From assembly GCA_963782715.1 (NCBI GenBank), contig CAWAKU010000022.1, positions 22,439 through 86,438 of the forward strand: 64,000 nucleotides of DNA, read 5' to 3'. Position 1 is the stretch's first letter. Every line of letters begins with the position of its first letter. Both the position numbers and the translations under genes were made by a program. Source of the stretch: an uncultured Chloroflexia bacterium (GTDB lineage Bacteria > Chloroflexota > Limnocylindria > Limnocylindrales > CSP1-4). A model generated the notes under the pieces. That model was not told the origin of the DNA, did not search any database, and was given only the letters and a program-made list of their open reading frames with translations. Below are positions 1 to 64,000 of the stretch, one piece after another.

Positions 1-710
1 GCAGGCGTGGCCGCGCTGGTCGCCTCGGGCAGAGCGCCGATGGTGGGGTAGGTCTCGGCGGCCGTGAAGCCGCGCTCGGTGAGGTCGTCGCAGACGGCTG
101 CCACCAGCACCCGCGCGAGGCCCTCGCCGCGCGCCGCAGCCGTCGTGGCGATGCAGGTGATGACCGCGGGCAGCGGCGCATCGGGCAGCCGTGGGTAGAG
201 GTCGCGCGTCCGTTGCGCTCGCGGGTACGCGGTCAGCGGCCCGAACTGGGCGTAGACCGCGGGGACCTCGTCACGCAGCAGCACCTTGGCATAGCTCCCC
301 GCGACACCCAGTCCGCGACCCAGCAGCTGGAGCTTGCGCGGGGCGTCGGATCCGACCGTCGGTCGGGCGACGGGACGGGGCGCGAATGGGTTGTCCAGGG
401 GCCCGGCGTCGTCCTCCCCGGGCGTCAGGAAGGGGTTTGCCGGACGACCCGTGGCGAACGGGTTCGCGACAGGTTCCTTGGCCTCGAGGTCGGCCAGGAA
501 CGGGTTGGAGGGTCGTGCCTTGACGGGCGCCGGAGCCGACGCCCCGCCGGCCGGGGATGCCGTCAGCCAGCTCGACCGAGCGGCTTTCGACCCGTGGTCC
601 GCGTCCTCCCAGTAGTCGCACGAGCGGTGGTCGAAGCCCGGGTCCGCGCAGGGCGGGATCAACCCGAAGCCGGTGGCATCGGTGACGTCGACGATCCTGA
701 TCTCGCTCAT
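1..710 (-). CDS. GNAT-family acetyltransferase-like protein, runs off the window; NPF-repeat insert
   Basis: Not in the ORF track; hand-translated from ATG 710: MSEIRIVDVTDATGFGLIPPCADPGFDHRSCDYWED...VYAQFGPLTAYPRAQ...VITCIATTAAARGEGLARVLVAAVCDDLTERGFTAAETYP. RGEGLA is the GNAT motif A. Confidence 0.8.
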   Translation of the reverse strand, partial: MSEIRIVDVTDATGFGLIPPCADPGFDHRSCDYWEDADHGSKAARSSWLTASPAGGASAPAPVKARPSNPFLADLEAKEPVANPFATGRPANPFLTPGEDDAGPLDNPFAPRPVARPTVGSDAPRKLQLLGRGLGVAGSYAKVLLRDEVPAVYAQFGPLTAYPRAQRTRDLYPRLPDAPLPAVITCIATTAAARGEGLARVLVAAVCDDLTERGFTAAETYPTIGALPEATSAATP

Positions 711-730
711 CGGGCCGAAGTCTACGGCGG

Positions 731-2344
731 TCAGCCGGCGAGGTCGGCCAGGACGCCGTCGTGGACCATGGCCGTGGCGGCGGCAAGGTCCGGCCCCGGT
801 TCCCGGTCGCCATCCAGGTGGCGGACCCGCGCCCGGATCCGGCTCAGCGCCTCGGCCACCCCCGCTCCGGGCGCCGCGCCACCGACCTCGGGATCGGCCA
901 GCCGGAGATCGAGCGCCTGTGCGGCGACCAGCGCCTCGATGGCCAGGATCCGTTCGACGTGCCCGAGGACGGTCCAAGCATGTCGCGCCGAGATCGAGCC
1001 CATCGAGACGTGATCCTCCTGGTTCGCGCTGGTCGGGATCGAGTCGACCGAGGCGGGGTGGGCCAGGACCTTGTTCTCCGACGCGAGGGCGGCCGCGGTG
1101 TACTGGTAGATCATCATCCCCGAGTCGATCCCCGAAGAGGCCGCGAGGAACGGCGGCAGCCCGCCATTGAGCCGTGGATCCACCAGCAGCGCGGTCCGTC
1201 GCTCACTGATCGAGCCGAGCTCGGCCAGCGCGATCTTGGCGAAGTCGAGCGCCAGCGCGATGGGCTCGCCATGGAAGTTGCCGCCGCTGATGACCCGCCC
1301 GCCGCCGGTCGCGATGGTCGCCTCATCGGCGACGCCGCCGCCGGGGAAGACGAGCGGGTTGTCGGTCGCCGAGTTGAGCTCGATGTCGAGGACCCGGCGG
1401 AGGTGGTCGAGCGTGTCGCGGACGGCGCCGTGGACCTGCGGCGTGCAGCGCAGCGAGTAGGGGTCCTGGACCTTGTGGGCATGGCCGTGGTGGCCGGTCT
1501 GGAGGGCGCTGTCGCGGAGCAGATGACGGAGCTCGGCGGCGACCGCGATCTGCCCGGGGTGCGGCCGGGCCAGCTGGTAGGCGGCCGCGAACGCGACGTC
1601 GGTCCCGAGCAACGCTTCGACGGACATCGCCGCGACGACGCTGGCGGTCCGGGCCAGTCGGTCGGCGTCGGCCAGCACGAGCGCGCCGATCGCGCCCATC
1701 ATCTGGGTGCCGTTGAGCAGCGCGAGCCCTTCCTTCGCCTCGAGTGCCAGCGGTTCCAGGCCGGCGGCACGGAGTGCGTCCGCGGCCGGGATGACCGTCC
1801 CGTCGCGCTCCACCTCACCGAGGCCGATGAGCGGCAGGGCCAGGTGCGCCAGCGGCGCGAGGTCGCCCGAGGCACCGACACTCCCCTGCTCCGGCACGAC
1901 CGGGTGGAGGCCGAGCCGCAGGAAGTCCAACAGGCGGTCGACGAGCAGCGGCCGACAGCCGCTGTGGCCGAGAGCGAGAGTGTTCGCCCGCAGCAGCAGC
2001 ATGGCCCGGACGATCTCGCGCGGGAACGGCGTGCCGACGCCCGCGGCGTGGCTCATCAGCAGGTTCCGCTGCAGGCGCCCGGCCTGGTCCGGCGGGATGG
2101 TGGTCGAAGCCAGCGCCCCGAAGCCGGTCGTCACGCCGTACACCACGGCGCCCTCGGCGACCAGCGATTCGATGAGGTCGCGCGCCTCCTGCATCCGCTC
2201 GCGGGCGTGGATGTCGAGCGATGCCGTCGCCCCGTGGCGGGCCACCGCTTCGACGTCGGCGATGGTCAGATCCGCGCCGGTGAGGACGATCGGACCGGCC
2301 GCCCGGCGGTCCGGGTAGAAGTGCGGGACCTCCGGTTCAGTCAC
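731..2344 (-). CDS. hutH: Histidine ammonia-lyase
   Basis: VYGVTTGFG, the MIO-forming GASGDLAPL, QDPYSLRC, GGNFHG and NQEDHVSMG motifs. Confidence 0.95.
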   Translation of the reverse strand: MTEPEVPHFYPDRRAAGPIVLTGADLTIADVEAVARHGATASLDIHARERMQEARDLIESLVAEGAVVYGVTTGFGALASTTIPPDQAGRLQRNLLMSHAAGVGTPFPREIVRAMLLLRANTLALGHSGCRPLLVDRLLDFLRLGLHPVVPEQGSVGASGDLAPLAHLALPLIGLGEVERDGTVIPAADALRAAGLEPLALEAKEGLALLNGTQMMGAIGALVLADADRLARTASVVAAMSVEALLGTDVAFAAAYQLARPHPGQIAVAAELRHLLRDSALQTGHHGHAHKVQDPYSLRCTPQVHGAVRDTLDHLRRVLDIELNSATDNPLVFPGGGVADEATIATGGGRVISGGNFHGEPIALALDFAKIALAELGSISERRTALLVDPRLNGGLPPFLAASSGIDSGMMIYQYTAAALASENKVLAHPASVDSIPTSANQEDHVSMGSISARHAWTVLGHVERILAIEALVAAQALDLRLADPEVGGAAPGAGVAEALSRIRARVRHLDGDREPGPDLAAATAMVHDGVLADLAG

Positions 2345-2403
2345 CGCCCGAGGATAGTCGGCTATGCTCCGGCGCGCCCACCCATGACAGCCATGAGGTC
2401 CGC

Positions 2404-3105
2404 GTGCTCGCGTTCATCGACAACTTCGTCATCCCGTTCCTGAACAACCTGTACGGCGCCGTGGGTTACCTCGGGGTCATGCTCGCGATGGCCATCGAGT
2501 CGGCGATGATCCCGCTCCCCTCGGAGCTGATCCTGCCGTACGCCGGCTTCCTGGTCTCGGACACGAGCCAGATCGAGCCGATCACCGGGCAGCCCTGGAA
2601 CTTCTGGATCGTGGTCATCGTGGCGACGATCGGGAACACGCTCGGATCGCTCATCGCGTACGCCATCGGCGCGTACGGCGGCCGGCCGTTCCTCGAGCGC
2701 TACGGCAGGTACCTGCTCATCCGGCAGCACGAGATCGACCTGGCCGATTCGTTCTTCGCCCGGCACGGGGCGGCCACGGTGTTCATCGGCCGGCTCCTGC
2801 CCATCGTCCGGACGTTCATCAGCTTCCCGGCCGGCGTGGCACGGATGCGGATCTCGACCTTCATCATCTTCTCGACCGCGGGTGCGTTCCTGTGGTCGTG
2901 CCTGCTGGTCTACGCGGGCACGGTCCTCGGCGAGAACTGGGAACAGATCCGCCACGCGCTCCAGCCGTTCGACCTGCTCATCGCGGTCGCGGTCGTCGGG
3001 GCGGTCGTGCTGTTCGTGTGGTGGCGGGTCGGGATGCCGGGTCGGCCGGGCCGGCGCGGCGATGATCCGGGCGACGCGGGCGACGCGGGCGACGCAAAGG
3101 CCTAG
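2404..3105 (+). CDS. DedA family membrane protein
   Basis: ESAMIPLPSE and GRLLPIVRTFISFPAG motifs. Confidence 0.92.
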   Translation: MLAFIDNFVIPFLNNLYGAVGYLGVMLAMAIESAMIPLPSELILPYAGFLVSDTSQIEPITGQPWNFWIVVIVATIGNTLGSLIAYAIGAYGGRPFLERYGRYLLIRQHEIDLADSFFARHGAATVFIGRLLPIVRTFISFPAGVARMRISTFIIFSTAGAFLWSCLLVYAGTVLGENWEQIRHALQPFDLLIAVAVVGAVVLFVWWRVGMPGRPGRRGDDPGDAGDAGDAKA

Positions 3106-4373
3106 GCGCGCCGCTCTTCCGGCGGCTTGACGTTCCGGAATTCGCGGTACATCAGCAGGTCGTACAGGATCTTGAGGCTGCCCGCGAGGTAGAACGGCAG
3201 CGACGCGTAGCCGGCGCTGGCCATGAGCACGGACGAGAACGACGGCGAGATGGCCGCACCGGTCGTCCGGGCGACGCCCGTCACGCCGGCCGCCGCGGAC
3301 CGCTCATCGGGCTCGACCACGGCCATGACGTACGACTGGCGGGTGGGCACGTCCATCTGGCTGAGGCTGAATCGGATCAGCAGCACCGCGACCGCCAGCG
3401 GCAGGGTCGGCATCAGGGGCACGAGGATGAGCAGCACGTTCGACGGGATGTGGGTGAAGACCATCGTGTTGATGAGCCCGAACCGCCGGGCGATCCGGGC
3501 GGCCGACAGCGACGACACGGCGGCCAGCAGGTTCGCCGCGAAGAAGATCAGCCCGAGCTGGCCGGGATCGGCGCCGAACTGGATATGGAACCAGTAGGCC
3601 ATCAGGCTCTGGGGGATGAACCCACCACCGAACGCGTCGATGGAGAACAGGACCGACAGCTTGAGCACGACGCCCTTCGACCGCCCGAGTCCGAAGCGGC
3701 GCCGGATGCCATCGGTCGAGACCTTCGCCGGCGGCGGTTCGATGGCGGTGTCGAGCCGCCAGAAGCCGGCGATCATCAGGATCCCGATGACCGCGTAGCC
3801 GACGACGATCGCCCGATAGGCATCGAGCGGGGCGGCCCCGCCGTTGATCAGGGCCTGGCTGACGAGCCCCGCGCCGAGGGCTCCAGTCGCGGTTGCGACG
3901 TAGCCGGCGACGTTGTACCAGGCGAAGGTCGCCGTTCGGCGCGTATCGGGGACGGTCTGGGTGAGCGCCGCCTGCTCGATGGCGAGGAACGGCCCGACCT
4001 CGTTGCCGGTCGGCGAGACGACGCCGATCGCGCCGGCCAGGATCAGCAGCGGGACCCAGCTGGTGAACGCGAACACAACGCCCGCGACGATCATCAGGCC
4101 CGCCCCGGCGACCAGCACCCGCCGCCGGCCGAGCCGGTCGGCGTTGGTCGTCAGCCACAACGAGATGAGCGTGTCGCCGATGAGCGTGAAGGTGAGCACG
4201 AGCCCGACGGCGAGCGGGTCCAGCCCGGCCGCCGCCAGGTAGAGGACGAGCACGACGGCGAGGAAGCCGTAGCCGAACATCCGGAGCGACCGCATCGCGA
4301 ACAGCAGCCGGCCGTCGCGGTCGAGGCCCCGCAGGCTCGCGATGAGCCCCGGATCGGGCGGAGGGGCGGTCAC
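3102..4373 (-). CDS. MFS transporter
   Basis: About 12 hydrophobic segments; ADRLGRRR motif A; SQMDVPTRQSY. Confidence 0.92.
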   Translation of the reverse strand: MTAPPPDPGLIASLRGLDRDGRLLFAMRSLRMFGYGFLAVVLVLYLAAAGLDPLAVGLVLTFTLIGDTLISLWLTTNADRLGRRRVLVAGAGLMIVAGVVFAFTSWVPLLILAGAIGVVSPTGNEVGPFLAIEQAALTQTVPDTRRTATFAWYNVAGYVATATGALGAGLVSQALINGGAAPLDAYRAIVVGYAVIGILMIAGFWRLDTAIEPPPAKVSTDGIRRRFGLGRSKGVVLKLSVLFSIDAFGGGFIPQSLMAYWFHIQFGADPGQLGLIFFAANLLAAVSSLSAARIARRFGLINTMVFTHIPSNVLLILVPLMPTLPLAVAVLLIRFSLSQMDVPTRQSYVMAVVEPDERSAAAGVTGVARTTGAAISPSFSSVLMASAGYASLPFYLAGSLKILYDLLMYREFRNVKPPEERRA

Positions 4374-4434
4374 GTCAGTGAGTGTAGGGCCGGGTCGCGT
4401 CTGCCAGAATGTCCGCGGAGGTCCACCCGAGACG

Positions 4435-4653
4435 ATGACGAGCCACGACAGCGACGTCCCCGGTCATGCCGGAGCGGTCGCCCATCACGAGACCACGGAC
4501 CATGGCGGCGACCACGGTCATGACGATCACGCCCACGCCGAGGAGCCGCTCGGGCCGATCGACCTCGCGAAGTGGGGCGCCGGGGTGCTCGGCATCCTCG
4601 CCGGGCTGCTGATCGCCGTCTGCTTCATGTGGGCGACGTCGGTCGCGCCCTGA
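4435..4653 (+). CDS. Small His-rich membrane protein
   Basis: MTSHDSDVPGHAGAVAHHETTDHGGDHGHDDHAHAEEPLG followed by one C-terminal TM helix. Confidence 0.65.
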   Translation: MTSHDSDVPGHAGAVAHHETTDHGGDHGHDDHAHAEEPLGPIDLAKWGAGVLGILAGLLIAVCFMWATSVAP

Positions 4654-4694
4654 CGGACTCGCTCCGGGGAGTGCCACAGCCGCGCGTTTGCCGA

Positions 4695-5093
4695 TCAATT
4701 GATGATCTCGCCTCGTTCATCCGCGTGGATCGCCGCGAGCCGGTCACGCCATGCCTGTAGCGCCGCTGGGGTCTGCCGCGTCCAGTCGGTCACCTCGCCG
4801 ACGATCCTGAGCGGCTCTCTGCTGCGGTAGGACCGGGTCGGGTTGCCGGGGAACTTCTTGTCGGTCACGTTGGGGTCGTCCTCGAACGTCCCCGTTGGCT
4901 CAACGACGTAGACGCGCGGAGCACCGTGGCCCGCTGCGAGCTCTGCGGCGAGTCCGGCACCGTCGCGCAGCGCGGTGAAGTAGACGTGATTCATCACGAC
5001 TTCGGGCCGGTAGTTCGAACGAAAACCGGCCGTCAGGAGATCGCCCACTCGCAGGGCGGCTTTCGTGCCATGGAAGAACGGGCCATCGTCCAA
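4695..5093 (-). CDS. arr: Rifampin ADP-ribosyltransferase
   Basis: GPFFHGTKA, NHVYFT, RVYVVEPTGTFEDDPNVTDKKFPGNPTRSYRS; GGAGGA RBS before the TTG at 5093. Confidence 0.93.
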   Translation of the reverse strand: MDDGPFFHGTKAALRVGDLLTAGFRSNYRPEVVMNHVYFTALRDGAGLAAELAAGHGAPRVYVVEPTGTFEDDPNVTDKKFPGNPTRSYRSREPLRIVGEVTDWTRQTPAALQAWRDRLAAIHADERGEIIN

Positions 5094-5185
5094 CAGATGT
5101 CCTCCAAGCGAACGTCGGCCATCACCTGACAGTGGGTGCGCCACATGGACCGCCAACCCGCTCCGTCGTTTCCGCCGTTCCGGCC

Positions 5186-6894
5186 TCAGAACAGCCCGAC
5201 GATGTTCCCGTCGGCGTCGATGTCGATCTTCTCGCCGCCCGGCTTCGACGGCAGGCCCGGGCATCGTCCGCATCTCGCCGCACAGCGGGGTGACGAAGCC
5301 GGCGCCGGCTGACAGGCGGACCTCGCGGATCGGCACGGTGAAGCCGGTCGGCCGGTTCTTGAGCGCGGCGTCGTGGCTCAGCGAGTACTGGGTCTTGGCC
5401 ATGCAGATCGGCAGGTGACCGTAGCCAAGGTCCTCGAACTGCTTGAGCGACTTGCGGGCAGCCGGCAGGAATTCGACACCGTCCGCGCCGTAGACCCGGG
5501 TCGCGATGGTCACGATCTTCTCGGCCAGTGGCATCTCGTCCGGGTAGAGCAGCTTGAAGTCGGCCGTCCCGTCATGGGTCGCCGCCCAGACGGCCTCGGC
5601 CAGTTCCGCGGCGCCCGCTCCGCCGTCGACGAAGTGGGTGGCGACGACGGCATCGCGTGCGCCCGCGGCGAGCGCGACCTCGCGGATCGCCTCGACCTCG
5701 GCCGGCGTATCGGTCGGGAACGAGTTGATCGCGACGATGGCCGGGATGCCGAACATCGTGACGTTCTCGATCTGCTTGGCCAGGTTCTGGGCGCCGACGC
5801 CGGACCGCCTCGACGTTCTCCTCGAGGAGGGCCGGATCGAGCGGCTTGCCGGCGACGATCTTGCCGACCCCGCCGTGCATCTTGAGCGCCCGGACCGTGG
5901 CGACCACCACGGCCGCATCGGGCGACAGGCCGGACGCGCGGCACTTGATGTCGAAGAACTTCTCGGCGCCCATGTCGGCGCCGAAGCCGGCCTCCGTGCA
6001 CACGATGTCGTTCGTCGCGAGCGCGAGGCGGTCGGCGATGATCGAGTTGTTGCCGTGGGCGATATTGGCGAACGGCCCGGCGTGGACGAAGGCCGGCCCG
6101 CCCTCGAGCGTCTGCAGCAGGTTCGGCTTGATGGCGTCCATGAGCAGGACCGTCATCGACCCGGCGACGCCGAGGTCCTCGGCTGTGACTGCCGTGCCGT
6201 CGCCGCGCGTGGCGAGCACGATCCGCCCGAGCCGGGCACGCAGGTCGAAGATGTCGGTCGCGAGGGCGAGCACGGCCATGACCTCGGACCCGACCGTGAT
6301 GACGTACTCGGTCTCGCGCGGGATGCCGTCCTCGCGGCCGCCGAGACCGATGACGACGTGGCGCAGCGCGCGGTCGCTGATGTCCACGACCCGCGGCCAG
6401 AGGATGCCGTGCGGGTCGATGCCGAGCGGGTTCTTGTGATGGAGGCTGTTGTCGATGAACGCGGCGGCGAGGTTGTGTGCCGCGCCGATGGCATGGACGT
6501 CGCCGGTGAGATGGAGATTGAAGTCCTCCATCGGGATGACCTGGCTGTAGCCGCCGCCCGCAGCGCCTCCCTTGATCCCGAAGACCGGGCCGAGCGATGG
6601 CTGGCGGATGCACACCGCCGCCTTCTTGCCGATGTGGTTGAGGCCCTGGGCCAGCCCGACCGAGGTGGTCGACTTGCCCTCGCCGAGCGGCGTCGGCGTG
6701 ATCGCCGTGACGAGCACGTACTTGCCGCGGGGCCGTTCCGCTTCGAGCCGGCGGATCCCCTCCAGGGTGACCTTGGCCTTGCTCGGCCCGTACAGCTCGA
6801 GCTCGCCGTCGGCGATGCCGAGGTCGTGCGCGACGTCGACGATCGGGCGGGGCGTGACGCCTCGAGCGATCTCCAGGTCGGACGGGAAGCTCAT
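5186..6894 (-). CDS. fhs: Formate--tetrahydrofolate ligase, with apparent frameshifts near 5800 and 5255
   Basis: [54 protein letters not shown]; ends [12 protein letters not shown] in a shifted frame. Confidence 0.93.
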
Positions 6895-7817
6895 CGATCT
6901 CCTCCGGACAGGACGGGGCGGGTGGCGGGCGTGGTCGGGGTCGTGCGATCGAACGGCGCCTGGCGTTCGGCGGCGCGGATGAGGTGGGTCAGCAAGATCG
7001 CGTTGGTGAGCGGACCGACGCCACCGGGCACCGGCGTGATGGCCGAGGCGACCTCGACCGCCGACGCGAAGTCCACGTCGCCGACAAGGTGGCCGTCGAC
7101 GACGTTGATGCCGACATCGACCACGACGCAACCGGGCTTGAGCATCGCCCCTGTGATCAGGCCGGGACGGCCGGCGGCAACGATGACGATGTCGGCACGC
7201 GCCACGTGGGCGCCAAGGTCGGTCGTCCGCGAGTGACAGACCGTCACCGTCGCGTCCTCCTTGACCAGCATGAACGCGGCCGGCATGCCGACCACCGCGG
7301 ACCGGCCGACGACCACGGCATCCTTGCCGGCGATCTCGATCCCGGATCTGCGAAGGATCTCGATCGCGGCGTGGGCCGTCGCGGGCAGGAACCCGTCGTA
7401 GCCGAGGCGGAGGAGGCCAGCGTTGAGCGGGTGGATGCCGTCGATGTCCTTGGCCGGGTCGATCGCGTCGATGACCGCGCGCAGTCGGATCGTCCGCGGA
7501 AGCGGCATCTGGACGATGAGGCCATCGACCGCAGGGTCAGCGTTGAGTTCGCGGATCGCGGCGGTCACGCTCGCCTCGGTGGCCTCGCCCTCGAGCTCCA
7601 CGAAGCCCGAGTCGATGCCGACCATCTCGCAGCCGCGCAGGATGCGCTCGAGGTAGACCGCCGAGGGCGCGTCCCGGCCGACGATGACGACGCGAAGACC
7701 GGGCCGCCGTCCTTGCCGCGCGGTGAACGTGGCCACGTCCTCGGCGACGGCGCGCCGGATCTCGGTGGCGATCGGCCCGCCCTCCAGGAGCCGGGCCCGG
7801 GAGGACGGTGTGGTCAA
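6891..7817 (-). CDS. folD: Methylenetetrahydrofolate dehydrogenase/cyclohydrolase
   Basis: [36 protein letters not shown]; overlaps neighbouring genes by 4 nt. Confidence 0.95.
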
Positions 7818-8491
7818 GGCAGGTCTTCGGCCGGGACCGGGTCGCGTGGCTCGCCGCGGGCGACCAGCTCTCGCGTCTCTGCGGCCAGGTGCTCGACCTC
7901 GTGGAGCAGCTCGTCCACCCTCGCGGTCATCTCCTGCTCGAATTCGGGATCGCCCACCGACGGCAGGTTGACCAGGACATTGGCAGCCGCCCCGCGTGCT
8001 GCGGCTTCGCCGAGGAGCGAGGCGACGTTGAGGTCGCTCGAGGCGTTGACGTTGCTCCGGCCGGCCAGCGCCTCGGCGGCGGCCACGAGCTCGACGCATG
8101 CCTCGACACAGCGCAGGGGCACCTCGGCTGCGACCCGCGCCGCGGACCGGAGCGCCGTCGAGCGCGCCTCGCGTTCCTCGTCGGTCTCGCGCGGCATCTT
8201 CATCGCAACGCCGAACCCGGCGTACGCCTCGGCATCTTCGTCGGCCAGGCTCAGGAACCGGTCGGCCAGCGACCGGCCCGTCTCACCGGCCCAGGCGTGA
8301 AGGTCGGCGTGCTGGGCGTACTTCGGGCGGCCTTCGGACAGGGCGGCGACCATCGCCACGAGGCTCGCCGCCAAGGACGCCCCGACGGCCGAGGCGCTGC
8401 CGCCACCGGGGACCGGCGCGGCCGACCCGAGTGCGGCCACGAACCCGTCCAGCGTGAGATCCCGGAAGCGCGTGCCGGCCGATTGATCCAT
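7814..8491 (-). CDS. Formiminotetrahydrofolate cyclodeaminase/cyclohydrolase family protein
   Basis: [30 protein letters not shown]; first gene of the folD-fhs operon. Confidence 0.9.
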
Positions 8492-8699
8492 CGCGTCGAT
8501 TGTACGGTTGCGGCTCGGCTTCAGTGGCCGACGACGCACGTGTCTACCGCAGGGCGCGTCGGAGTCGGAGCGAGGGCGGTACCGGCGCCCCCGCTCCGAG
8601 ACCCGACGTTGTGGACCGATGGGCGGTGGGAGGTCCGCGGTCGGTCCGGGCCGGCGCCGCGAGAGGACCCCAGTCCTCCGGCACCGATGCTCTGGTGGA

Positions 8700-8975
8700 T
8701 CAGGCCGCCCGGCGGCGGACCTCTTCATCGAGACCCGTCACCGTCCAGCGGCCCGACCGGTGCTGGTAGGTGAGTGACAGCCTGGCTCGTGGCGTGTCCA
8801 CTTCGAAGAGCGTCCGCGGCCCGCTGATGACCGGGTAGGCCGCCGCTTCCTCACGGACGACGGCGAGCCGCGTGATCTGGAGTCGCTCGTCGCCCCACGT
8901 GATCTCGCGCGGCCGACCACTGAACCAATCGGTGCGGACCTTGACCTGGACTGGATCGACACGGATGAATGCCAT
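8700..8975 (-). CDS. Small SOS-regulated protein, DUF6504/ImuB-C-like
   Basis: 91 aa beta-rich pattern PREITWG...RTLFEV...RWTVTGLD; AAGGAG RBS; lies just downstream of dinB with two LexA boxes upstream. Confidence 0.7.
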
Positions 8976-9034
8976 TCGGGATGGCTCCTTTCCGGGGGCG
9001 CTTGGGTCGTGTCGTCCGGGGCACTCGTTCGACA

Positions 9035-9089
9035 GAACGTCTGTTCGGTTGTGATCGGGACACTAGACCGAACAGGTGTTCGATGTCAA
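9035..9089 (-). promoter_or_regulatory. Sigma70 promoter with two LexA (SOS) boxes
   Basis: GAACGTCTGTTC at 9035-9046 and CGAACAGGTGTTCG at 9069-9082; minus-strand TTGACA (9089-9084), 18 nt spacer, TAGTGT (9065-9060). Confidence 0.85.
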
Positions 9090-10411
9090 GCGTCGTCGGG
9101 CGGAATGTCGTCGACGTCCGTGTCACCTTGGCTGTCACGACCGGCGTCGTCCGCCGCAGCTACGGACTCCCCGACATCGCGCGCCGCGGGACCGCCCCGT
9201 GCCCGCCGGTCGAGCGGGTTGCGCGGGTCACGCTCGAACGGCGCTGGCAGCCCGGTCCCGACCAGCCGGCCGCGCGTGACCGCCCGCTCGCCGTACCGTC
9301 GGCGCAGGGCATCCTCGGCCTCGACGGCCCGGCGTCGACGGGGATCGGTCGTGTCGAACAGCGACAGCTGCTCACGCTCGCCGAGGTTCGAGGCCTGCAC
9401 GCCTAGAAGCCGCACCTTCAACCCGCGGATCTCCGGCCGGGCCAGGTCGAGCGCCGCCGCGTAGATCGGGTCGGTCAAGTCGGTCGGCTCGGCCAGCGTC
9501 CGCTGCCGGGTGATGGTGTGGAACCCGCTGTCGCGGATCTTCACGGCGATCGTCCCGGCCTTGACACCGGCCGAGCGCAGCCGTCCCGCCACGCCCTCGG
9601 ACATCGCCAGCAGGGTCCGCTCGATGACCTCGGGGTCGCTCGTGTCGATATCGAAGGTGTGCTCATGGCTGACCGACTTGGCCGGGTCGCCCTCGTGGAC
9701 GGTGTCGGCATCGCGACCGCGCGCGCGCTGGACCAGCGAGGCGCCGTGCTTGCCGAAGCGACGGACGAGCAGGTCCGGTGGCAGCCTGGCGAGGTCGCCG
9801 ATCGTCCGCACGCCGTACTCGGCCAGGGCGGCACCGGTCTTCTCTCCGACACCCCACAGCCGGCCGATGGCCAGTGGCGCGAGGAATGACTCCTCGTCGC
9901 CGGGCGCCACGACGACCAGCCCGTCCGGCTTGCGCAGGTCCGAGGCGACCTTGGCTACCAGCTTGGTCGTCGCCACGCCGACCGACGCGGTCAGCCCGAC
10001 CTCGGCCTTCGTCTCGTCCTTGATCCGCCGGGCGATGGTCGGTCCATCGCCGAACAGCGCCGCCGACCCGGTCACGTCAAGGAATGCCTCATCGATCGAG
10101 ATCGGCTCGACGAGCGGCGTGTAGCGCCGCAGGATGGCCATGACGTCCCGGCTCGCCAGCTGGTAGCGGCGACCGTCGACCGGCAGGAAGACCGCGTGCG
10201 GACAGCGGCGGTAGGCCTCGCGCAGCGACATCGCCGAATGGATCCCGAATGCCCGGGCCTCGTAGCTGGCCGCCGACACGACGCCTCGAGCGTCTTCGCC
10301 ACCACCACCGCCGACCACGACCGGCCGACCGCGTAGCTCGGGCCGGTCGCGCTGTTCGACCGCCGCGAAGAAGGCGTCGAGGTCGACATGCAGGATCGTC
10401 CGCTCGGTCAT
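9086..10411 (-). CDS. dinB: DNA polymerase IV
   Basis: HVDLDAFFAAVE, ASYEARAFG, SIDEAFLD, KVASDLRKPDG; clamp-binding motif QLSLF. Confidence 0.95.
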   Translation of the reverse strand: MTERTILHVDLDAFFAAVEQRDRPELRGRPVVVGGGGGEDARGVVSAASYEARAFGIHSAMSLREAYRRCPHAVFLPVDGRRYQLASRDVMAILRRYTPLVEPISIDEAFLDVTGSAALFGDGPTIARRIKDETKAEVGLTASVGVATTKLVAKVASDLRKPDGLVVVAPGDEESFLAPLAIGRLWGVGEKTGAALAEYGVRTIGDLARLPPDLLVRRFGKHGASLVQRARGRDADTVHEGDPAKSVSHEHTFDIDTSDPEVIERTLLAMSEGVAGRLRSAGVKAGTIAVKIRDSGFHTITRQRTLAEPTDLTDPIYAAALDLARPEIRGLKVRLLGVQASNLGEREQLSLFDTTDPRRRRAVEAEDALRRRYGERAVTRGRLVGTGLPAPFERDPRNPLDRRARGGPAARDVGESVAAADDAGRDSQGDTDVDDIPPDDA

Positions 10412-10432
10412 GGTCGCTATCATCGTCCCGCT

Positions 10433-12448
10433 GTGGAACCCCCTGCCGATGACGGTGCCGGCCCCGCCACGCGACCGCCGCCCGCCATCGCGATGGGGCT
10501 GGTCACGTTCCTGATCATCGTCGTCGGCGCGATCGTCGCCTGGCTCGTCCCGGCCGCATCGATCGTCCTGGTCTGGCCGATCCTGTTCTTCGTCCCGGGC
10601 TGGGTCGTCATCCGCCGGGTGGTCCCGGACCTGCCGATGCCGGGTGCGGTCGGCGCGGCGATCGTCACCAGCGTCTACGTCTCGGCCCACCTCGTGAACG
10701 TGGTCGCTCGGCTCACCGGGTTCGGGCGCGAGGCGATCATCCTGAGCGCGGTCCTGCTCGTGATGGCGTCGATCGTCCTCGCGACCCTCCAGCATCGATG
10801 GCTTGCCCCGCTGCCACGGCCGACGGTGTCGGGCATCTGGCGCGCGCTGCGCTCGGACGCGCCGGCCTGGATCGTCGCAGCGGCCGCCGGACTCGCGGTC
10901 GCGGCCGTTCTCTTCAGCAACGGCTGGCACGAGACCCCGGACGGCTGGGTGGCGGGCGGCTGGAACTGGAGCGACCTGCTCGTCCACGTCTCGATCGGCT
11001 CGAGCATCGCCGCCGGCAACTTCCCGCCCGAGGTCCCCTACTTCGCCGGCGTCCCGCTGACCTACCACTGGTTCGCCGACTTCGACGGCGCCATCACCTC
11101 GACGGTCGCGAACGTCGACCTCATCGGCGTCTACTTCGCGACGAGCGCGCTGTTCGCGGCCGTCCTTGCGCTCGTCGTCTGGGCGCTCGCGGTGCGCCTG
11201 ACGGGTGGGCGCCGGCTGGCCACCATCGCCGCGATCCTCGTCTGCTTCGGTGGCGGGCTCGGCTGGATCCGACTGGTCGGCGATGTGATCGCGGGCGACG
11301 GGACGCCACTCGCCCTCGTCAGCCGGCTGTCGTACGACAACACCTGGGCGGACGGCTGGCCGTTCTTCAAGATCGCCTCGATCTTCGGGACGGGGTTCCT
11401 GCCCCACCGGGCGACGACGCTCGGGCTGCCCGGGCTGGTGACGGTCATCCTGCTGGTGGTCGGCTGCCTGGGTCGCCGGCCGCTGGGTGTGCTTCTGGCG
11501 GGCATCCTGGCCGCGCTGCTTGCGCCATTCCAGTTCTTCGCCTTCCCGGCGACGTACCTGATCGTCGGGCTGTACGTGGTCACGAGCGGCGGCTGGCGCG
11601 CCCGGACCGTCTGGCGTGACGCCGTCCTGTTCCTGGCGCCGGTCATCCTCGCCGCGCCGTTCATCGCGGGCGCCATCACGCAGCAGAGCGACATCGGGGC
11701 GTTCCGCTTCGTCCTGGGCTGGAGCGAGGCGCGCATCGGCGACGGGCCGGCCGCGGTCGCGTTCTTCTATGCGACCAACCTGGGCATCCCGGTCCTGCTG
11801 GCGGTCATCGCGGCATTCAGCGCGCGTGACCTGCCCGGACGCTGGTTCCTCGTGTCGTGGATGGTCGCGCTGTTCATCGTCCCCAACGTCATCGTCGTCA
11901 GCGCCGTCGAGTTCGACATGAACAAGTACTTCCAGATCATGTGGATCGCGGTTGCGATGCTGGCGGGATGGCTCCTCGCACGCTGGCGGACGTGGGCGGT
12001 CGTCGGCGTCCTGCTCGTGTGTGCCCTGTCGCCGGTGCTCATCGCGACCTGGCACATGCGCTCGCACGACGTCGCGCTCAGCCTGCCCCAGGAGACGGCC
12101 GCCCGCTGGATCGCCGCGAACACGCCGCAGCGCTCGATCTTCGTGACCGACGACTTCATCAACAGCCCGGTCGACCTGGCCGGCCGCCTGCGCATCTCGA
12201 CCTTCGGACCGTACGTCTCGAACCTCGGCTACGACCCTGCGCCGCGGGCGACCGACACGAAGGCGATCTACTGCGACGGGCCGGAGGTCGCGGCGGCGCG
12301 GATGGCCGTCTACGGAGCGACCTACGTCCTGTCGAGCGGCGGTGCGCCGTGCGACGGCGCCGCGATCACCGACTTCGGTTCCAGCCCGCTGTTCGAGACG
12401 GTGTACGACGAGGACGGGGTCACGGTCTGGCGGCTGGCCGGCTCCTGA
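10433..12448 (+). CDS. Large polytopic membrane protein, probable GT-C glycosyltransferase
   Basis: Many TM segments; WSDLLVH...NFPPEVPYFAG.PLTYHW loop; C-terminal extracellular domain. Start is uncertain. Confidence 0.7.
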   Translation: MEPPADDGAGPATRPPPAIAMGLVTFLIIVVGAIVAWLVPAASIVLVWPILFFVPGWVVIRRVVPDLPMPGAVGAAIVTSVYVSAHLVNVVARLTGFGREAIILSAVLLVMASIVLATLQHRWLAPLPRPTVSGIWRALRSDAPAWIVAAAAGLAVAAVLFSNGWHETPDGWVAGGWNWSDLLVHVSIGSSIAAGNFPPEVPYFAGVPLTYHWFADFDGAITSTVANVDLIGVYFATSALFAAVLALVVWALAVRLTGGRRLATIAAILVCFGGGLGWIRLVGDVIAGDGTPLALVSRLSYDNTWADGWPFFKIASIFGTGFLPHRATTLGLPGLVTVILLVVGCLGRRPLGVLLAGILAALLAPFQFFAFPATYLIVGLYVVTSGGWRARTVWRDAVLFLAPVILAAPFIAGAITQQSDIGAFRFVLGWSEARIGDGPAAVAFFYATNLGIPVLLAVIAAFSARDLPGRWFLVSWMVALFIVPNVIVVSAVEFDMNKYFQIMWIAVAMLAGWLLARWRTWAVVGVLLVCALSPVLIATWHMRSHDVALSLPQETAARWIAANTPQRSIFVTDDFINSPVDLAGRLRISTFGPYVSNLGYDPAPRATDTKAIYCDGPEVAAARMAVYGATYVLSSGGAPCDGAAITDFGSSPLFETVYDEDGVTVWRLAGS

Positions 12449-12736
12449 GAGGGCGAGTGTCGGCGAGCCGACACACTACGGACCGTTGCAAATGCGAGGG
12501 CGGGGCGCAGCGGCCGAACTCGGGCGCTGGCGCCGCCGGCTCGGCACAACGTGCCTGGGCAGACCGTTATGGCCGAAGGAATGGCCATCGACGTCCGAAT
12601 CGATGCGCTTTGGATCCGATCCACGCTCAGCCTGACACGACCGAGGCGTCAGATACCTCTGCGACCGGCCATTGCGGTCTCCCGGCGCACGTTCTGCCAC
12701 CAGGTCCGCGCCTTCGGGTCGCGCCCGGCCGCGCCG

Positions 12737-13183
12737 CTAGCCCTTGGGTTCGACGATGATCGTGACCTCGGGGGTCATGCCGCTGAAGACCTTGATGGCG
12801 ACCTTGTAGGTGCCGAGCGTCTTGAGCGGCTCGTCGAGCTCGATCTTGTGGCGGTCGACATCGATGCCGCGCCGGGCCAGAGCGTCGGCGATGTCCTTCG
12901 ACGTGATGGAGCCGTAGAGCTTGCCGCCCTCGCCGACCTTCACGCCCATCGTCAGGGTCGTGCTGGCGATCCGGGTCGCGGCGATCTCAGCGTCCTCGCG
13001 CTCGCGCTTGCGCTTGTCTTCCCGGCTGGCGATGTCGTGCTGCCAGGCGCGGTACGCCCCGCCGGCGGCCGGCACGGCCAGCTTCTGCGGGATGAGGAAG
13101 TTGGTGGCAAAGCCGTCCGCGACCTGCTTCATCTCGCCGCTCTTGCCGACCTTGTCCACGTCCTTCGTGAGAATGACCTTCAC
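12737..13183 (-). CDS. rplI: 50S ribosomal protein L9
   Basis: MKVILTKDV...GFATNFLIPQ...KLYGSITSKDIA. Confidence 0.97.
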   Translation of the reverse strand: MKVILTKDVDKVGKSGEMKQVADGFATNFLIPQKLAVPAAGGAYRAWQHDIASREDKRKREREDAEIAATRIASTTLTMGVKVGEGGKLYGSITSKDIADALARRGIDVDRHKIELDEPLKTLGTYKVAIKVFSGMTPEVTIIVEPKG

Positions 13184-13692
13184 GCGCTGCGATCCTCCCT
13201 GTTGATCCAGGCCCGCGTCCGGGGCCCGAGACCGAGTGTCTTCATGGCGTCGCCGATGTCCCCGATGAGCACGGGGACCCGGCGGATGGTCCGCCGGACC
13301 GGGCCCGGCGTCAAGCGTCGCACCTGGGCGACATCGCGATCGAATTCGGCGCGTTCGATCCCGAGCTCGGCCAGCTTCTCATCGAGCAGGTCGTCGGGCA
13401 CGCCATCGAGGAAGAATTCCGCGGCAAGGACGACGACGACGAGGTCGTCGAGCCCACCGATGATCGGGATGTCATCCGGGATCAGGTCGCGGCCCAGAAC
13501 GAGATAGCCGGCGGCGCCGGCCAGCAGGGCCTTGCGCCCGGCCGGCATCCGGTCGTCCATGACCAGCGACGTGATGAGCCTGGTGTACATCGGGACGCGG
13601 CTGGCGATCGGCAGGAATGCGACCAGCGACAGGGCGCGACCGAAGCCGGCGCCACCACGTGATCGCTTGCTGCTTTTCGAGTTGCGGGCCAT
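13180..13692 (-). CDS. YkvA/DUF1232 family protein
   Basis: YLVLGRDLIPDDIPIIGGLDD motif. Confidence 0.85.
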   Translation of the reverse strand: MARNSKSSKRSRGGAGFGRALSLVAFLPIASRVPMYTRLITSLVMDDRMPAGRKALLAGAAGYLVLGRDLIPDDIPIIGGLDDLVVVVLAAEFFLDGVPDDLLDEKLAELGIERAEFDRDVAQVRRLTPGPVRRTIRRVPVLIGDIGDAMKTLGLGPRTRAWINREDRSA

Positions 13693-13806
13693 GCCCTCGC
13701 CTTCGCCACATCCATCGCCGCGACGAGGCCGCCGAGGCTGCAGGAGTCTACCCCGGCGTGCACGGGGCTGCATCCGACCACGCTCGACGGCTTGGGTTCC
13801 GGGTCG

Positions 13807-14817
13807 TCAGCCAAGGACCCGGCGGACGCGCTTCATGACGCCGGTGATCGGCAGGCGTTCGAGGTGGTACTCGCGGTAGTCGACCGGCTCGGCACCGAAC
13901 CGCGTCTTGAACTGGGCCAGCGACGACGACCCGCCGGTATCGCCCATGTGGTAGACCGTCGCACCGGCCGCGCAGGCCGCCTCGATGGCCAGCTTGTGCA
14001 GGAGGTAGTTGGCCCGGGTCGGCCCGGCGAGCTCCTCGTCCATCGCGCCTCGCCAGTACGAGGCGGCGCCGCGCTGCGAGAGCACGACGATGGCCGCGAC
14101 CGGCACGTCCCCGGACCGTGCCAGCCAGATGGCGAAGCCGTCGCCCAGGGCTCGCGCCGCGGCCTGGAACTTGCCGATCCGCTCGCGCCGACGGTCGGTG
14201 TACCAGCGCGTCATGACGGCTCGGCGGCGCTTGTCACCCCACCGGATCCAGGACTGCTCGTACAAGCCGAAGAACGCCGCCATCGCGTCGTCGCTCCGGG
14301 ACGTCTCGACGGTCAGGTCGGACTTCTCCGCGCGCCGGACATTGGTCCGGGCCGTCCCGGTGAAACGCTCCGTCCAGACCCGCTCGAACGGTCCGTCGAG
14401 CGCCAGGACATGCGCCGTCCGGCCGACCGAGGGCGTCCCGGCGGGCATGGCCGCCGCCCAGGCGCTCGCGGCCAGCGGGTTCGGCCGCAGCGAGACCCGG
14501 GTCAGGCCGACCGTGGCGAGGTCGCTGACGACCATCCGGACGTCCGACTCGGTCACCCGGCCGCCGGCCAGCACGCCCCCGAAACCCCAGCCGTAGGGCA
14601 GCGAAGCCGCCACGCCGGCCGGCCCGACGAGCCCACCCGCCCGCACGAGCGGGACCACGACCCGCCGCCCGTCGCGCTCGTAGATGCGGCTGATGTCGCG
14701 TCCGCCCGAATCCTCGGCGACGGCCTCGATCCACTCGCGCCGGTGGAAGGCGAGTCCCTCGTCGCTGGCATCGACGACGGCGTTCCAGGCGTCCGCCGGG
14801 ACGTCCGTCCCGGTCAT
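13807..14817 (-). CDS. GNAT-fold CelD/BcsL/FemAB-like acyltransferase
   Basis: SLPYGWGFGG, RTNVRRAEK, ANYLLH, SLAQFKTRFGA. Confidence 0.85.
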   Translation of the reverse strand: MTGTDVPADAWNAVVDASDEGLAFHRREWIEAVAEDSGGRDISRIYERDGRRVVVPLVRAGGLVGPAGVAASLPYGWGFGGVLAGGRVTESDVRMVVSDLATVGLTRVSLRPNPLAASAWAAAMPAGTPSVGRTAHVLALDGPFERVWTERFTGTARTNVRRAEKSDLTVETSRSDDAMAAFFGLYEQSWIRWGDKRRRAVMTRWYTDRRRERIGKFQAAARALGDGFAIWLARSGDVPVAAIVVLSQRGAASYWRGAMDEELAGPTRANYLLHKLAIEAACAAGATVYHMGDTGGSSSLAQFKTRFGAEPVDYREYHLERLPITGVMKRVRRVLG

Positions 14818-15614
14818 GCCGAGCCCAGCAGCACCGGCCAGACGAACGCCATCCCGATGAGCGCGAGGCTGTGACTCGCGGTCGCGCCCCACAGCGAGCC
14901 GCCACGCAGGATGGTCGCACCGAGCACCAGGCCGAAGCCTCCGATCACGACCGTGTAGGCGACCGAGCCCGAGCCGAGGTACATGGCTGCGCTCATGACC
15001 GTGGCGTACAGCAGCGCCGTGCGCTGGCTGTCGAGGCTCTCGACGGCCACGACCAGCAGCAGGCCGCGGAACAGCAGCTCCTCGGCGAAGGCGCCGAAGA
15101 TGACGAGCCCCACGATGCCCGCGATCGACTGGGCGATGCCGGCATCCGGCATGAGCTGTCCGGGTCGCAGCAGGGCGTAGCCGACCAGCCCGACCGGGAT
15201 CCCGAGCGCGGCGATGGCGAGGTCGAGGCCGGGTCGGCGGATGACCAGGTTCAGGCGCGCCCACGGTTCGTCGACGAGGCGGACGGTCAGGTACTCGCCG
15301 ATGAGCAGCGCACCACCGACCGTGATGTACCAGGTCACCATCGGCAGTCGCGGGACCACTGCGGCGATGCTCAGGACGCGGAGCATCGCGATGAGCGCGA
15401 GCACCGGCAGGAGCCGGCGCTGCGGCGTCCGCTCGAACCAGACGAAATGGCCGAGCAGGATGGGCACGAGCGCGGCGTCGATCAACGCACCGCCGATCAC
15501 CCAGCCGAATGCACCCAGCACCTCGGCGACGACGATGGCCGAGCTGTAGACGAGGATCACCCCGGTCAGCGGCAGCGTGGACACGGGGACCATGGTGCGG
15601 GACGCCTGCGTCAT
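14814..15614 (-). CDS. CPBP (Abi/CAAX) family membrane protein with degenerate motifs
   Basis: EELLFRG and GSLWGATASH motifs. Confidence 0.8.
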   Translation of the reverse strand: MTQASRTMVPVSTLPLTGVILVYSSAIVVAEVLGAFGWVIGGALIDAALVPILLGHFVWFERTPQRRLLPVLALIAMLRVLSIAAVVPRLPMVTWYITVGGALLIGEYLTVRLVDEPWARLNLVIRRPGLDLAIAALGIPVGLVGYALLRPGQLMPDAGIAQSIAGIVGLVIFGAFAEELLFRGLLLVVAVESLDSQRTALLYATVMSAAMYLGSGSVAYTVVIGGFGLVLGATILRGGSLWGATASHSLALIGMAFVWPVLLGSA

Positions 15615-15636
15615 CGCGCCGGCCGTGAGCGCGCGA

Positions 15637-15885
15637 TCACACCACCAACTCGACAAGCCGGGCGGAGACGATGATGAAGAAGACGAACAGGAGCGGGATG
15701 AGCGCGACATCGAACGCCCACTCCCAGGCCTCGGCCCGCTCGCCGCGGATGATGTGGGTCACCTCGCGCTGGAACAGCAGGATCAGCAGGGCGAGGACCA
15801 CCCCGATCCCGACGGTCGTCGACAGCGCGTCATACGACGAGGATGTGAGGACGGCGGTCGTCGCGGCCGTGACCATCGAGGTCAT
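15637..15885 (-). CDS. Small two-TM membrane protein
   Basis: 82 aa; ATGA overlap with the upstream gene; two hydrophobic helices. Confidence 0.7.
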   Translation of the reverse strand: MTSMVTAATTAVLTSSSYDALSTTVGIGVVLALLILLFQREVTHIIRGERAEAWEWAFDVALIPLLFVFFIIVSARLVELVV

Positions 15886-17723
15886 GGCGTCTTCACCGCC
15901 GCGAGCTGATCGGCCAGGACCAGGATCTCCGAATCCGCGTTCTTGTAGATGACCTTGAACGCCGGCGATGTCGTGGCGTCGGCGACGAACTTGTCCCACG
16001 CCCCGGACGGCAGCCCGGTGAAGACCTCGGCGTACGTCCCCTGGCTCCTCGTCAGGATGAGGTAGGAATGGGCGTACTTCGGGTCGCGCATGATCGAGGC
16101 GATGGCGTTGACATCGCCGATGAGGACCTCGTCCACCACCGGGACGTAGTCGTACTGCTCGACCTTCTCGAACTTCCAGGGCAGGTTGTTCGATGCCGCG
16201 ACGAGCAGTGAGCCCTCCGGCGCGATGCGGTACAGCTCCTGGACCGCGGCCACCTCGGAGGCGGTCATCAGGTCGGTGCGTTCGTTGCCATAGCGCACGA
16301 CCAGGAACGTGAAGGCGATACCGCTGGCGAACACGACCGCGATGACCGTCAGCAGCACCGACGGCGGCGACGGCCGGCGACCATAGACGATGCCGGCGAC
16401 CAGGATCGACACGAACGGCAGGCTGAACAGGTAGAGCCGGAGGACGAGCTCGCCGCCGTAGCCCTGCAACGCGAACAGCGGCACGGGCGCGATCGCCAGC
16501 AGGACCATCGTCAGGTCGCGCCGACCATCCCGGAACCGCATCAGGGCACCGATGCCGGCCAATCCCCACAGGGCGACCGTGAAGACCAGGCGGAGGGTCA
16601 CGACGGCCTGGTGTTCGGTGCTTCCGGCGATCCGGTCGGTGACGTTCTGGGTGAGCGTGTCGCTGACGCTGCCGATCTCCTTGATCATCGAGACCACGTG
16701 GCCTTCGAGGAACGGGACGGTCATATAGCTGACCCAGGCCACGGCCATCACGCCGAACAGGATGGGGATGCTGCGCAGGGTGATCCGGTTGAAGACAAGG
16801 AGGGCGACCAGGGCGGCCGTCGCGAAGAACGGCGTCAGCTGGTGACTCAGCGAGACGAACGCGAACAGGACCACGAGCACACTGATCATCGCCACCTGCT
16901 GACGGCGGCTGAGACCCTCGCCCTCCGGCGTCGCGGGGTTGTCCGGGGTCAGTGCCGCATAGGCCCAGCCCATCACGCGGCCGCCTCGGTGGAGCGCGCT
17001 GAGCCCGTCATAGATCGCGTCGGAGCGTGGGCGTCGGACGAGGAACCAGGTGATGACGATGGCGATGATCACGAGGTACAGGAAGTACGCGAGGGCCTGC
17101 GGCGCGAAGTAATCCTGGCCGATCCAGTTGGTGATCTGGAACAGCCAGAGCGACGCCCAGACGAGCCGGATGTCACCGGTCAATCCGCGGGCGATGACCG
17201 CCAGCGGCAGGATGAACAGCAGGTTGAAGTAGACCGGCGCCCATTCGGCCAGGGCGGTGAGCGTCCCGACCCCGGCCATCGAGCCGACGAACGCCGCCGC
17301 CGCGAAGAAGCCGGGCCAGTTGAACCGGGCCTCGAGGGTCGGCGCGGTCGTACCCGTCCGGGCGATGTATTCGGCGAAGCCAAGGTGGGCCCAGGTCACC
17401 GACGTCCGGGCGACCTGCTCCACGATCGGCGGGAAGGCATACAGGACGATGACGAGCGCAAGCAGGTGGGCGGCCATCACCCGCCCATCGACCGGCGTGC
17501 TGCGCAGCCTGAAGCCGGCACTCGCGGTGAGGATGGCGATCGCGATGAAGACGTGCGGCGGCATCACCGAGACGAGCCCGAGATCGTTCATCCGGCCGAC
17601 GTCGATCAACGTCAGGCCGACGGCCCAGATCACGAGGGCGGCGATGACCGGAACGACCGGGGCGATGGAGACGCGCGGCAGCCGCACCTCCCGCGAGGCG
17701 ACGCCCTGGTACGGGATGGTCAC
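15882..17723 (-). CDS. Polytopic membrane protein, probable GT-C glycosyltransferase/polymerase
   Basis: WAHLGFAEYI, RFNWPGFF, WIGQDYFAPQ, SHQLTP; more than 12 TM segments. Confidence 0.75.
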   Translation of the reverse strand: MTIPYQGVASREVRLPRVSIAPVVPVIAALVIWAVGLTLIDVGRMNDLGLVSVMPPHVFIAIAILTASAGFRLRSTPVDGRVMAAHLLALVIVLYAFPPIVEQVARTSVTWAHLGFAEYIARTGTTAPTLEARFNWPGFFAAAAFVGSMAGVGTLTALAEWAPVYFNLLFILPLAVIARGLTGDIRLVWASLWLFQITNWIGQDYFAPQALAYFLYLVIIAIVITWFLVRRPRSDAIYDGLSALHRGGRVMGWAYAALTPDNPATPEGEGLSRRQQVAMISVLVVLFAFVSLSHQLTPFFATAALVALLVFNRITLRSIPILFGVMAVAWVSYMTVPFLEGHVVSMIKEIGSVSDTLTQNVTDRIAGSTEHQAVVTLRLVFTVALWGLAGIGALMRFRDGRRDLTMVLLAIAPVPLFALQGYGGELVLRLYLFSLPFVSILVAGIVYGRRPSPPSVLLTVIAVVFASGIAFTFLVVRYGNERTDLMTASEVAAVQELYRIAPEGSLLVAASNNLPWKFEKVEQYDYVPVVDEVLIGDVNAIASIMRDPKYAHSYLILTRSQGTYAEVFTGLPSGAWDKFVADATTSPAFKVIYKNADSEILVLADQLAAVKTP

Positions 17724-20700
17724 GGCGAAGGTGCGGTCGCAGCCGAGTAGTGAGCGGCGATCCTTCCGGCGGAGAGGGCTGATGCGTAGACCGCCACTTC
17801 GTCCACGCTGCCATTGAAGTACTCAGAGTTGCTGGAACCGAGCCGCCCGATGGCCAGGATGTTGGTGCTGGTGTTGACCGTGCCGGTCACCGTCGCGCTG
17901 GCGACCGCGGTGCCGTTGACGTAGAGGGTCAGGGTGGTGCCCGCCTTGGTCAGGACGAGATACGTCCAGGCGGTCGTCGCGGCAGTCGGTGCGGTGGCCA
18001 CGATCTGTGTGTTCCCGACGTAGACCCTGGCCTGCCACTGGTTCGTCGCGACGATGCCCAGCCGATACTGGCCGGCCGCGTTGTTCCTGCCGCCCTTGAA
18101 CACGACGGAACCGGCGGTGCCCGACACGCGCGGTCGGCTTGGCCCACGCCTCGACGCTGAAGTCGCCCAGGGAAGTTGAGGTTGGCAGCACTCGCGACCT
18201 GGACGTACTTGTTGGTCGCGAAGCCGATGGCCGTGTCCGTGTCGGACGCGATCGCGCCCATCTGACCGAGCGTCGGGCTGCCCTTGGTCGTGCCGGCATT
18301 GGTCCCGGTCGAGTCCTTGATCGTCGTCCCGGTTCGCTCGCCGAGTCGCCAGTAGCTGACCGGGCTGTCGGCCAGGACCGCCAGGGTGTAGGCGGACGGT
18401 GGCGGCGCTGTGATGGTGATGTACGCGGTCTTGGTCATGCTGCCCGACCCACCGGCGTTGGAGACGGTCAGCTTGACCGTGTAGGTGCCGGCTGCGGTGT
18501 ACGTGTGGGTCGGCGACTGCACCGCAGACGCCGCCCCGTCACCGAACGTCCACGACCAGGCCGTCGGCGTGTTGGTGGACTGATCGCTGAACGTGACGTT
18601 GACCGGGGCTACGCCCGAGGTGGTGTCCGCGGCGAAGGCCGCGACCGGGGCCGGTGGCGGCGCGCCGAGCGTCTCGTCAAGGTGCCAGTAGCGGTGAGTG
18701 GTGCCGTCGCTGGCGAGGACGACCAGGCCGGTCGTCCCGGTGACATCCTGCTTGGTCGTGGTCAGGTCGTTGATGAACGACGCCGAGCCGTTCTGGAGGA
18801 CGCGCGTCCCGCGACCGGTCCCGAAGACCGGGTTGCTCATGGGTGCCGTCTTCTCGTAGACGGTGCCGGCGTATCCGGAATACGGGCAGCCGGACGCTGT
18901 CGGGCCGACCGCGAACATGTGGACGGTCTGGTGCTCGCTGTCGAGGACGACGAGCGGGCGGGTCTGGCAATCGCCGACGGTCCCGAACGTCGACACCAGC
19001 CAGTCGTTCGTGGTCGGCCGGAAGACCAGGAGCTGCATCAGCGGGTCGGACGGCCCCGTGCCCACGTCGTCGAAGCTCGTCTTGAGGGCAGCCCAGACGC
19101 GCCCGTTGGCGTCGGACTGGACCGACTTCAGGTTGATGTGGTCGTCGGCGACGCCATGACCCTTGATCGCCTGCGAGCCCTTCCAGGTCGCGACGGGCTG
19201 CCCGTCGATATGGACGGCCCAGTACATGGACTCATCCTTCTGGTTGCTCCACATCACACCGATCTTGTTGCCGCCGTAGGCGACGACCGCCGAGATGTCA
19301 TCGGGCGCCGGGTCGGCGCCGGCGACCGGCACGAGGTACGGCGTGTTCCAGGTGGCGTCGTTGCCGACGGTGTTGTTGATGTAGACGGAATTGGTCGCGC
19401 TCGAGCCGCTGCCGCTGACCTGGGTCCATGTCGCCCAGATCGTCCCCGTCGAATCCTTGTCGATGGTCATCGATTCGCTCGACCAGGTCGTGATCGTCGT
19501 CGGGAAGCCGGGGTCGAGCGTCCACGTCTGGGTCGCCGGCGCGTAGCTGAAGCGATAGAACCGCGCCGGGCTGTTCGGCACGGACGCGACCGGGGCGGCA
19601 TCGGTCGACACCGTGACCACGTGGGAGGCGACATAGAGGTGGGATCCGTCCCAGAGGACGTCGGCAAGGGTGATGTCTCGATCGTCGATGAGGGTCCCGG
19701 TATCGACCCAGGTCTCGCTGGGACGGTCGAGCCGGAAGATGTGCCACGTCCCGCTCAGACGATCGAACATGTCCGCCCACCAGGTGCTGCCGGTCACCCA
19801 CAGCTTGCTCTGCGGCTTGTCCGATGTCGGGGGATACGGGGCGCCCGAGTAGGACGGCCCCTGGAAGCCGATGACCGAGTTCTCGTCCGGTGGGGGCCCG
19901 ACCGTGGCCACGATGTAGCCGGTCCTGGTCAGGCTGCCCGGGCCACCGGCGTTGGTGGCGGTCAGGGTCACGTCGTAGGTGCCGGCAGCGGCATAGGTGT
20001 GGCTGGGCGACTGGGTCGTGGCGGTCGTGCCGTCACCGAAGGTCCAGGCCCAGCTGGTCGGGCTGTTGGTCGACTGGTCGGTGAAGTGGACCGCCAGGGG
20101 AGCCTGGCCGGTCGTCACGTCGGCGCTGAAGGCGGCCACCGGGGCCGGTGGCGGCGGGGCGGCGGACACGACGATGTAGCCGGTCCTGGTCAGGCTGCCC
20201 GGGCCACCGGCGTTGGTGGCGGTCAGGGTCACGTCGTAGGTGCCGGCAGCGGCATAGGTGTGGCTGGGCGACTGGGTCGTGGCGGTCGTGCCGTCACCGA
20301 AGGTCCAGGCCCAGCTGGTCGGGCTGTTGGTCGACTGATCGGTGAAGTGGACCGCCAGGGGAGCCTGGCCGGTCGTCACGTCGGCGCTGAAGGCGGCCAC
20401 CGGGGCCGGTGGCGGCGCGGCGGCGGCGGCCGCGAAGTGGGCCGTGACGCGGGCGGCGGCGAGGGCCGCCGGGTAGACCGCGACCTCGTCGATCGAGCCG
20501 TTGAAGTAGTCGGCCGAGCTCGCCCCGGTCCGGCCGATGGCCAGCATCCCGGTGTTCGTGTTCAGCGTGCCGGTCACCGTCGCGCTGGCGACCGCACTGC
20601 CGTTGACGTAGAGGGTCAGGGTCGTGCCGGACTTGGTCAGGACGAGGTAGGTCCAGGCGGTCGTGGCGGCCACCGGGGCGGTCACCGTGATCGCCGACGA

Positions 20701-22632
20701 CCCGATGAAGACGGTCCCCCGCCACTGGTTGGCCGAGGTGATGCTGAGCCGGTACTGCCAGACCGAGTTGCCGGAGGTCCCGCCCTTGTGGACGACCGCC
20801 CCGCCGACCCCGTTGACGGCGTTCAGCTTGGCCCACGCCTCGATGCTGAAGTCGCCGGTGTAGTTGAGACCGGCCGCGTTCGCGACCTCGACGTAGCCGT
20901 TGGTCGCGACGCCGATGGCGGTGTTCGCGTCCGAGGCGAGGGCGCCCGGCTTGCCGAGCGTGACGCCGCCCTTGGCCGTGCCCGGGTTCGTCCCGGCCGA
21001 ATCGGCCAGGGCCGTGCCCGACGTCTCGCCCAGGCGCCAGTAGCTGGTCGGGCCGTCGGCCAGCACGGTCGCGCTGTAGCCAGACGGCGGCGGGGCGGCG
21101 GACACGACGATGTAGCCGGTCCTGGTCAGGCTGCCCGGGCCACCGGCGTTGGTGGCGGTCAGGGTCACGTCGTAGGTGCCGGCAGCGGCATAGGTGTGGC
21201 TGGGCGACTGGGTCGTGGCGGTCGTGCCGTCACCGAAGGTCCAGGCCCAGCTGGTCGGGCTGTTGGTCGACTGATCGGTGAAGTGGACCGCCAGGGGAGC
21301 CTGGCCGGTCGTCACGTCGGCGCTGAAGGCGGCCACCGGGGCCGGTGGCGGCGGGGCGGCGGACACGACGATGTAGCCGGTCCTGGTCAGGCTGCCCGGG
21401 CCACCGGCGTTGGTGGCGGTCAGGGTCACGTCGTAGGTGCCGGCAGCGGCATAGGTGTGGCTGGGCGACTGGGTCGTGGCGGTCGTGCCGTCACCGAAGG
21501 TCCAGGCCCAGCTGGTCGGGCTGTTGGTCGACTGATCGGTGAAGTGGACCGCCAGGGGAGCCTGGCCGGTCGTCACGTCGGCGCTGAAGGCGGCCACCGG
21601 GGCCGGTGGCGGCGGGGCGGCGGACACGACGATGTAGCCGGTCCTGGTCAGGCTGCCCGGGCCACCGGCGTTGGTGGCGGTCAGGGTCACGTCGTAGGTG
21701 CCGGCAGCGGCATAGGTGTGGCTGGGCGACTGGGTCGTGGCGGTCGTGCCGTCACCGAAGGTCCAGGCCCAGCTGGTCGGGCTGTTGGTCGACTGATCGG
21801 TGAAGTGGACCGCCAGGGGAGCCTGGCCGGTCGTCACGTCGGCGCTGAAGGCGGCCACCGGGGCCGGTGGCGGCGCGGCGGCGGCGGCCGCGAAGTGGGC
21901 CGTGACGCGGGCGGCGGCGAGGGCCGCCGGGTAGACCGCGACCTCGTCGATCGAGCCGTTGAAGTAGTCGGCCGAGCTCGCCCCGGTCCGGCCGATGGCC
22001 AGCATCCCGGTGTTCGTGTTCAGCGTGCCGGTCACCGTCGCGCTGGCGACCGCACTGCCGTTGACGTAGAGGGTCAGGGTCGTGCCGGACTTGGTCAGGA
22101 CGAGGTAGGTCCAGGCGGTCGTGGCGGCCACCGGGGCGGTCACCGTGATCGCCGACGACCCGATGAAGACGGTCCCCCGCCACTGGTTGGCCGAGGTGAT
22201 GCTGAGCCGGTACTGCCAGACCGAGTAGCCCGACGTGCCGCCCTTGTGGACGACCGCCCCGCCGACCCCGTTGACGGCGTTCAGCTTGGCCCACGCCTCG
22301 ATGCTGAAGTCGCCGGTGTAGTTGAGACCGGCCGCGTTCGCGACCTCGACGTAGCCGTTGGTCGCGACGCCGATGGCGGTGTTCGCGTCCGAGGCGAGGG
22401 CGCCCGGCTTGCCGAGCGTGACGCCGCCCTTGGCCGTGCCCGGGTTCGTCCCGGCCGAATCGGCCATGGCCGTGCCCGACGTCTCGCCCAGGCGCCAGTA
22501 GCTGGTCGGGCCGTCGGCCAGCACGGTCGCGCTGTAGGAGGTGCCGGCTGCCATCGCCAGGGGGACGGCCATCGTCGTCCAGACGAAGAGGATCGCAACC
22601 AACGCGGCTGCCCGGCGACCGAAAGCGCTCAT
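17720..22632 (-). CDS. Large secreted LamG/PKD repeat protein, with apparent frameshifts at about 18125-18175
   Basis: Signal peptide, then LamG-PKDx3-LamG-PKDx2-unknown beta-rich domain-PKD-LamG; WTFGDG PKD motifs; FNGSIDEVAVY LamG motifs. Confidence 0.9.
19910..22535. repeat. Near-perfect internal repeats: five 261-bp PKD units and a LamG-PKD block repeated at a 1458-bp offset
   Basis: Identical DNA recurs at 21345 and 21606 (261 bp apart) and at 20294 and 21752 (1458 bp apart). Confidence 0.92.
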
Positions 22633-22901
22633 GGCCGTACGTCCCTCGATCCGATATCCGACGAGCATGGCCCCGAGCGTCGCCCTGCGCGCGATGATAG
22701 CCTGACAACACCACGAGAACAATCGGCCGTCAGGCTGTCGGAGGACGAACGCCACCGCCGACTAGGTAGACTTGTCCATGGACCATTGGTCGACTCGGCC
22801 CTTAACCTCGGGGCGAGTGGCGAGAACCGGGACCGAGCCGATCCAGACCCAGCTGGAGCGTGGATGCTGAACCGGACAGACCCAGGCGTGAGGTCGCGAC
22901 G

Positions 22902-23168
22902 ATGAATCTGTCGCGCGGCGTCCAGGCCATCGTGACCCTTGGCTTCGTGGCGTATATCCACCACGCCGTCGGCCACGCCGGAGACGAGCGGAACATCCGA
23001 GCCCTTGCTCGACATCTCGATTGCTCGATGGACGACGCGCGAAAGCTGTATCTCGTATCCCGGATCGACGGCTACGGGGCGGCATACCGGCAGGTCTTCC
23101 CGAACGGCCAGGAGCCCGATGCCGAGACGGTGGCCCACGATGCCGCCATGAAACGGGTCCGTCACTGA
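22902..23168 (+). CDS. Hypothetical protein, 88 aa
   Basis: GAGG RBS; fills the gap between minus-strand genes; no family recognised. Confidence 0.55.
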   Translation: MNLSRGVQAIVTLGFVAYIHHAVGHAGDERNIRALARHLDCSMDDARKLYLVSRIDGYGAAYRQVFPNGQEPDAETVAHDAAMKRVRH

Positions 23169-23176
23169 CAGCCCGT

Positions 23177-26100
23177 TCATCGGTCGAGCACCGGATCGAC
23201 GTTCCGCCGCAACCACACCCGATTCGCACCATGGCTCCCGTCGGCCGCGAATGACCCGACATGTCGGAGCCACGACAGGGTGATGGCCCGGCGCGCTCCT
23301 TCGGGATCGACCGGCCAGCCGAGGTTGCAGGTCTCGAGGATCGCCCGCTCGGTCGCATCCCAGTCCGGACGGTCGAGGGCCGAGGCGACGACCTCGCCCA
23401 GTTCGAGCTGACCGTTGAGCCGCCGCGCATACAGCAGCAGATGGATGACATCGTGGAGCGGCAGCTCCGGGCGACCGGCCAGGTCCCAGTCAACGACGCC
23501 CAGGATCTGCGACCCGTCGGCGCTGCCCAGGATGTTGCCGGCCCAGTAATCGCCGTGGACCCAGCCGACGTCGACCTGCTGGTCGGTCAGCTCGTCCCGC
23601 AGGTTGGCCGCCAGGCGGGCAAGAGCCCGCAGCCGACGTCGCCCATCGGCACGGCCGGCAAGCGAACCGGCGATGGCCGCGGCCGGTCGATCGATCCACG
23701 AGTCGATGAGGCGCTCGTCGACGGCCAGGCGCTCGCTCGTCTTGCCGTGGAGGACGCCGATCCAGTCGGCAGCCGCGGTCAGGAAGCGTGATCGGACCTC
23801 CGGGTCGCGGATGAGCCGATCTCCTCGGACACCCACCAGCGGCTCCTCCAGGAGGTAGGCCACGCCATCGTGATGGCCGAACGAACGGATCTGCGGGAGA
23901 GCCGGACCGAGTCCGGCCAGCCGGGGATCCAGGCGCAGGCGATCGACCGTGGCGACGTGCGCAAGCAATGCCTGATCGTTGCCGCGCCGGGCGACCTTGA
24001 GCACGACCGTCGGATCGGCGCCGCCGTCGGCCATCCAGGCGACACGCACGCCGGTATCGGTCACGATCACGTCGCGGACGGATTCGTGGTCGAGGACGCC
24101 GCCCTTCCGGAGTTCGGCGACGACCCCCTGCAGGTCGAACGGGCTCCGCGACGCGCGAGCCGCGATGAGCCGCCGCCGATTGCGCGCGACCGGGGCCAGG
24201 ATGGCGGTATCGAACCGGCTGACGACGCCGCGTGGGCCGTCGCCGGCGGCCTGACCCCAGCGGTCGGCCTGCATGCGCCAGATCATCGACGCCACATCCT
24301 CGAGAATGGCTTCGGGTGTGCGCTCGGCGTCCACGACCACGGTGTCCGGCCGCAGGCTGGCGAAGGCACGCAGAGCGTCGACGGCGCTGCGACGCCCGGT
24401 CCCGGCGGCCTCGGGCTTCCGGGCGTCGAGGACCTCCTCGGACGCATCGAGCAGGACGGTCAGGTCCGGGTTCGGGATCAGCCGTATGAGCATCCAGAAG
24501 TACACGCGCTTGAGTGCGATCAGCCGTCCACTCGGCGGGATCGTCGCGTCGTAGGTGTAGCGGTCGAAGACGACGATCCGGCCGAAAGCCCGGTGGACCT
24601 GGCCGACGGCGTAGCGAGCCAGGACTCGGGCTGGCCGGACACCGATCTCCAGCGGGGCGAGCCAGCGATAGCCCGGCCCGTCGCCGCGCTTCCAGAGGCC
24701 CATGTACACGACCCGAACGCGCGAGCCATAGGCCTCGGCCAGGCCGTCCGCGAGCGAGGACTTGCCGGCTCCGTCGAGCCCGAGCAGGGCGACCGTCAGC
24801 CCGCCGCGCCGCAGCCGGGCGAACGGTTCGACCGCCCGACCGAGCGCTCCGAGGGCCCAGCCCGACGCGATCCGCGAGATGGACCGTCGCCGCCAGGTCA
24901 TCGCCAGCGACGATCCGAGCTTCTCGACGGCGTCGAGGTCCCCCCGCCGGATGGCGTCGAGCACACCGGCGGCATCCGAGGGCGCCGGGAGCGCGGTCCC
25001 GACCATCGCTCCGAACGGGCCATCCGGCGTCGCGTGAGCGACCAGTGCCTGGAGGTCGACGGCGCGCTGCGGCGAGATGGCGCCCTTGTCCAGCAGGCAG
25101 TGCAGCAGCAGACACCAGAACGCGTCGTCCGGGTCGAGACTCACGGCCGATCCGTCGCGCGTCCGTCGCGACAGCGCGACATCGGTGAGGTCGGTCGGCA
25201 TCTCGAAGAACCGACCGAAGGACAGCTCGCTGACGATGTCCAGCTCGACGAACTGCCGGGTCACCCGGTCGTAGGTGGCGAAGAACCGGTGGCTGCCCCG
25301 TCCCTTGCTGACCAGCTCGACGTAGCCCAGCCGTTGCAGGAGGGAGCGGACGGACCGCATGTCGTCCGGGTGGACGAGGATGTCGACGTCGTCGGCCGTG
25401 CCCGAACGATATTCCCGGAGCAGCGACCATTCGATGCGATTGGTCTCGAGCGTGTCGAAGACCGGCGCGAGCCCCGCGATGTCGACGACAGCCCGGTCGC
25501 CATCGATGGCCCGAGCCCGGGCATCCGCCGGCGCGCGAGGCACCAGGCCGGCCAGATCGCCCACGACGTAGGTCGACGTCCGCGCCCGCCACATCGGCCT
25601 GAGTCCGGCGATCAGCACGACCAGCGCCACCGTCGACTGCGCCACCAGCCAGGCGACGCCGACGCCGAGGATCCCGAGCGGTCCGAGGAGCAGGAGGCTG
25701 AGCGAGATGCTGAGCACAGCCAGCGCGCCCTGGACGAGGACGACCCGGCCGACCTGGCGGCGGACACGGGCCACGCTCAGGTAGATCGCGTTGACCCCGT
25801 GCGGCAGGACGGCGAGGGTCAGGCATCGAAGCAGGCCCTCGCCCTCGGCCTGGTACTGCTCGCCGAACAGCCGGAGGATCACCCCGGCGAAGACGAAGAC
25901 GCCGAGCACCAGGGGAACCTGGATGCGGACGAGGAGGGTCAGCGCCCGCCGGCTGTCGAACTCGAGCGTCTCACGTCGCGCGGCGCCCTCGACCATGAGC
26001 GACGTGGCGATGTTGAGCGACATGAGCTGGAGCGAGTAGGCGATCGTCCAGGCGATATAGAAGTAGGCGCTGTCGTCCGCCCCCAACGTCGCCAGGACGA

Positions 26101-26890
26101 TGAGCGGCAGGAGCGAGACCGAGGCGTTGACCAGCAGCGACCCGGCGTAGTCGCCGACGAGGTAGCGGACGATCTGCCGTGTGCCGGCCTCCATCGCCCG
26201 TGCCGACCGGGCCGCTGCGTGCCGCGGGATGAAGCGCGCGAAGATCAGGATGTTGACGGGGATGAGCAGCAATGCGGCCGGGACCGTCCAGGATGCGAAG
26301 ATGCCGAAGCCGGCGACCCCCGTCGACAGCGCGATGAGCAGGACGATCTTGGCGACGGCGAAGGCGGTATTGCTGATCGGCACCCAGATCGTCTGGCGCA
26401 GGCCGGTCAGCACGCCGTCCTGCAACGCGAAGATGCTCCAGGCGACGGTCCCGATGACGAACCAGGCCGCGATCGGCGAGGATCCGACGAGCCCGGTCGC
26501 CTCCGGAGCCCAGTGCTGCACGCCGGCCAGGAAGATCAGGGCCGCCACCGCGGAGAGGACGCCGGCGGCGAGGTAGGCGGACGTGACCAGACGTCGCGTC
26601 GCGGCGCTCGCCGTCGGCACGAATCGGCTGAGTGCGCCGCTCATGTTCAGCTGGGCGAGGTACGACAGGAACGTCATCGACGAGATGACCGCGGCATTCA
26701 CGCCGACCGACGACGGCTCGTACAGGCGCGCGGCGAGCGTCCAGTAGACCATCCCGAGGACGGACGTCGAGCCGCTGCTGAGGATGAGGGCGTAGGCGCC
26801 GCCGTACAGCGGCGTCTGGACGTGGTCGACGAGCCGGCCGAGCTGCGCCCCGGCGGACCCGACGAGCGTTGGTTGGACCGACGGTCTCAT
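23177..26890 (-). CDS. Fusion of Wzx-type flippase, nucleotidyltransferase-like, thymidylate-kinase-like and APH/choline-kinase-like domains
   Basis: About 12-TM N-terminus; DDVDILV; GLDGAGKS and VFDRY; VLKV, HGDYWAGN and VVDWD. Confidence 0.85.
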   Translation of the reverse strand: MRPSVQPTLVGSAGAQLGRLVDHVQTPLYGGAYALILSSGSTSVLGMVYWTLAARLYEPSSVGVNAAVISSMTFLSYLAQLNMSGALSRFVPTASAATRRLVTSAYLAAGVLSAVAALIFLAGVQHWAPEATGLVGSSPIAAWFVIGTVAWSIFALQDGVLTGLRQTIWVPISNTAFAVAKIVLLIALSTGVAGFGIFASWTVPAALLLIPVNILIFARFIPRHAAARSARAMEAGTRQIVRYLVGDYAGSLLVNASVSLLPLIVLATLGADDSAYFYIAWTIAYSLQLMSLNIATSLMVEGAARRETLEFDSRRALTLLVRIQVPLVLGVFVFAGVILRLFGEQYQAEGEGLLRCLTLAVLPHGVNAIYLSVARVRRQVGRVVLVQGALAVLSISLSLLLLGPLGILGVGVAWLVAQSTVALVVLIAGLRPMWRARTSTYVVGDLAGLVPRAPADARARAIDGDRAVVDIAGLAPVFDTLETNRIEWSLLREYRSGTADDVDILVHPDDMRSVRSLLQRLGYVELVSKGRGSHRFFATYDRVTRQFVELDIVSELSFGRFFEMPTDLTDVALSRRTRDGSAVSLDPDDAFWCLLLHCLLDKGAISPQRAVDLQALVAHATPDGPFGAMVGTALPAPSDAAGVLDAIRRGDLDAVEKLGSSLAMTWRRRSISRIASGWALGALGRAVEPFARLRRGGLTVALLGLDGAGKSSLADGLAEAYGSRVRVVYMGLWKRGDGPGYRWLAPLEIGVRPARVLARYAVGQVHRAFGRIVVFDRYTYDATIPPSGRLIALKRVYFWMLIRLIPNPDLTVLLDASEEVLDARKPEAAGTGRRSAVDALRAFASLRPDTVVVDAERTPEAILEDVASMIWRMQADRWGQAAGDGPRGVVSRFDTAILAPVARNRRRLIAARASRSPFDLQGVVAELRKGGVLDHESVRDVIVTDTGVRVAWMADGGADPTVVLKVARRGNDQALLAHVATVDRLRLDPRLAGLGPALPQIRSFGHHDGVAYLLEEPLVGVRGDRLIRDPEVRSRFLTAAADWIGVLHGKTSERLAVDERLIDSWIDRPAAAIAGSLAGRADGRRRLRALARLAANLRDELTDQQVDVGWVHGDYWAGNILGSADGSQILGVVDWDLAGRPELPLHDVIHLLLYARRLNGQLELGEVVASALDRPDWDATERAILETCNLGWPVDPEGARRAITLSWLRHVGSFAADGSHGANRVWLRRNVDPVLDR

Positions 26891-27744
26891 GTGCCGGCGA
26901 CCTCGGATGCAGGCGACACGACGTCCCCACCACCCCAGCGTGCCTTGAGCCGTCGGTACGTCCGCCACCCCCGCGTCACCAGTCGCTCGGTCGGCCAACC
27001 CAGCGGAAGCCCGTCACCGCTGAGCCAGTCCCGGAACGCCTCGGGCGGGGTGTCGGCGTAGACGATGATCCGGGAGATCGCGAACTGGTCGTCGGCGGGA
27101 TGGCTGATCGCCTGCTTGACGCCGCAGGCATTCGTATAGCCGGCCTCACGCACGGTCCTCTTGATGAGCGCCGAGTGATAGCCATACGGGTAGGCGATGG
27201 TGGTGACCGGTCGGCCAAGGCCGTCCTCGAGCACCTGGCGGGACCGGACGATCTCGTCGCGCGCGTCGGCATCGCGCAGCACGTCGAGCGCGACGTGGTG
27301 GTGGCCGTGCGACCCGATCTCGATGCCATGCTCCGCAAGCTCGCGGGCTTCCGTCCAGGACAGGAGTGGTCGGTCGCCTTCGCCGTCGGGTACGAGCCAG
27401 CGGCTGGTCCCGTCGATGTAGGCGCTGACGAGATAGGCGGTCGCCTTGAGCCCGAGCCCCTCGAGCACGGGCAGGACGACGCTGTGGGTTTCCCGGAACC
27501 CGTCGTCGAAGGTCAGGACGACGGTCGGTTCCACGGTCGCCGGCGCGCCCTTGGCGAGACTGCCCGCCAGGTCGCCCACGGTCACCGTCCGGCGACCGCT
27601 CCCGGCGACGGCCGCCATCTGCTCGCGGAACAGGCCCGGGTCGATGGCGAAGCCGCGGTAGCGCTCGGTCGCCTCCGTCGTGATGCTGTGGTAGCACAGG
27701 ACGGGAACGCGCTGGGCCGGGGCGACGGTCGCGGATGCGCTCAT
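26887..27744 (-). CDS. Polysaccharide deacetylase (CE4)
   Basis: VLCYHSI, LTFDDGF, IGSHGHHH, AYPYG. Confidence 0.92.
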   Translation of the reverse strand: MSASATVAPAQRVPVLCYHSITTEATERYRGFAIDPGLFREQMAAVAGSGRRTVTVGDLAGSLAKGAPATVEPTVVLTFDDGFRETHSVVLPVLEGLGLKATAYLVSAYIDGTSRWLVPDGEGDRPLLSWTEARELAEHGIEIGSHGHHHVALDVLRDADARDEIVRSRQVLEDGLGRPVTTIAYPYGYHSALIKRTVREAGYTNACGVKQAISHPADDQFAISRIIVYADTPPEAFRDWLSGDGLPLGWPTERLVTRGWRTYRRLKARWGGGDVVSPASEVAGT

Positions 27745-29027
27745 GGCCGACGACCGCGGATGCGTGCCGCGACATAGGCGAACGGTCCGACGCCGAGCCC
27801 GAGGAGCTCGCGAAGGGTCAGCTCGCGCGGGTAATCCGACTGGCGTTTGGCGTTCTTCGCCGAATGCGGATCGAACAGGTAGGCGACTCCGGTCGGCAGC
27901 CGCCGGCCGATCTCGAGCAGCTGGCGCGGGTCGCTGATGACCGTCCGCGCCAGGTACGCGCCGAGGCCCATGCCATAGCCCAGCAGGACGCGGCGCAGCT
28001 TGTCGTACGAGCGGTGGTGATAGTGGCGCACGAGCATCGAGGGCTCGTAGCCGAGTCGGGAGCCGCGCAACAGGACCCCGAGGAAGGCCGCCAGATCCTC
28101 GCCGCCACGCGACATCGTCCCACCGCCGAGCGCGACATCGAAGCCGCCGAGGGCGCGGATGGTCTCGCGCCTGAAGGCCATGTTCGCGCCCGACCCCAGG
28201 GTCCCGGCGGTATAGGGGAAAAGGGGTGCGCCGGGTGGCGGTGACGCCGGGTCGAGCACCCGCCGGGCGAAGCCCTTGTCGAAGCCGCCGTACTCCTCGA
28301 TCAGGACCTGGGCCTCGGTCTCGAGCTCGGCCGCGACGATCGGACCCGTGACGCAGTCGATCTTCGGGTCGCGCGCGAAGCCGTCGACCAGGGCCGCCGC
28401 CCAATCCGGGTCGACCAGCACATCGTCATCGAGGAACGCGACGATCTCGCCCTGGGCCTCGCGCAGACCGAGGTTCCGAGCGCGCGACGTCCCGGCGATC
28501 GGCTCCCGCAGGTAGCGGACGCCGGGCAGGCCGGCCTCGGCGAAAGCCTGCTCGGTCGCATCGCTGCTCGGCGCGTTGTCGACGACCAGGACCTGCAGCC
28601 CGGGATAGCCGGTGGCCAGGGCGGAGCGCACGCAGGCGAGGACGCGCTCGGGTCGCTCGCGGGTCGGGATCACCAGGCTCAGTGACGGCGGATCGGCCGG
28701 AACGACGGGACGGACGCGACACTCGGCGGCCTGTCCGTTCGGCGACCGCGTCGAGGCCAGACCGTCCTGGGCGAGGTGGGCTTCGATGGCCGCGGCGAGG
28801 TCGAGGGCCGCCTGCGTGGCGAGCGCGTCGCCGGGAAGGCACGGACCCACGAAGGTCGCATCGACGAGCCCGATCGGAACACCGTGCAGCCGGGCGATCG
28901 CCCGGACACCGCGCGCTCGTGGGCCGGAGTCGATCTCTGCCATGACGTCGGGGGTCGGCTCGGACAGTTCGATGTCGATGACCCGGATGGGCGCCCGACG
29001 CTCCCGTCCGGCGGCCTCGGCGGTCAT
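27741..29027 (-). CDS. Glycosyltransferase family 2
   Basis: VVDNAP, FLDDD, GANMAFRR, GGEDL. Confidence 0.92.
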   Translation of the reverse strand: MTAEAAGRERRAPIRVIDIELSEPTPDVMAEIDSGPRARGVRAIARLHGVPIGLVDATFVGPCLPGDALATQAALDLAAAIEAHLAQDGLASTRSPNGQAAECRVRPVVPADPPSLSLVIPTRERPERVLACVRSALATGYPGLQVLVVDNAPSSDATEQAFAEAGLPGVRYLREPIAGTSRARNLGLREAQGEIVAFLDDDVLVDPDWAAALVDGFARDPKIDCVTGPIVAAELETEAQVLIEEYGGFDKGFARRVLDPASPPPGAPLFPYTAGTLGSGANMAFRRETIRALGGFDVALGGGTMSRGGEDLAAFLGVLLRGSRLGYEPSMLVRHYHHRSYDKLRRVLLGYGMGLGAYLARTVISDPRQLLEIGRRLPTGVAYLFDPHSAKNAKRQSDYPRELTLRELLGLGVGPFAYVAARIRGRRP

Positions 29028-30049
29028 CGCAGGGCCTCGGGTTCGACGGCCGCGGAGGTGCTCGCCGGGGGCGCGTCGTGAGCCGTTGGTGCCGCGGTCC
29101 GGCGCAGTCGGAGACCTGCCGCGACATAGCCGATGGTCGTGAAGCCCAACCCGAGGACGATGGCGCCGGCCCGGCCGAACCCGCCGAGGTCGCCGCGCAC
29201 GACCGACCCGAGGGCACGCACCACACCGGTCGGCAGGATCACCGCGGTATAGCGGAATTCGCTGGACAGGCCTGAGCGGCGGCCACGGAGCCGGCTGACG
29301 ACCGCCTTCGATCGCCCTTCGTGATAGCAGCGCGAGCGGAAGTACGACCACTCGCTGCGGTTCGCGGCGACGTGGTGGCGGACCAGCGCCGCGGGCTCGA
29401 ACATGATCAGGTCGGCGGGGCGGCCCTCGAGCAAGCGGATGCTGAGCTCCGTCTCCTCGCACCCGGCTGGCAGCGTCCCGACCCGGCCGACCTCGTCACG
29501 GAACCCGCCGACCTCGAGCAGGGCCGCGCGCCGAAAGGCCATGTTGCAGCCGATCGGGTTGCGCACGGGCGCGCGGCTCACCGGCAGGCCGCGATACGAG
29601 CAACCCACGACCCAGCCGAATTCGTCCGGGAACCAGCTCGGTCGCGGCTTGGTCCAGACCGGCTCCGCGCCACCGCCTGTCCCGACGACATGCGGATCGA
29701 CGAATGGGGCCGTCAGCGCGGCGAGCCAGCCGTCCGCGGCAGCCGCATCGTCATCGAGGAACGCGACGATGTCGCCGCTGGCGGCCTCGACGCCGGTGTT
29801 CCGGGCGCCGGACAGCCCGCGCGTCCCGGTGTTCGCGACGACGATCGTCGGCACGAGCTCGACTTGCGCGCGACGCAGCAGCACATCGTTGTGGTCGATG
29901 ACGACGATCACTTCAAGCGGACCGGGCTGCTGCCGACGAGCCGAGTCGACCGCGTCGACGATGTCTGCCCAGCGATCCAGTGTGTAGGCGCAGATCACGA
30001 CCGATGTCTCGGCCGGCCCCGCAGTCATGTTCCGGGCGTGTGCTTCCAC
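29024..30049 (-). CDS. Glycosyltransferase family 2
   Basis: SVVICAYT, GLSGARN, FLDDDA, GCEETE. Confidence 0.92.
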   Translation of the reverse strand: MEAHARNMTAGPAETSVVICAYTLDRWADIVDAVDSARRQQPGPLEVIVVIDHNDVLLRRAQVELVPTIVVANTGTRGLSGARNTGVEAASGDIVAFLDDDAAAADGWLAALTAPFVDPHVVGTGGGAEPVWTKPRPSWFPDEFGWVVGCSYRGLPVSRAPVRNPIGCNMAFRRAALLEVGGFRDEVGRVGTLPAGCEETELSIRLLEGRPADLIMFEPAALVRHHVAANRSEWSYFRSRCYHEGRSKAVVSRLRGRRSGLSSEFRYTAVILPTGVVRALGSVVRGDLGGFGRAGAIVLGLGFTTIGYVAAGLRLRRTAAPTAHDAPPASTSAAVEPEALR

Positions 30050-30226
30050 TGACCCCCGTCAAACCCCCAGAATAGAAGCCCGATACGTGCTGTCGTGCGC
30101 ATACCCACGTGCGCTCGATGGAATCGATGAAGACGCACGAGGGCCTCGGATTGTCGCAGACAAATCGCGTTTCGCGACGCTCCAGCGTCGCCAAAAGTAC
30201 TTCCCGTTGACCGCTTGCACCAGTTC

Positions 30227-31330
30227 GTGAGCGTGCCCTCGTCCGCCGCCGCTCCCAGCGCCTGGTCGCGCGCCTGGGCGCTCATCATCTTGGTGTCGAC
30301 CATCGCGGTCGTCGTGGTCACGGTGATCGGCGCGCCAGAGGCCATCCGCGGACCGGTCACCGTGTGGTTCCTCGTGACCTGTCCCGGCATGGCCCTGGCG
30401 CGCCTGCTCGGACTCCGTCAGCCGCTCATCGAGCTGATGGTCGGCCTTGCCCTGAGCCTGGCCCTGACCGGATTGGTCGCGTCCGTCTTCCTCTATAGCG
30501 GCGCCTGGTCGCCCGTCTGGTCGCTGGTCGTCCTCGTCGCGATCACGATCGGCGGGCTGGCCGTCGCACCCGTTCCCGCGGTGCGCGATCGGCGCGTCTC
30601 GACGGCGCAGGTCACTCGCGACCATGCCCACCCGATGTCCGTCGAAGGGGGGGAACCCCCGCTGGCGGAGATGCCCCCGGTCGAGTCGCCGGCGGGGCCG
30701 CCGCCGTCGGTCCGGCCGGTGTTCACCCTCCCGTCGCCGGCGGAGCGCGAGCCGGATCCCGAACCGCTGTGGGTGACACTGGCGGCGCAGCGCCCGCGAC
30801 CCGAACCGAGCCCCGGGGTCGACACGCCAGTCGATGAGCATCCGCCGGCGGTCGCGTCCCGGAAGACCCCGGCGCGACATGCGGCGGCCAAGCCGGCGGC
30901 CAAGACCGCTGCCGGCAAGCCAGCCGCCTCAAAGCCCTCCTCGAAGCCAGCGACGACCAAACCGAAGGCCGCCACAAAGCCGACGGCGACGAAGCCGGAA
31001 GCGAAGCCCGCGGCGACGACCACCAAGCCGAAGCCCGCGGCGACGAAGCCCCCAGCGAAGCAACCAACCACAAGGCCGAGGGCCGCGGCAAAGCCCGCGG
31101 CGACGACCACCAAGCCGAAGCCCGCGGCGACCAAGCCGACAGGGACGAAGGCGGCCACCAAGCAGACCGCGCCCGAGTCGACCAACCCGGTCGCGCCGGG
31201 GCGGACGACCGACGCGCATCCTCCCGCCGCCACTGACCCATCCCCCGTCGAACCCTCGACGCCTGTCTCGGAACCTGCTCCGACAGCCAAAGCGAGGCGC
31301 CGTCCCGGCCCTCGATCCAAAGCCGGATGA
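30227..31330 (+). CDS. Four-TM membrane protein with a long Pro- then Lys/Ala/Thr/Pro-rich tail
   Basis: Hydrophobic N-terminus; KPAATTTKPKPAATK repeats. Confidence 0.75.
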   Translation: MSVPSSAAAPSAWSRAWALIILVSTIAVVVVTVIGAPEAIRGPVTVWFLVTCPGMALARLLGLRQPLIELMVGLALSLALTGLVASVFLYSGAWSPVWSLVVLVAITIGGLAVAPVPAVRDRRVSTAQVTRDHAHPMSVEGGEPPLAEMPPVESPAGPPPSVRPVFTLPSPAEREPDPEPLWVTLAAQRPRPEPSPGVDTPVDEHPPAVASRKTPARHAAAKPAAKTAAGKPAASKPSSKPATTKPKAATKPTATKPEAKPAATTTKPKPAATKPPAKQPTTRPRAAAKPAATTTKPKPAATKPTGTKAATKQTAPESTNPVAPGRTTDAHPPAATDPSPVEPSTPVSEPAPTAKARRRPGPRSKAG

Positions 31331-31599
31331 GGGCCGCCGGGGCCCGCTGAGCCTTATTGGTGCCTCGACGCAACGAGATAGCGCGCCAACCCCCCTGACA
31401 GGGGCCCAGGACTATTGTCTAGCGTCGAGTTCCGTGAATATCATCCGAAAGTACTTCTCTGGCCGATATCGTCGTCGGCCCAATTCCGGTCCCCTCGCCT
31501 ATCGCGAAGGTGGCAGGAGCATCGGCGTTTAGGGCTCCGTACCCGCGTCACCGATCGGTCGGCGGCGGCGGGTGGTTGCCGGACTCATGGGGGTTATGG

Positions 31600-32448
31600 G
31601 TGGATACTTCGACGGCGACGCCGGGGGGCGACGTTCGGGGTTCGGTGGGTGATCGGCTGCACACGTTCCGACGGGTCAGTGTCGTCATCCCGGCAAAGAA
31701 CGAGGAGCTCAACCTCGGCTGGGTGATGGGTCGGCTGCCAGCCGGTGTCGACGAGGTGATCGTCGTCGACGGCAACTCGACCGACCGGACGATCGAGGTC
31801 GCCCTGTCGATCAGGGCCGACACGGTCATCGTGGTGGACACGGTTCCGGGCAAGGGGGCGGCCCTGCGCGCCGGTTTCGCGGCGGCGACGGGCGACTACG
31901 TCGTCATGCTCGATGCCGACGGCAGCATGGATCCGCTCGAGATCGATCGGTTCGTCGAAGCCCTCGACGCCGGTCACGACCTGGCCAAGGGATCGCGCTT
32001 CATGCCGACCGCCGGGTCCGCCGATATCTCGTACCTGCGGCAGTTCGGGAATATCGCCTTGATGACGGTCGCGAACGTGCTGTTCCGGACACGCCAGACC
32101 GACCTGTGCTACGGCTATGCCGCGTTCCGACGTGAGGCGATCATCCCGCTCCGGCTCGACGCCGATGGCTTCGAGATCGAAAGCCAGCTGTTCCTGCGGG
32201 CCATCGCCAACGGCCTGGCCGTGATCGAGGTCCCGAGTTTCGAAGCACCGAGGCGGTCGGGCGCGTCGAACCTGAACACGTTCCGCGACGGCTGGCGCGT
32301 TCTCCGCTCGATCATGCGCGAGTGGCGACGGCCGCGGGTCCGGACCGCGCGCGCGCCGCGTCGCGAACAGGCCCCGTCGGAGGCGACCGCCCTGGCTGAG
32401 CTCGTCGCCAGCACGATGATGACGACGTCGATCGACTCGCTCGACTAG
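31600..32448 (+). CDS. GT2, polyprenyl-phosphate glycosyltransferase-like
   Basis: VVIPAKNE, VDGNSTD, MLDADGS, GFEIE, SNLNTFRDG. Start is uncertain. Confidence 0.9.
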   Translation: MDTSTATPGGDVRGSVGDRLHTFRRVSVVIPAKNEELNLGWVMGRLPAGVDEVIVVDGNSTDRTIEVALSIRADTVIVVDTVPGKGAALRAGFAAATGDYVVMLDADGSMDPLEIDRFVEALDAGHDLAKGSRFMPTAGSADISYLRQFGNIALMTVANVLFRTRQTDLCYGYAAFRREAIIPLRLDADGFEIESQLFLRAIANGLAVIEVPSFEAPRRSGASNLNTFRDGWRVLRSIMREWRRPRVRTARAPRREQAPSEATALAELVASTMMTTSIDSLD

Positions 32449-32473
32449 TCGTCCCGGTCGGCGCCGCCGGCCG

Positions 32474-33970
32474 TCAGCTCGGGTTCTCGATGGTGATCCA
32501 GTCGATCTGGATGTCCTCGGTGCCGCTCGTCCCGGACGGGCAGGATGACTGGCATTCCTGCTGCAGGACGGTGCGCTTGACCGTGTTCGGCATCGTGGTC
32601 GACGATCCGTTGTAGCTCCAGACCGGGCTGGACATGTCGTCGATGTATGCCTTGACGTCGTTGTTGAGGCGGGCGAACCGGACGGTGTGCCACTGGCTCA
32701 GGTCGATCGAGTAGTCGTGACCGACCTGCTTGTTGGCCGAGCTGTAGTGCAGGTAAGTCGAGCACCCGCTGATGGTCGAACCTTCGCAGTAGTCCTCTTC
32801 GCCGCCCTGCGGCCAGGCGGCCGTGTCGGGCCAGCGCATCGGGATGATGTGATGGCCCGCCACACCGTTGCGGACGATCCGGAAGCGGACGGTGACACGC
32901 TGGTCGACCGCGCCGTAGGCCTTGGCGATCTGCATGCCGGCCGTGTACCAGCCCGACCCGCAGGCGCCGCTGCTCTCGTGCTTCATCAGCATGTGCATGT
33001 AGCCACCCGAGACCGTCACATGATCGGGCGTCGCGCAGTTTCCGGGTCCCGAACCGTACGGACCGTCATACAGGCTCCAGTGCGACGGAACGCCGCCGGA
33101 GTTGAACTGGTCGTTGATGATCGTGGTCCAGCCCGACGACGGAGGCGGGGTCGGGGTGGCCGTCGGCTTCGGGGTCGGCGTCGGAGCGGGTGTCGGGACC
33201 GGCGTGGGAGCAGGGGTCGCGGTGGGGCGCGGCGTCGGTGTGGGCGTCGGTCGGGTCGTCGGCGTGGGCGTCCCGGTCGGGACCGAGGTCGGCGCAGGGG
33301 TCGGCGTCGGGCCGGCCGTCGGCTCGTCGGTCGGGGTCGGACCAGCGGTCGGCTGATCGGTCGGGGTCGAGTTCGCGGTCGGATCCGCGGTCGGGTCGGC
33401 CGTGGGATCCGTGGTCGGGACGGCGGTCGGGTCGAAGAACGCCGGTGTCGGTTCGACCGATGGGTCGGGGGTGGTCGCAGGCGGCACGAGCTGGGCGATG
33501 CCGGTCGGGTCGACCGATGGGGAGGTGGACGACGAGGGTGCCAGGACCTGGAGGGTGGCCCCGACGTTCACGACCGGCCCGGTCGCGGATCGCACGGTCA
33601 CCTTGTGGCTGCCGCCGCCCGTGAAGAAGGGGATGACGACCTTCACTCGGAACCGGCCCGATCGGCCGACCCTGTAGGAGCCGAGGACGGTCGTGCTGTC
33701 CCATTCGATGGTGCCGGTCTGGTTGATCTCGAACTTCGAACCCGAGACCGTGACCGATTGGCCCGGCGTCACGGCTGCGCTACTCACGGTGACGCTGGGG
33801 CCGGCGGCGTCCGTGGCCATGAACGGAAAGACGAGGGCAGGGACGAGGAGCAGGATCGGCAGCGTTGCCAGCCAGTCGCGCAGTCGGCGCGGGCCGGGGG
33901 TCGGGCCACCGGTGGTCGGCCGGACCTGGGGGGACCGGTCTCGCGGTTCGGCGATCTTGATGTTTCTCAC
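32474..33970 (-). CDS. Secreted GH16-like protein with an Ig-like domain and a PT-rich linker
   Basis: Signal peptide, (PT)n linker, WPQGGEEDYCE (ExDxxE), WHTVRF. Confidence 0.8.
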   Translation of the reverse strand: MRNIKIAEPRDRSPQVRPTTGGPTPGPRRLRDWLATLPILLLVPALVFPFMATDAAGPSVTVSSAAVTPGQSVTVSGSKFEINQTGTIEWDSTTVLGSYRVGRSGRFRVKVVIPFFTGGGSHKVTVRSATGPVVNVGATLQVLAPSSSTSPSVDPTGIAQLVPPATTPDPSVEPTPAFFDPTAVPTTDPTADPTADPTANSTPTDQPTAGPTPTDEPTAGPTPTPAPTSVPTGTPTPTTRPTPTPTPRPTATPAPTPVPTPAPTPTPKPTATPTPPPSSGWTTIINDQFNSGGVPSHWSLYDGPYGSGPGNCATPDHVTVSGGYMHMLMKHESSGACGSGWYTAGMQIAKAYGAVDQRVTVRFRIVRNGVAGHHIIPMRWPDTAAWPQGGEEDYCEGSTISGCSTYLHYSSANKQVGHDYSIDLSQWHTVRFARLNNDVKAYIDDMSSPVWSYNGSSTTMPNTVKRTVLQQECQSSCPSGTSGTEDIQIDWITIENPS

Positions 33971-34422
33971 GATCGAGCCCTTTCCGGCGTGCGCCGCGTC
34001 GCGCCGGGCGCTGATCCGTGCGCGGCGGCGTTGAACGGCCCGTCTGTTCCCGCGGTCCGCGCCAGGCGCCCGCCGGTTGCGTCGCCATCGGCCGACCTAT
34101 CTGGAGTCAGGTCGGCTCGTCTGCGTGGTCGCCGGTCCCGTCCCCGGCACCTCGACCCTCGAGCGACCTCGACTGGCGAGTTCGGGGTCGGCTGACCGAC
34201 CGTAAGTGGGGGTCGAGCGCGTGAAACTGGCTCGTTGGTCAGGGCGGACTGGGAGGGGCCGAAGGCGACCTCACTCGGTCCTAACCCTCCCGGGGGATGC
34301 CTAACCCCACCCGACCGATCGCGACCTCACCGGGCCGACGCTCGGAAGTACCGGCGACGTGCGAGACGCCGGTGCGCGGAGTCAACGGAATCGCCCCGAC
34401 AGCGGCCTGTGACCCGGCTGAC

Positions 34423-34450
34423 TTGACACCGAACGTCCGTTCGGTATCAT
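34423..34450 (+). promoter_or_regulatory. lexA promoter with a LexA box between -35 and -10
   Basis: TTGACA-CCGAACGTCCGTTCGG-TATCAT. Confidence 0.9.
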
Positions 34451-34470
34451 CAGGAGCCAAGGAGGCGCGA

Positions 34471-35121
34471 GTGACCAAACACGACGCCGAACGCAAGGTC
34501 AAGATCCTCGATTTCATCGCGGCGACGCTTCGCACCCGGGGCTATCCGCCGTCGGTCCGGGAGATCGCGCGCGCGGTCGGCCTCGCCTCGACCTCAGCCG
34601 TCCACCATCACCTGCAGATCCTCGAGCGAGATGGCTATCTCGAGCGCGGAGCCGCCCAGTCGCGGGCGATCCGGCTGACGCCGACCGCCGCGATCCAGCT
34701 CGGCCTGACCAGCGAGCTCGTCCCGCAGTCCACCGCGGGTGATGCGCGCGTCGTGCCGATCATCGGCGAGATCGCGGCCGGCGGACCGATCGAGGCATAC
34801 CAGGACGCGACGGAGACGATGGCCATCCCGGACATCCTCGCGCCGGGTGGCGACGCCTACGTCCTGCGCGTCCGGGGCGACTCGATGATCGAGGCCCACA
34901 TCGCGGACGGCGACTTCGTCCTGATCCGACCCCAGACCACCGCCCGGAACGGCGACATCGTGGTCGCCCAGGTGGAGGAGAACGCAGTCACGCTCAAGCG
35001 CTTCTTCAAGGAGAAGGACCAGATCCGGCTCCAGCCGGCGAATCCGGAGTATCCCCCGCAGTTCTACGACGACGTCCGTATCCAGGGCAAGCTCATCGGC
35101 GTCATCCGCCGCCTCGACTGA
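34471..35121 (+). CDS. lexA: SOS repressor LexA
   Basis: GYPPSVREI, cleavage site IAAG, GDSM (Ser), VTLK (Lys); AAGGAGG RBS. Confidence 0.96.
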   Translation: MTKHDAERKVKILDFIAATLRTRGYPPSVREIARAVGLASTSAVHHHLQILERDGYLERGAAQSRAIRLTPTAAIQLGLTSELVPQSTAGDARVVPIIGEIAAGGPIEAYQDATETMAIPDILAPGGDAYVLRVRGDSMIEAHIADGDFVLIRPQTTARNGDIVVAQVEENAVTLKRFFKEKDQIRLQPANPEYPPQFYDDVRIQGKLIGVIRRLD

Positions 35122-35291
35122 GGCGCCGATTCTCGGTCGGCCGAGCGTCTGAAGGGTTCTCCACACCCCGTCCACAGGGGAACTGGCGCCAGGGACAGGT
35201 CGTGGATGGAGTTGGGGGATAAGCCGCTTCACGTGGGTCGCTGGGACCGCGACAGTCTGTTGGCACACACCCTTGTCAACCTTGTGGAGCC

Positions 35292-36641
35292 ATGATCGAT
35301 CGTCTTCCGCCGCAGAGTCTCGAGGCTGAGCAGTCGGTGCTCGGGGCCATCCTCATCGACCGCGACGCGGTCATCGAGGTCGCTGAGTTCCTCCGGCCGG
35401 CCGACTTCTACCGCCAGGCGAATGGGCGCATCTACGCGGCGGTCCTCGACCTGTTCGAGCGGCGCGAGCCCATCGACATCGTGACCGTCGCAGAGACGCT
35501 CGAGCGCAAGGACGAGCTCGAGGCGATCGGCGGCCGCGCCTACCTCTCGAGCCTGTCGAACGAGACGCCGACGGCCGTCCACGTCGCCCAGTACGCCCGC
35601 ATCGTCGAGCGCAAGGCGGTCCTGCGAAACCTGATCGGGGCGGCCGGTCGCATCGCCGGCATCGGCTACGAGGACCCGGCCGAGGTCCAGGAGGCGATCG
35701 ATCGGGCGGAGGCGGAGCTCTTCGCGGTCAGCCAGAAGCGCGTCGACGCGGGCTTCAGCCCGCTCAAGTCGCTCCTCCACGATGCGTACGACCGGCTCGA
35801 CTACCTGCACGCCCACCGGGGCGAGATCAGCGGCGTCCGGACCGGTTTCCCTGACCTCGACGCGCTCACGACCGGGCTTCAGAAGAGCGACCTGATCGTC
35901 CTTGCCGCGCGGCCATCGGTCGGCAAGACGAGCTTCGCGCTCAACATCGCCGAGCACGCGGCGGTGCGGGAGAAGAAGAGCGTCGGCGTCTTCAGCCTCG
36001 AGATGAGCAAGGAGCAGCTCGTCCTGCGTCTGCTCTCCAGCGTCGCCAACATCGACTCGCAGCGCCTTCGGTCGGGCTTCCTCGAGGAGCTCGACTTCGC
36101 CCGGATCGCACCGGCGATGAATGCGCTCTCGGAGGCGCCGGTCTACATCGACGACACCCCGAACATCTCGGCGATGGAGCTCCGGACCAAGGCTCGCCGG
36201 CTCCAGGCTGAGGCCGGCCTGGACCTGGTCATCGTGGACTACCTGCAGCTGATGCAGGCGACGACCACCAACCGGGACGCCAACCGCGTCCAGGAGGTCT
36301 CGGAGATCTCGCGCGGCCTCAAGGCCCTCGCCCGCGAGCTCTCGATCCCGGTCATCGCGCTCTCCCAGCTCTCCCGCCAGCCCGAGATGCGCGAGTCCAA
36401 GGAACCGCGCCTCTCGGACCTCCGTGAGTCGGGCGCCATCGAGCAGGACGCCGACCTCGTCATGTTCCTGTGGCGCGACAAGGAACGTGGTCAGGACGAC
36501 CAGGAGCAGGACGGCGAGGTCATCAACCTCAAGCTCGCCAAGCACCGCAACGGCCCGACCGGCGAGATCCAGCTCTGGTTCAAGAAGAAGCAGACGCGGT
36601 TCGTGTCCTACGCCGCGGATCGCTACGCAGAAGCGGGCTAA
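35292..36641 (+). CDS. dnaB: Replicative DNA helicase
   Basis: EAEQSVLG, ARPSVGKT, VDYLQL, LSDLRESGAIEQDAD, KHRNGPTG. Confidence 0.97.
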   Translation: MIDRLPPQSLEAEQSVLGAILIDRDAVIEVAEFLRPADFYRQANGRIYAAVLDLFERREPIDIVTVAETLERKDELEAIGGRAYLSSLSNETPTAVHVAQYARIVERKAVLRNLIGAAGRIAGIGYEDPAEVQEAIDRAEAELFAVSQKRVDAGFSPLKSLLHDAYDRLDYLHAHRGEISGVRTGFPDLDALTTGLQKSDLIVLAARPSVGKTSFALNIAEHAAVREKKSVGVFSLEMSKEQLVLRLLSSVANIDSQRLRSGFLEELDFARIAPAMNALSEAPVYIDDTPNISAMELRTKARRLQAEAGLDLVIVDYLQLMQATTTNRDANRVQEVSEISRGLKALARELSIPVIALSQLSRQPEMRESKEPRLSDLRESGAIEQDADLVMFLWRDKERGQDDQEQDGEVINLKLAKHRNGPTGEIQLWFKKKQTRFVSYAADRYAEAG

Positions 36642-36883
36642 GCCTTGTCACCCGGGAGCAGTGGCCTGAGCGAGAACGAGTAGGCCTTGCCGTCGGGGCC
36701 GATCAGGCTCATGCCCTGGAAGCCACCTTCGGGAGCGTCGATGCCGAGTGCCGCGACCTGCTCGACGGTGAGCGTGTGGACGGGGAACTGGATCGCGTTC
36801 GGGTCGGCCGAGGCCGCGCTCGAGCAGGCCGCAACGATCAGGAGGAGGGTTGCCAGCGCCGCAGGACGCGCGGGGTCGGACAT
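36638..36883 (-). CDS. Small putative lipoprotein
   Basis: Hydrophobic signal ending in a lipobox-like IVAAC. Confidence 0.55.
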   Translation of the reverse strand: MSDPARPAALATLLLIVAACSSAASADPNAIQFPVHTLTVEQVAALGIDAPEGGFQGMSLIGPDGKAYSFSLRPLLPGDKA

Positions 36884-37107
36884 GGCCCCCGGACGCGCGG
36901 GTCCCGTGAACGGTCCCCGACCTCGATATTGGGTCTGGAATGGGGGTTGACGGCGCGCGTATCTTCTCCGCTATGAGTTCCGGGCCCCGAGCCCGGGCCG
37001 ACCGGGCGCGCACCCCTGAAAGCACGCCCGCCGCCGACCCGATCACCTACTCGGTGCCGCGGTCCTCGACCGTCATGGCGTCCCGAGCCGAGGAGGGTCT
37101 GGAGAGG

Positions 37108-37419
37108 GTGTACCAGGACCGCAGCCTGACCTGTCGCGACTGTACCGAGGAGTTCAGCTTCTCGGCCGGCGAGCAGGCCTTCTTTGCCAGCAAGGGGTTG
37201 ACCAACGACCCCCAACGGTGCCCGTCATGCCGGGCGGTCGCCAAGCGGGCCCGCTCGACCGAGGGTCCACGCGAGTTCCATGCCGCGATCTGCGGGGCCT
37301 GCGGGGGTCAGGCCGTCGTACCGTTCGCGCCGCGGAACGACCGACCCGTCTATTGCAGCTCCTGCTTCGACAAAGTCAGGGCCGGAACCCTGACTGCGAC
37401 GATCGGTGCGACCGCCTAG
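37108..37419 (+). CDS. Zinc-ribbon / CxxC-x17-CxxC domain protein
   Basis: LTCRDC...FSAGEQAFF...PQRCPSCR...CGACG...VPFAPRNDRPVYCSSCF. Confidence 0.9.
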   Translation: MYQDRSLTCRDCTEEFSFSAGEQAFFASKGLTNDPQRCPSCRAVAKRARSTEGPREFHAAICGACGGQAVVPFAPRNDRPVYCSSCFDKVRAGTLTATIGATA

Positions 37420-37472
37420 GATCGCGCTGCGAACCGCCCATCGGCGGCCCAACGCCGAATTCCCTGAGCAGC

Positions 37473-37506
37473 CACGAGGCCGGCCCGGAAACGGGTCGGC
37501 CTCGTG
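37473..37506 (+). terminator. 15-bp GAAA-loop hairpin, probable terminator
   Basis: CACGAGGCCGGCCCG-GAAA-CGGGTCGGCCTCGTG with one G-U pair; weak U tract. Confidence 0.6.
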
Positions 37507-37540
37507 TCATCATTCGGGCCTGTTCGCAGAGGAGGACCCG

Positions 37541-37744
37541 ATGGGCGTCATCATCATCCGGGAGATGGTCGGCACCAGCCCGCGCTCGTGGAGCGATGCG
37601 GCCCGACAGGCCGTCGCCACCGCGTCGAAGACCGTCCGCAACATCCAGACCGTCGAGGTCGTGAAGTCGTGGGCGATGGTCGAGGACGGCGAGATCGTCG
37701 AGTACCGCGTCGAGGTCAAGATCGGCTTCGAGTACGAGGCCTGA
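37541..37744 (+). CDS. Dodecin family protein
   Basis: EMVGTSPRSWSDAA...KTVRNI...EYRVEVKIGF; GGAGG RBS. Confidence 0.88.
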   Translation: MGVIIIREMVGTSPRSWSDAARQAVATASKTVRNIQTVEVVKSWAMVEDGEIVEYRVEVKIGFEYEA

Positions 37745-37967
37745 CGACCCGCGCTCGCAGCTAATCGGGAGGTGAGTGGCTCGCGCCATGATGGCGCGCA
37801 TGCCAGCACACGAAACCTCCGTTGACACCTCCCGGAGCGAGTCCGTATCGTTCGCGCCGCCTCACCCGATGTGGCCCGCGCCACGGACCGACCGATGGGC
37901 ACCGGTCGCCGTCGGCCCAGGGCGCCCAACCGTCGGGTCGGCAAGCCATGGAGCGCTCGGCGACGGT

Positions 37968-40900
37968 ATGACCGGGTACCCGATCCAGCCCGCGAAGGTC
38001 CAGGGTCCGCTCCTGCGCGACGAGACCCTGGCCCGGCACCGGCTCCTCGACTGGCTTGCGGCCAAGATCCACCATCGGGTCATCCTCGTCCTGGCGGACG
38101 CGGGCTACGGCAAGACGACGCTCCTGGCCGACTTCTCGCGGCGCACCCGAGTCCGCACGGTCTGGTATCGCCTCGATGACGACGACCGCGACTGGATCTC
38201 GTTCCTGAGCCACCTCGTCGCCGCGGGCCGGGTGCACGATCCCGCGTTCGCCCCGAACACGGCCGCGCTGCTCAGCGACCTCGCCATGGGCGGTCCGACC
38301 CGCGAGGCGGCGACGGAGGTGTTCCTCCGCGAGCTGCCCGCGATCGCCGAGCGTGGGGCGATGCTCATCCTTGACGACTTCCACCTCGTCGACGAATCGC
38401 CGGATGTCCGTGCCATCGTCCGGGAACTCGTCGCGGCCGCACCTGAGCGCCTGTCGATCGTGTTCGCGAGCCGACGCAGTCCGTCCATTCCCCTGGCGCG
38501 CCTGCGCTCGGCCGGCGAGGTCGCCGAACTCGGGACCGACGACCTGCGCTTTGACGCGGCCGAGACGGCGAGCCTGTTCGCCGAGACCTACGGCCGCGCG
38601 CTCGAACCCGACGTCCTCGCCGATGTCGCAGCCAAGACCGAGGGATGGGCCGCATCGCTCCAACTCGTCCAGGCTGCCCTGCGCGACCGAACCCCCGCCC
38701 AGATCCGTCAGTTCGTCCGGGGCCTCAGCGGGGCCGACCAGGAGCTCTATGACTACCTCGCGGAAGAGGTCGTCGGTGACCTCCCGGAGGAACTGCAGCA
38801 GTTCCTGATGCGGACATCGATCCTGCAGGTGGTGACCGCGGACCTCGCGCAGGTCGTGACGGACCTCGACCGCGCCGGCGTCGCCGCGATGACCAGCGCA
38901 GCCGAACGGCTGACGCTGCTCGGTCGTCCGTCGCGGTCCGGCAAGGGGTCGCAGCGCTACCACCCCCTGGTGCGCCAGTTCCTCGAAGCACGTCTCCTGA
39001 CCGCGACCGGCGCAGACCGGGTGGCTGAACTCCATCGCCGAGCCGCCGTCGCAGCGGCTGTCGATTGGCGAATGGCCGCCTACCACTACCGGCAGGCGGG
39101 CGACGCAGCATCCGTGGCGTCGACGATCGCCACGGCCATCCCAGAGATCATGGGCGGCGGCCAACACGCCGCAGCGATCGAAGAGATCGACCGGCTTCCG
39201 GTCGGCGTGCGGCTGCCTGTCCTGGACCTCGTTGTTTCACGAGTCAAGTTCCAACGGCGCGACTATTCGTCCGCAATTGGACTCTCGCGCGCAGTTCTTG
39301 AGACCGTTGAGCCCGGTACTCAGGAAAGTGATTTCGCGCTCCTCAACTTGATCACGCTCTACATCGAATCTGGCAAATCGGTCGAAGCTGTCGAGATGAC
39401 CCGCCGACTCGACTTGACAACGTCCGATGACCAGCTTCGCCAGATTGCCATCGCGGCCGCATTGATGATTGAGGCAACCGGCTCCGGCAGCCTCGATGAA
39501 GTGGTTCGCCATCTAGCGTCTATGGCGGAGCGTCAACGAGGGATTCACTCTCACTACTACGGCGTAACAATGCTCAATCTGGCCCTCATTGCCGTCCATC
39601 AGGACCGGCCTGATATCGGTGTTGAGCACGCCCGTGAGGCTATTCAGTCACTGGAGGGCACGTCATCGCGGATCGAGCTTTCGGCGGCCTTCATGGCACT
39701 CGCCCACCCTTTAGCCCTTCTTGGAAAGGCATCTGAAGCTCAACAGGCCATCGATCGTGCCGTAAGCCTGGACGAGGCGGAGGCGCTCAGTGAAGAGGGC
39801 GACCTCGCAGATTCCTACCTCGATCCAGGTTCGGCATGGCCAATCATCGCCTCGCTCGACGACAGCTTGGAATCCGCGGCGAAGGAGAGATACGCGATCC
39901 AGTCAGCCGTCTTCCACGCGCGACGAGCTCAATTTGACGAGGCACAGGAACTCCTGCCGAGGTCACCGGCGCGCGAAGGCGTCCTCATGGGGACGGCGAC
40001 CATCATGCGGGTGGCAATCGCATACGTCGCCGTCGCTTCGGGCTCGGCCAGGGGAGCCGAACATGCTCGCGAGGCTAGGCGAGCCGCAAGAGCCCAGGGG
40101 GCGATCCGTTGGCGACGAACCGCGGAACTGCTCGAGGCGTGTGCCGAATCTCCCCAAGCCCTTGGCAAGTTGATCCCCGCGGTCGCGCGCACGTCGCCCT
40201 GGAACTTGACATACATCTCAGATCTCATTGCCGCGCGGCTAGATGACCTGGACGAATCGACATTTCCCCTGCTCACGCGGGTCGCGAATATGCATCCGGG
40301 CCGTTGGCGGTTCGCTCTTAGGGACTGTGTTTCCAATGCGCGCCCCGGGGAAGGCCTGGTGGCGGCTCGCCTTCTCGAGGACATCGGCGAGACATCCGAT
40401 ATCGGCAGGCTCCGTGCATACGCCCGCGGCCAGAAGCGTCTGCCCGGCGCCTCGAGACTTGGTCGGTCGCTGGCTCGCCGGTTGGCGGACAGAGCCACCA
40501 TTGAAGACCAGGGCCGAGTCATGGTTGTCGTGGGGGATCGGCAGGTTCCTGGGTCGACGATTCGTCGAAAGGTCCTTGCCCTAATGTGCTTTCTTCTCAC
40601 GCGACCAGCAATGGCTAGCACGCGCGACCAGGTCCTCGACGCTTTGTGGCCAGAACTTGATCCGCTGGACGCTTTGAACTCGCTCAACCAGACCGTCTAC
40701 TTCCTCAGGCGAGTCCTCGAGGAACCCTACGTGGACGACTTGTCGCCGGGCTATGTCCACCACGATTCCGACCTAATCTGGCTAGACGAAGACCTGGTTA
40801 CGAGTCGAAGCAATGAATGCCGGCTCCTCATCAAGGGCCTCCCGATCAATCCACGTCCGGACGACGTCGACGCCTTGGTCGATCGATACCAAGGACGCTT

Positions 40901-41203
40901 CGCTCTCGATTTCGAATACGAGGAATGGGCTGCGCCGTATCGCGATTGGCTCCATGCGTCTTATCTCGAGGTGGTCGAACGAGCGGTGACGACGATCTCG
41001 AGACCGGACACTTCGAACGTGGGATCCGATTGGCGAGGCGGGTCCTGGATGTCGACCCAGGAGCGGAGCATGTCGAGGTCTCACTCCTGCGGCTTTACCG
41101 CGCGAGCGGGGCACATGCAGCGGCCGCCGAGCAATACGCACACTACGCGAGCGCCATGCGCGAGCAGCTCGGGGTCGAACCCCCTCCACTCGAGAGCCTG
41201 TAG
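37968..41203 (+). CDS. MalT-like STAND ATPase with a TPR-like region and C-terminal wHTH/BTAD (SARP) domains; apparent frameshift near 40995
   Basis: Walker A ADAGYGKTT, Walker B LILDDFH, TEGWAASL, YDYLAEEV, RYHPL; RDQVLDALWP...LNQTVYFLRR; BTAD end in ORF 40817..41203. Confidence 0.88.
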
Positions 41204-41222
41204 GGATAGGTAAGGTGCCGTA

Positions 41223-41252
41223 TTGACCGGTTTAGTCCGGCCTCCCTATAGT
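41223..41252 (+). promoter_or_regulatory. Sigma70-like promoter
   Basis: TTGACC, 18 nt spacer, TATAGT, directly upstream of the riboswitch-like leader. Confidence 0.6.
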
Positions 41253-41280
41253 CCCGGAACTTCGTAGTACCCCAGTACTA

Positions 41281-41368
41281 GGAAGCAACGTTAAGACGCT
41301 CGGACGCGCAGAAGCTCCACCTGAAATGGGCACTTAGGGTGGAGCCGAGCGACTAGTGCAACCGACCG
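41281..41368 (+). ncRNA. c-di-GMP-II-like riboswitch aptamer
   Basis: Stem GCTCCACC/GGTGGAGC closes a loop containing TGGGCACTT; pseudoknot partner AGTGC is followed by AACCGACC. These are the class-II conserved blocks. An HD-GYP gene lies downstream. Confidence 0.7.
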
Positions 41369-41390
41369 ACTAACTAGTCTGGTCGGTTTT
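41360..41390 (+). terminator. Intrinsic terminator overlapping the aptamer 3' end
   Basis: AACCGACC-GACT-AACT-AGTC-T-GGTCGGTT followed by TT. Confidence 0.7.
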
Positions 41391-41429
41391 CGTGTTTGAG
41401 ACACGGGAGCCGCGAAATGGAGGACGAGC

Positions 41430-41557
41430 GTGAAGCCTGAAGCACGATCACAAGGGCTGGTAGGCCATGAAAGGCCGATCATGCGCATCCTGGTCACGAT
41501 CAGTCGAGTGTGGCGATGCTTGTGCTGGCCGGTGGAGCTTCGCTTCGGGGTTTCTAG
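41430..41557 (+). CDS. Putative signalling micropeptide precursor (...MRILVTIS/SSVAMLVLAGGASLRGF*); requires correcting one indel near 41503
   Basis: GGAGGA RBS then GTG 41430, with in-frame ATG 41481. The -1 frame from 41504 reads SSVAMLVLAGGASLRGF-TAG. The start is uncertain. Confidence 0.55.
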
Positions 41558-41631
41558 TACGTTGGGCATCTCTCGTTCGGACGAGCCAGCAGGTAGAGTC
41601 TGCGCGAGGGTGGTTCGACGAACGGCCGCTC

Positions 41632-43100
41632 ATGTCAGGTCGCTCAAGGCATACCTATTGGAGTCGTGATTTTCAGTGCTAGTCGCCCTGGTGGCTGCGA
41701 CTCTTCTGGTTTCCCGCCGACTTATCCCGCGATAGCCATCACTCTGGCCACCGGGACTAGCGATCGACAGCGATGTCGCGATCGCTGGCCGGCGTCGGGT
41801 TCTGGATCGTCCTCACTCTGATCTGTTGGGCTCTTCCCGTTCGATCTCCCACGGGGGACTCAGCAGGCTGTGGCCAATGCGCCGATGCTCGCGGCGATCT
41901 TTCTAGGTGGCCCAGCGGTAGGTGGATGGGTTGCAGCTCTGGGAACCACCGAGACCCGCGAGCTCCGGGGCCGAATTCCCTGGTACGGAACACTGGCGAA
42001 CCACGCAGGGATTGCGTTGCCGGCCATTGCATCCGGCTGGTTTACGAATTCCTCCCCGGAAAGGGCGCCGGGCCGTTCGCGGATTTCATCAGGGCGATGC
42101 TCGCGGCCGGGGTGTTCTACGGCCTCAACGTTTGGTTCGCGGTCTCACTACTCGCCCTCCGCACTAGGCAGCCGATCCGCACGGTGCTACTGACGGAGTC
42201 GAGGGAGAACGTTCTTCAAGAATCTCGCGCTCGGTCCCCTTGGTTGGCTTATGGCCCTCGTGTACACGCGTCCTTTGGTGGGCGACGCTGCTGTTCGCAC
42301 TTCCGCTGTACACAACCGGACTGCTTCGCAGCGACTGATCGAGATGCGCGACATGTTCACCCAAACGATTGGTGCCCTTGCAGAAGCAGTCGACAAGCGC
42401 GATCCATATACCGCTCGACATAGCCAGAACGTGAAGATTGATCGCAGTCGATATCGGTCGAGTAATGCGCGTCAGCGATCGCGAGCTGGAGGCGCTGGAG
42501 TGGGGTGGGCTGCTCCACGACGTCGGCAAGATTGGCGTGCCAGACAACGTGCTACTCAAGTCGGATCGACTGAACCGCGAGGAGCGGATGATCATGAACT
42601 CGCATCCGGTCCTGGGTGCCCAAATCATCGCGCCGGTGACTAGATTGGCAGCGGAACTGCCGATCATCCGTCACCACCACGAGTGGTACAACGGGTCGGG
42701 ATATCCGGATCGACTCATCGGCGACGAGATACCGAAGCTTGCGAGAATCCTCCATGTCGCAGACGCATTCGAGGCAATGACCGCGGCCCGCCCGTACCGC
42801 ATGACTCCACTCACGGCCGAGCAGGCATTGGCCGAGCTGCGCAAGTTCGCAGGTGTCCAGTTCGATCCGGTCGTCGTCGATGCTTTCGTCAGGACAACGC
42901 ACGTCGAGGGTGTGGCGGATGCTGGCCGATCTGCAGGGCCACGTCAGATTCCGCTAATCGCACAGGCCGCCGATCGAATGACGACCGCGCCTCACTCGGA
43001 GGCTAAGGCGACGCCGTGCTTCAGCCGAACGCGTCTGACGGACTCTGCGTCGCCCGGCTGCACATTGCGTCGCTCGGACGACACCATGATGCAGCGGTGA
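41632..43100 (+). CDS. HD-GYP phosphodiesterase with an N-terminal multi-TM sensor; several frameshifts
   Basis: DPYTARHS, LLHDVGKIG, HHEWYNGSGYP, VADAFEAMT.RPYR, QFDP; hydrophobic fragments in ORFs 41773 and 41870. Confidence 0.85.
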
Positions 43101-43120
43101 ACAGCGCTCTACCCGCCCCC

Positions 43121-45191
43121 GTGTTGATCGGCGGCGTCGCCCTCGGACTCATCCTGGGCCTGCTCGTCGGCGGCTCGATCTCCAACCTGGCGTCGGTGCG
43201 CCTCCATCGCATCGGGATCCTCGTCGGCGCCGTGCTGCTCCGGTTCGGGACGGAGATCCTCCTCAATCAGGGCGTCCCGATCGCGGACACCCTGCGGGTT
43301 CCCCTCCTCGCCGCCGCCTACGGCCTTCTGCTCGTCGCGCTGTGGGCGAACCGCGGCTATCCGGGCATGAGCCTCGCGTTCATCGGTGTGCTCGCGAACG
43401 GTGTCGTCATCCTCGTCAACGGCGGGTACATGCCGATCTACCTGCCGAGCCTCGAGCTCGCCGGCCTGACCCCCGCAGACGTGACCTCGAACCTCCACGT
43501 GATCCTGGGACCGGCCCTGGACGCCAACTTCCTTCTTCACCTCGGCCCATTCGCCGACGTCATCCCCATCCCCTTCCCGCTCGTGCAGAACGTGGCCTCG
43601 ATCGGCGATGCGTTCCTGACCTTCGGTCTCGCCTTCTTCCTGTTCGCGGCCGTCGTCCGTGTCCCGCAGGAACTGGACGAGGAGCAGCTCGCGGTGATCC
43701 GCCAGCGGCTGGCCATCCTGTCCGCTTCGGGCCGTCCATTGCGCGCCGGCGACCCGGGCGCCGACACCGGGCTGTCGTCCGCCCTGACCCGCACCGTGGC
43801 CCTTGAGCGGCCCCTCGTCATGGGCAGCGCCGGTCCCGGGCTGGCATCCCCGTCCCTCAGCAGCTTCGAGGCGGACCCGGCGATCCCGGGCACGATCACG
43901 GTCTCGATCCCACGTCCAGTCGAGACGATCGAGCGGGTTCGTCACCACCCATACGTCCGGCTCGCGCTCAACGGCTCCTTCTCGGCCCTGTGGGCCGGCC
44001 AGCTCATCTCATTGTTCGGTGACCGACTCAACCAGCTCGCCCTGGTCGCCGTTGTGGCGATCTCGACCGGTTCGGCGCTGGCGACAGGGCTCGTGTTCTT
44101 CGCCGCCACGCTCCCGAACCTGCTGCTGAGCCCGATCGCGGGAACGTTCGTGGATCGCTGGGACCGTAAAGAGGTCATGGTCGTCAGTGACGTCCTGCGA
44201 GCCGCGCTGGTCCTGCTGTTGCCAGTCGCCGCGGTCACCAACATCATCCTGGTCTATCCGCTGATCTTCCTCGTGACGACGATCTCGGTGTTCTTCCGGC
44301 CGGCACGCGTGGCGATCCTTCCGCGGATCGTCCCGGAAGAGGACCTGCTCAGCGCCAACTCGGCCTTGTGGGTCGGCGAGACGATCGCGGATGTCATCGG
44401 TTATCCCCTTGCCGGCGTCTTCGTCGCGGTCCTCGGGAGCGCCGTGCCGCTCGCATTCTGGGTCGACAGCGCGACGTACCTCGCGTCGGCGGCGCTGATC
44501 GGGACGATCGTCGTCAGTTCAGTGGCAACGCGGCCAGGCGAAACGGGCGACGGCAGATCCATCGACGTCGACCGGCGACCCTCCATCCGGACCGAAATGG
44601 CGATCGGCTGGCAGTTCCTCCGCCATGAGACCGTTCTCCTTGCGAATACGCTGCAGGGCGCGGTCGGACAGTTCGCCCTTGGGATTGCCATCGCTCTCAC
44701 ACCGAGCTTCGCTCAGATGACATTCAGCCAGTCCGGTCTTGGGTGGCAGGCCGCGTACGGCTTTCTTGAGACTGCTCTTGGACTCGGCAACCTCATCGGC
44801 GGATTCACGATTGGTCTCATTGGAGACGCGGTTTGCGAAGGGTCGGATGGTCATCGCAGGCTACGCTCTGTGGGGTCTCCTGATCTTCTTGTTCGCTTTG
44901 TCGGGCAACTTGGCCGTCGCTATTGGACTGTCATTCGGACAGGGTGTTGCCGGCATGATCTTCATCATCCCGAGCCAAACGCTCTTCCAGGAACGAACGC
45001 CATCGGAGCTGATGGGAAGGGTCGTTGGCATCCGGTTCGCATTGGTCTTCGGGTCGATGACGATCGCGATGCTCCTCGGGTCCGTGCTGGGGCAGCTCGT
45101 CGGGCCGGCTCCGGTCATGGCTGTCTTCGGGCTGGTGACCGTCGGAGCCGGCCTGGCCGGGCTTCTCGTGCCGGCCGTCCGCGACGCGTGA
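43121..45191 (+). CDS. DUF5317-MFS (DHA3/EntS-like) fusion; apparent frameshift near 44830
   Basis: N-terminal NGVVILVNGGYMP...FADVIP...SIGD is in frame with LWAGQLISLFGD...GTFVDRWDRK. Confidence 0.85.
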
Positions 45192-45275
45192 CGGACGAGG
45201 GCTCGGCACCTTCGGTACACTGGCGCCCGCGCCGCGCCCGATGATCGAGGCGGCCGCCAGGAGTGACACGACCCG

Positions 45276-45879
45276 ATGACCGACCGACCCGACGGCACGC
45301 CGGAGGAGGCGCCCGCCACCGACGAGCCAACGGAGCCCGACGAGACCACGCCCGCCCCCGCACCCGAACCGGACTCCGGATCCGACGAGGAGGACGACGG
45401 ATCCAACGACGACGCGGACGACGACGAGGACGAACCGGAGTCCGACGACTCCCCAACGACCGGCGTCGCAGCAACGGCCGCCACGACCGCTGCCGCCGGT
45501 GGCACGGGAGGTCGCCGTCGGGCATCACACACCCGCTCCGCGCACGCCGACCCCGGCCGAGCGCGCGGTCAAGATGAACGAGCGACCGTCGCAGTACTTC
45601 GTCATCACGACGGTCGTGGTCTTCGTCGGCATCCTGCTCTACGGCCTCGTCGCCGGCCATGGCGGCTTCCTGACGGCCAAGCCGACGCCCGCACCCACGG
45701 AAGCCGCGAGCTCTAGCCCGATCGCATCGAGTTCGGTCGCGCCATCCACATCAGCCGGAGCCAGCGGTTCACCGGCAGCCTCGGCGAGCGCGGCCCCGAC
45801 GACGCCCGCGTCGACCGCCCCGTCGGCAGTACCGTCGGCGCCCGCCCCGTCCGTCGCGCCGTCACCGTCCCCTTCCTGA
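45276..45879 (+). CDS. Single-TM protein with an acidic N-terminus and a Ser/Ala/Pro-rich C-terminus; frameshift near 45540
   Basis: Join of ORFs 45276 and 45499. Confidence 0.6.
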
Positions 45880-45903
45880 TCCGGGGCTGATCGGCGGACT
45901 CGG

Positions 45904-46584
45904 GTGCGGCGTATCCTCGACCGCATGACCGGTCCCCCGGCGGACCCAGGGCGCGCTCGGGCCGCGATGGTCGCCAGCCAGCTGCGCGCGCGCGGCATCA
46001 CCGATGAACGCGTCCTCGCGGCGATGGGCGCCATCCCCCGCGAGACCTTCGTCCCCGAGTCGAGACGGCGCACCGCCTACGCCGATGAGGCGCTCCCGAT
46101 CGACGCCGGCCAGACCATCAGCCAGCCGTTCATGGTCGCCCGGATGACCGAGGACCTCGCCGTCAGCCCGGGCGACCGGATCCTCGAGATCGGGACCGGG
46201 TCTGGATACCAAGCCGCCGTCCTCGCCTGGCTCGGCGCGCACGTCACCTCGATCGAACGCCAGCCCGCGCTCATCGAGCCCGCCAGGCAGCGCATCTCCT
46301 CGCTCGACCTCGACGGCGACGTCGTCATCCGCGAGGCCGACGGCAGTCTCGGCGACGAGGCCGGCGCCCCGTGGGACGGCATCATCGTCACGGCCGGCGC
46401 ACCGGCCATCCCATCCGAGCTGCGCGACCAGCTCGGCGAGGACGGACGTCTCGTGATCCCGGTCGGCACGCACGATCGCCAGCTGCTCACCGTCGTGACG
46501 CGCCACGGCGATACGTGGGACGAACGCACCGACGGATACTGCATCTTCGTCCCGCTCATCGGCGCCGGCGGGTGGGAAGGGTGA
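45904..46584 (+). CDS. pcm: Protein-L-isoaspartate O-methyltransferase
   Basis: GQTISQPFMVA, LEIGTGSGYQAA, FVPLIG. Confidence 0.95.
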   Translation: MRRILDRMTGPPADPGRARAAMVASQLRARGITDERVLAAMGAIPRETFVPESRRRTAYADEALPIDAGQTISQPFMVARMTEDLAVSPGDRILEIGTGSGYQAAVLAWLGAHVTSIERQPALIEPARQRISSLDLDGDVVIREADGSLGDEAGAPWDGIIVTAGAPAIPSELRDQLGEDGRLVIPVGTHDRQLLTVVTRHGDTWDERTDGYCIFVPLIGAGGWEG

Positions 46585-46633
46585 CCCGGAGCGGCCCGCG
46601 ACCGCGGGGCACGGTCGGTATACTCGCCCGGCC

Positions 46634-47707
46634 ATGACCCACGTCTTCGTCGCCCCGCACCCGGACGACGTCGCACTCTCGTGCGGCGGCCTCATCGCCA
46701 GCCTCAGGGAGCTCGGTCAGACGGTGACCATCCTGACCGTCTTCTCGGGCGATGGCGCGTCGAGTCGCCTGACCCCGTACCAGCGCGAGGCGCTCGGATT
46801 CGGTTCGAAGGCGATGTGGCCGGCGACCGAGGCATTCAACCGGGCGGACATCGCCGCCGACTGGCCGACCGCCGCGCTCGTCCCGGCCTGGGCCGCCGAC
46901 AGCGACCGACTCGACGCCACCCAGAACGACGCCGACGCGGCAGCCAAGCGCTTCTGGCAGCGCTCGTCGTGGTACCGACGCGCCAGCATCCGCAACGAAT
47001 CGCTGGCCGGCCAGCCGGTCGAGGACGACCTGCCGACCCAGGGCGCCGTCTACACCGACGACATCATGGCCGCTGCCGCCGCGGGCGACCTCATGGCACA
47101 GCGCCGACTCGAGGACGAACGGTTCGCCTACTTCGCCGAGGCGTCGATCGTCTTCCTCGACCTGCCTGACGCCGTCTTCCGTGGCTACGAGGGTGACGAC
47201 GAGCTGCTCGGGATGCCGCGCGCAGACGACGACGCGCCGTACGAGCTCCTCCGCCGCGAGATCGCCCGGCTCGAACCGCAGAAGGTCTACCTGCCGCTCG
47301 GCGTCGGTGGTCATGTCGACCACCAGCTCTGCCGCGAGGTCGGGATCCGCCTCCTCCAGGAAGGCCGGCGCTGGGTGATGCCCGGCCCGGACTACGCGGG
47401 CATCGTCACGTTCTACGAGGATTTCCCGTACGCCTGGTGGAACGACTTCCGGAGCATCGACGACATGCCCGGGGCACCCCTGGCCGCCCTGCCGGCGGAG
47501 ATCAGCGTGACCGCCGAGTACGCCGACATCACCGACCAGCTCGAACGGAAGATCATGGGCATCAACCTGTACGAGAGCCAGATGGAGCGCCTGTTCGACG
47601 GCACGCGCCAGATGGCCGATGCGGTCCGAGCCTACGGCCGGGCCATGGCCGAGCTGGGTGACGTGGACGGGTCCGCCGAGCGGTATTGGGCGTCGGGTCG
47701 CGTCTGA
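46634..47707 (+). CDS. PIG-L/LmbE family deacetylase
   Basis: APHPDD, GHVDH, YEDFPY, YESQ. Confidence 0.9.
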   Translation: MTHVFVAPHPDDVALSCGGLIASLRELGQTVTILTVFSGDGASSRLTPYQREALGFGSKAMWPATEAFNRADIAADWPTAALVPAWAADSDRLDATQNDADAAAKRFWQRSSWYRRASIRNESLAGQPVEDDLPTQGAVYTDDIMAAAAAGDLMAQRRLEDERFAYFAEASIVFLDLPDAVFRGYEGDDELLGMPRADDDAPYELLRREIARLEPQKVYLPLGVGGHVDHQLCREVGIRLLQEGRRWVMPGPDYAGIVTFYEDFPYAWWNDFRSIDDMPGAPLAALPAEISVTAEYADITDQLERKIMGINLYESQMERLFDGTRQMADAVRAYGRAMAELGDVDGSAERYWASGRV

Positions 47708-47711
47708 CCCG

Positions 47712-48981
47712 ATGTCGGTCGATGCGCCGTCGAGGCGCTGGACGGACCGACCACTCCCCGTCCTGATCGTCGCGCTCGCGATCGCGCTGGTCGCCGGCGT
47801 GATCATCCGGGTCGCGCTCCTCCCGACCGAGGGCCTCCGCGGCGACCTCGACCAGTTCGTCCTGTGGGTCCACGGCATTGCCGTCGGTGGTCTCGGCAAC
47901 GCCTACGACCAGAACCTGTCGTTCCCGCCGGTGATGGCCTACATCTGGGGCGTGCTGGCGGCCATCCAGCCGGCCTTCCAGACCGTCACCGACGCATCCG
48001 ACCCGGGCATCCGGGCACTGATGAAGCTGCCCGCCTCGCTGGCGGACATCGGGCTGGCGCTGCTCGCGCTGTACGCCCTGCGCGACCGCGTCGTCTGGGG
48101 CGTGACGGCCGCCATCGCGATCCTGCTGGTCCCGGCCGTCTTCGACATCTCGGCCTGGTGGGGCCAGTACGAGAGCATCTACCTGCTGTTCGCCATGGCG
48201 GCGGTCGTGTTCGCGCTCGAGGATCGGAATGCGGTGGCGGCCGCGGCCCTCGCACTCGCGCTCATGACCAAGCCGCAGGCACTCCCCTTCCTCGTCCCGT
48301 TCGCCGCCTGGTTCTGGGCTCGCGGCGGCCTGCGCGGGTTCCTGACGGCGGCCGCGGTCGGGGCCGGCGTCATCGTCCTCGTCTGGCTGCCGTTCATCCC
48401 GGCCGGCGGCCCGGCCCACTACCTGAAGAACCTGGCCGAGTACCAGGGCGACATCTTCGCGATCCTGTCGCTCCGGGCATGGAATCTGTGGTGGCTCGTC
48501 CAGGAGGCGTTCGCCGGCGGCCAGTTCGTGGCCGACGACAACGCCATCCTCGGGCCGGTCACATTCCGCCACGTCGGCTACGCCCTGACCGCGCTGTTCG
48601 AGCTGGTGGTCTTCGTCGCGGTCCTGCGCGATGCGCGGCCACGGACGCTGATCCTCGGACTCGCGGCGTCGACGCTCGTCGCGTTCTGCTTCCTGACCTC
48701 GATGCACGAGCGCTATGCCTACGGCGCGCTGATCTTCCTGATGCTCCTGCTGGTCGACCGGCCGGTCCGGGCGCTCGCCATCGCCTTCGCCGTCGTCTTC
48801 ACCCTGAACCTGCTGGCCGCCGTCCCACCGACGCCGGCGATCGGCGACCTGCTGCCGGTCGCCGGGGTCCTCGGCATCGCCGGGTCCATCGCGATGATCG
48901 GTATCGCCGTCGGCCTGCCTGTGGCTGCTGCTCCGCGAGCCGGAGCCGGACGCTCAGCCGGTCAGGACGCCGTCGGTCTGA
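47712..48981 (+). CDS. GT-C membrane glycosyltransferase; frameshift near 48915
   Basis: DLDQFVLW, FPP, MKLP, WWGQYES, TKPQ, SMHERY. Confidence 0.8.
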
Positions 48982-49885
48982 GTCCGAGCGCGGCCCGGCC
49001 CTGCGCCGCACCTCGAGGACGGCCAGTCGCCATCACCGCGAGCGGCGTCAGGAGCGGCACGGCAGAGCGCGAGCAGCGCGGCGAGCAGGGGGCGCCGGAC
49101 GAGCGCCGGGAGGGCCATCGCGACGTAGTAGAACTGGGTGGCGGGCCAGGCCGCGGGGACGGCGAACCACTCGGCGCCGTCACGACGCAGGACCCACAGC
49201 GCGAGGAGCGTCGGTGGCACGAGGATCGGGATCCGCCAGGCACTGCCGTTCCACGCCGTCGACCAGATGCGCCGAGACGCCCAGGCCGTCCTGGAGGTAG
49301 AGCTGCCACGGCAGGAACGGCAGCGTCACGACGACCACGATGCCCGCGATCGACGAGCGACCGGGGCCGGGCGATCGAGCGGGATCGCGGCGTACAGCTT
49401 GATGAGGACGGCCACGGCGGCCGGGGCGGACCCGCCGACCACCAGCAGCGCGAGGGCGACCGTCTGCGGGTTGCCGTTCCAGATCGCCTGGAGGAGCGGC
49501 GGGAAGGCCAGCCACCACAGCGGCGCCTCGAGCCGGCGGACCATCCAGATCGACGCGACGAGTCCGATGACCACCCAGATCGCGACCGCGACCTGCAGGG
49601 CGAGGAAGCTGGTCGGCACGTAGAACAGCAGCGTGTGCGGGGCGGACGCGTAGTGGATGCCACCGCCCGCCGTGACCGACCACGGATCGCCGCCGGCGAG
49701 CCACGTGTTGGCGGCTCGCTGGTAGTGGTCCGCGTCGATGCCGAGGATGTCCGCCGGACGATCCACAGCAGGTCGATGACGACGAACCAGGCCGGCAGCC
49801 CGATCCGGGCGAGAGCGCCAGCCGGAGCCCGTCGAACGCGGGCGGCACCCGGATGCGCCGGGAGAGGACCGGCCTCAGCGCCCAC
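48954..49885 (-). CDS. GT87-like membrane protein; several frameshifts
   Basis: Fragments IDADHY...GGDPW...FPPLLQAIWNGN...IKLYA across frames. Confidence 0.65.
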
Positions 49886-50618
49886 GGCGACCGAGTCGTG
49901 CCATGAAGGCCACCCGGTACCAGTGCAGGTAGTGCGGCAGCCACTTGCGAAGCTTGAAGTTGCTCTGGCCGGCCGTCCGGTCGCGCCAGGTCGTCGGGAC
50001 CTCGGCCACCCGGCGGCGGGCCATCGTCGCCTTGACGGTCAGCTCGAGCGCCAGCTCGAAGCCGGCCGTGCTCTCGATGGTCACCGAATCGAGGAAGCGC
50101 CGCGAGTACAGCTTGAAGTTGTTGGTCGGGTCGTGGGTCGGCACGCCGGCGAACCAGTGCAGGGTCAGCCCGGCCGTCCGGCTCATCAGCCGCTTGAGCG
50201 GCGGCCCGCCGACCTGGTGCCCGCCACGCATGTAGCGCGAGGCCGACACGACATCGGCCCCATCGCGCGCGAGTGCGACCATCGGGTCGACGACGACCGG
50301 CTCGTCCGAGCCGTCGGACATCGAGATCAGGACGTAGCGGCCGCGCGATGCGGCGATCCCGGCACGCATCGCGTTGAGCACCCCGCGCCCGATGTCGTTG
50401 CGCAGGCCGCGGATCGTCGGCACTTCGGCCGCCAGGCGCTCGATGACGGGGACGGTCGGGTCCTCGTCGAAGTCGTAGACGACGAGGATCTCGTGCGACG
50501 CGCTGACCGCCGCGGTCATGGCCCGCAGGACAGGCTCGACCGCCTCGCCCTCCTTGAACACGGGCATCACGATCGAGAGCTCGGGCGCCGGGGGCGCGGC
50601 CGCCCGGACCGGGTCCAT
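49875..50618 (-). CDS. GT2, polyprenyl-phosphate glycosyltransferase
   Basis: SIVMPVFKEG, MSDGSD, SASRYMRGG, DPTNNFKLY. Confidence 0.9.
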   Translation of the reverse strand: MDPVRAAAPPAPELSIVMPVFKEGEAVEPVLRAMTAAVSASHEILVVYDFDEDPTVPVIERLAAEVPTIRGLRNDIGRGVLNAMRAGIAASRGRYVLISMSDGSDEPVVVDPMVALARDGADVVSASRYMRGGHQVGGPPLKRLMSRTAGLTLHWFAGVPTHDPTNNFKLYSRRFLDSVTIESTAGFELALELTVKATMARRRVAEVPTTWRDRTAGQSNFKLRKWLPHYLHWYRVAFMARLGRRGR

Positions 50619-51640
50619 CAGATCCGTCCGTCGTCCGCTTCGGCGCGGATCCACGGGATGACCTCGTCGAGCATCGCGTCGAGCGAGGTCGTCGCCTCGA
50701 AGCCGAGGATCTCCCGCGCCTTGCGCACGTCCGGGACGCGGAGCTGGACGTCGTGTTCGAATGGCGGGTCGCTGACGAAGCGGAACGGAGCGCCATCGGC
50801 ACGGGCCTTGCGCCAGATCGTCTCGGCCAGCTCGAGCACGGTGGTCGAGGTCGCGGTCGACAGGTTGAAGTCGTCGTTGATCGCGACCGGAGCCTCCATC
50901 GCGAGGCGGATGCCGTGGGCGAGGTCGCCGCCATACGTGTAATGGCGGACCTGATCGCCCGACCCAAGGATATGGAGGGGGTCCTGGCCCTTGAGCACCT
51001 TGAGCACGAGGTCGGGCACGACGTGGCTCAGCGCGAGCTTGACGTTGCCACTCATGACGTCCGTGTCGCGAACGGCCCGGCGCTCGCCGATGCCGACGCA
51101 ATTGAACGGGCGGACGATCGTGTACGGCAGCTTGAACTGCTCCCAGGCGCCCTTGGCGAAGTACTCCGAGGCAAGCTTCTGGAAGCCGTAGGTCGAGACC
51201 GGAGGTGGCGAGGTCAGCTGGGCGCCCTCCGGCGTCGGGAAGGTCGTCGCCAATTCGTAGACCATCGAGCTGCTGATGACGACGATCCGCTCGAGGCGCC
51301 CCGACCGATGTGCGGCGATGGCGGCGTCGAAGGTGGACGCGAGGATTCGCTCGTTCTCGGCCAGCAGGTCGTAGGCGAATTCGTGGAAGTAGCTGATGCC
51401 GCCGATCATCGCGGCGGCCGCCACGACCTGGTCGCAGTCGGCGACGAGCTCGCGCATGAGCGCGGTGTCCTTGGCATCGCCCTCGACGAACCGGTAGCGC
51501 GGATGGTCGTCGTACGACTTCGCGAGCCGGCCGTATTTGCTGAAGTCGTCGAGCCCGATCACTTCGTGGCCGGCTTCGAGGAGCTCCGGAACGAGGTAGC
51601 CGTTGATGAACCCGGCGGCGCCCGTGACGAGGATGCGCAT
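50618..51640 (-). CDS. NAD-dependent epimerase/dehydratase
   Basis: TGAAGFING, SSSMVY, YGFQK, RPFN. Confidence 0.92.
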   Translation of the reverse strand: MRILVTGAAGFINGYLVPELLEAGHEVIGLDDFSKYGRLAKSYDDHPRYRFVEGDAKDTALMRELVADCDQVVAAAAMIGGISYFHEFAYDLLAENERILASTFDAAIAAHRSGRLERIVVISSSMVYELATTFPTPEGAQLTSPPPVSTYGFQKLASEYFAKGAWEQFKLPYTIVRPFNCVGIGERRAVRDTDVMSGNVKLALSHVVPDLVLKVLKGQDPLHILGSGDQVRHYTYGGDLAHGIRLAMEAPVAINDDFNLSTATSTTVLELAETIWRKARADGAPFRFVSDPPFEHDVQLRVPDVRKAREILGFEATTSLDAMLDEVIPWIRAEADDGRI

Positions 51641-52846
51641 CAGAGCTGGATGCCTCCGCCGAGGGCTCCCCACACGTCGACGACGTCCTTGCCACCGATC
51701 TCGAGCGACCGGTACGGCTTATGCGGGGCACCGAGGACCAGGATGTCGCTCTCCTGGAGGACGCGTTCGAGCGCCACGAGGCGATCGTCGATGACGTACG
51801 GGTCGGTCGCGAGCACGTGCGCACCGGACCACGCCAGGAGCTTGCGGAGCTTGTAACTGAGTGAGGCGCCGAGGATCGTCCGACTCGGCCTTGAAGGCCA
51901 TCCCGAGGATACCGACGGTCTTGCCGGTCAGCCCACCGTAGCGCCGCTCGAGCGCCGAGACGATGTAGGCCGGCAGGCCCTCGTTGACCTGCATGGCCGC
52001 CTGGCCGAGCGGGAAGTGATCGGCGGTGAAGGCCGACAGCTGCATGGTGTCCTTGAACAGGCACGGGCCGGCGGCGAAGCCGGGACCGGGCAGGTCGGCA
52101 GCTCGTGGGTAGTCCTCGCGGATCGCCCTCAGGATGTTCGTGTAGTCCACTCCGGCCGAGTCGGCGATCATGAAGAACTGGTTGGCGACCGCGAATTTCA
52201 TGTAGCGCCACGTATTGGTGAAGAGCTTCGTCAACTCCGCTTCCTTGGTCGTCGTCCGGATGGTCTTGGAGGCCAGCGTCCCGAACAGGGAGGCGGCACG
52301 CTCGGCCGCGACATCCGTATCGGCACCGATGATCTGCGGCAGCGAGGACAGCTCCTCGAGGGCATGACCCTCGGCGATGCGCTCCGGGCAGAACGCCACG
52401 TCGACGACGCAGCCGCGGTCGGCGAGGTGCTGGGCGACGTAGCCCGTGGTGCCCGGGTAGACGGTGCTCCGGAGTGCGACCAGCGCCCCCTCGCGCAGAT
52501 GGGGTCCGATCTGGTCGACCGCCTTCTCGAAGATCGTCATCGATGGGCCGAGGAACTCGTCCACGGGCGTCCCGATGACCACGACGAGCTGCATCGTCCG
52601 TTCGATCATCGAGCCGTCCGTGCCGAACGACAGGCGACCTGTGGGCAAGAGCTCGCGCAGGAGCTCATCGGCACCCGTCTCCATGAACGGCATGTCGCCC
52701 TGGGCGATCCGATCGAGGGTCGCCTGGTTGGTGTCATAGATACCCACCCGCAGGCCGGCCTTGGCAAAGGCAAGGCTCAGGGGCAGACCGACATGACCGC
52801 CGCCGCCAAGCACGACGACGTCGAGATCCGGGGAAACCTTACTCAC
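51640..52846 (-). CDS. Nucleotide-sugar dehydrogenase (WecC/Ugd family); frameshift near 51865
   Basis: GGGGHVGLP, RSTVYPGTT, CPERI, AGPCLFKD, GMAFKAESDD. Confidence 0.9.
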
Positions 52847-53077
52847 AGCCCGACTTTAGCAGGGAGGTGCGCAGGCGCACCTAGGTCCATCGTCTGGTTC
52901 ACGCTGGTACTCCGCCCGAGGACCATGATCCGTCGCCCGGACGCGGGATGGTGGCCTATATGCCGAGCGCCGTTGGTACTCGTGGGATTTATTTATTATG
53001 AGAATTACACAGTTATTTATACGAAGAGTGTAATGAGGAGTAAGGAGAGGCAAGGGCATCGATGACCTCATCGCAGC

Positions 53078-53532
53078 ATGGCGGAAGATCGGGTCGCCGA
53101 CGGCGCACCTAGCCCTCGTCGGCGGCACGCCCATCGAACGCGACCCGGAGCTGCTCGCGATCGACCGGATCAGCGTCCATCCGTGGGCGTCGGACATCGG
53201 GCGTTCCACCGCGCCGCTGACATCTTCGTCCTGCCGTCACACGCGGAAGGCATGTCGAATGCCCTGCTCGAGGCCATGGCTGTCGGCCTACCACCGATCG
53301 CGACCCGTGTGGGCGCCGCGGAATCGATGATCGAAGATGGCGTGAGCGGGATCCTGGTCGATGTCGGCGATCGAGATGCCATGGAAGATTTCTTCAACGA
53401 CTTATCGATGATGTCGGGTTGCGACGCCGATTGGGTTCCGCAGCCGCTGCGTCTGTCCGAGCGCGATACGGCATATCGACCGTCGTGGACACGATCGAAC
53501 GTTCATATCGCGAGATCGTCGGCCCGCGATGA
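53078..53532 (+). pseudogene. C-terminal fragment of a GT4 glycosyltransferase
   Basis: ADIFVLPSHAEGMSNALLEAMAVGLP; no recognisable N-terminus; frameshifted. Confidence 0.6.
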
Positions 53533-54933
53533 TCGGCTCCACGGCGGGCACGTGGTTGAACTATGGAACGACCGTCGCCTTCCAGATCCTGTTCGCACGC
53601 GCGTTGGGACCGGCGCTCAGGCTTCGGCATTCTTCATCGCCTTGGTCACCGCGATCTCGCTGGGCAGCATCCTTTCAGGCACCGTGCACGTGATCGCCTT
53701 GCCGCGCCTTACAACGACCGATGGCGGGCTGCACCGAGGGCCACTCAAACTGATGGCAGGCGCCGGGATCATTGCCGCCATCCTCGCCGTAGTCACGATC
53801 GTCTTCGCCGATCGCCTCACGTTCGTCATCAGTGGCGGCCAGGATGAGACGGCGAACCTGATAAGAGCGGCTGGCGCATTCTTGGTAGCTCGCGTTGTCG
53901 CCTCGCTCGTCGCGACAGTGGCCCTCGCTCGTGACCATCGGTTCGCACCGGCGGCTGCTCCGTCCGTCCCGTCGATCGTAGCGGCTGCCTATCTCATCGC
54001 CTCACCTGCGACCGCGAGCGCGAGTTCTACCCTGGGTTTCCTAGCGTTGGGCTCCGTCGCTGAAATCGCCATCCTTGCGTTGTTGGTGGCCGGACGAATT
54101 CGAACCGTCCCTGGGGGTCTTGGCGAGGTTCGGGTCCTCACGCTCGCCACGATGGCGCAACTCGGCCTGCTCGTTGCGCTCGCTGCCGCTCCAGCGCATC
54201 ATGTCGAACGTGGATTCGGTACCTGGTGCTGCGACAGCCCAATACGGCTTGCAAGGGCTACAGGTCGGGCAGCAGTTGCTCGTCGGCGGGCTCGCCGTGG
54301 CAGCATTCGCCGACTGGAGTCGATTGACGAGTCGCATGGAGATCGGGGCGAAGCTTGCGCGGACCACCGCGGGCGCGGGCTTGCTCCTCGTCTTCGCTGG
54401 TGCGATGGGGGCGGTCGCCGCGCCGACGATCGTTCGAGTTCTGTTTCAGCGGGGCAGTTTCAGCGCGAGCGACACACAGGCTGTGGTAACCGATCATTCG
54501 ACTCGGTGTGGTCGGATTTCTGGCTGCGGGCACGGCGCTGATACTCGCGCAGGGCCTGGTCGCCGGCCGACACAACTGGTTGGCGATTCGCGTGAGTGCC
54601 TTTCGGTTCGTCGTTACCGCGACACTGACGATCGTGGGCGGCGTAGTGGCGGGCGCAAATGGGGTTGCGGTGGCCTTCTCGCTGGGCGCTGTCGCCACCC
54701 TTGCCCTCATCTGGCCAGTGACATTCCGACAGGTCACCGTGCCTGAAGATGGACACCGACTTCTTCGACGCGCCGCGGCCGGCGGAGCGGGGATAGCGCT
54801 CGCCACCATGGTCGTGACTCTGCTGCTGATGCCGACGTGGCCTGATCTAGTGCAAGCGACCGTCGTCCTCGGTGCGTCAGCCCTGATAGTCATCGCCCTT
54901 CGCTTGCCTGTACGCGCGTGGCGAACTGTATGA
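53529..54933 (+). CDS. MurJ/MviN-like flippase; frameshifted
   Basis: Hydrophobic fragments; PTIVRVLFQRGSFSASDT is a MurJ-like signature. Confidence 0.7.
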
Positions 54934-54970
54934 CAGCGTTGACACGACGCATCGCCGGGGACGCGTACTG

Positions 54971-56849
54971 ATGTGCGGCATCGTCGCGCTGGTAGGCAAC
55001 GGTGATGGCTTCACCGAGCCCATCCACACGATGACGACCACCATCGTCCACCGCGGGCCCGACGAGGACGGGTTTGCGATCCTGCCAGAGGACGGTGTCG
55101 CCCTGGGGATGCGCCGCCTCAGCGTCCTGGACATCGAGGGCGGCACGCAGCCGATGTGGGACGAGGCGCGCCGCCACGTCGTCGTCTACAACGGCGAAAT
55201 CTACAACTTCAAGGACATTCGCGACGACCTGGTCGCGCGGGGCCACCGTTTCACCACACACTCCGACACGGAGGTGATCGTCCACGGCTACGAAGAATGG
55301 GGAGAGGCGGTACTCGGCCGCTTGAATGGCATGTTCGCCATCGCGCTGTGGGACGAGCGCGAGGACGTCCTCGGATTGCGCGCGATCGCGTCGGCGTGAA
55401 GCCCTTGTACGATTTCGTCGACGGCCGCCGCCTGGTGTTTGCCTCCGAGATCAAAGCCATCCTCGCGCATCCCGATATCGTTCGCGACGTTGATCCGAAG
55501 GGACTCCTCAACTACCTGGCGTACGGACACGCCGTCGCTCCAGACACGATGTACCGCGGTATTCGGAAACTGTTGCCGGGACATTCGATGCGTGTGCGCG
55601 GGAAGGACATTGCCGTCCGCCAGTGGTGGGACGTTATGCCCGCTGCGCAGACGATGCTTTCCGAAGAAGAATGCGCGCGCGAAGTGCGGCGGTTGCTCGA
55701 GGACAGCGTTCGCCTGCGGCTCATCTCCGACGTGCCTCTCGGCGCCTTCCTGAGCGGCGGGCTCGACTCGAGCGCGATCGGCTATTACATGACAAAGGCG
55801 GCCACCCGCACGAAGGCCTTTTCGATCGGCTTCGAGGATCCCAGGTTCGATGAGTCGGACTACGCGCGGTTGGTGGCGCGGCACCTCGGCGTGGACCACC
55901 ACCTGGAAGTCTTCTCGGAGGATCGGGTCAAGGCGCTGGTGCCAAAGATCCCGGAACTACTCGACGAACCGATGGGCGACCAGTCGATCTTTCCAACGTA
56001 CCTGTTGAGCACCGTCGCCCGAGAAGGTGTCACGGTCGCCCTGGCGGCGATGGCAGTGACGAACTACTGATGGGCTACAAGACCTACCAGGCGCTCAAGC
56101 TGATCTGGCAGGTCGACCGACTCCCCCGCTCCGTCCGCTCCATCCTGGCTCGAACAGCTCGCCGCGAGCCGATCCCCGGCATCACGCCTCGCGCCTGGCG
56201 CCTTTTCGCGGGACTGGACGACATTCCCAGTCATCGGCTCCTGCGGCGGCTAGGCTCATTCCATGGCGAGGCACGTTCCGTGCTTGCCCGGCCCGTTCGC
56301 CGCCAACTGCCGCCATCGGCGTTCAGTGACGTCGATGAGTCGTTCGGGCTGGATCGCCTTTCGGTATCAGGGTCGGCAGAGGAAACGATCGCCGCATACG
56401 TCCGCGGCTACCTTCAGGACGACATCCTGGTCAAGGTGGACCGCGCGAGCATGGCCACGTCGCTAGAAGTGCGTGCCCCCTTCCTAGACCCCGATCTGAT
56501 CGACTTCCTCTCCACTGTTCCCGCCTCGCTCAAACTTCGAGGTTGGACGCGCAAGCATCTGCTTCGAGAGACGATGCGAGGGCGGTTGCCGGACCGGGTC
56601 ATCGACCGCCCCAAGCGGGGCTTCGGCGTACCGCTCAACGACTGGCTGCGCGGATCACTTGCGCCATTGGTCAAGGAACGACTGGCGCCGGGCCGGCTCG
56701 AAGAGGGCGGGTACTTCGATCCGCACGAGGTCTCAAGACTCGTCGAGACGCAGATGGCGGGCAGTCGTGACGAGGGACAGAAGATCTGGCTGCTCCTGCA
56801 ATTCGAGCTGTGGCGCGACTGCTGGCAGATCCCGGGTTTCGAACAGTGA
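54971..56849 (+). CDS. asnB: Asparagine synthase (glutamine-hydrolysing)-type amidotransferase; frameshifted
   Basis: MCGI, HRGPD, NGEIYN, SDTEV, LSGGLDSS, KVDRASMATSLEVRAPFLD. Confidence 0.9.
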
Positions 56850-57991
56850 CGGGCCGGTCTCCTCGATCCCTGAGGATCCTGCATATCGTGACTCGTCACC
56901 AGCACGGTGGGTGCGAGAAGAATGTCCTGCACACGATCGATTGGGAACGACGGGCCGGCCACGAGGTGCACATCGCCGTCGGGGTCCAAAGCGACAGAAG
57001 CGACCTTCCAACCGACCTCACCGTCCACGTCGTCCCGCACTTCGTGCGCGAGGTTCGCCCCGATCTCGACCTGCTGGCACTTCGCCAGCTTCGCCACCTC
57101 ATCCAGGCGGGCCGCTATGACATCGTCCACACTCATCAATCGAAGGCGGGATCCCTCGGTCGACTGGCATCCAAAGGCGGCAGGCGGCAGCTCGTCCACA
57201 CGGTGCATATGTCGTCGTTCGGCCAGGCGTACGGGGCGATCCCATCGCAGCTCTATCTCCTGGCGGAGCGGGATTGCGCCCGGACCACGGATCGGGATTT
57301 AGCATCCACCGTCGGCGTAGGACTTCGAGAGGACTACCTGGCGGCGGGGGTTGGGCGCCCGACCAGTACACGGTGACATCCGCTCGCCGATCAAGATCCG
57401 ATTTGTTCCTCTCGGTCCGCGACATCGGCCTGGGCGACGTCCACAACCTTCGCGATTCGTTCCGTCTGCCGGTCGGGCACGCCCGTCCTCGCCGCGATCG
57501 GGCGCTCGAGAAGCGGAAGCGCGTCGACGCTGATCCAGGAGTTGAGTCCGGTCTGAAATGGCGAGGTCGTCCTGGCCGTCGCCGGCGACGGCCCGTGAAC
57601 GAGCTGCCCTGGAACGTCTCGCGGCGACCCTCGGAGTGGCGGACGCCGTTCGATGGCTCGGCTATCTGGATGACCCATCGCGGCTGCTCGCTGCGTCCGA
57701 CCAATTCGTCCATGCCGGACGAGCGGAGGGCGTCTCGCAGGTCGTCGTACAGGCACTGGCGTCCGGCCGTCCCGTCGTCGCCACGCTATCAGTCGGGCTT
57801 CAGGAGGTGGACGGGGCTCAGGTTCGCATCGTCCCGTGGTCCGGCGAAGGGCTGTGGGAGGCTCTCTGCTTCGACGCTCGTCGCGCCACCGACGCCTCCC
57901 GCGCCGTCTGCCTTCGACGCCTGGTCGCCGGCAGCCGTCGACGAGCGATTGGCGCGTTCGCATGCAGATCTCGCCGGGCCGGTCCGGATGA
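56846..57991 (+). CDS. GT4 glycosyltransferase; frameshifted
   Basis: ILHIVTR...GGCEKN, VHTHQSKAG, EGVSQVVVQALASGRPVV. Confidence 0.75.
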
Positions 57992-58949
57992 GTCCGAGCC
58001 GGCGCTCCGCGCCGACGGCCGTCGATGCGGCAATCGGTTCGGCTCGACTACTGGCGAGGAAGGTAACTCGCCGCGTCAAACGGACGGGCGGCAGCGGCTC
58101 CGCCCGCTATTGCTACTCGGTGTGGCTCCGCCACCTCGTGAAGGCGGCCGAGGCCGGGTTACCGACGGAACTTCGATCGATCGTGGAGCTGGGACCGGGG
58201 GACTCGATCGGCGTCGGGCTTGCCTCGCTGCTGACAGGCGCGGAGGAGTACGTCGCGCTCGATCAGGTGGCGTTCGCCCGAAGCCAGTCGAACATCGCGG
58301 TCTTCGACGGCCTCGTGGAGCTGCTCCACCAACGAAGCCCCATCCCGGACAACCTCGAGTTCCCGGAAATCCGGCCACGCCTCGCCGACTACAGCTTTCC
58401 GGCGGAGGTCCTCTCCGACACACGGCTGACGCCCGCGCTCGACCTGTTCCGGGTCGCTCGACTGCGCCGCGCGATAACGGGAAACTGACGGCTGCATCCG
58501 ATACGTCGCACCTTGGGACGACTCGTCGGTCCTGCCAGCACGCGAGTGCTGATCTGATCATCTCGCAGGCAGTCTTGGAACACGTTGCTGATGTCAATGC
58601 GACCTATTTCGCGATGGCCCGCTGGCTACGACCGGGCGGATATCTCTCCCATCAGATTGACTTCCGATCTCATCACACGTCGACCAGTTGGAACGGACAC
58701 TGGACCTACTCGGAACGCCAGTGGCGACTAGTGGCAGGTCGCCCACGGATGATCAATCGGCAACCGTTATCGGCGCATCTTGCTGCCATGGAGCGAACCG
58801 GATTCCGCGTTCTCTCATTGGACCTGGAAGGCGACACGCCAGGCATCGGCCGCAAACAGCTGCACCGTGATTGGCGATGGCTTGGCGATGAGGATCTTCA
58901 GACCTGCAGCGCTTTCATCCAGGCAGGACCAGGGACCGAGCAGCCGTGA
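57988..58949 (+). CDS. SAM-dependent methyltransferase; frameshifted
   Basis: VELGPGDS, SQAVLEHV, LRPGG. Confidence 0.75.
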
Positions 58950-59908
58950 GACAAATCGGGCGTTCGCGGAATGAAGTCGCGGTCGTTGGAGCTTCGAGTG
59001 CGACTTCGGCGGGTGGGCCATGCCCGATGTGCAACAACGTTTCGCGCGAACTCGTATCGACCGTGGCGTTTTCAACGATCTGGCGAACGCTCGAGTCCGT
59101 TTATGCAGTCCGTTTCGCGCCAGATATCGTCGAACGCCACACCCCGGATGGTCGGGCGCAGCTCTGGCAATGCATAACCTGCGGACTCCAGTACTTCTCC
59201 CCCGCGGTGGCAGGTGACAGCGACTTCTGGGGAACCTTGATGCGCACAGAGGAGCACTTCTACCACGAGGACAAGCCCGAGTTTCAAGTCGTATTGGATC
59301 TGATCCGTCCAGGGATGCGAGTCCTTGATGTCGGATGCGGTTTGGGAACTTTCGTCGCCGCGGCATCCCGCGTCGGTGCTGTCTCAATCGGCCTGGAGCA
59401 GAACGAGACGGCGGCCACTGATGCTCGACGACGAGGCATCGATGTCCGAACCGAGTCAGTGCAACGGTTCGCTCTCGGGCATGCCGGTGGATTCGACGTC
59501 GTCACGATGTTCCAGGTCGTCGAACATGTGCAACCGATCATTCCCTTCGTCTCGGCGGCATTTGCGTGTGTTAAGCCCGGAGGACTGCTCGTGATGAGCG
59601 TTCCGTATCTTGGCCGCCTCCGTCCAGCGAGCTTCGAAGTCCTAGATCACCCGCCCCATCACATCTCCAGATGGGATGCGACACCATTCCATTGGCTGGC
59701 ATCGCGGCTCGGGGCGAGGGTGACCTTGGCATTCGACCGATTGAGCGAGCGAGACGCTCTCGATATTCGAATGTGTGGAGTCTTTGCCGCTGAACGCGGA
59801 GTAAGACTGCGCGTTCGAAACGCCTTGGTGAAGGTGGGACTGGCCTCACCGTCTTTTCGCCCCTCGGCTCGCCAATCCGCAACCGAATGCGACAACGAGG
59901 TTGGCTAG
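58946..59908 (+). CDS. Class I SAM-dependent methyltransferase with Zn-ribbon
   Basis: CPMC...CITC, VLDVGCGLG, FQVVEHV, KPGG. Confidence 0.85.
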   Translation: MRQIGRSRNEVAVVGASSATSAGGPCPMCNNVSRELVSTVAFSTIWRTLESVYAVRFAPDIVERHTPDGRAQLWQCITCGLQYFSPAVAGDSDFWGTLMRTEEHFYHEDKPEFQVVLDLIRPGMRVLDVGCGLGTFVAAASRVGAVSIGLEQNETAATDARRRGIDVRTESVQRFALGHAGGFDVVTMFQVVEHVQPIIPFVSAAFACVKPGGLLVMSVPYLGRLRPASFEVLDHPPHHISRWDATPFHWLASRLGARVTLAFDRLSERDALDIRMCGVFAAERGVRLRVRNALVKVGLASPSFRPSARQSATECDNEVG

Positions 59909-59994
59909 ATGGGTACGGCCACACGCTTATCGCGACGATTCAGAAACCAATTACCGCAGGTGAGGCGGCCGACGGTTAGCAGAGGCACTCGCGT

Positions 59995-60945
59995 CTAGTT
60001 GTCGTTCTCCTCGACCTTGTTGACGAGGACCGACAGCGGCGTCTGGCCATCGAGCCCGGCGTGGGGACGGCGTCGATTGTAGGCATCGACCCAGCCGGGC
60101 AGCGTGGCCAGGCGCTCCTCGTTCGACCGGAAGAGGCGGGCGTAGGCCCACTCGCGCTGGATCGTCCCGATGAACCGCTCGGCCTTGCCGTTGGTCTGCG
60201 GCCGTCGCGGCCGGGTCCGAACGTGACGGATGCCGAGGTCGGCGAAGCAGCGCGGCGACGGCTTCGAGTGGGTGTAGGTCCAGGCGTTGTCGGTCATCAC
60301 CCGCTCGACCCGGACACCCTGGTCGGCGAAGAAGGCGACGGCCTCCGCGATGAAGCTGACGGTGCTCGCCGCCAGTTCGTCGGGCCGGACCGCGACGTAG
60401 GCGACCCGGCTGGCATCGTCGATCGCGACGTGGAGGTAGTCGTAGCCGACCCGCGTCCTTGCGCGCCTCGTCACCGAGGATCCGGTGACCGCCGCCGGGT
60501 GGTACCCGCCCGAGGCGCTTCACGTCGACGTGGATCAGCTCACCCGGGCACTCGCGGACATAGCGGACCGGGAAGCCCGGTCAGCCGATCGGCGTGCGCG
60601 AGGCGGCTCACACCGTGCCGACGCAGGACGCCGTACACGGTCGAGCGGGAGTGGCCGAGGAGCGGACCCAGGCGATGCGGACCGACGCGCAGGCGACGGC
60701 GCGCGACCAGGATCCGGCGGACCTCGCGCTCGGGCAGTGCCCGTGGCCGATGGTGCGGTCGGGCCGAGCGGTCCTCGAGCCCGGCCGCGCCTTCGGTCCG
60801 ATAGCGGCGCAGCCACTTGTACGCGGTCGCCCGGCTGACCCCGAGCATCTCGGCCGCGGTTGCCGGCCGGCCAGCCCTCGATCAGGACCCGATCGACCAG
60901 GAGCCGTCGGCCGAACGGCGTCAGCTTGGCCGTACGATGGAGCAT
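59995..60945 (-). CDS. IS481 transposase; frameshifted
   Basis: HRTAKLTPFGR, AIDDASR, MTDN, PQTNGKAERF, YNRRRPH. Confidence 0.88.
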
Positions 60946-61032
60946 GAGAGCCCTCCGTCGGAATGGAGCTTCGACAACCCCATACCGAGCACGAGGGCTC
61001 TCAACTTGTCAACAACGTGAGTGGGAACGACA
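60000..61032 (-). mobile_element. IS481-family insertion sequence
   Basis: TGT...ACA ends; imperfect IRs TGTCGTTC...TTGTTGAC; flanks TCTAGT and TCTATT (6-bp target duplication, one mismatch). Confidence 0.88.
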
Positions 61033-61103
61033 TCTATTGCCGCGGAGAAGGGTTGATGCCGTACGACCAAGCGTAGGCTCCGCGACGGACGCCGGCAGCT
61101 CGT

Positions 61104-61930
61104 CTATTCCAAAGTGACGGGAGCTTGGTGGCGGAACATGTAGACGTCGTTCGCGCCCTCACCGAGAGCGTCCTGCAAACGCTCCAGCACGAAGCCCTGC
61201 GGCCGAAGGCGGGCAATAACCTCACCGGGGCCAACCGGCTCGTACGGCAGCCCGCCGAGCCAATCCTCGATGTCGCGCCACCAGTCCATTCCGCGCTCCC
61301 GGCGATAGTGCCGGATGTACCAAGGTCACCGTGGAGGGCGGCCTGGCCACGAGCTCCGCTGCATACCGCCCCCGGAGTGCCTTCTGGACGATTGGACGCG
61401 AGCGGATATATCGGCGCTTCGAGCGCAAGGTCTTGGGGCTCCGATATGTCTTCGTGTACAACGCGATCCAAAGCCGACCGTCTGGCCGTACAAGGCGCGC
61501 AGCGTTGTCAATCGCGTGCCAGACGTCCCCCGTATGGTGCAGCACCCCCCACGAGACGACCACATCGAACGTGCCGAGGTCGTTGACGAGTTCATCATCG
61601 AGGATTGACCCCTTGCGGACGGTCCAACTGCCGGGCCTCCCTGCCTCGCCCCACAGTCGATGGGTCGCGGCGACCGACGCCTCGTCGACGTCGATGCTGG
61701 TCACATCAGCCCCCGACTCGAACGACACCAGTGATGTCAGACCCTGACCGGATCCGTATGTCGATGAGTCGGTAACCCGTGAGGTCCCTGCCCAGCCAGT
61801 CGCCGACGTACGCCGCCATGTTACGAACCGCCTGGGGCGGGATCGCATCGAGGTACTTCTGCCAGTTCTCGCCAAACGAGAACCTGGTCGGCTCTCGATC
61901 AGCCACTGGTTGGCTCCGTCGACGCGGCAC
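61104..61930 (-). CDS. UbiG-like class I methyltransferase; frameshifted
   Basis: RFSFGENW, SWGVLHHTG, DWLGGLPYE. Confidence 0.8.
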
Positions 61931-61963
61931 GTGGCCATCCGATGTCGGGCCCGCGAGGCGTTC

Positions 61964-62800
61964 TCACGGATCCCTCCACGAAGGGGTACCACAACAAGGG
62001 GTAATCGAACCACAAATCATGACCGATGGCGGCAACGCGTCCGTGTTCGACCACGTCATTAGGACGCAATGCGCCGAACGACTATGGTCAAGGTCGAGGC
62101 GCACCATCGACGAGTGGTGCGGGCGCCTTTGGCTGATGCGAATGATGGGGAGTAGGCCGAAACCCGAATAGAAAAGAGGACCGCCGTCAACACTTTCAAT
62201 GTCGAACCCGTTCTCTCGAAAGGTTCTCGTCCAACGGAAGGAGCTGTAATAGTAGACTTCGGCCAGCGCGCTCGAATACTCGCCGTGTGGCTCGCCGAGT
62301 GTCGCTCTCATTGCGAAACCCATTGCGCCGCCCTTCTCCTCGCAACGCGCTGCCGCGTCAGGTCCCCGGCTCGCGACTGTCGATGAGGGGAACCGATCGC
62401 GCAGCCAGACGGCATATCGCTCGACGTGAGTCACGCCTCTCCAGACCGGCGATGGCAGTACATGTACGGCAACGCCATTCGGCTTCAGGACCCGTTTGAT
62501 TTCAGCAAGGATCCCCGAGAGGTCTTCGATGTGTTCGAGAACGTTCGAAGAGAAGACAACGTCAAATGTGTCATCGCCGAACGGAATATTGGCTCCGTCA
62601 TATTGCTGCACCGGGAAGACGCAGGCGTCACCGGGTGCGATGTCTATCGAGGCAACATCACAGCCCCAGGACCTGAGCAGACTCGCCTGGTACCCGTTGC
62701 CGCCGCCCAACTCGAGTACGCGCTGACCAGACCTGAACCATCGCCTGACGGCATCGAGTTCAAGTCTCCGGATCAAACCAAATTGCGTGTCGTCGTACAC
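61964..62800 (-). CDS. Class I SAM-dependent methyltransferase; 3' end uncertain
   Basis: VLELGGGNG, FSSNVLEH, RVLKPNG. Confidence 0.8.
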   Translation of the reverse strand: MYDDTQFGLIRRLELDAVRRWFRSGQRVLELGGGNGYQASLLRSWGCDVASIDIAPGDACVFPVQQYDGANIPFGDDTFDVVFSSNVLEHIEDLSGILAEIKRVLKPNGVAVHVLPSPVWRGVTHVERYAVWLRDRFPSSTVASRGPDAAARCEEKGGAMGFAMRATLGEPHGEYSSALAEVYYYSSFRWTRTFRENGFDIESVDGGPLFYSGFGLLPIIRISQRRPHHSSMVRLDLDHSRSAHCVLMTWSNTDALPPSVMICGSITPCCGTPSWRDP

Positions 62801-62842
62801 CGCTCCTAGTCCCTAGACTTCGGTACGTAGTGGCTCAGATGG

Positions 62843-64000
62843 TTAACGGCCGCTACCACCAATCACCGCAGGGATCGTCCGAAGCATGATCTTCAGGTCG
62901 AGAAGGAGCGACCACGTGTCGATGTAGACCAGGTCGAGTTGTGCCCGCACATCGAAGTCGTCTGCCTGCCTGGCGCGCACTTGCCAGAGGCCAGTGATCC
63001 CTGGGCTCATCGAGAGGCGGCGACGATGCCAGACGTCGTACTCAGCGATCTCTTGCGGCAACGCCGGACGAGGGCCAACGAGGCTCATATCTCCGCGGAG
63101 CACGTTCCAGAGCTGCGGCAGCTCGTCGATGCTCGACGCTCTGAGAATGCGGCCCGAACGCGTGATTCGGGGGTCATTGCTGATCTTGAAGGCTGGGCCA
63201 CGCCTCTCGTTGAGAGCCTCCAGGTCCGACAGGCGGTGCTCGGCGTCCCGTTGCATCGTCCGGAATTTGTACATGGTGAATGGTCTTCCGTGGCGCCCGA
63301 TGCGCGTCTGCCTGAACAGAATCGGGCGACCCTCCAGGCGCCAGATCGCCGCCGCCACGGCGAGCATCAAAGGCCCGAGGACGACCAACCCGGCTGCGGC
63401 CAAGACGATGTCGACGCCGCGCTTCGCGATAAGTCCAAGCGTGCGGGGCGGGCCGGAGAGGGTCGAATGGACCAGCAGTCCGTCGAACTCCTCCGTGGAA
63501 CGTTCGGCTCCGATCATCTCGAGCGGCACAGTGGGGATTCGCACGACCTTGCCCTCTTCGGTGCACAAGCGTGTCGCTGCCTCGGCCAGGTCCCTCGATT
63601 CGACCGCCAGGCACATCCCGATCTCGTCGATCGGGCGCTGGTGGAGGATCTCGGCGATCTGATCGACCGCGCCAAGGATCGGCCGCGTCACGCTTGTCGG
63701 GTCCTCATCTGGCGCCACGAGGTGACCGACGACATGGATCCCCAGCGCGCGATGGGCCTCGACCTTGTCCGCGAAGGATTGGCCGACACTGTTGGCCCCG
63801 ACGATGAGCATGTAGCTGTGATTCCGGCCCCGACTACGAAAGTGGCTGAAAATCGGCGCATCGCCACTCGCGAGAGCGTGGTGAGCGTGGGCTGAGCGAC
63901 GAAAAGGACGACGAGGAAGAGTCGGCTGACATCCTCCCGCCTGATCACGAAGAGCAAGCTCAGCACGAATAGGGCCACGAAGACCGTCGCGCGGATGATG
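62843..64000 (-). CDS. Priming polyprenyl-phosphate sugar transferase (WcaJ/WbaP family); 5' partial
   Basis: KRGVDI, YKFRTM, DPRIT, DELPQLWNVLRGDMSLVGPRP, PGITGLWQV. Confidence 0.93.
   Translation of the reverse strand, partial: HHPRDGLRGPIRAELALRDQAGGCQPTLPRRPFRRSAHAHHALASGDAPIFSHFRSRGRNHSYMLIVGANSVGQSFADKVEAHRALGIHVVGHLVAPDEDPTSVTRPILGAVDQIAEILHQRPIDEIGMCLAVESRDLAEAATRLCTEEGKVVRIPTVPLEMIGAERSTEEFDGLLVHSTLSGPPRTLGLIAKRGVDIVLAAAGLVVLGPLMLAVAAAIWRLEGRPILFRQTRIGRHGRPFTMYKFRTMQRDAEHRLSDLEALNERRGPAFKISNDPRITRSGRILRASSIDELPQLWNVLRGDMSLVGPRPALPQEIAEYDVWHRRRLSMSPGITGLWQVRARQADDFDVRAQLDLVYIDTWSLLLDLKIMLRTIPAVIGGSGR

Follow-up and report, generated by a model that had tools for sequence, protein, structure and literature searches.

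We analysed a stretch of 64,000 nt (the window) from a soil Chloroflexota bacterium that carries an operon conserved in Ca. Limnocylindria (Table 1). The original prediction placed five co-oriented elements in series here, namely a large regulator, a riboswitch-like leader, a tiny hydrophobic peptide ORF, an HD-GYP protein with a membrane N-terminus and a DUF5317-MFS fusion, and all five were found on the + strand. The genes flanking this cassette (lexA, dnaB, PCMT and a PIG-L-like gene) were intact. The order regulator, riboswitch, sORF1, sORF2, HD-GYP, DUF5317::MFS was repeated in two Ca. Limnocylindria families (f1 and f3), and the cassette was intact at 22 loci. Of 54 related loci in which 2.5 kb or more of sequence was available ahead of DUF5317, 51 had the riboswitch/terminator pattern there, and 53 when two variants of the pattern judged by eye (L077 and L134) were included. 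These results demonstrate that the parts occur together class-wide and far beyond chance (53/54 loci).

Table 1. Features of the cassette, in positions of the window.
Feature	Position	Strand	Evidence
AAA (STAND-like) / helical middle / wHTH / BTAD regulator	37776..41203	+	Pfam, intact relatives; one frame break
Promoter-like site TTGACC-N18-TATAGT	41223..41252	+	Motif scan
5' stem-loop UAGUAC-N4-GUACUA at leader start	41262..41283	+	Fold -8.6 kcal/mol, z -3.5
c-di-GMP-II riboswitch aptamer (RF01786)	41293..41376	+	Covariance model, full length
Intrinsic terminator, 5' arm overlapping aptamer 3' end	41360..41398	+	Terminator scan, fold
sORF1	41430..41463	+	Second conserved sORF, 5' of sORF2
sORF2, 29 codons in relatives	41467..41557	+	Homologous leaders, codon test, class-wide variants
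HD-GYP phosphodiesterase	41632..43100	+	HD_5, frameshift-aware alignment to 4 intact orthologues
DUF5317 (~43196-43642) + MFS_3/MFS_1 (~44030-45191)	43121..45191	+	Pfam; one frame break

Pfam searches of the regulator matched AAA_22/AAA_16 at the N-terminus, BTAD at 30.2 bits and, below threshold, Trans_reg_C. The BTAD match sits in a shifted frame relative to the N-terminal domains, and intact relatives of 1143-1147 aa align in two frames across a break at ~40988-40994; in L034, a relative with an intact regulator, BTAD was matched at E = 1.5e-10. The AAA (STAND-like) and BTAD parts of the predicted STAND-TPR-BTAD architecture were thus recovered, whereas its TPR part came down to a single sub-threshold TPR_2 match in one intact relative. 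SARP/AfsR-type regulators combine BTAD and wHTH with an NTPase and TPR. The cassette's regulator has in common with them a wHTH (weak here), BTAD, a P-loop NTPase and a helical repeat region, but its order is inverted, with the NTPase N-terminal and wHTH-BTAD C-terminal, and its TPR is sub-threshold. Behind the regulator gene, the motif scan found one promoter-like site versus 0.3 expected, matching 10/12 positions. This site was kept in a 14-sequence alignment, and a conserved block of ~20 nt that overlaps the regulator's stop codon precedes it. A sigma-70-like promoter at this position, directly behind the regulator gene, would drive the riboswitch leader.

The stem that opens the leader survives an A-to-G change in L037 through a G-U pair, as judged by eye from the alignment. 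The leader itself, expected to be riboswitch-like, proved to contain a full-length c-di-GMP-II riboswitch, which scored 67 bits where the gathering score is 53.5 (E = 1.3e-13) and covered all 84 positions of the model; its predicted c-di-GMP sensing had gone unrecognised. RF01786 was the sole Rfam match over threshold in the window. It scored over the cut-off in 39/61 genomes of the genus, and the window's score ranks among the genus's best. In the predicted fold of the terminator, which is kept across aligned relatives, 41360-41371 pairs with 41376-41388 and a U-tract follows. Because the 3' end of the aptamer overlaps this terminator, bound c-di-GMP is predicted to block terminator formation and to allow read-through; thus, folding and overlap point to an ON switch. 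Characterised c-di-GMP-II riboswitches in Clostridia act as ON switches, and the arrangement here, in which the 3' strand of the aptamer faces competition from an intrinsic terminator behind it, is like that of known members of the class. Unlike them, the leader is hosted by an uncultivated Chloroflexota class, where ligand binding and switching direction are predicted, and the unit that it would control opens with two micro-ORFs and includes the phosphodiesterase of its own ligand.

The tiny hydrophobic peptide ORF of the original prediction (41516-41557, 13 aa) exists but covers just the 3' portion of the conserved 29-codon sORF2. In the window, sORF2 spans 91 nt and hops frames, with its tail intact. 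The ORF was present in 72/77 unique leaders. Its peptide starts with a basic N-terminus, continues with a hydrophobic helix and ends in a near-invariant tail, AGGASL[RK]GF, in which A21, G22, G23, A24 and G28 are invariant, with all four codons in use for A and for G. A codon test on 48 unique DNAs gave a pN/pS of 0.34 in frame versus 1.28 and 1.76 out of frame, and the entropy at codon positions 1/2/3 was 0.70/0.38/1.39 (0.33/0.14/1.54 for the last 12 codons). This pattern indicates translation of sORF2 and a clear purifying selection that acts on its peptide. In addition, we found a second conserved ORF, sORF1, that had been missed before. It follows the Shine-Dalgarno sequence GGAGGA (41419-41424) and encodes, in relatives, 9-10 aa of the form M-x-P-E-[SM]-x(1-2)-K-G-W-stop; in the window, its 34 nt are one base out of frame. 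sORF1 was found in 92/96 leaders, with a K-x-aromatic end in 84/92, and its unit is present in two to three tandem copies at L029, L037, L116, L079 and L198. Both sORFs end basic-small-aromatic.

Related peptides of ~29 aa were also found behind c-di-GMP-I-GGC riboswitches, beside stand-alone DUF5317 and EAL or HD-GYP genes, and one such locus lies in the same genome as the cassette. To our knowledge, the ligand of the c-di-GMP-I-GGC variant is not established. At G000:C16, a unit made up of riboswitch, 29-aa peptide and hairpin terminator occurs twice in tandem, after a DUF5317 gene and before a GAF-GGDEF-EAL gene. At L212, L218, L220, L225, L226 and L228 an EAL or HD-GYP gene and DUF5317 lie upstream of the riboswitch-peptide unit. 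The order at L185 is HD-GYP, MFS::DUF5317 (the reverse fusion order), riboswitch, peptide and a terminator-like hairpin. The two peptide groups matched profile-to-profile with a probability of 93.8% and an E of 1.7e-7, scores of a kind that hydrophobic composition inflates. Since related peptides recur beside DUF5317 and a c-di-GMP phosphodiesterase gene in these other layouts, the peptide, DUF5317 and the phosphodiesterase are likely to be functionally linked, judging from their neighbourhood.

These loci also bear on whether the sORFs are cis-acting leader peptides with functionless products, for example by ribosome pausing at the C-terminus or TAG that tunes HD-GYP. Such a role would fit their place between the riboswitch terminator and HD-GYP, the very strong Shine-Dalgarno sequence and GTG start of sORF1, the peak of conservation at both C-termini, the use of TAG as stop in 46/48 sORF2 and 51/57 sORF1 despite a genome of ~70% GC, and the conserved TAGTAC directly after the sORF2 stop. 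However, each of the related peptides is encoded alone, in a monocistronic unit with a riboswitch and a terminator of its own, and sORF1 repeats its whole unit. Furthermore, sORF2 retains its basic N-terminus and hydrophobic helix while their sequence varies, a constraint that would be needless for a 29-aa arrest peptide. We therefore regard the leader-peptide explanation as improbable; sORF2 would be a stand-alone membrane micropeptide, more than a leader peptide.

The HD-GYP protein has the expected membrane N-terminus, a multi-helix domain of ~235 aa, followed by an HD_5 match (PF13487, E = 9e-37). HD-GYP domains have established c-di-GMP-degrading activity. The HD and HHExxxGSGYP motifs are present, as are LLHDVGK and HHHEWYNGSGYP, both invariant in 16 orthologues. 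Of two intact orthologues, one gave a MASE9 (PF20972) match in the N-terminus, at 17.9 bits (E = 0.003) and hence below the cut-off of 24.3.

The cassette of the window contains ~15 frame breaks, which hit every coding part: one each in the regulator, sORF1 and the fusion, at least two in sORF2 and 10-12 in HD-GYP (41655-42437). These breaks are most likely assembly indels and not decay. If they were real, the regulator, both sORFs, HD-GYP and DUF5317::MFS would be decaying pseudogenes in this genome. The spread of the breaks over all coding parts beside unbroken lexA, dnaB, PCMT and PIG-L-like genes would agree with decay, as would a GC content of 0.62 in the HD-GYP catalytic part (0.67-0.71 in relatives) and of 0.635 in MFS (0.66-0.725 in relatives), and the break sites lie outside obvious homopolymers. 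We nevertheless consider decay unlikely, given that the corrected HD-GYP path has no in-frame stops and shares ~70% identity with intact orthologues (325-331 of 463-474 residues), as high as among functional orthologues. In addition, ~13 breaks crowd within 1 kb (sORF1, sORF2 and HD-GYP) and none falls in the adjoining 660-bp catalytic domain (42438-43100), while the strong riboswitch score and the intact sORF2 tail also speak against decay. Where the window is low in GC, unrelated genes are split likewise, and breaks of this kind occur, even in dnaB, in relatives whose MAGs consist of few contigs. The strong clustering of the breaks and their position outside obvious homopolymers, in turn, weigh against assembly indels.

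The last gene matched DUF5317 (PF17248) at 80.6 bits versus a cut-off of 25, and tblastn with five intact fusions gave two frames around its break at ~44829-44842. The predicted fusion is genuine, with intact single frames of 634-799 aa in 22 relatives. Among 8000 candidates scored, 795 database proteins (351-2000 aa) were obtained at E <= 0.001, and the best 120 of these 795 were mostly DUF5317+MFS_3 fusions, with PF17248 alone in 4. The predicted model of DUF5317 was confident (pLDDT 93.8); Foldseek returned no match to it at E <= 0.001, and a wide VIA search gave generic helix bundles (best Z 7.7) with no protease among the matches listed. The domain has two near-invariant Asp and an S-x-G-D motif in a small beta region. 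Elsewhere in Chloroflexota, outside the class, DUF5317 adjoins HD-GYP in 13/24 loci, no riboswitch was found in the 20 scanned of these 24, and one peptide-like sORF was found across all 24; thus, the peptide appears not to be needed for the basic function of such DUF5317/HD-GYP pairs.

These findings can be set against the signalling model first proposed for the locus. It treats sORF2, possibly with sORF1, as the precursor of a pheromone: DUF5317 would cut it, the MFS would export the short C-terminal peptide, and sensing would fall to the HD-GYP membrane domain, the regulator or both, in a circuit that resembles quorum sensing and is linked to c-di-GMP. Known peptide pheromone systems include RRNPP (Phr, SHP/Rgg), agr and peptidase-containing transporters. 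The cassette resembles them in that it combines a short hydrophobic precursor whose C-terminal part is conserved, an exporter-fused membrane protein and, close by, a large regulator that may carry a repeat sensor domain. In sORF2, what resembles a signal or anchor sequence leads into an invariant tail that A19-x-A21 and G22-G23 immediately precede, and the sORF1 tandem units in five genomes are typical of multi-copy peptide precursors. The common C-terminal ends of the sORFs, which in one genus change jointly to R-P-aromatic, the fusion of DUF5317 to MFS in both orders, and the conserved Asp and S-x-G-D of DUF5317 would fit as well. On the other hand, the confident DUF5317 model matched no protease fold, so a peptide-cutting role was not supported, and paralogous peptide loci carry DUF5317 without MFS; therefore, export by the MFS is not general. 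In C16-type peptides, just 3-4 residues follow the helix, which would suit an anchor at the interface better than a signal to be released; the small residue of sORF1 varies within the genus (G, A or P) without a match in sORF2, and DUF5317/HD-GYP pairs outside the class lack peptides. Pfam scans of all cassette proteins found no AgrB, AgrC histidine kinase or AgrA domain, and no C39 peptidase, Opp-type importer or RRNPP-type receptor was recognised in the cassette, where the regulator is of the AAA/wHTH/BTAD kind with a sub-threshold TPR_2 and the output enzyme is an HD-GYP phosphodiesterase. The pheromone model thus seems unlikely to us: of the original prediction, the conserved sORF and the co-location stood, whereas a peptidase role of DUF5317 found no support. 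We likewise see little chance that the cassette broadcasts the c-di-GMP state of a cell, with peptides, induced through the riboswitch at high c-di-GMP, released by DUF5317::MFS and sensed by the HD-GYP membrane domain of neighbours; the peptides would then be the sORF1 units and the sORF2 tail, with their common basic-small-aromatic C-terminus. If this were true, a population would synchronise its c-di-GMP levels through a peptide quorum system with a second messenger as both input and output, and DUF5317 would be a new kind of peptide-handling membrane protein.

We favour, with moderate confidence, a c-di-GMP-gated feedback operon in which the micropeptide works with DUF5317 and the phosphodiesterase. 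Read-through transcripts would encode sORF1 (a hydrophilic 9-10-aa peptide ending K-G-W), sORF2, the membrane HD-GYP phosphodiesterase and the DUF5317::MFS fusion. Since the leader is predicted to sense c-di-GMP, this molecule would be both the input of the operon and the substrate of its enzyme. HD-GYP induced by c-di-GMP would in turn lower c-di-GMP, and the circuit would therefore form a negative feedback, while sORF2 may cooperate with DUF5317, which is always its neighbour in the genome, in acting on or with the phosphodiesterase. MgrB-PhoQ and AcrZ-AcrB are known cases in which a small membrane protein modulates a sensor or an enzyme. As in those pairs, a single-helix micropeptide is encoded or induced with a putative membrane target, which would give a feedback architecture; unlike in those pairs, the induction signal would be a riboswitch ligand and not a two-component system, and the partner is a proposed one. 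The small hydrophobic, protein-conserved ORF directly downstream of a c-di-GMP riboswitch is also of the kind of C. difficile CD1980.2. The study of that family describes membrane-associated small proteins of 58 aa whose genes are controlled by class I c-di-GMP riboswitches and repressed by c-di-GMP, and it states no homologues outside C. difficile (PMC13724677). Going by that description, both sets are small hydrophobic proteins whose genes come straight after a c-di-GMP riboswitch, frequently with several copies in one genome; however, the peptides here have 28-36 aa, their riboswitches are class II (predicted ON) and class I-GGC, and they always lie beside DUF5317 and a phosphodiesterase gene. 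The operon gives DUF5317, a membrane family without known function, its first functional context.

All five co-oriented elements of the original prediction (a regulator, a leader, a tiny peptide ORF, an HD-GYP gene and a DUF5317-MFS fusion) were found on the plus strand of the window, between 37776 and 45191. The host genome (G000) comprises 3.76 Mb in 22 contigs and is 95% complete, with about 70% GC in the window DNA; many of its close relatives are few-contig MAGs. A lexA-like gene, dnaB, a Zn-ribbon gene, the regulator, the cassette, a PCMT-like gene and a PIG-L-like gene follow one another in identical order in 13 of 13 genus loci with long flanks, and the cassette locus is therefore part of the core chromosome. 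A GC dip that spans the C-terminal half of the regulator, the leader and the N-terminal half of the HD-GYP gene is common to the relatives; together with the synteny, this rules out a horizontal island at the cassette. The regulator has an N-terminal P-loop NTPase domain and, at its C-terminus, a weakly matched wHTH and a BTAD domain. Its NTPase and BTAD parts were thus present as proposed, and the TPR region came down to one sub-threshold match.

Positions of the main features in the window and in the compared loci
Feature	Position	Strand	Description
Conserved block GGATAGGTAAGGTGCCGTA	41203-41228		about 20 nt
Promoter-like element	41223-41252	+	TTGACC-N18-TATAGT, 20 nt behind regulator stop codon; small 5' hairpin next
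5' hairpin	41264-41281		opens the leader
c-di-GMP-II riboswitch	41293-41376	+	67 bits (gathering score 53.5), E 1.3e-13, full length (Rfam)
Terminator	41360-41371 paired with 41376-41388	+	stem, then U-tract
sORF1	41430-41463	+	micro-ORF
sORF2	41467-41557	+	micro-ORF, 29 codons in relatives, 91 nt in the window
sORF2 stop and TAC-G	41552-41562		TAG usual
Asparagine-synthase-like gene	54971-56849		in three frames
Glycosyltransferase-like pieces	56810-58949		read from translations
Integrase-core-like fragment	59995-60474		label by reading translations
Locus L185 (second family)	G177:C3:221476-227883	-	HD-GYP, then MFS::DUF5317 in opposite domain order
C16 locus	G000:C16:163351-167608 (= L145:4840-9109)		stand-alone DUF5317, two tandem riboswitch-peptide-terminator units, GAF-GGDEF-EAL gene
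c-di-GMP-II-like match (L147)	G000:C8:252718-252804		41.4 bits, under cut-off
c-di-GMP-II-like match (L148)	G000:C9:125307-125394		29.5 bits, under cut-off

What had been described as a riboswitch-like leader proved to be a full-length c-di-GMP-II riboswitch above the Rfam gathering score, and it was the sole Rfam match over threshold within the 64-kb window. The riboswitch was over the cut-off in 39 of 61 genomes of the genus, with the window copy among the best-scoring, and lay directly upstream of the HD-GYP gene in every locus inspected. In the fold, the 5' arm of the terminator overlaps the 3' strand of the aptamer, which makes the two structures mutually exclusive; from this structure we infer that the leader is an ON switch, in which no terminator would form when ligand is bound. 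A further conserved element is the block GGATAGGTAAGGTGCCGTA, which hardly varies among 14 sequences; it runs over the end of the regulator gene, stop codon included, up to the -35 hexamer, and the wHTH-BTAD protein encoded next to it may bind there.

Two micro-ORFs, sORF1 and sORF2, came to light downstream of the terminator and ahead of the HD-GYP gene when the leaders of 13 relatives were aligned with that of the window. sORF1 was present in 92 of 96 leaders, mostly as 9-10 aa, and 84 of the 92 end in K-x-aromatic. Its typical form is M-x-P-E-[SM]-x(1-2)-K-G-W, with a strong AAGGAGGA site ahead, usually a GTG start, and a TAG stop in 51 of 57 unique sequences. The original prediction stood or fell with a short ORF conserved in homologous loci, and the tail of sORF2, AGGA-x-x-[KR]-[GA]-[FWY]-stop, was indeed found in 72 of 77 unique leaders; the tiny ORF that had been pointed out (41516-41557) does exist, as just the intact tail of sORF2. 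Across 48 unique 29-codon sequences, the entropy of sORF2 at codon positions 1, 2 and 3 was 0.70, 0.38 and 1.39 (0.33, 0.14 and 1.54 over the last 12 codons), residues A21, G22, G23, A24 and G28 were invariant with all four codons used for A and G, and pN/pS rose from 0.34 in frame to 1.28 and 1.76 out of frame. Codon entropy, pN/pS and synonymous codon use all mark sORF2 as a translated peptide kept by purifying selection rather than as an RNA structure. Variation is restricted to the N-terminal half, which still has a hydrophobic stretch and its two or three basic residues. Searches of Pfam and NCBIfam assigned sORF2 to no family, and GGAS[LV][KR]G[FW]-stop occurs in G000 only at the cassette locus.

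Several smaller features accompany these ORFs. sORF1 contains two or three tandem copies of its 8-9-aa unit (…E-S-x-K-G-W then L-P-E-S-x-K-G-W, for example), at L029, L037, L079 and L116 of the genus and at L198 of another genus; L198 has three …N-R-P-W units in a stretch that contains two N, which makes the reading less sure. The sORF2 stop is nearly always TAG, followed by a conserved TAC-G, and the resulting CUAGUAC is also the left-arm heptamer of the 5' hairpin, a candidate long-range pairing. A conserved TAGAGT lies about 45 nt ahead of the HD-GYP start.

The co-location of the parts held among relatives: of the related loci in which 2.5 kb or more precedes DUF5317 (54 in all), 51 showed the riboswitch/terminator pattern and 2 more a variant of it. 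DUF5317 (PF17248) was detected in 79 of 251 Chloroflexota genomes, among them 12 of 12 from the window's family and 14 of 14 from a second family of the class, where the frames mostly measure 620-750 aa; the control genomes of Thermus and Thermotoga gave matches to the family as well. Twenty loci were taken from further genera of the two families, and in the 16 that have upstream sequence at the orthologous locus the order of regulator C-terminus, riboswitch, sORF1, sORF2, HD-GYP and fusion recurs. The c-di-GMP-II riboswitch reached the gathering score in 9 of the 16 and matched at E < 0.01 in 4 more; the 3 in which it was undetected all come from a single genus. The peptides vary in sequence and retain the plan, with sORF1 ending in …V-I-K-G-W, …R-V-W or …R-P-W, and sORF2 in …A-G-G-A-S-F-K-G-W (32 aa) or …G-G-G-A-S-Y-R-P-F.

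Both predicted proteins were borne out by intact orthologues. The HD-GYP protein (449-492 aa) has a multi-helix N-terminal membrane domain of about 235 aa, whose sole Pfam match, to MASE9, was under threshold, and an HD_5 domain with invariant HD and HHExxxGSGYP motifs. The fusion is genuine, since MFS_3/MFS_1 is joined to DUF5317 in intact frames of 634-799 aa at 22 loci. When 8000 candidates were scored, 795 database proteins of 351-2000 aa matched at E <= 0.001; the best 120 of these are mostly DUF5317::MFS_3 fusions, and 4 carry PF17248 alone. In two 358-aa database proteins (P0243 and P0268), HD_5 precedes DUF5317 within a single frame, as a true fusion or a read-through on short contigs. 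DUF5317 as a family comprises 2043 cluster representatives (E <= 0.001). An AlphaFold2 model built from 36 sequences (pLDDT 93.8) has five transmembrane helices and, between helices 4 and 5, a small beta region that bears near-invariant N-G-G-x-M-P, D-x-I-P-x-P and S-x-G-D motifs. Foldseek against the PDB returned nothing at E <= 0.001, and a wide structural search gave generic helix bundles (best Z 7.7) and nothing specific; the proposed peptidase role of DUF5317 is therefore structurally unsupported.

As assembled, every coding part of the window cassette is frame-broken, at about 15 sites. The regulator and the fusion have one break each, at about 40988-40994 and 44829-44842 respectively, sORF1 (34 nt) is one base off frame, sORF2 (91 nt) runs across three frames, and the HD-GYP gene has 10-12 breaks within 41655-42437 and none in its catalytic domain. 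Frameshift-aware alignment to four intact HD-GYP orthologues, by which these last breaks were placed, gave a corrected path with zero in-frame stops and an identity of 325-331 of 463-474 residues, equal to the level among functional orthologues. Breaks of the same kind occur even in dnaB of related few-contig MAGs. Given the stop-free path, the ortholog-level identity, the strong riboswitch and the split genes elsewhere, the breaks are most likely assembly indels. Inspection of the break sites revealed no obvious homopolymer context, and GC3 by reading frame over the 64 kb gave too noisy a signal for counting breaks. Only 7 public DNA runs, each with a share of at most 0.12 of the stretch, and no RNA runs were listed; none of their contigs (short, mostly from relatives) spans the breaks at 41929-42369, 40988-40994 or 44829-44842, and one contig of low depth carries, relative to the window, five small indels at 41619-41636. 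Between 52000 and 64000, the window has lower GC (62-66%) and genes that their translations suggest to be of sugar and cell-envelope type, several of them split across frames, together with an integrase-core-like fragment; these splits point to errors of local assembly, to genuine decay or to a mixture of the two.

Peptides of the same plan were also found under another riboswitch. At L185, the fusion is followed by a c-di-GMP-I-GGC-type riboswitch (61.1 bits), a 36-aa peptide and a terminator-like hairpin, beyond which comes a small cNMP-binding-like ORF. At E <= 0.001, c-di-GMP-I-GGC (RF03167) was found class-wide in 52 of 121 genomes, 39 of them over the cut-off (the PF17248 and RF03167 tallies each take in one genome flagged unpublished, G278 and G360, used for no other claim), and a hydrophobic sORF of 28-36 aa starts about 10-40 nt downstream in 15 of 32 stretches examined. 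Peptides ending in …G-A-G-[MV]-[KR]-W-x have DUF5317 just upstream and an EAL or HD-GYP gene at L212, L218, L220, L225, L226 and L228, this neighbourhood being scored wherever flanking sequence exists. In the C16 locus of G000, the two c-di-GMP-I-GGC riboswitches (63.8 and 63.2 bits) each come with a 29-aa hydrophobic peptide ending in …L-G-A-G-[MV]-K-W-[HY], a tail different from that of sORF2, and a strong hairpin terminator; a separate GGDEF-EAL gene lies on the other side, divergently upstream. Profile-profile comparison of the sORF2 group with the …G-A-G-[MV]-[KR]-W-x group gave a probability of 93.8% and E 1.7e-7 over 27 columns, values that hydrophobic composition inflates. The paralogous units carry terminators of their own, so that each of their peptides counts as an independent gene product, and this monocistronic arrangement weakens the alternative that the sORFs are purely cis-acting leader peptides, which we consider unlikely.

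Beyond the class, DUF5317 has an HD-GYP gene no more than 1.5 kb away at 13 of 24 loci. A scan of 20 of the 24 detected no riboswitch, and 81 kb of DUF5317 loci yielded just one peptide-like sORF. Thus, the DUF5317-phosphodiesterase pairing is older and wider than the riboswitch and peptides, which are a Limnocylindria addition. The single sORF, at L163 (G161:C130, another Chloroflexota family), is 28 aa long, ends in …A-A-G-A-E-G-K-W-V and lies about 1.1 kb downstream of DUF5317 on the same strand, with no riboswitch detected.

Taken together, the results show what the parts are and that they are conserved, that sORF2 is under coding selection, and that genes for peptide, DUF5317 and phosphodiesterase repeatedly sit near one another. 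We propose that c-di-GMP binding would open the terminator and that the induced HD-GYP protein would lower c-di-GMP, closing a negative feedback. The 29-aa peptide may insert in the membrane and act with DUF5317 on, or with, the phosphodiesterase. The promoter may be driven by the neighbouring regulator, in which case transcription would answer to two inputs. Co-folding of the HD-GYP N-terminal domain, DUF5317 and the 29-aa peptide scored 0.48, against 0.44 for a control in which another chain stood in for chain 1, and weighs neither for nor against an interaction. The scheme proposed earlier, in which DUF5317 cuts the peptide, the MFS exports it and the HD-GYP membrane domain and/or the TPR regulator senses it, has some suggestive features, but the cassette lacks the features that define membership of the agr and RRNPP systems to which it was likened, and we regard that scheme as unlikely.

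Riboswitch control of c-di-GMP turnover genes has long been noted. We found no literature naming DUF5317 in the library searched, none on c-di-GMP-I-GGC treating peptides, and none tying c-di-GMP riboswitches to such peptides in Chloroflexota. A 2026 study of Clostridioides difficile described membrane-associated proteins of 58 aa controlled by class I c-di-GMP riboswitches, a family that according to its authors lacks homologues in any other species (PMC13724677). The Limnocylindria cassette belongs to a distant phylum and has a different partner set, and would extend the finding of c-di-GMP riboswitches over small membrane proteins to that phylum. DUF5317 gains a first testable context as a putative membrane partner of c-di-GMP phosphodiesterases, and the peptides form a new riboswitch-controlled micropeptide family of about 29 aa in an abundant yet uncultivated soil lineage. 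A riboswitch predicted to sense the same molecule that its operon degrades, with the peptides in addition, would make a compact feedback loop suited to reconstitution and testing in vitro. Small genes may also hide between c-di-GMP riboswitches taken to be 'tandem'. Elsewhere in G000, the weaker c-di-GMP-II-like matches at L147 and L148 lie upstream of two longer genes, for a 289-aa protein without a Pfam family in one case and, in the other, for a protein of 1113 aa that combines lectin, NosD and beta-helix domains.

Follow-up and report, generated by a model that had tools for sequence, protein, structure and literature searches.

A conserved 29-codon micropeptide gene behind a c-di-GMP-II riboswitch and ahead of HD-GYP and DUF5317-MFS genes in Limnocylindria

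Several bacterial membrane proteins have a small partner of ~30 aa with one membrane span, among them PhoQ with MgrB and with SafA, AcrB with AcrZ and KdpABC with KdpF, and in these cases the small protein is encoded beside, or co-regulated with, the membrane protein that it binds. To our knowledge MgrB, SafA, AcrZ and KdpF are neither preceded by a riboswitch nor directed at a c-di-GMP enzyme. Another group of short products is formed by the Phr and SHP/XIP-type precursors of Firmicutes, which have a basic start and a hydrophobic stretch and whose active peptide corresponds to the C-terminal 5-9 residues; they adjoin cytoplasmic RRNPP/Rgg receptors and diverge between strains.

The closest published theme to the locus reported here is that of the CD1980.2 family of Clostridioides difficile, which the consulted portion of the paper describes as small membrane-associated proteins encoded behind premature-termination c-di-GMP riboswitches and missed by annotation (PMC13724677). 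According to the same portion, these proteins have 58 aa and a predicted four-helix structure with a C-terminal hydrophobic helix, the riboswitches are class I and the genes, repressed by c-di-GMP, are stand-alone and multicopy and promote sporulation; homologues outside C. difficile are not reported there (PMC13724677). On the enzyme side, TM1467 of Thermotoga maritima and HdgA of Streptomyces venezuelae are MASE9-HD-GYP enzymes, in which the HD-GYP domain stands behind an integral-membrane sensor, and the consulted part of the preprint makes the case for ligand binding by MASE9 in the plane of the bilayer itself (bioRxiv 10.1101/2021.11.05.467447). Such intramembrane binding would suit a membrane-embedded peptide partner; that part of the preprint makes no mention of a micropeptide, of DUF5317 or of a riboswitch (bioRxiv 10.1101/2021.11.05.467447).

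Here we analyzed a 64,000-nucleotide stretch of DNA from an uncultured Chloroflexia bacterium (assembly GCA_963782715.1, contig CAWAKU010000022.1), referred to as the window; all features given below lie on its + strand. Our main finding is a micropeptide gene at 41467..41557, which was delimited by the ORF list, by a 27-sequence DNA alignment (A2) and by the intact copies of relatives, and which is a genuine protein-coding gene. The order of the operon is promoter, c-di-GMP-II riboswitch with terminator, uORF, micropeptide, HD-GYP and DUF5317-MFS. A sequence-only reading of this region had proposed an unannotated micro-gene and overlooked its regulatory context, that is, the riboswitch upstream and the HD-GYP / DUF5317-MFS operon; the micro-gene is real, being intact in relatives and under purifying selection at the protein level.

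The gene consists of 29 codons, from the ATG at 41467 to a TAG at 41555-41557, and its pieces are spread over three frames in the window: MKGR in the frame of 41467, MRILVTIS in the frame of 41481, and SSVAMLVLAGGASLRGF, followed by the stop, in the frame of 41504. Compared to A2, one base is absent from the window copy after ~41478 and two surplus bases are found at ~41502-41503, which places the gene in three frames and gives it a length of 91 nt vs 90 nt in relatives. The GGAGGA, the MRILVTIS frame and the neighbouring frame running to the stop, all noticed before, are present in the window sequence, and the gene had indeed escaped the ORF track, where no listed ORF of at least 20 aa ends at 41557. 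The proposed join of two frames across one base was right in kind, given that a single unbroken 29-codon ORF of the same pattern occurs in 28 of the 36 distinct same-genus loci fetched by DNA similarity, but two frame corrections are needed according to A2, not one. Three starts had been considered, at 41430, 41467 and 41481; the one at 41467 stands, since its MKGR agrees with MK[AG][KR] in relatives, whereas ATG 41481 is internal to the gene in A2 and the GTG at 41430, whose frame translates to ...HERPIMRILVTISRVWRC, opens a separate uORF. The GGAGGA had been taken as the ribosome-binding site of the micropeptide; A2 and the relatives assign it, along with the 41430 start, to that other tiny ORF.

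Among other genomes of the same genus, 23 of 24 matched region 41200-43100 with 70-83% identity and 97 of 130 matched the 386-nt stretch 41255-41640; DNA similarity to relatives mostly ends no more than ~10 nt past the micropeptide stop codon. Examples of intact products in relatives are MKARVLRIAVTLSSVAMIALAGGASLRGF, MKAKISRAMIALASVAMIAVAGGASLRGF and MRARFTGIILTLSSVLMIAIAGGAAIKGW, and that of the closest relative, L022, is MKGRISRALVILSSVAMIAIAGGASLRGI; the frame is thus conserved in the 28 intact loci mentioned above. In a set of 75 unique intact genes, codons 14-29 gave a pS of 0.65 and a pN of 0.074 (ratio 0.11), and codons 21-26 (A-G-G-A-S-L) had no entropy at their first two positions and 1.3-1.9 bits at the third; 48 of the 75 came from a scan with the motif AGGASLRGF itself, making tail invariance there a matter of construction, and the fair coding test is confined to the 27 genes for which DNA similarity was the sole criterion. 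For these 27 the pN/pS of codons 14-29 was 0.14, vs alternative frames that were either closed (+1, open in 0/27) or, when open (+2, 21/27), gave a ratio of 2.98, and thus the micropeptide frame is conserved far beyond chance. The tail is invariant in all 75 intact genus-level genes, 48 of them motif-found, and near-invariant in other genera of the family. At E <= 0.01, 114 database proteins matched the micropeptide; the majority have exactly 29 aa, and the named ones are labeled 'hypothetical protein'. No Pfam domain was found in any of the 114, no family for the micropeptide exists in Pfam or NCBIfam, and the ESM Atlas returned only unnamed clusters. The micropeptide family is new and unnamed, no family or paper found covering it.

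The gene that follows (41632..43100, beginning with ATG) encodes a membrane-sensor HD-GYP c-di-GMP phosphodiesterase. Its intact orthologue in L006 matches HD_5 at 1.1e-37 (129.9 bits), and in the window itself HHEWYNGSGYP can be read in the ORF 42438-43100, so that both HD_5 and the GYP motif are accounted for. The N-terminus of the orthologue is a multi-pass membrane domain of ~245 residues, for which MASE9 (PF20972) scored 16.1 bits, below its cut-off of 24.3 (E 0.011); an AlphaFold model of the domain (pLDDT 79) was weakly similar to ECF S-components (best E 3e-3), and no fold match reached E 1e-3 or better. Next comes a DUF5317-MFS fusion gene (43016..45244, as in the ORF list, with a frame-broken tail), which matched DUF5317 (PF17248) at 1.6e-22 (80.6 bits vs a cut-off of 25), MFS_1 at 6.8e-20 and MFS_3 at 1.1e-15, its MFS part being DHA3-like (TIGR00900). 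The invariant residues of DUF5317 include D136 and S151-x-G153-D154. These would recall a GxGD-type intramembrane protease, an idea that found no support with the confident structure model of DUF5317 (pLDDT 91): Foldseek returned no match (best E 0.78), and a wide structure search retrieved only generic helix bundles (best Z 6.4). Upstream of the operon lies a gene for a large ATPase / winged-helix regulator with a BTAD-type C-terminus (37776..41203; AAA_22, AAA_16, Trans_reg_C). In the loci of family f4, but not in those of f3, an upstream gene ends in a C-terminus of this type, and we regard the regulator as a candidate member of the module.

Frame breaks accumulate around the micropeptide, with ~15 of them between ~40990 and 42440, three in 41440-41505. 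When the HD-GYP gene was aligned in a frameshift-aware manner to the 462-aa orthologue of L022, 11 breaks were located within 41655-42437 and none in 42440-43031. This clustering might be expected if the locus were truly decaying in this genome, the breaks being real and the micropeptide, the uORF and the N-terminal half of HD-GYP being pseudogenes; in the same direction, the 3.4-kb gene upstream carries a single break, near its end, and the genome scores 95% complete, above the error-ridden relatives. We nevertheless consider decay improbable. The frame-corrected HD-GYP shares 351 of 458 residues (77%) with the L022 orthologue, and purifying selection persists in its broken part (pN/pS 0.33, vs 0.10 in the HD part), hence a gene with 11 breaks still evolves as coding; ~15 independent indels within 1.5 kb with no matching substitution decay are implausible under decay and argue for assembly error; the riboswitch is intact; and similar breaks occur only in relatives with few contigs and low completeness, all eight broken micropeptide copies coming from assemblies of 40 contigs or fewer that are 60-82% complete. 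The region had already been described as indel-rich. Metagenome contigs from four runs gave patchy cover, reaching among the window breaks only the one at 41444, and the extra base there is absent from all three covering contigs, from three studies (the sequencing runs found had shares of 0.08 or less). The breaks in the window micropeptide are most likely assembly errors. Genes this small vanish under long-read assembly indels, and joining frames across one base can recover them.

The operon begins with a promoter-like site, TTGACC-18-TATAGT (41223..41252), which has 10 of 12 consensus matches and both hexamers conserved in A2; its function would be that of a promoter by likeness to the consensus. 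It is followed by the palindrome CTTCG-TAGTAC-CCCA-GTACTA-GGAAG (41260..41285; -12.4 kcal/mol, z -4.5), with arms that are invariant or near-invariant and a variable loop in A2, and this element might act either as a hairpin in the RNA or as an operator in the DNA. The c-di-GMP-II riboswitch aptamer (RF01786, Rfam covariance model) occupies 41293..41376 and was matched over the full model (positions 1-84) with 67 bits vs a gathering score of 53.5 (E 8e-13). An intrinsic-terminator hairpin with a U-rich tail comes next (41360..41398; 12-bp stem, -16.8 kcal/mol, z -3.75), the hairpin at 41360-41388 being followed by UUUUCGUGUUUG and its stem being kept in 27/27 sequences. The 5' arm of the terminator, AACCGACCGACU, is part of the aptamer consensus and overlaps the 3' part of the aptamer, and since this arm is shared, a bound aptamer should prevent termination. 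The riboswitch would accordingly be of the ON type: high c-di-GMP would hold the aptamer closed, the terminator could not form and the operon would be read through, and with a phosphodiesterase as output this would amount to a negative feedback loop on c-di-GMP. Two further RF01786-like matches of the genome, with 41 and 29.5 bits, lie ahead of proteins that have twin-arginine-type signals, and no micropeptide is present at either of them. A further RNA match, to Whalefall-1 at 41809-41861 (E 0.055), was taken as chance.

Between terminator and micropeptide there is a uORF (41430..41463). Its Shine-Dalgarno sequence GGAGGA (41419..41424) belongs to AAGGAGGA, which in A2 is conserved 5-6 nt ahead of an invariant GTG/ATG and a frame of 9-10 codons. 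In relatives the uORF reads M-x-P-E-x(1-3)-K-G-W-stop, with VAPESAKGW, VNPETQNKGW and MKPESDHKGW as examples; in the window the stop is the TAG at 41461-41463, and one surplus base near 41444 makes the frame run on. Such a uORF of 9-10 codons was found in 78 of 88 unique loci of relatives, residue 3 being P in 65 and residue 4 being E or D in 75, and the tail is K-[GAPS]-[WYF] followed by TAG in 68 and TAA in 10, never by TGA. Replacements of TGG by TAC or TTC keep the residue aromatic and speak for selection on the peptide; Gly is encoded by GGC in 51 and by GGT in 6, GGA and GGG never occurring, and given this bias a constraint at the RNA level may act as well. The gap from the uORF to the micropeptide start is 4-29 nt. 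The micropeptide lacks a good ribosome-binding site, and its translation would be started by ribosomes coming off the uORF at this short distance, i.e. by translational coupling.

The distribution of these elements was followed across the class Limnocylindria, in families designated f1 (that of the window) to f5. A genome with the HD-GYP membrane domain was the rule in f1 (85/91), and the domain was also found in f3 (60/92), f4 (68/103) and f5 (1/2); it occurred in 0/12 of the small genomes of f2 (these tallies include 8 unpublished genomes). Within the family, a micropeptide built in the same way immediately precedes the HD-GYP orthologue in 25 of 30 loci, 7/10 in the window's own genus and 18/20 in other genera, one of the latter being MKDRLIRLFTAAGAVVAMAIAGGASLKGF. 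The same arrangement was present in 20/20 loci of f3, f4 and f5, with products such as ...LAIAGGASLKGW in f4, MRRIISALVALAALVLGGGAGVTGY and ...GGGAGINGL in f3 and ...VISGGAGFGGF in f5. A gene with DUF5317-type motifs follows HD-GYP in all eight f3/f5 loci, with or without MFS, and Pfam confirmed DUF5317 in the three of these neighbours that were scored. The trio of micropeptide, HD-GYP and DUF5317 thus recurs in four families of the class, and this linkage provides the first functional context for DUF5317.

The riboswitch was detected at gathering score in 17 of 20 f1 loci from other genera and at E <= 1.3e-6 in 12/12 f4 loci, six of which reach the gathering score, and the uORF, as M-A-R-x-x-x-K-G-W, is likewise in 12/12 f4 loci. 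Both are absent from the eight f3/f5 loci, where the pair of micropeptide and HD-GYP persists and the micropeptide has a strong GGAGG-type site of its own. Riboswitch and uORF therefore make up a regulatory front end that f1 and f4 share, and since the trio is kept with or without a riboswitch, its three genes form the stable core.

These data also bear on whether the micropeptide might be a cis-acting leader ORF, whose translation sets HD-GYP expression by coupling, by Rho protection or by a stall at G-F-UAG, the peptide itself having no role. Its location suits such a role, between the riboswitch and an enzyme gene 75-100 nt downstream, and so do the stop codon, TAG in 75/75 genus-level genes, and the similar K-G-W-TAG/TAA end of the uORF just upstream. 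RNAalifold moreover predicted a long-range pairing in 27/27 sequences, between GUACUAG of the 5' hairpin and CUAGUAC at the micropeptide stop, which would join the TAGTAC at the stop to the hairpin arm. This pairing shows no covariation among the 27 sequences, however, and TAGTAC after the stop is kept in 0/12 f4 loci; several f3/f4 genes end in TAA; families in which riboswitch and uORF are missing still have the gene, equipped there with a strong ribosome-binding site; and hydrophobicity and a basic N-terminus are kept as residues change, a behavior of a membrane segment and not of a tunnel-arrest motif. We therefore hold little expectation that the gene acts as a leader.

Alignments bore out the build proposed earlier: the peptide starts basic, continues with a hydrophobic stretch and G-G-A, which is invariant, and ends in a tail of five residues. 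In the genus the product has an MK.R..R start, a hydrophobic run, an invariant G-G-A-S and a G-F end, the run from the last basic residue to G-G-A measuring 13-17 residues; at class level the conserved features are the basic N-terminus, the 13-17 hydrophobic residues and [AG]-G-A-[SG]-x-x-G-[FWYL]-stop. From this composition we infer a topology with the basic N-terminus in the cytoplasm, a single membrane span and a four-residue tail outside. Conservation is stronger in the tail than in the helix, which would suit a released peptide as well. By inspection of the alignments the hallmarks of a signal peptide are present, with a basic n-region, an h-region and an invariant G at -3 and A at -1. 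Within the class +1 is S or G, and five residues lie beyond the putative site. With 13-17 residues the stretch would be a short membrane span and has the typical length of a signal-peptide core, and together with the fitting G and A this makes cleavage possible.

The micropeptide could on these grounds be a pheromone or signal precursor, cut after G-G-A by signal peptidase or by DUF5317 with release of the tail (SLRGF), which is perhaps exported by the fused MFS and sensed by the HD-GYP membrane domain or by the upstream ATPase regulator. The n-region, h-region and small residues at -3 and -1 would serve such processing, conservation across four families is highest in G-G-A and the tail, a neighbouring gene joins an efflux-type MFS to a membrane protein with two invariant Asp, and a large ATPase/DNA-binding regulator is kept upstream in f1 and f4. 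That regulator, however, is not kept in f3 and matches no TPR family by Pfam at E <= 0.01, so that the locus lacks the receptor of an RRNPP/Phr-type cassette, and it also lacks the lineage-divergent tail: known peptide pheromones tend to diverge between strains, and here one tail is kept unchanged in more than 20 genera (near-invariant at family level). Only 4-5 residues follow the putative site, and in every lineage examined the gene is tied to two membrane proteins. Overall, a pheromone appears unlikely.

Further evidence on this question came from DUF5317 outside these families. The domain was detected in 89 of 301 Chloroflexota genomes (one of them unpublished), and among 30 loci of other Chloroflexota families a basic-hydrophobic micropeptide adjoins it on the same strand in 13, as in MRAQVLRLGWALLALAGLLLASGAPVSWPV. 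With the strict pattern, 8 of the 30 loci (100.7 kb) were positive vs 3 matches in the whole 3.76-Mb genome, a ~100-fold enrichment beside DUF5317 (0.08 expected at the own-genome rate). We take these products as look-alikes, similar to the micropeptide in build and context. Nine of the 13 read G-A-P, with P at +1, and Pro at this position blocks signal peptidase I, which would speak against processing of the micropeptide as a pheromone precursor.

Our preferred reading, which we judge about evenly balanced between right and wrong, is that the micropeptide is an uncleaved single-pass accessory subunit of an HD-GYP/DUF5317 membrane sensing unit. It would insert N-in/C-out, stay uncleaved and serve the HD-GYP sensor domain, the DUF5317 protein, or both, as a small subunit with an accessory or regulatory role. 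A bolder reading, which we rate as quite unlikely, would make the micropeptide the precursor or ligand of an undescribed membrane peptide-signalling layer on c-di-GMP control, in which DUF5317 processes or presents it, the MFS moves it, its G-aromatic tail peptide or its helix is the input of membrane HD-GYP sensors, and the K-G-W peptide of the uORF joins the same chemistry. As the inputs of membrane-anchored c-di-GMP enzymes are largely unknown, the micropeptide is a testable candidate for an input or a subunit of one of them.

No paper was found on an arrangement of riboswitch, two micro-ORFs and phosphodiesterase, nor on DUF5317 or on riboswitches in Limnocylindria, and searches on c-di-GMP-II riboswitches with HD-GYP (titles and beginnings of abstracts), on MASE9 and on small membrane proteins with c-di-GMP returned nothing on this module. 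The riboswitch-gated c-di-GMP module with a micropeptide is undescribed. Like other RF01786 operons it has a full-length aptamer that passes the gathering score, with a terminator behind it, but its first cistrons are two micro-ORFs, the phosphodiesterase being third.

With MgrB, SafA, AcrZ and KdpF the micropeptide shares size, a predicted single span and gene linkage and, in the preferred reading, would share their mode of action, but there is no sequence relation. The membrane domain ahead of its HD-GYP neighbour differs from MASE9 in scoring under the family cut-off, as given above. Phr and SHP/XIP precursors resemble it in having a short chain, a basic start and a hydrophobic stretch; in contrast to them, the micropeptide has membrane proteins as neighbours and a tail that is invariant across genera, and its processing is only putative.

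The closest likeness, as far as the consulted portion of that paper describes the system, is to CD1980.2, which also consists of small membrane proteins encoded directly behind c-di-GMP riboswitches with a terminator (PMC13724677). By the same description the two differ in that the micropeptide has 29 aa and a predicted single span, stands behind a class II riboswitch that would work in the ON sense, and is single-copy in an HD-GYP/DUF5317-MFS operon. The locus thus provides a second, independent case after CD1980.2 in which small membrane proteins are the first output of c-di-GMP riboswitches, and here, if the ON logic holds, this output would be wired as feedback onto c-di-GMP breakdown.

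Between the c-di-GMP-II riboswitch and the 29-residue membrane micropeptide there is a second conserved micro-ORF, the uORF (41430-41463), which has a strong AAGGAGGA site and encodes 9-10 codons of the form M-x-P-E-...-K-G-W-stop. Its presence among relatives tracks the riboswitch, not the micropeptide, and in three relatives (L007/L125, L072 and L085) it has undergone an in-frame tandem duplication, as exemplified by VTAESAKGWTPVSAKGW. Its K-G-W tail resembles the R-G-F tail of the micropeptide, which in family f4 of class Limnocylindria reads K-G-W. In this same family (loci L156-L166 and L175) a conserved hairpin, CAGAAG-AGGGCAC-CUUCUG, precedes the uORF start and ends right at its AUG; this hairpin may constitute a translational part of the expression platform.

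Immediately downstream of the promoter lies a perfect palindrome, CTTCG-TAGTAC-N4-GTACTA-GGAAG (41260-41285), and an invariant CTAGTAC (41554-41560) spans the micropeptide stop. RNAalifold predicted GUACUAG x CUAGUAC pairing in all the sequences of the relatives' alignment (27/27), without covariation. The palindrome and the stop-spanning motif could represent an RNA switch or, alternatively, a DNA operator; the arrangement is not kept in family f4.

The window's own genome (G000) also contains two sub-threshold c-di-GMP-II-like elements, one on contig C8 (L002, G000:C8:252718-252804; 41.4 bits) and the other on contig C9 (L003, G000:C9:125307-125394; 29.5 bits), and the genes downstream of both encode proteins with twin-arginine-type signal peptides.

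About 15 frame breaks are clustered at about 40990-42440, while the flanking stretches are clean. They affect the upstream regulator gene at its end, the uORF and the micropeptide, and the HD-GYP gene in its first half; the pattern suggests poor local polishing in a long-read assembly.

The regulator gene itself, located directly upstream on the same strand (37776-41203), encodes a large ATPase of the P-loop type whose C-terminus is winged-helix/BTAD-like. Family f4 retains an upstream gene that resembles it in the C-terminus, whereas in family f3, another family of the class, its place is taken by a PII-like protein, presumably similar to c-di-AMP receptors.

On the downstream side, the gene at 43016-45244 combines a DUF5317 domain and an MFS pump of the DHA3 type in a single fusion, and two further stand-alone DUF5317 genes are found in the genome, both on contig C16. 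The alignment of this domain revealed the invariant residues and motifs N76, N92, G-G-x-M-P, D136 and S-x-G-D154; its structure model is confident, yet no known fold was matched. As for the membrane domain of the HD-GYP phosphodiesterase, the top fold matches of its model, all sub-threshold, were the vitamin-binding S-components of ECF transporters (RibU, FolT, BioY and ThiT), with a TM-score of up to 0.61 on the target, and this modelled likeness hints at a ligand pocket within the membrane.
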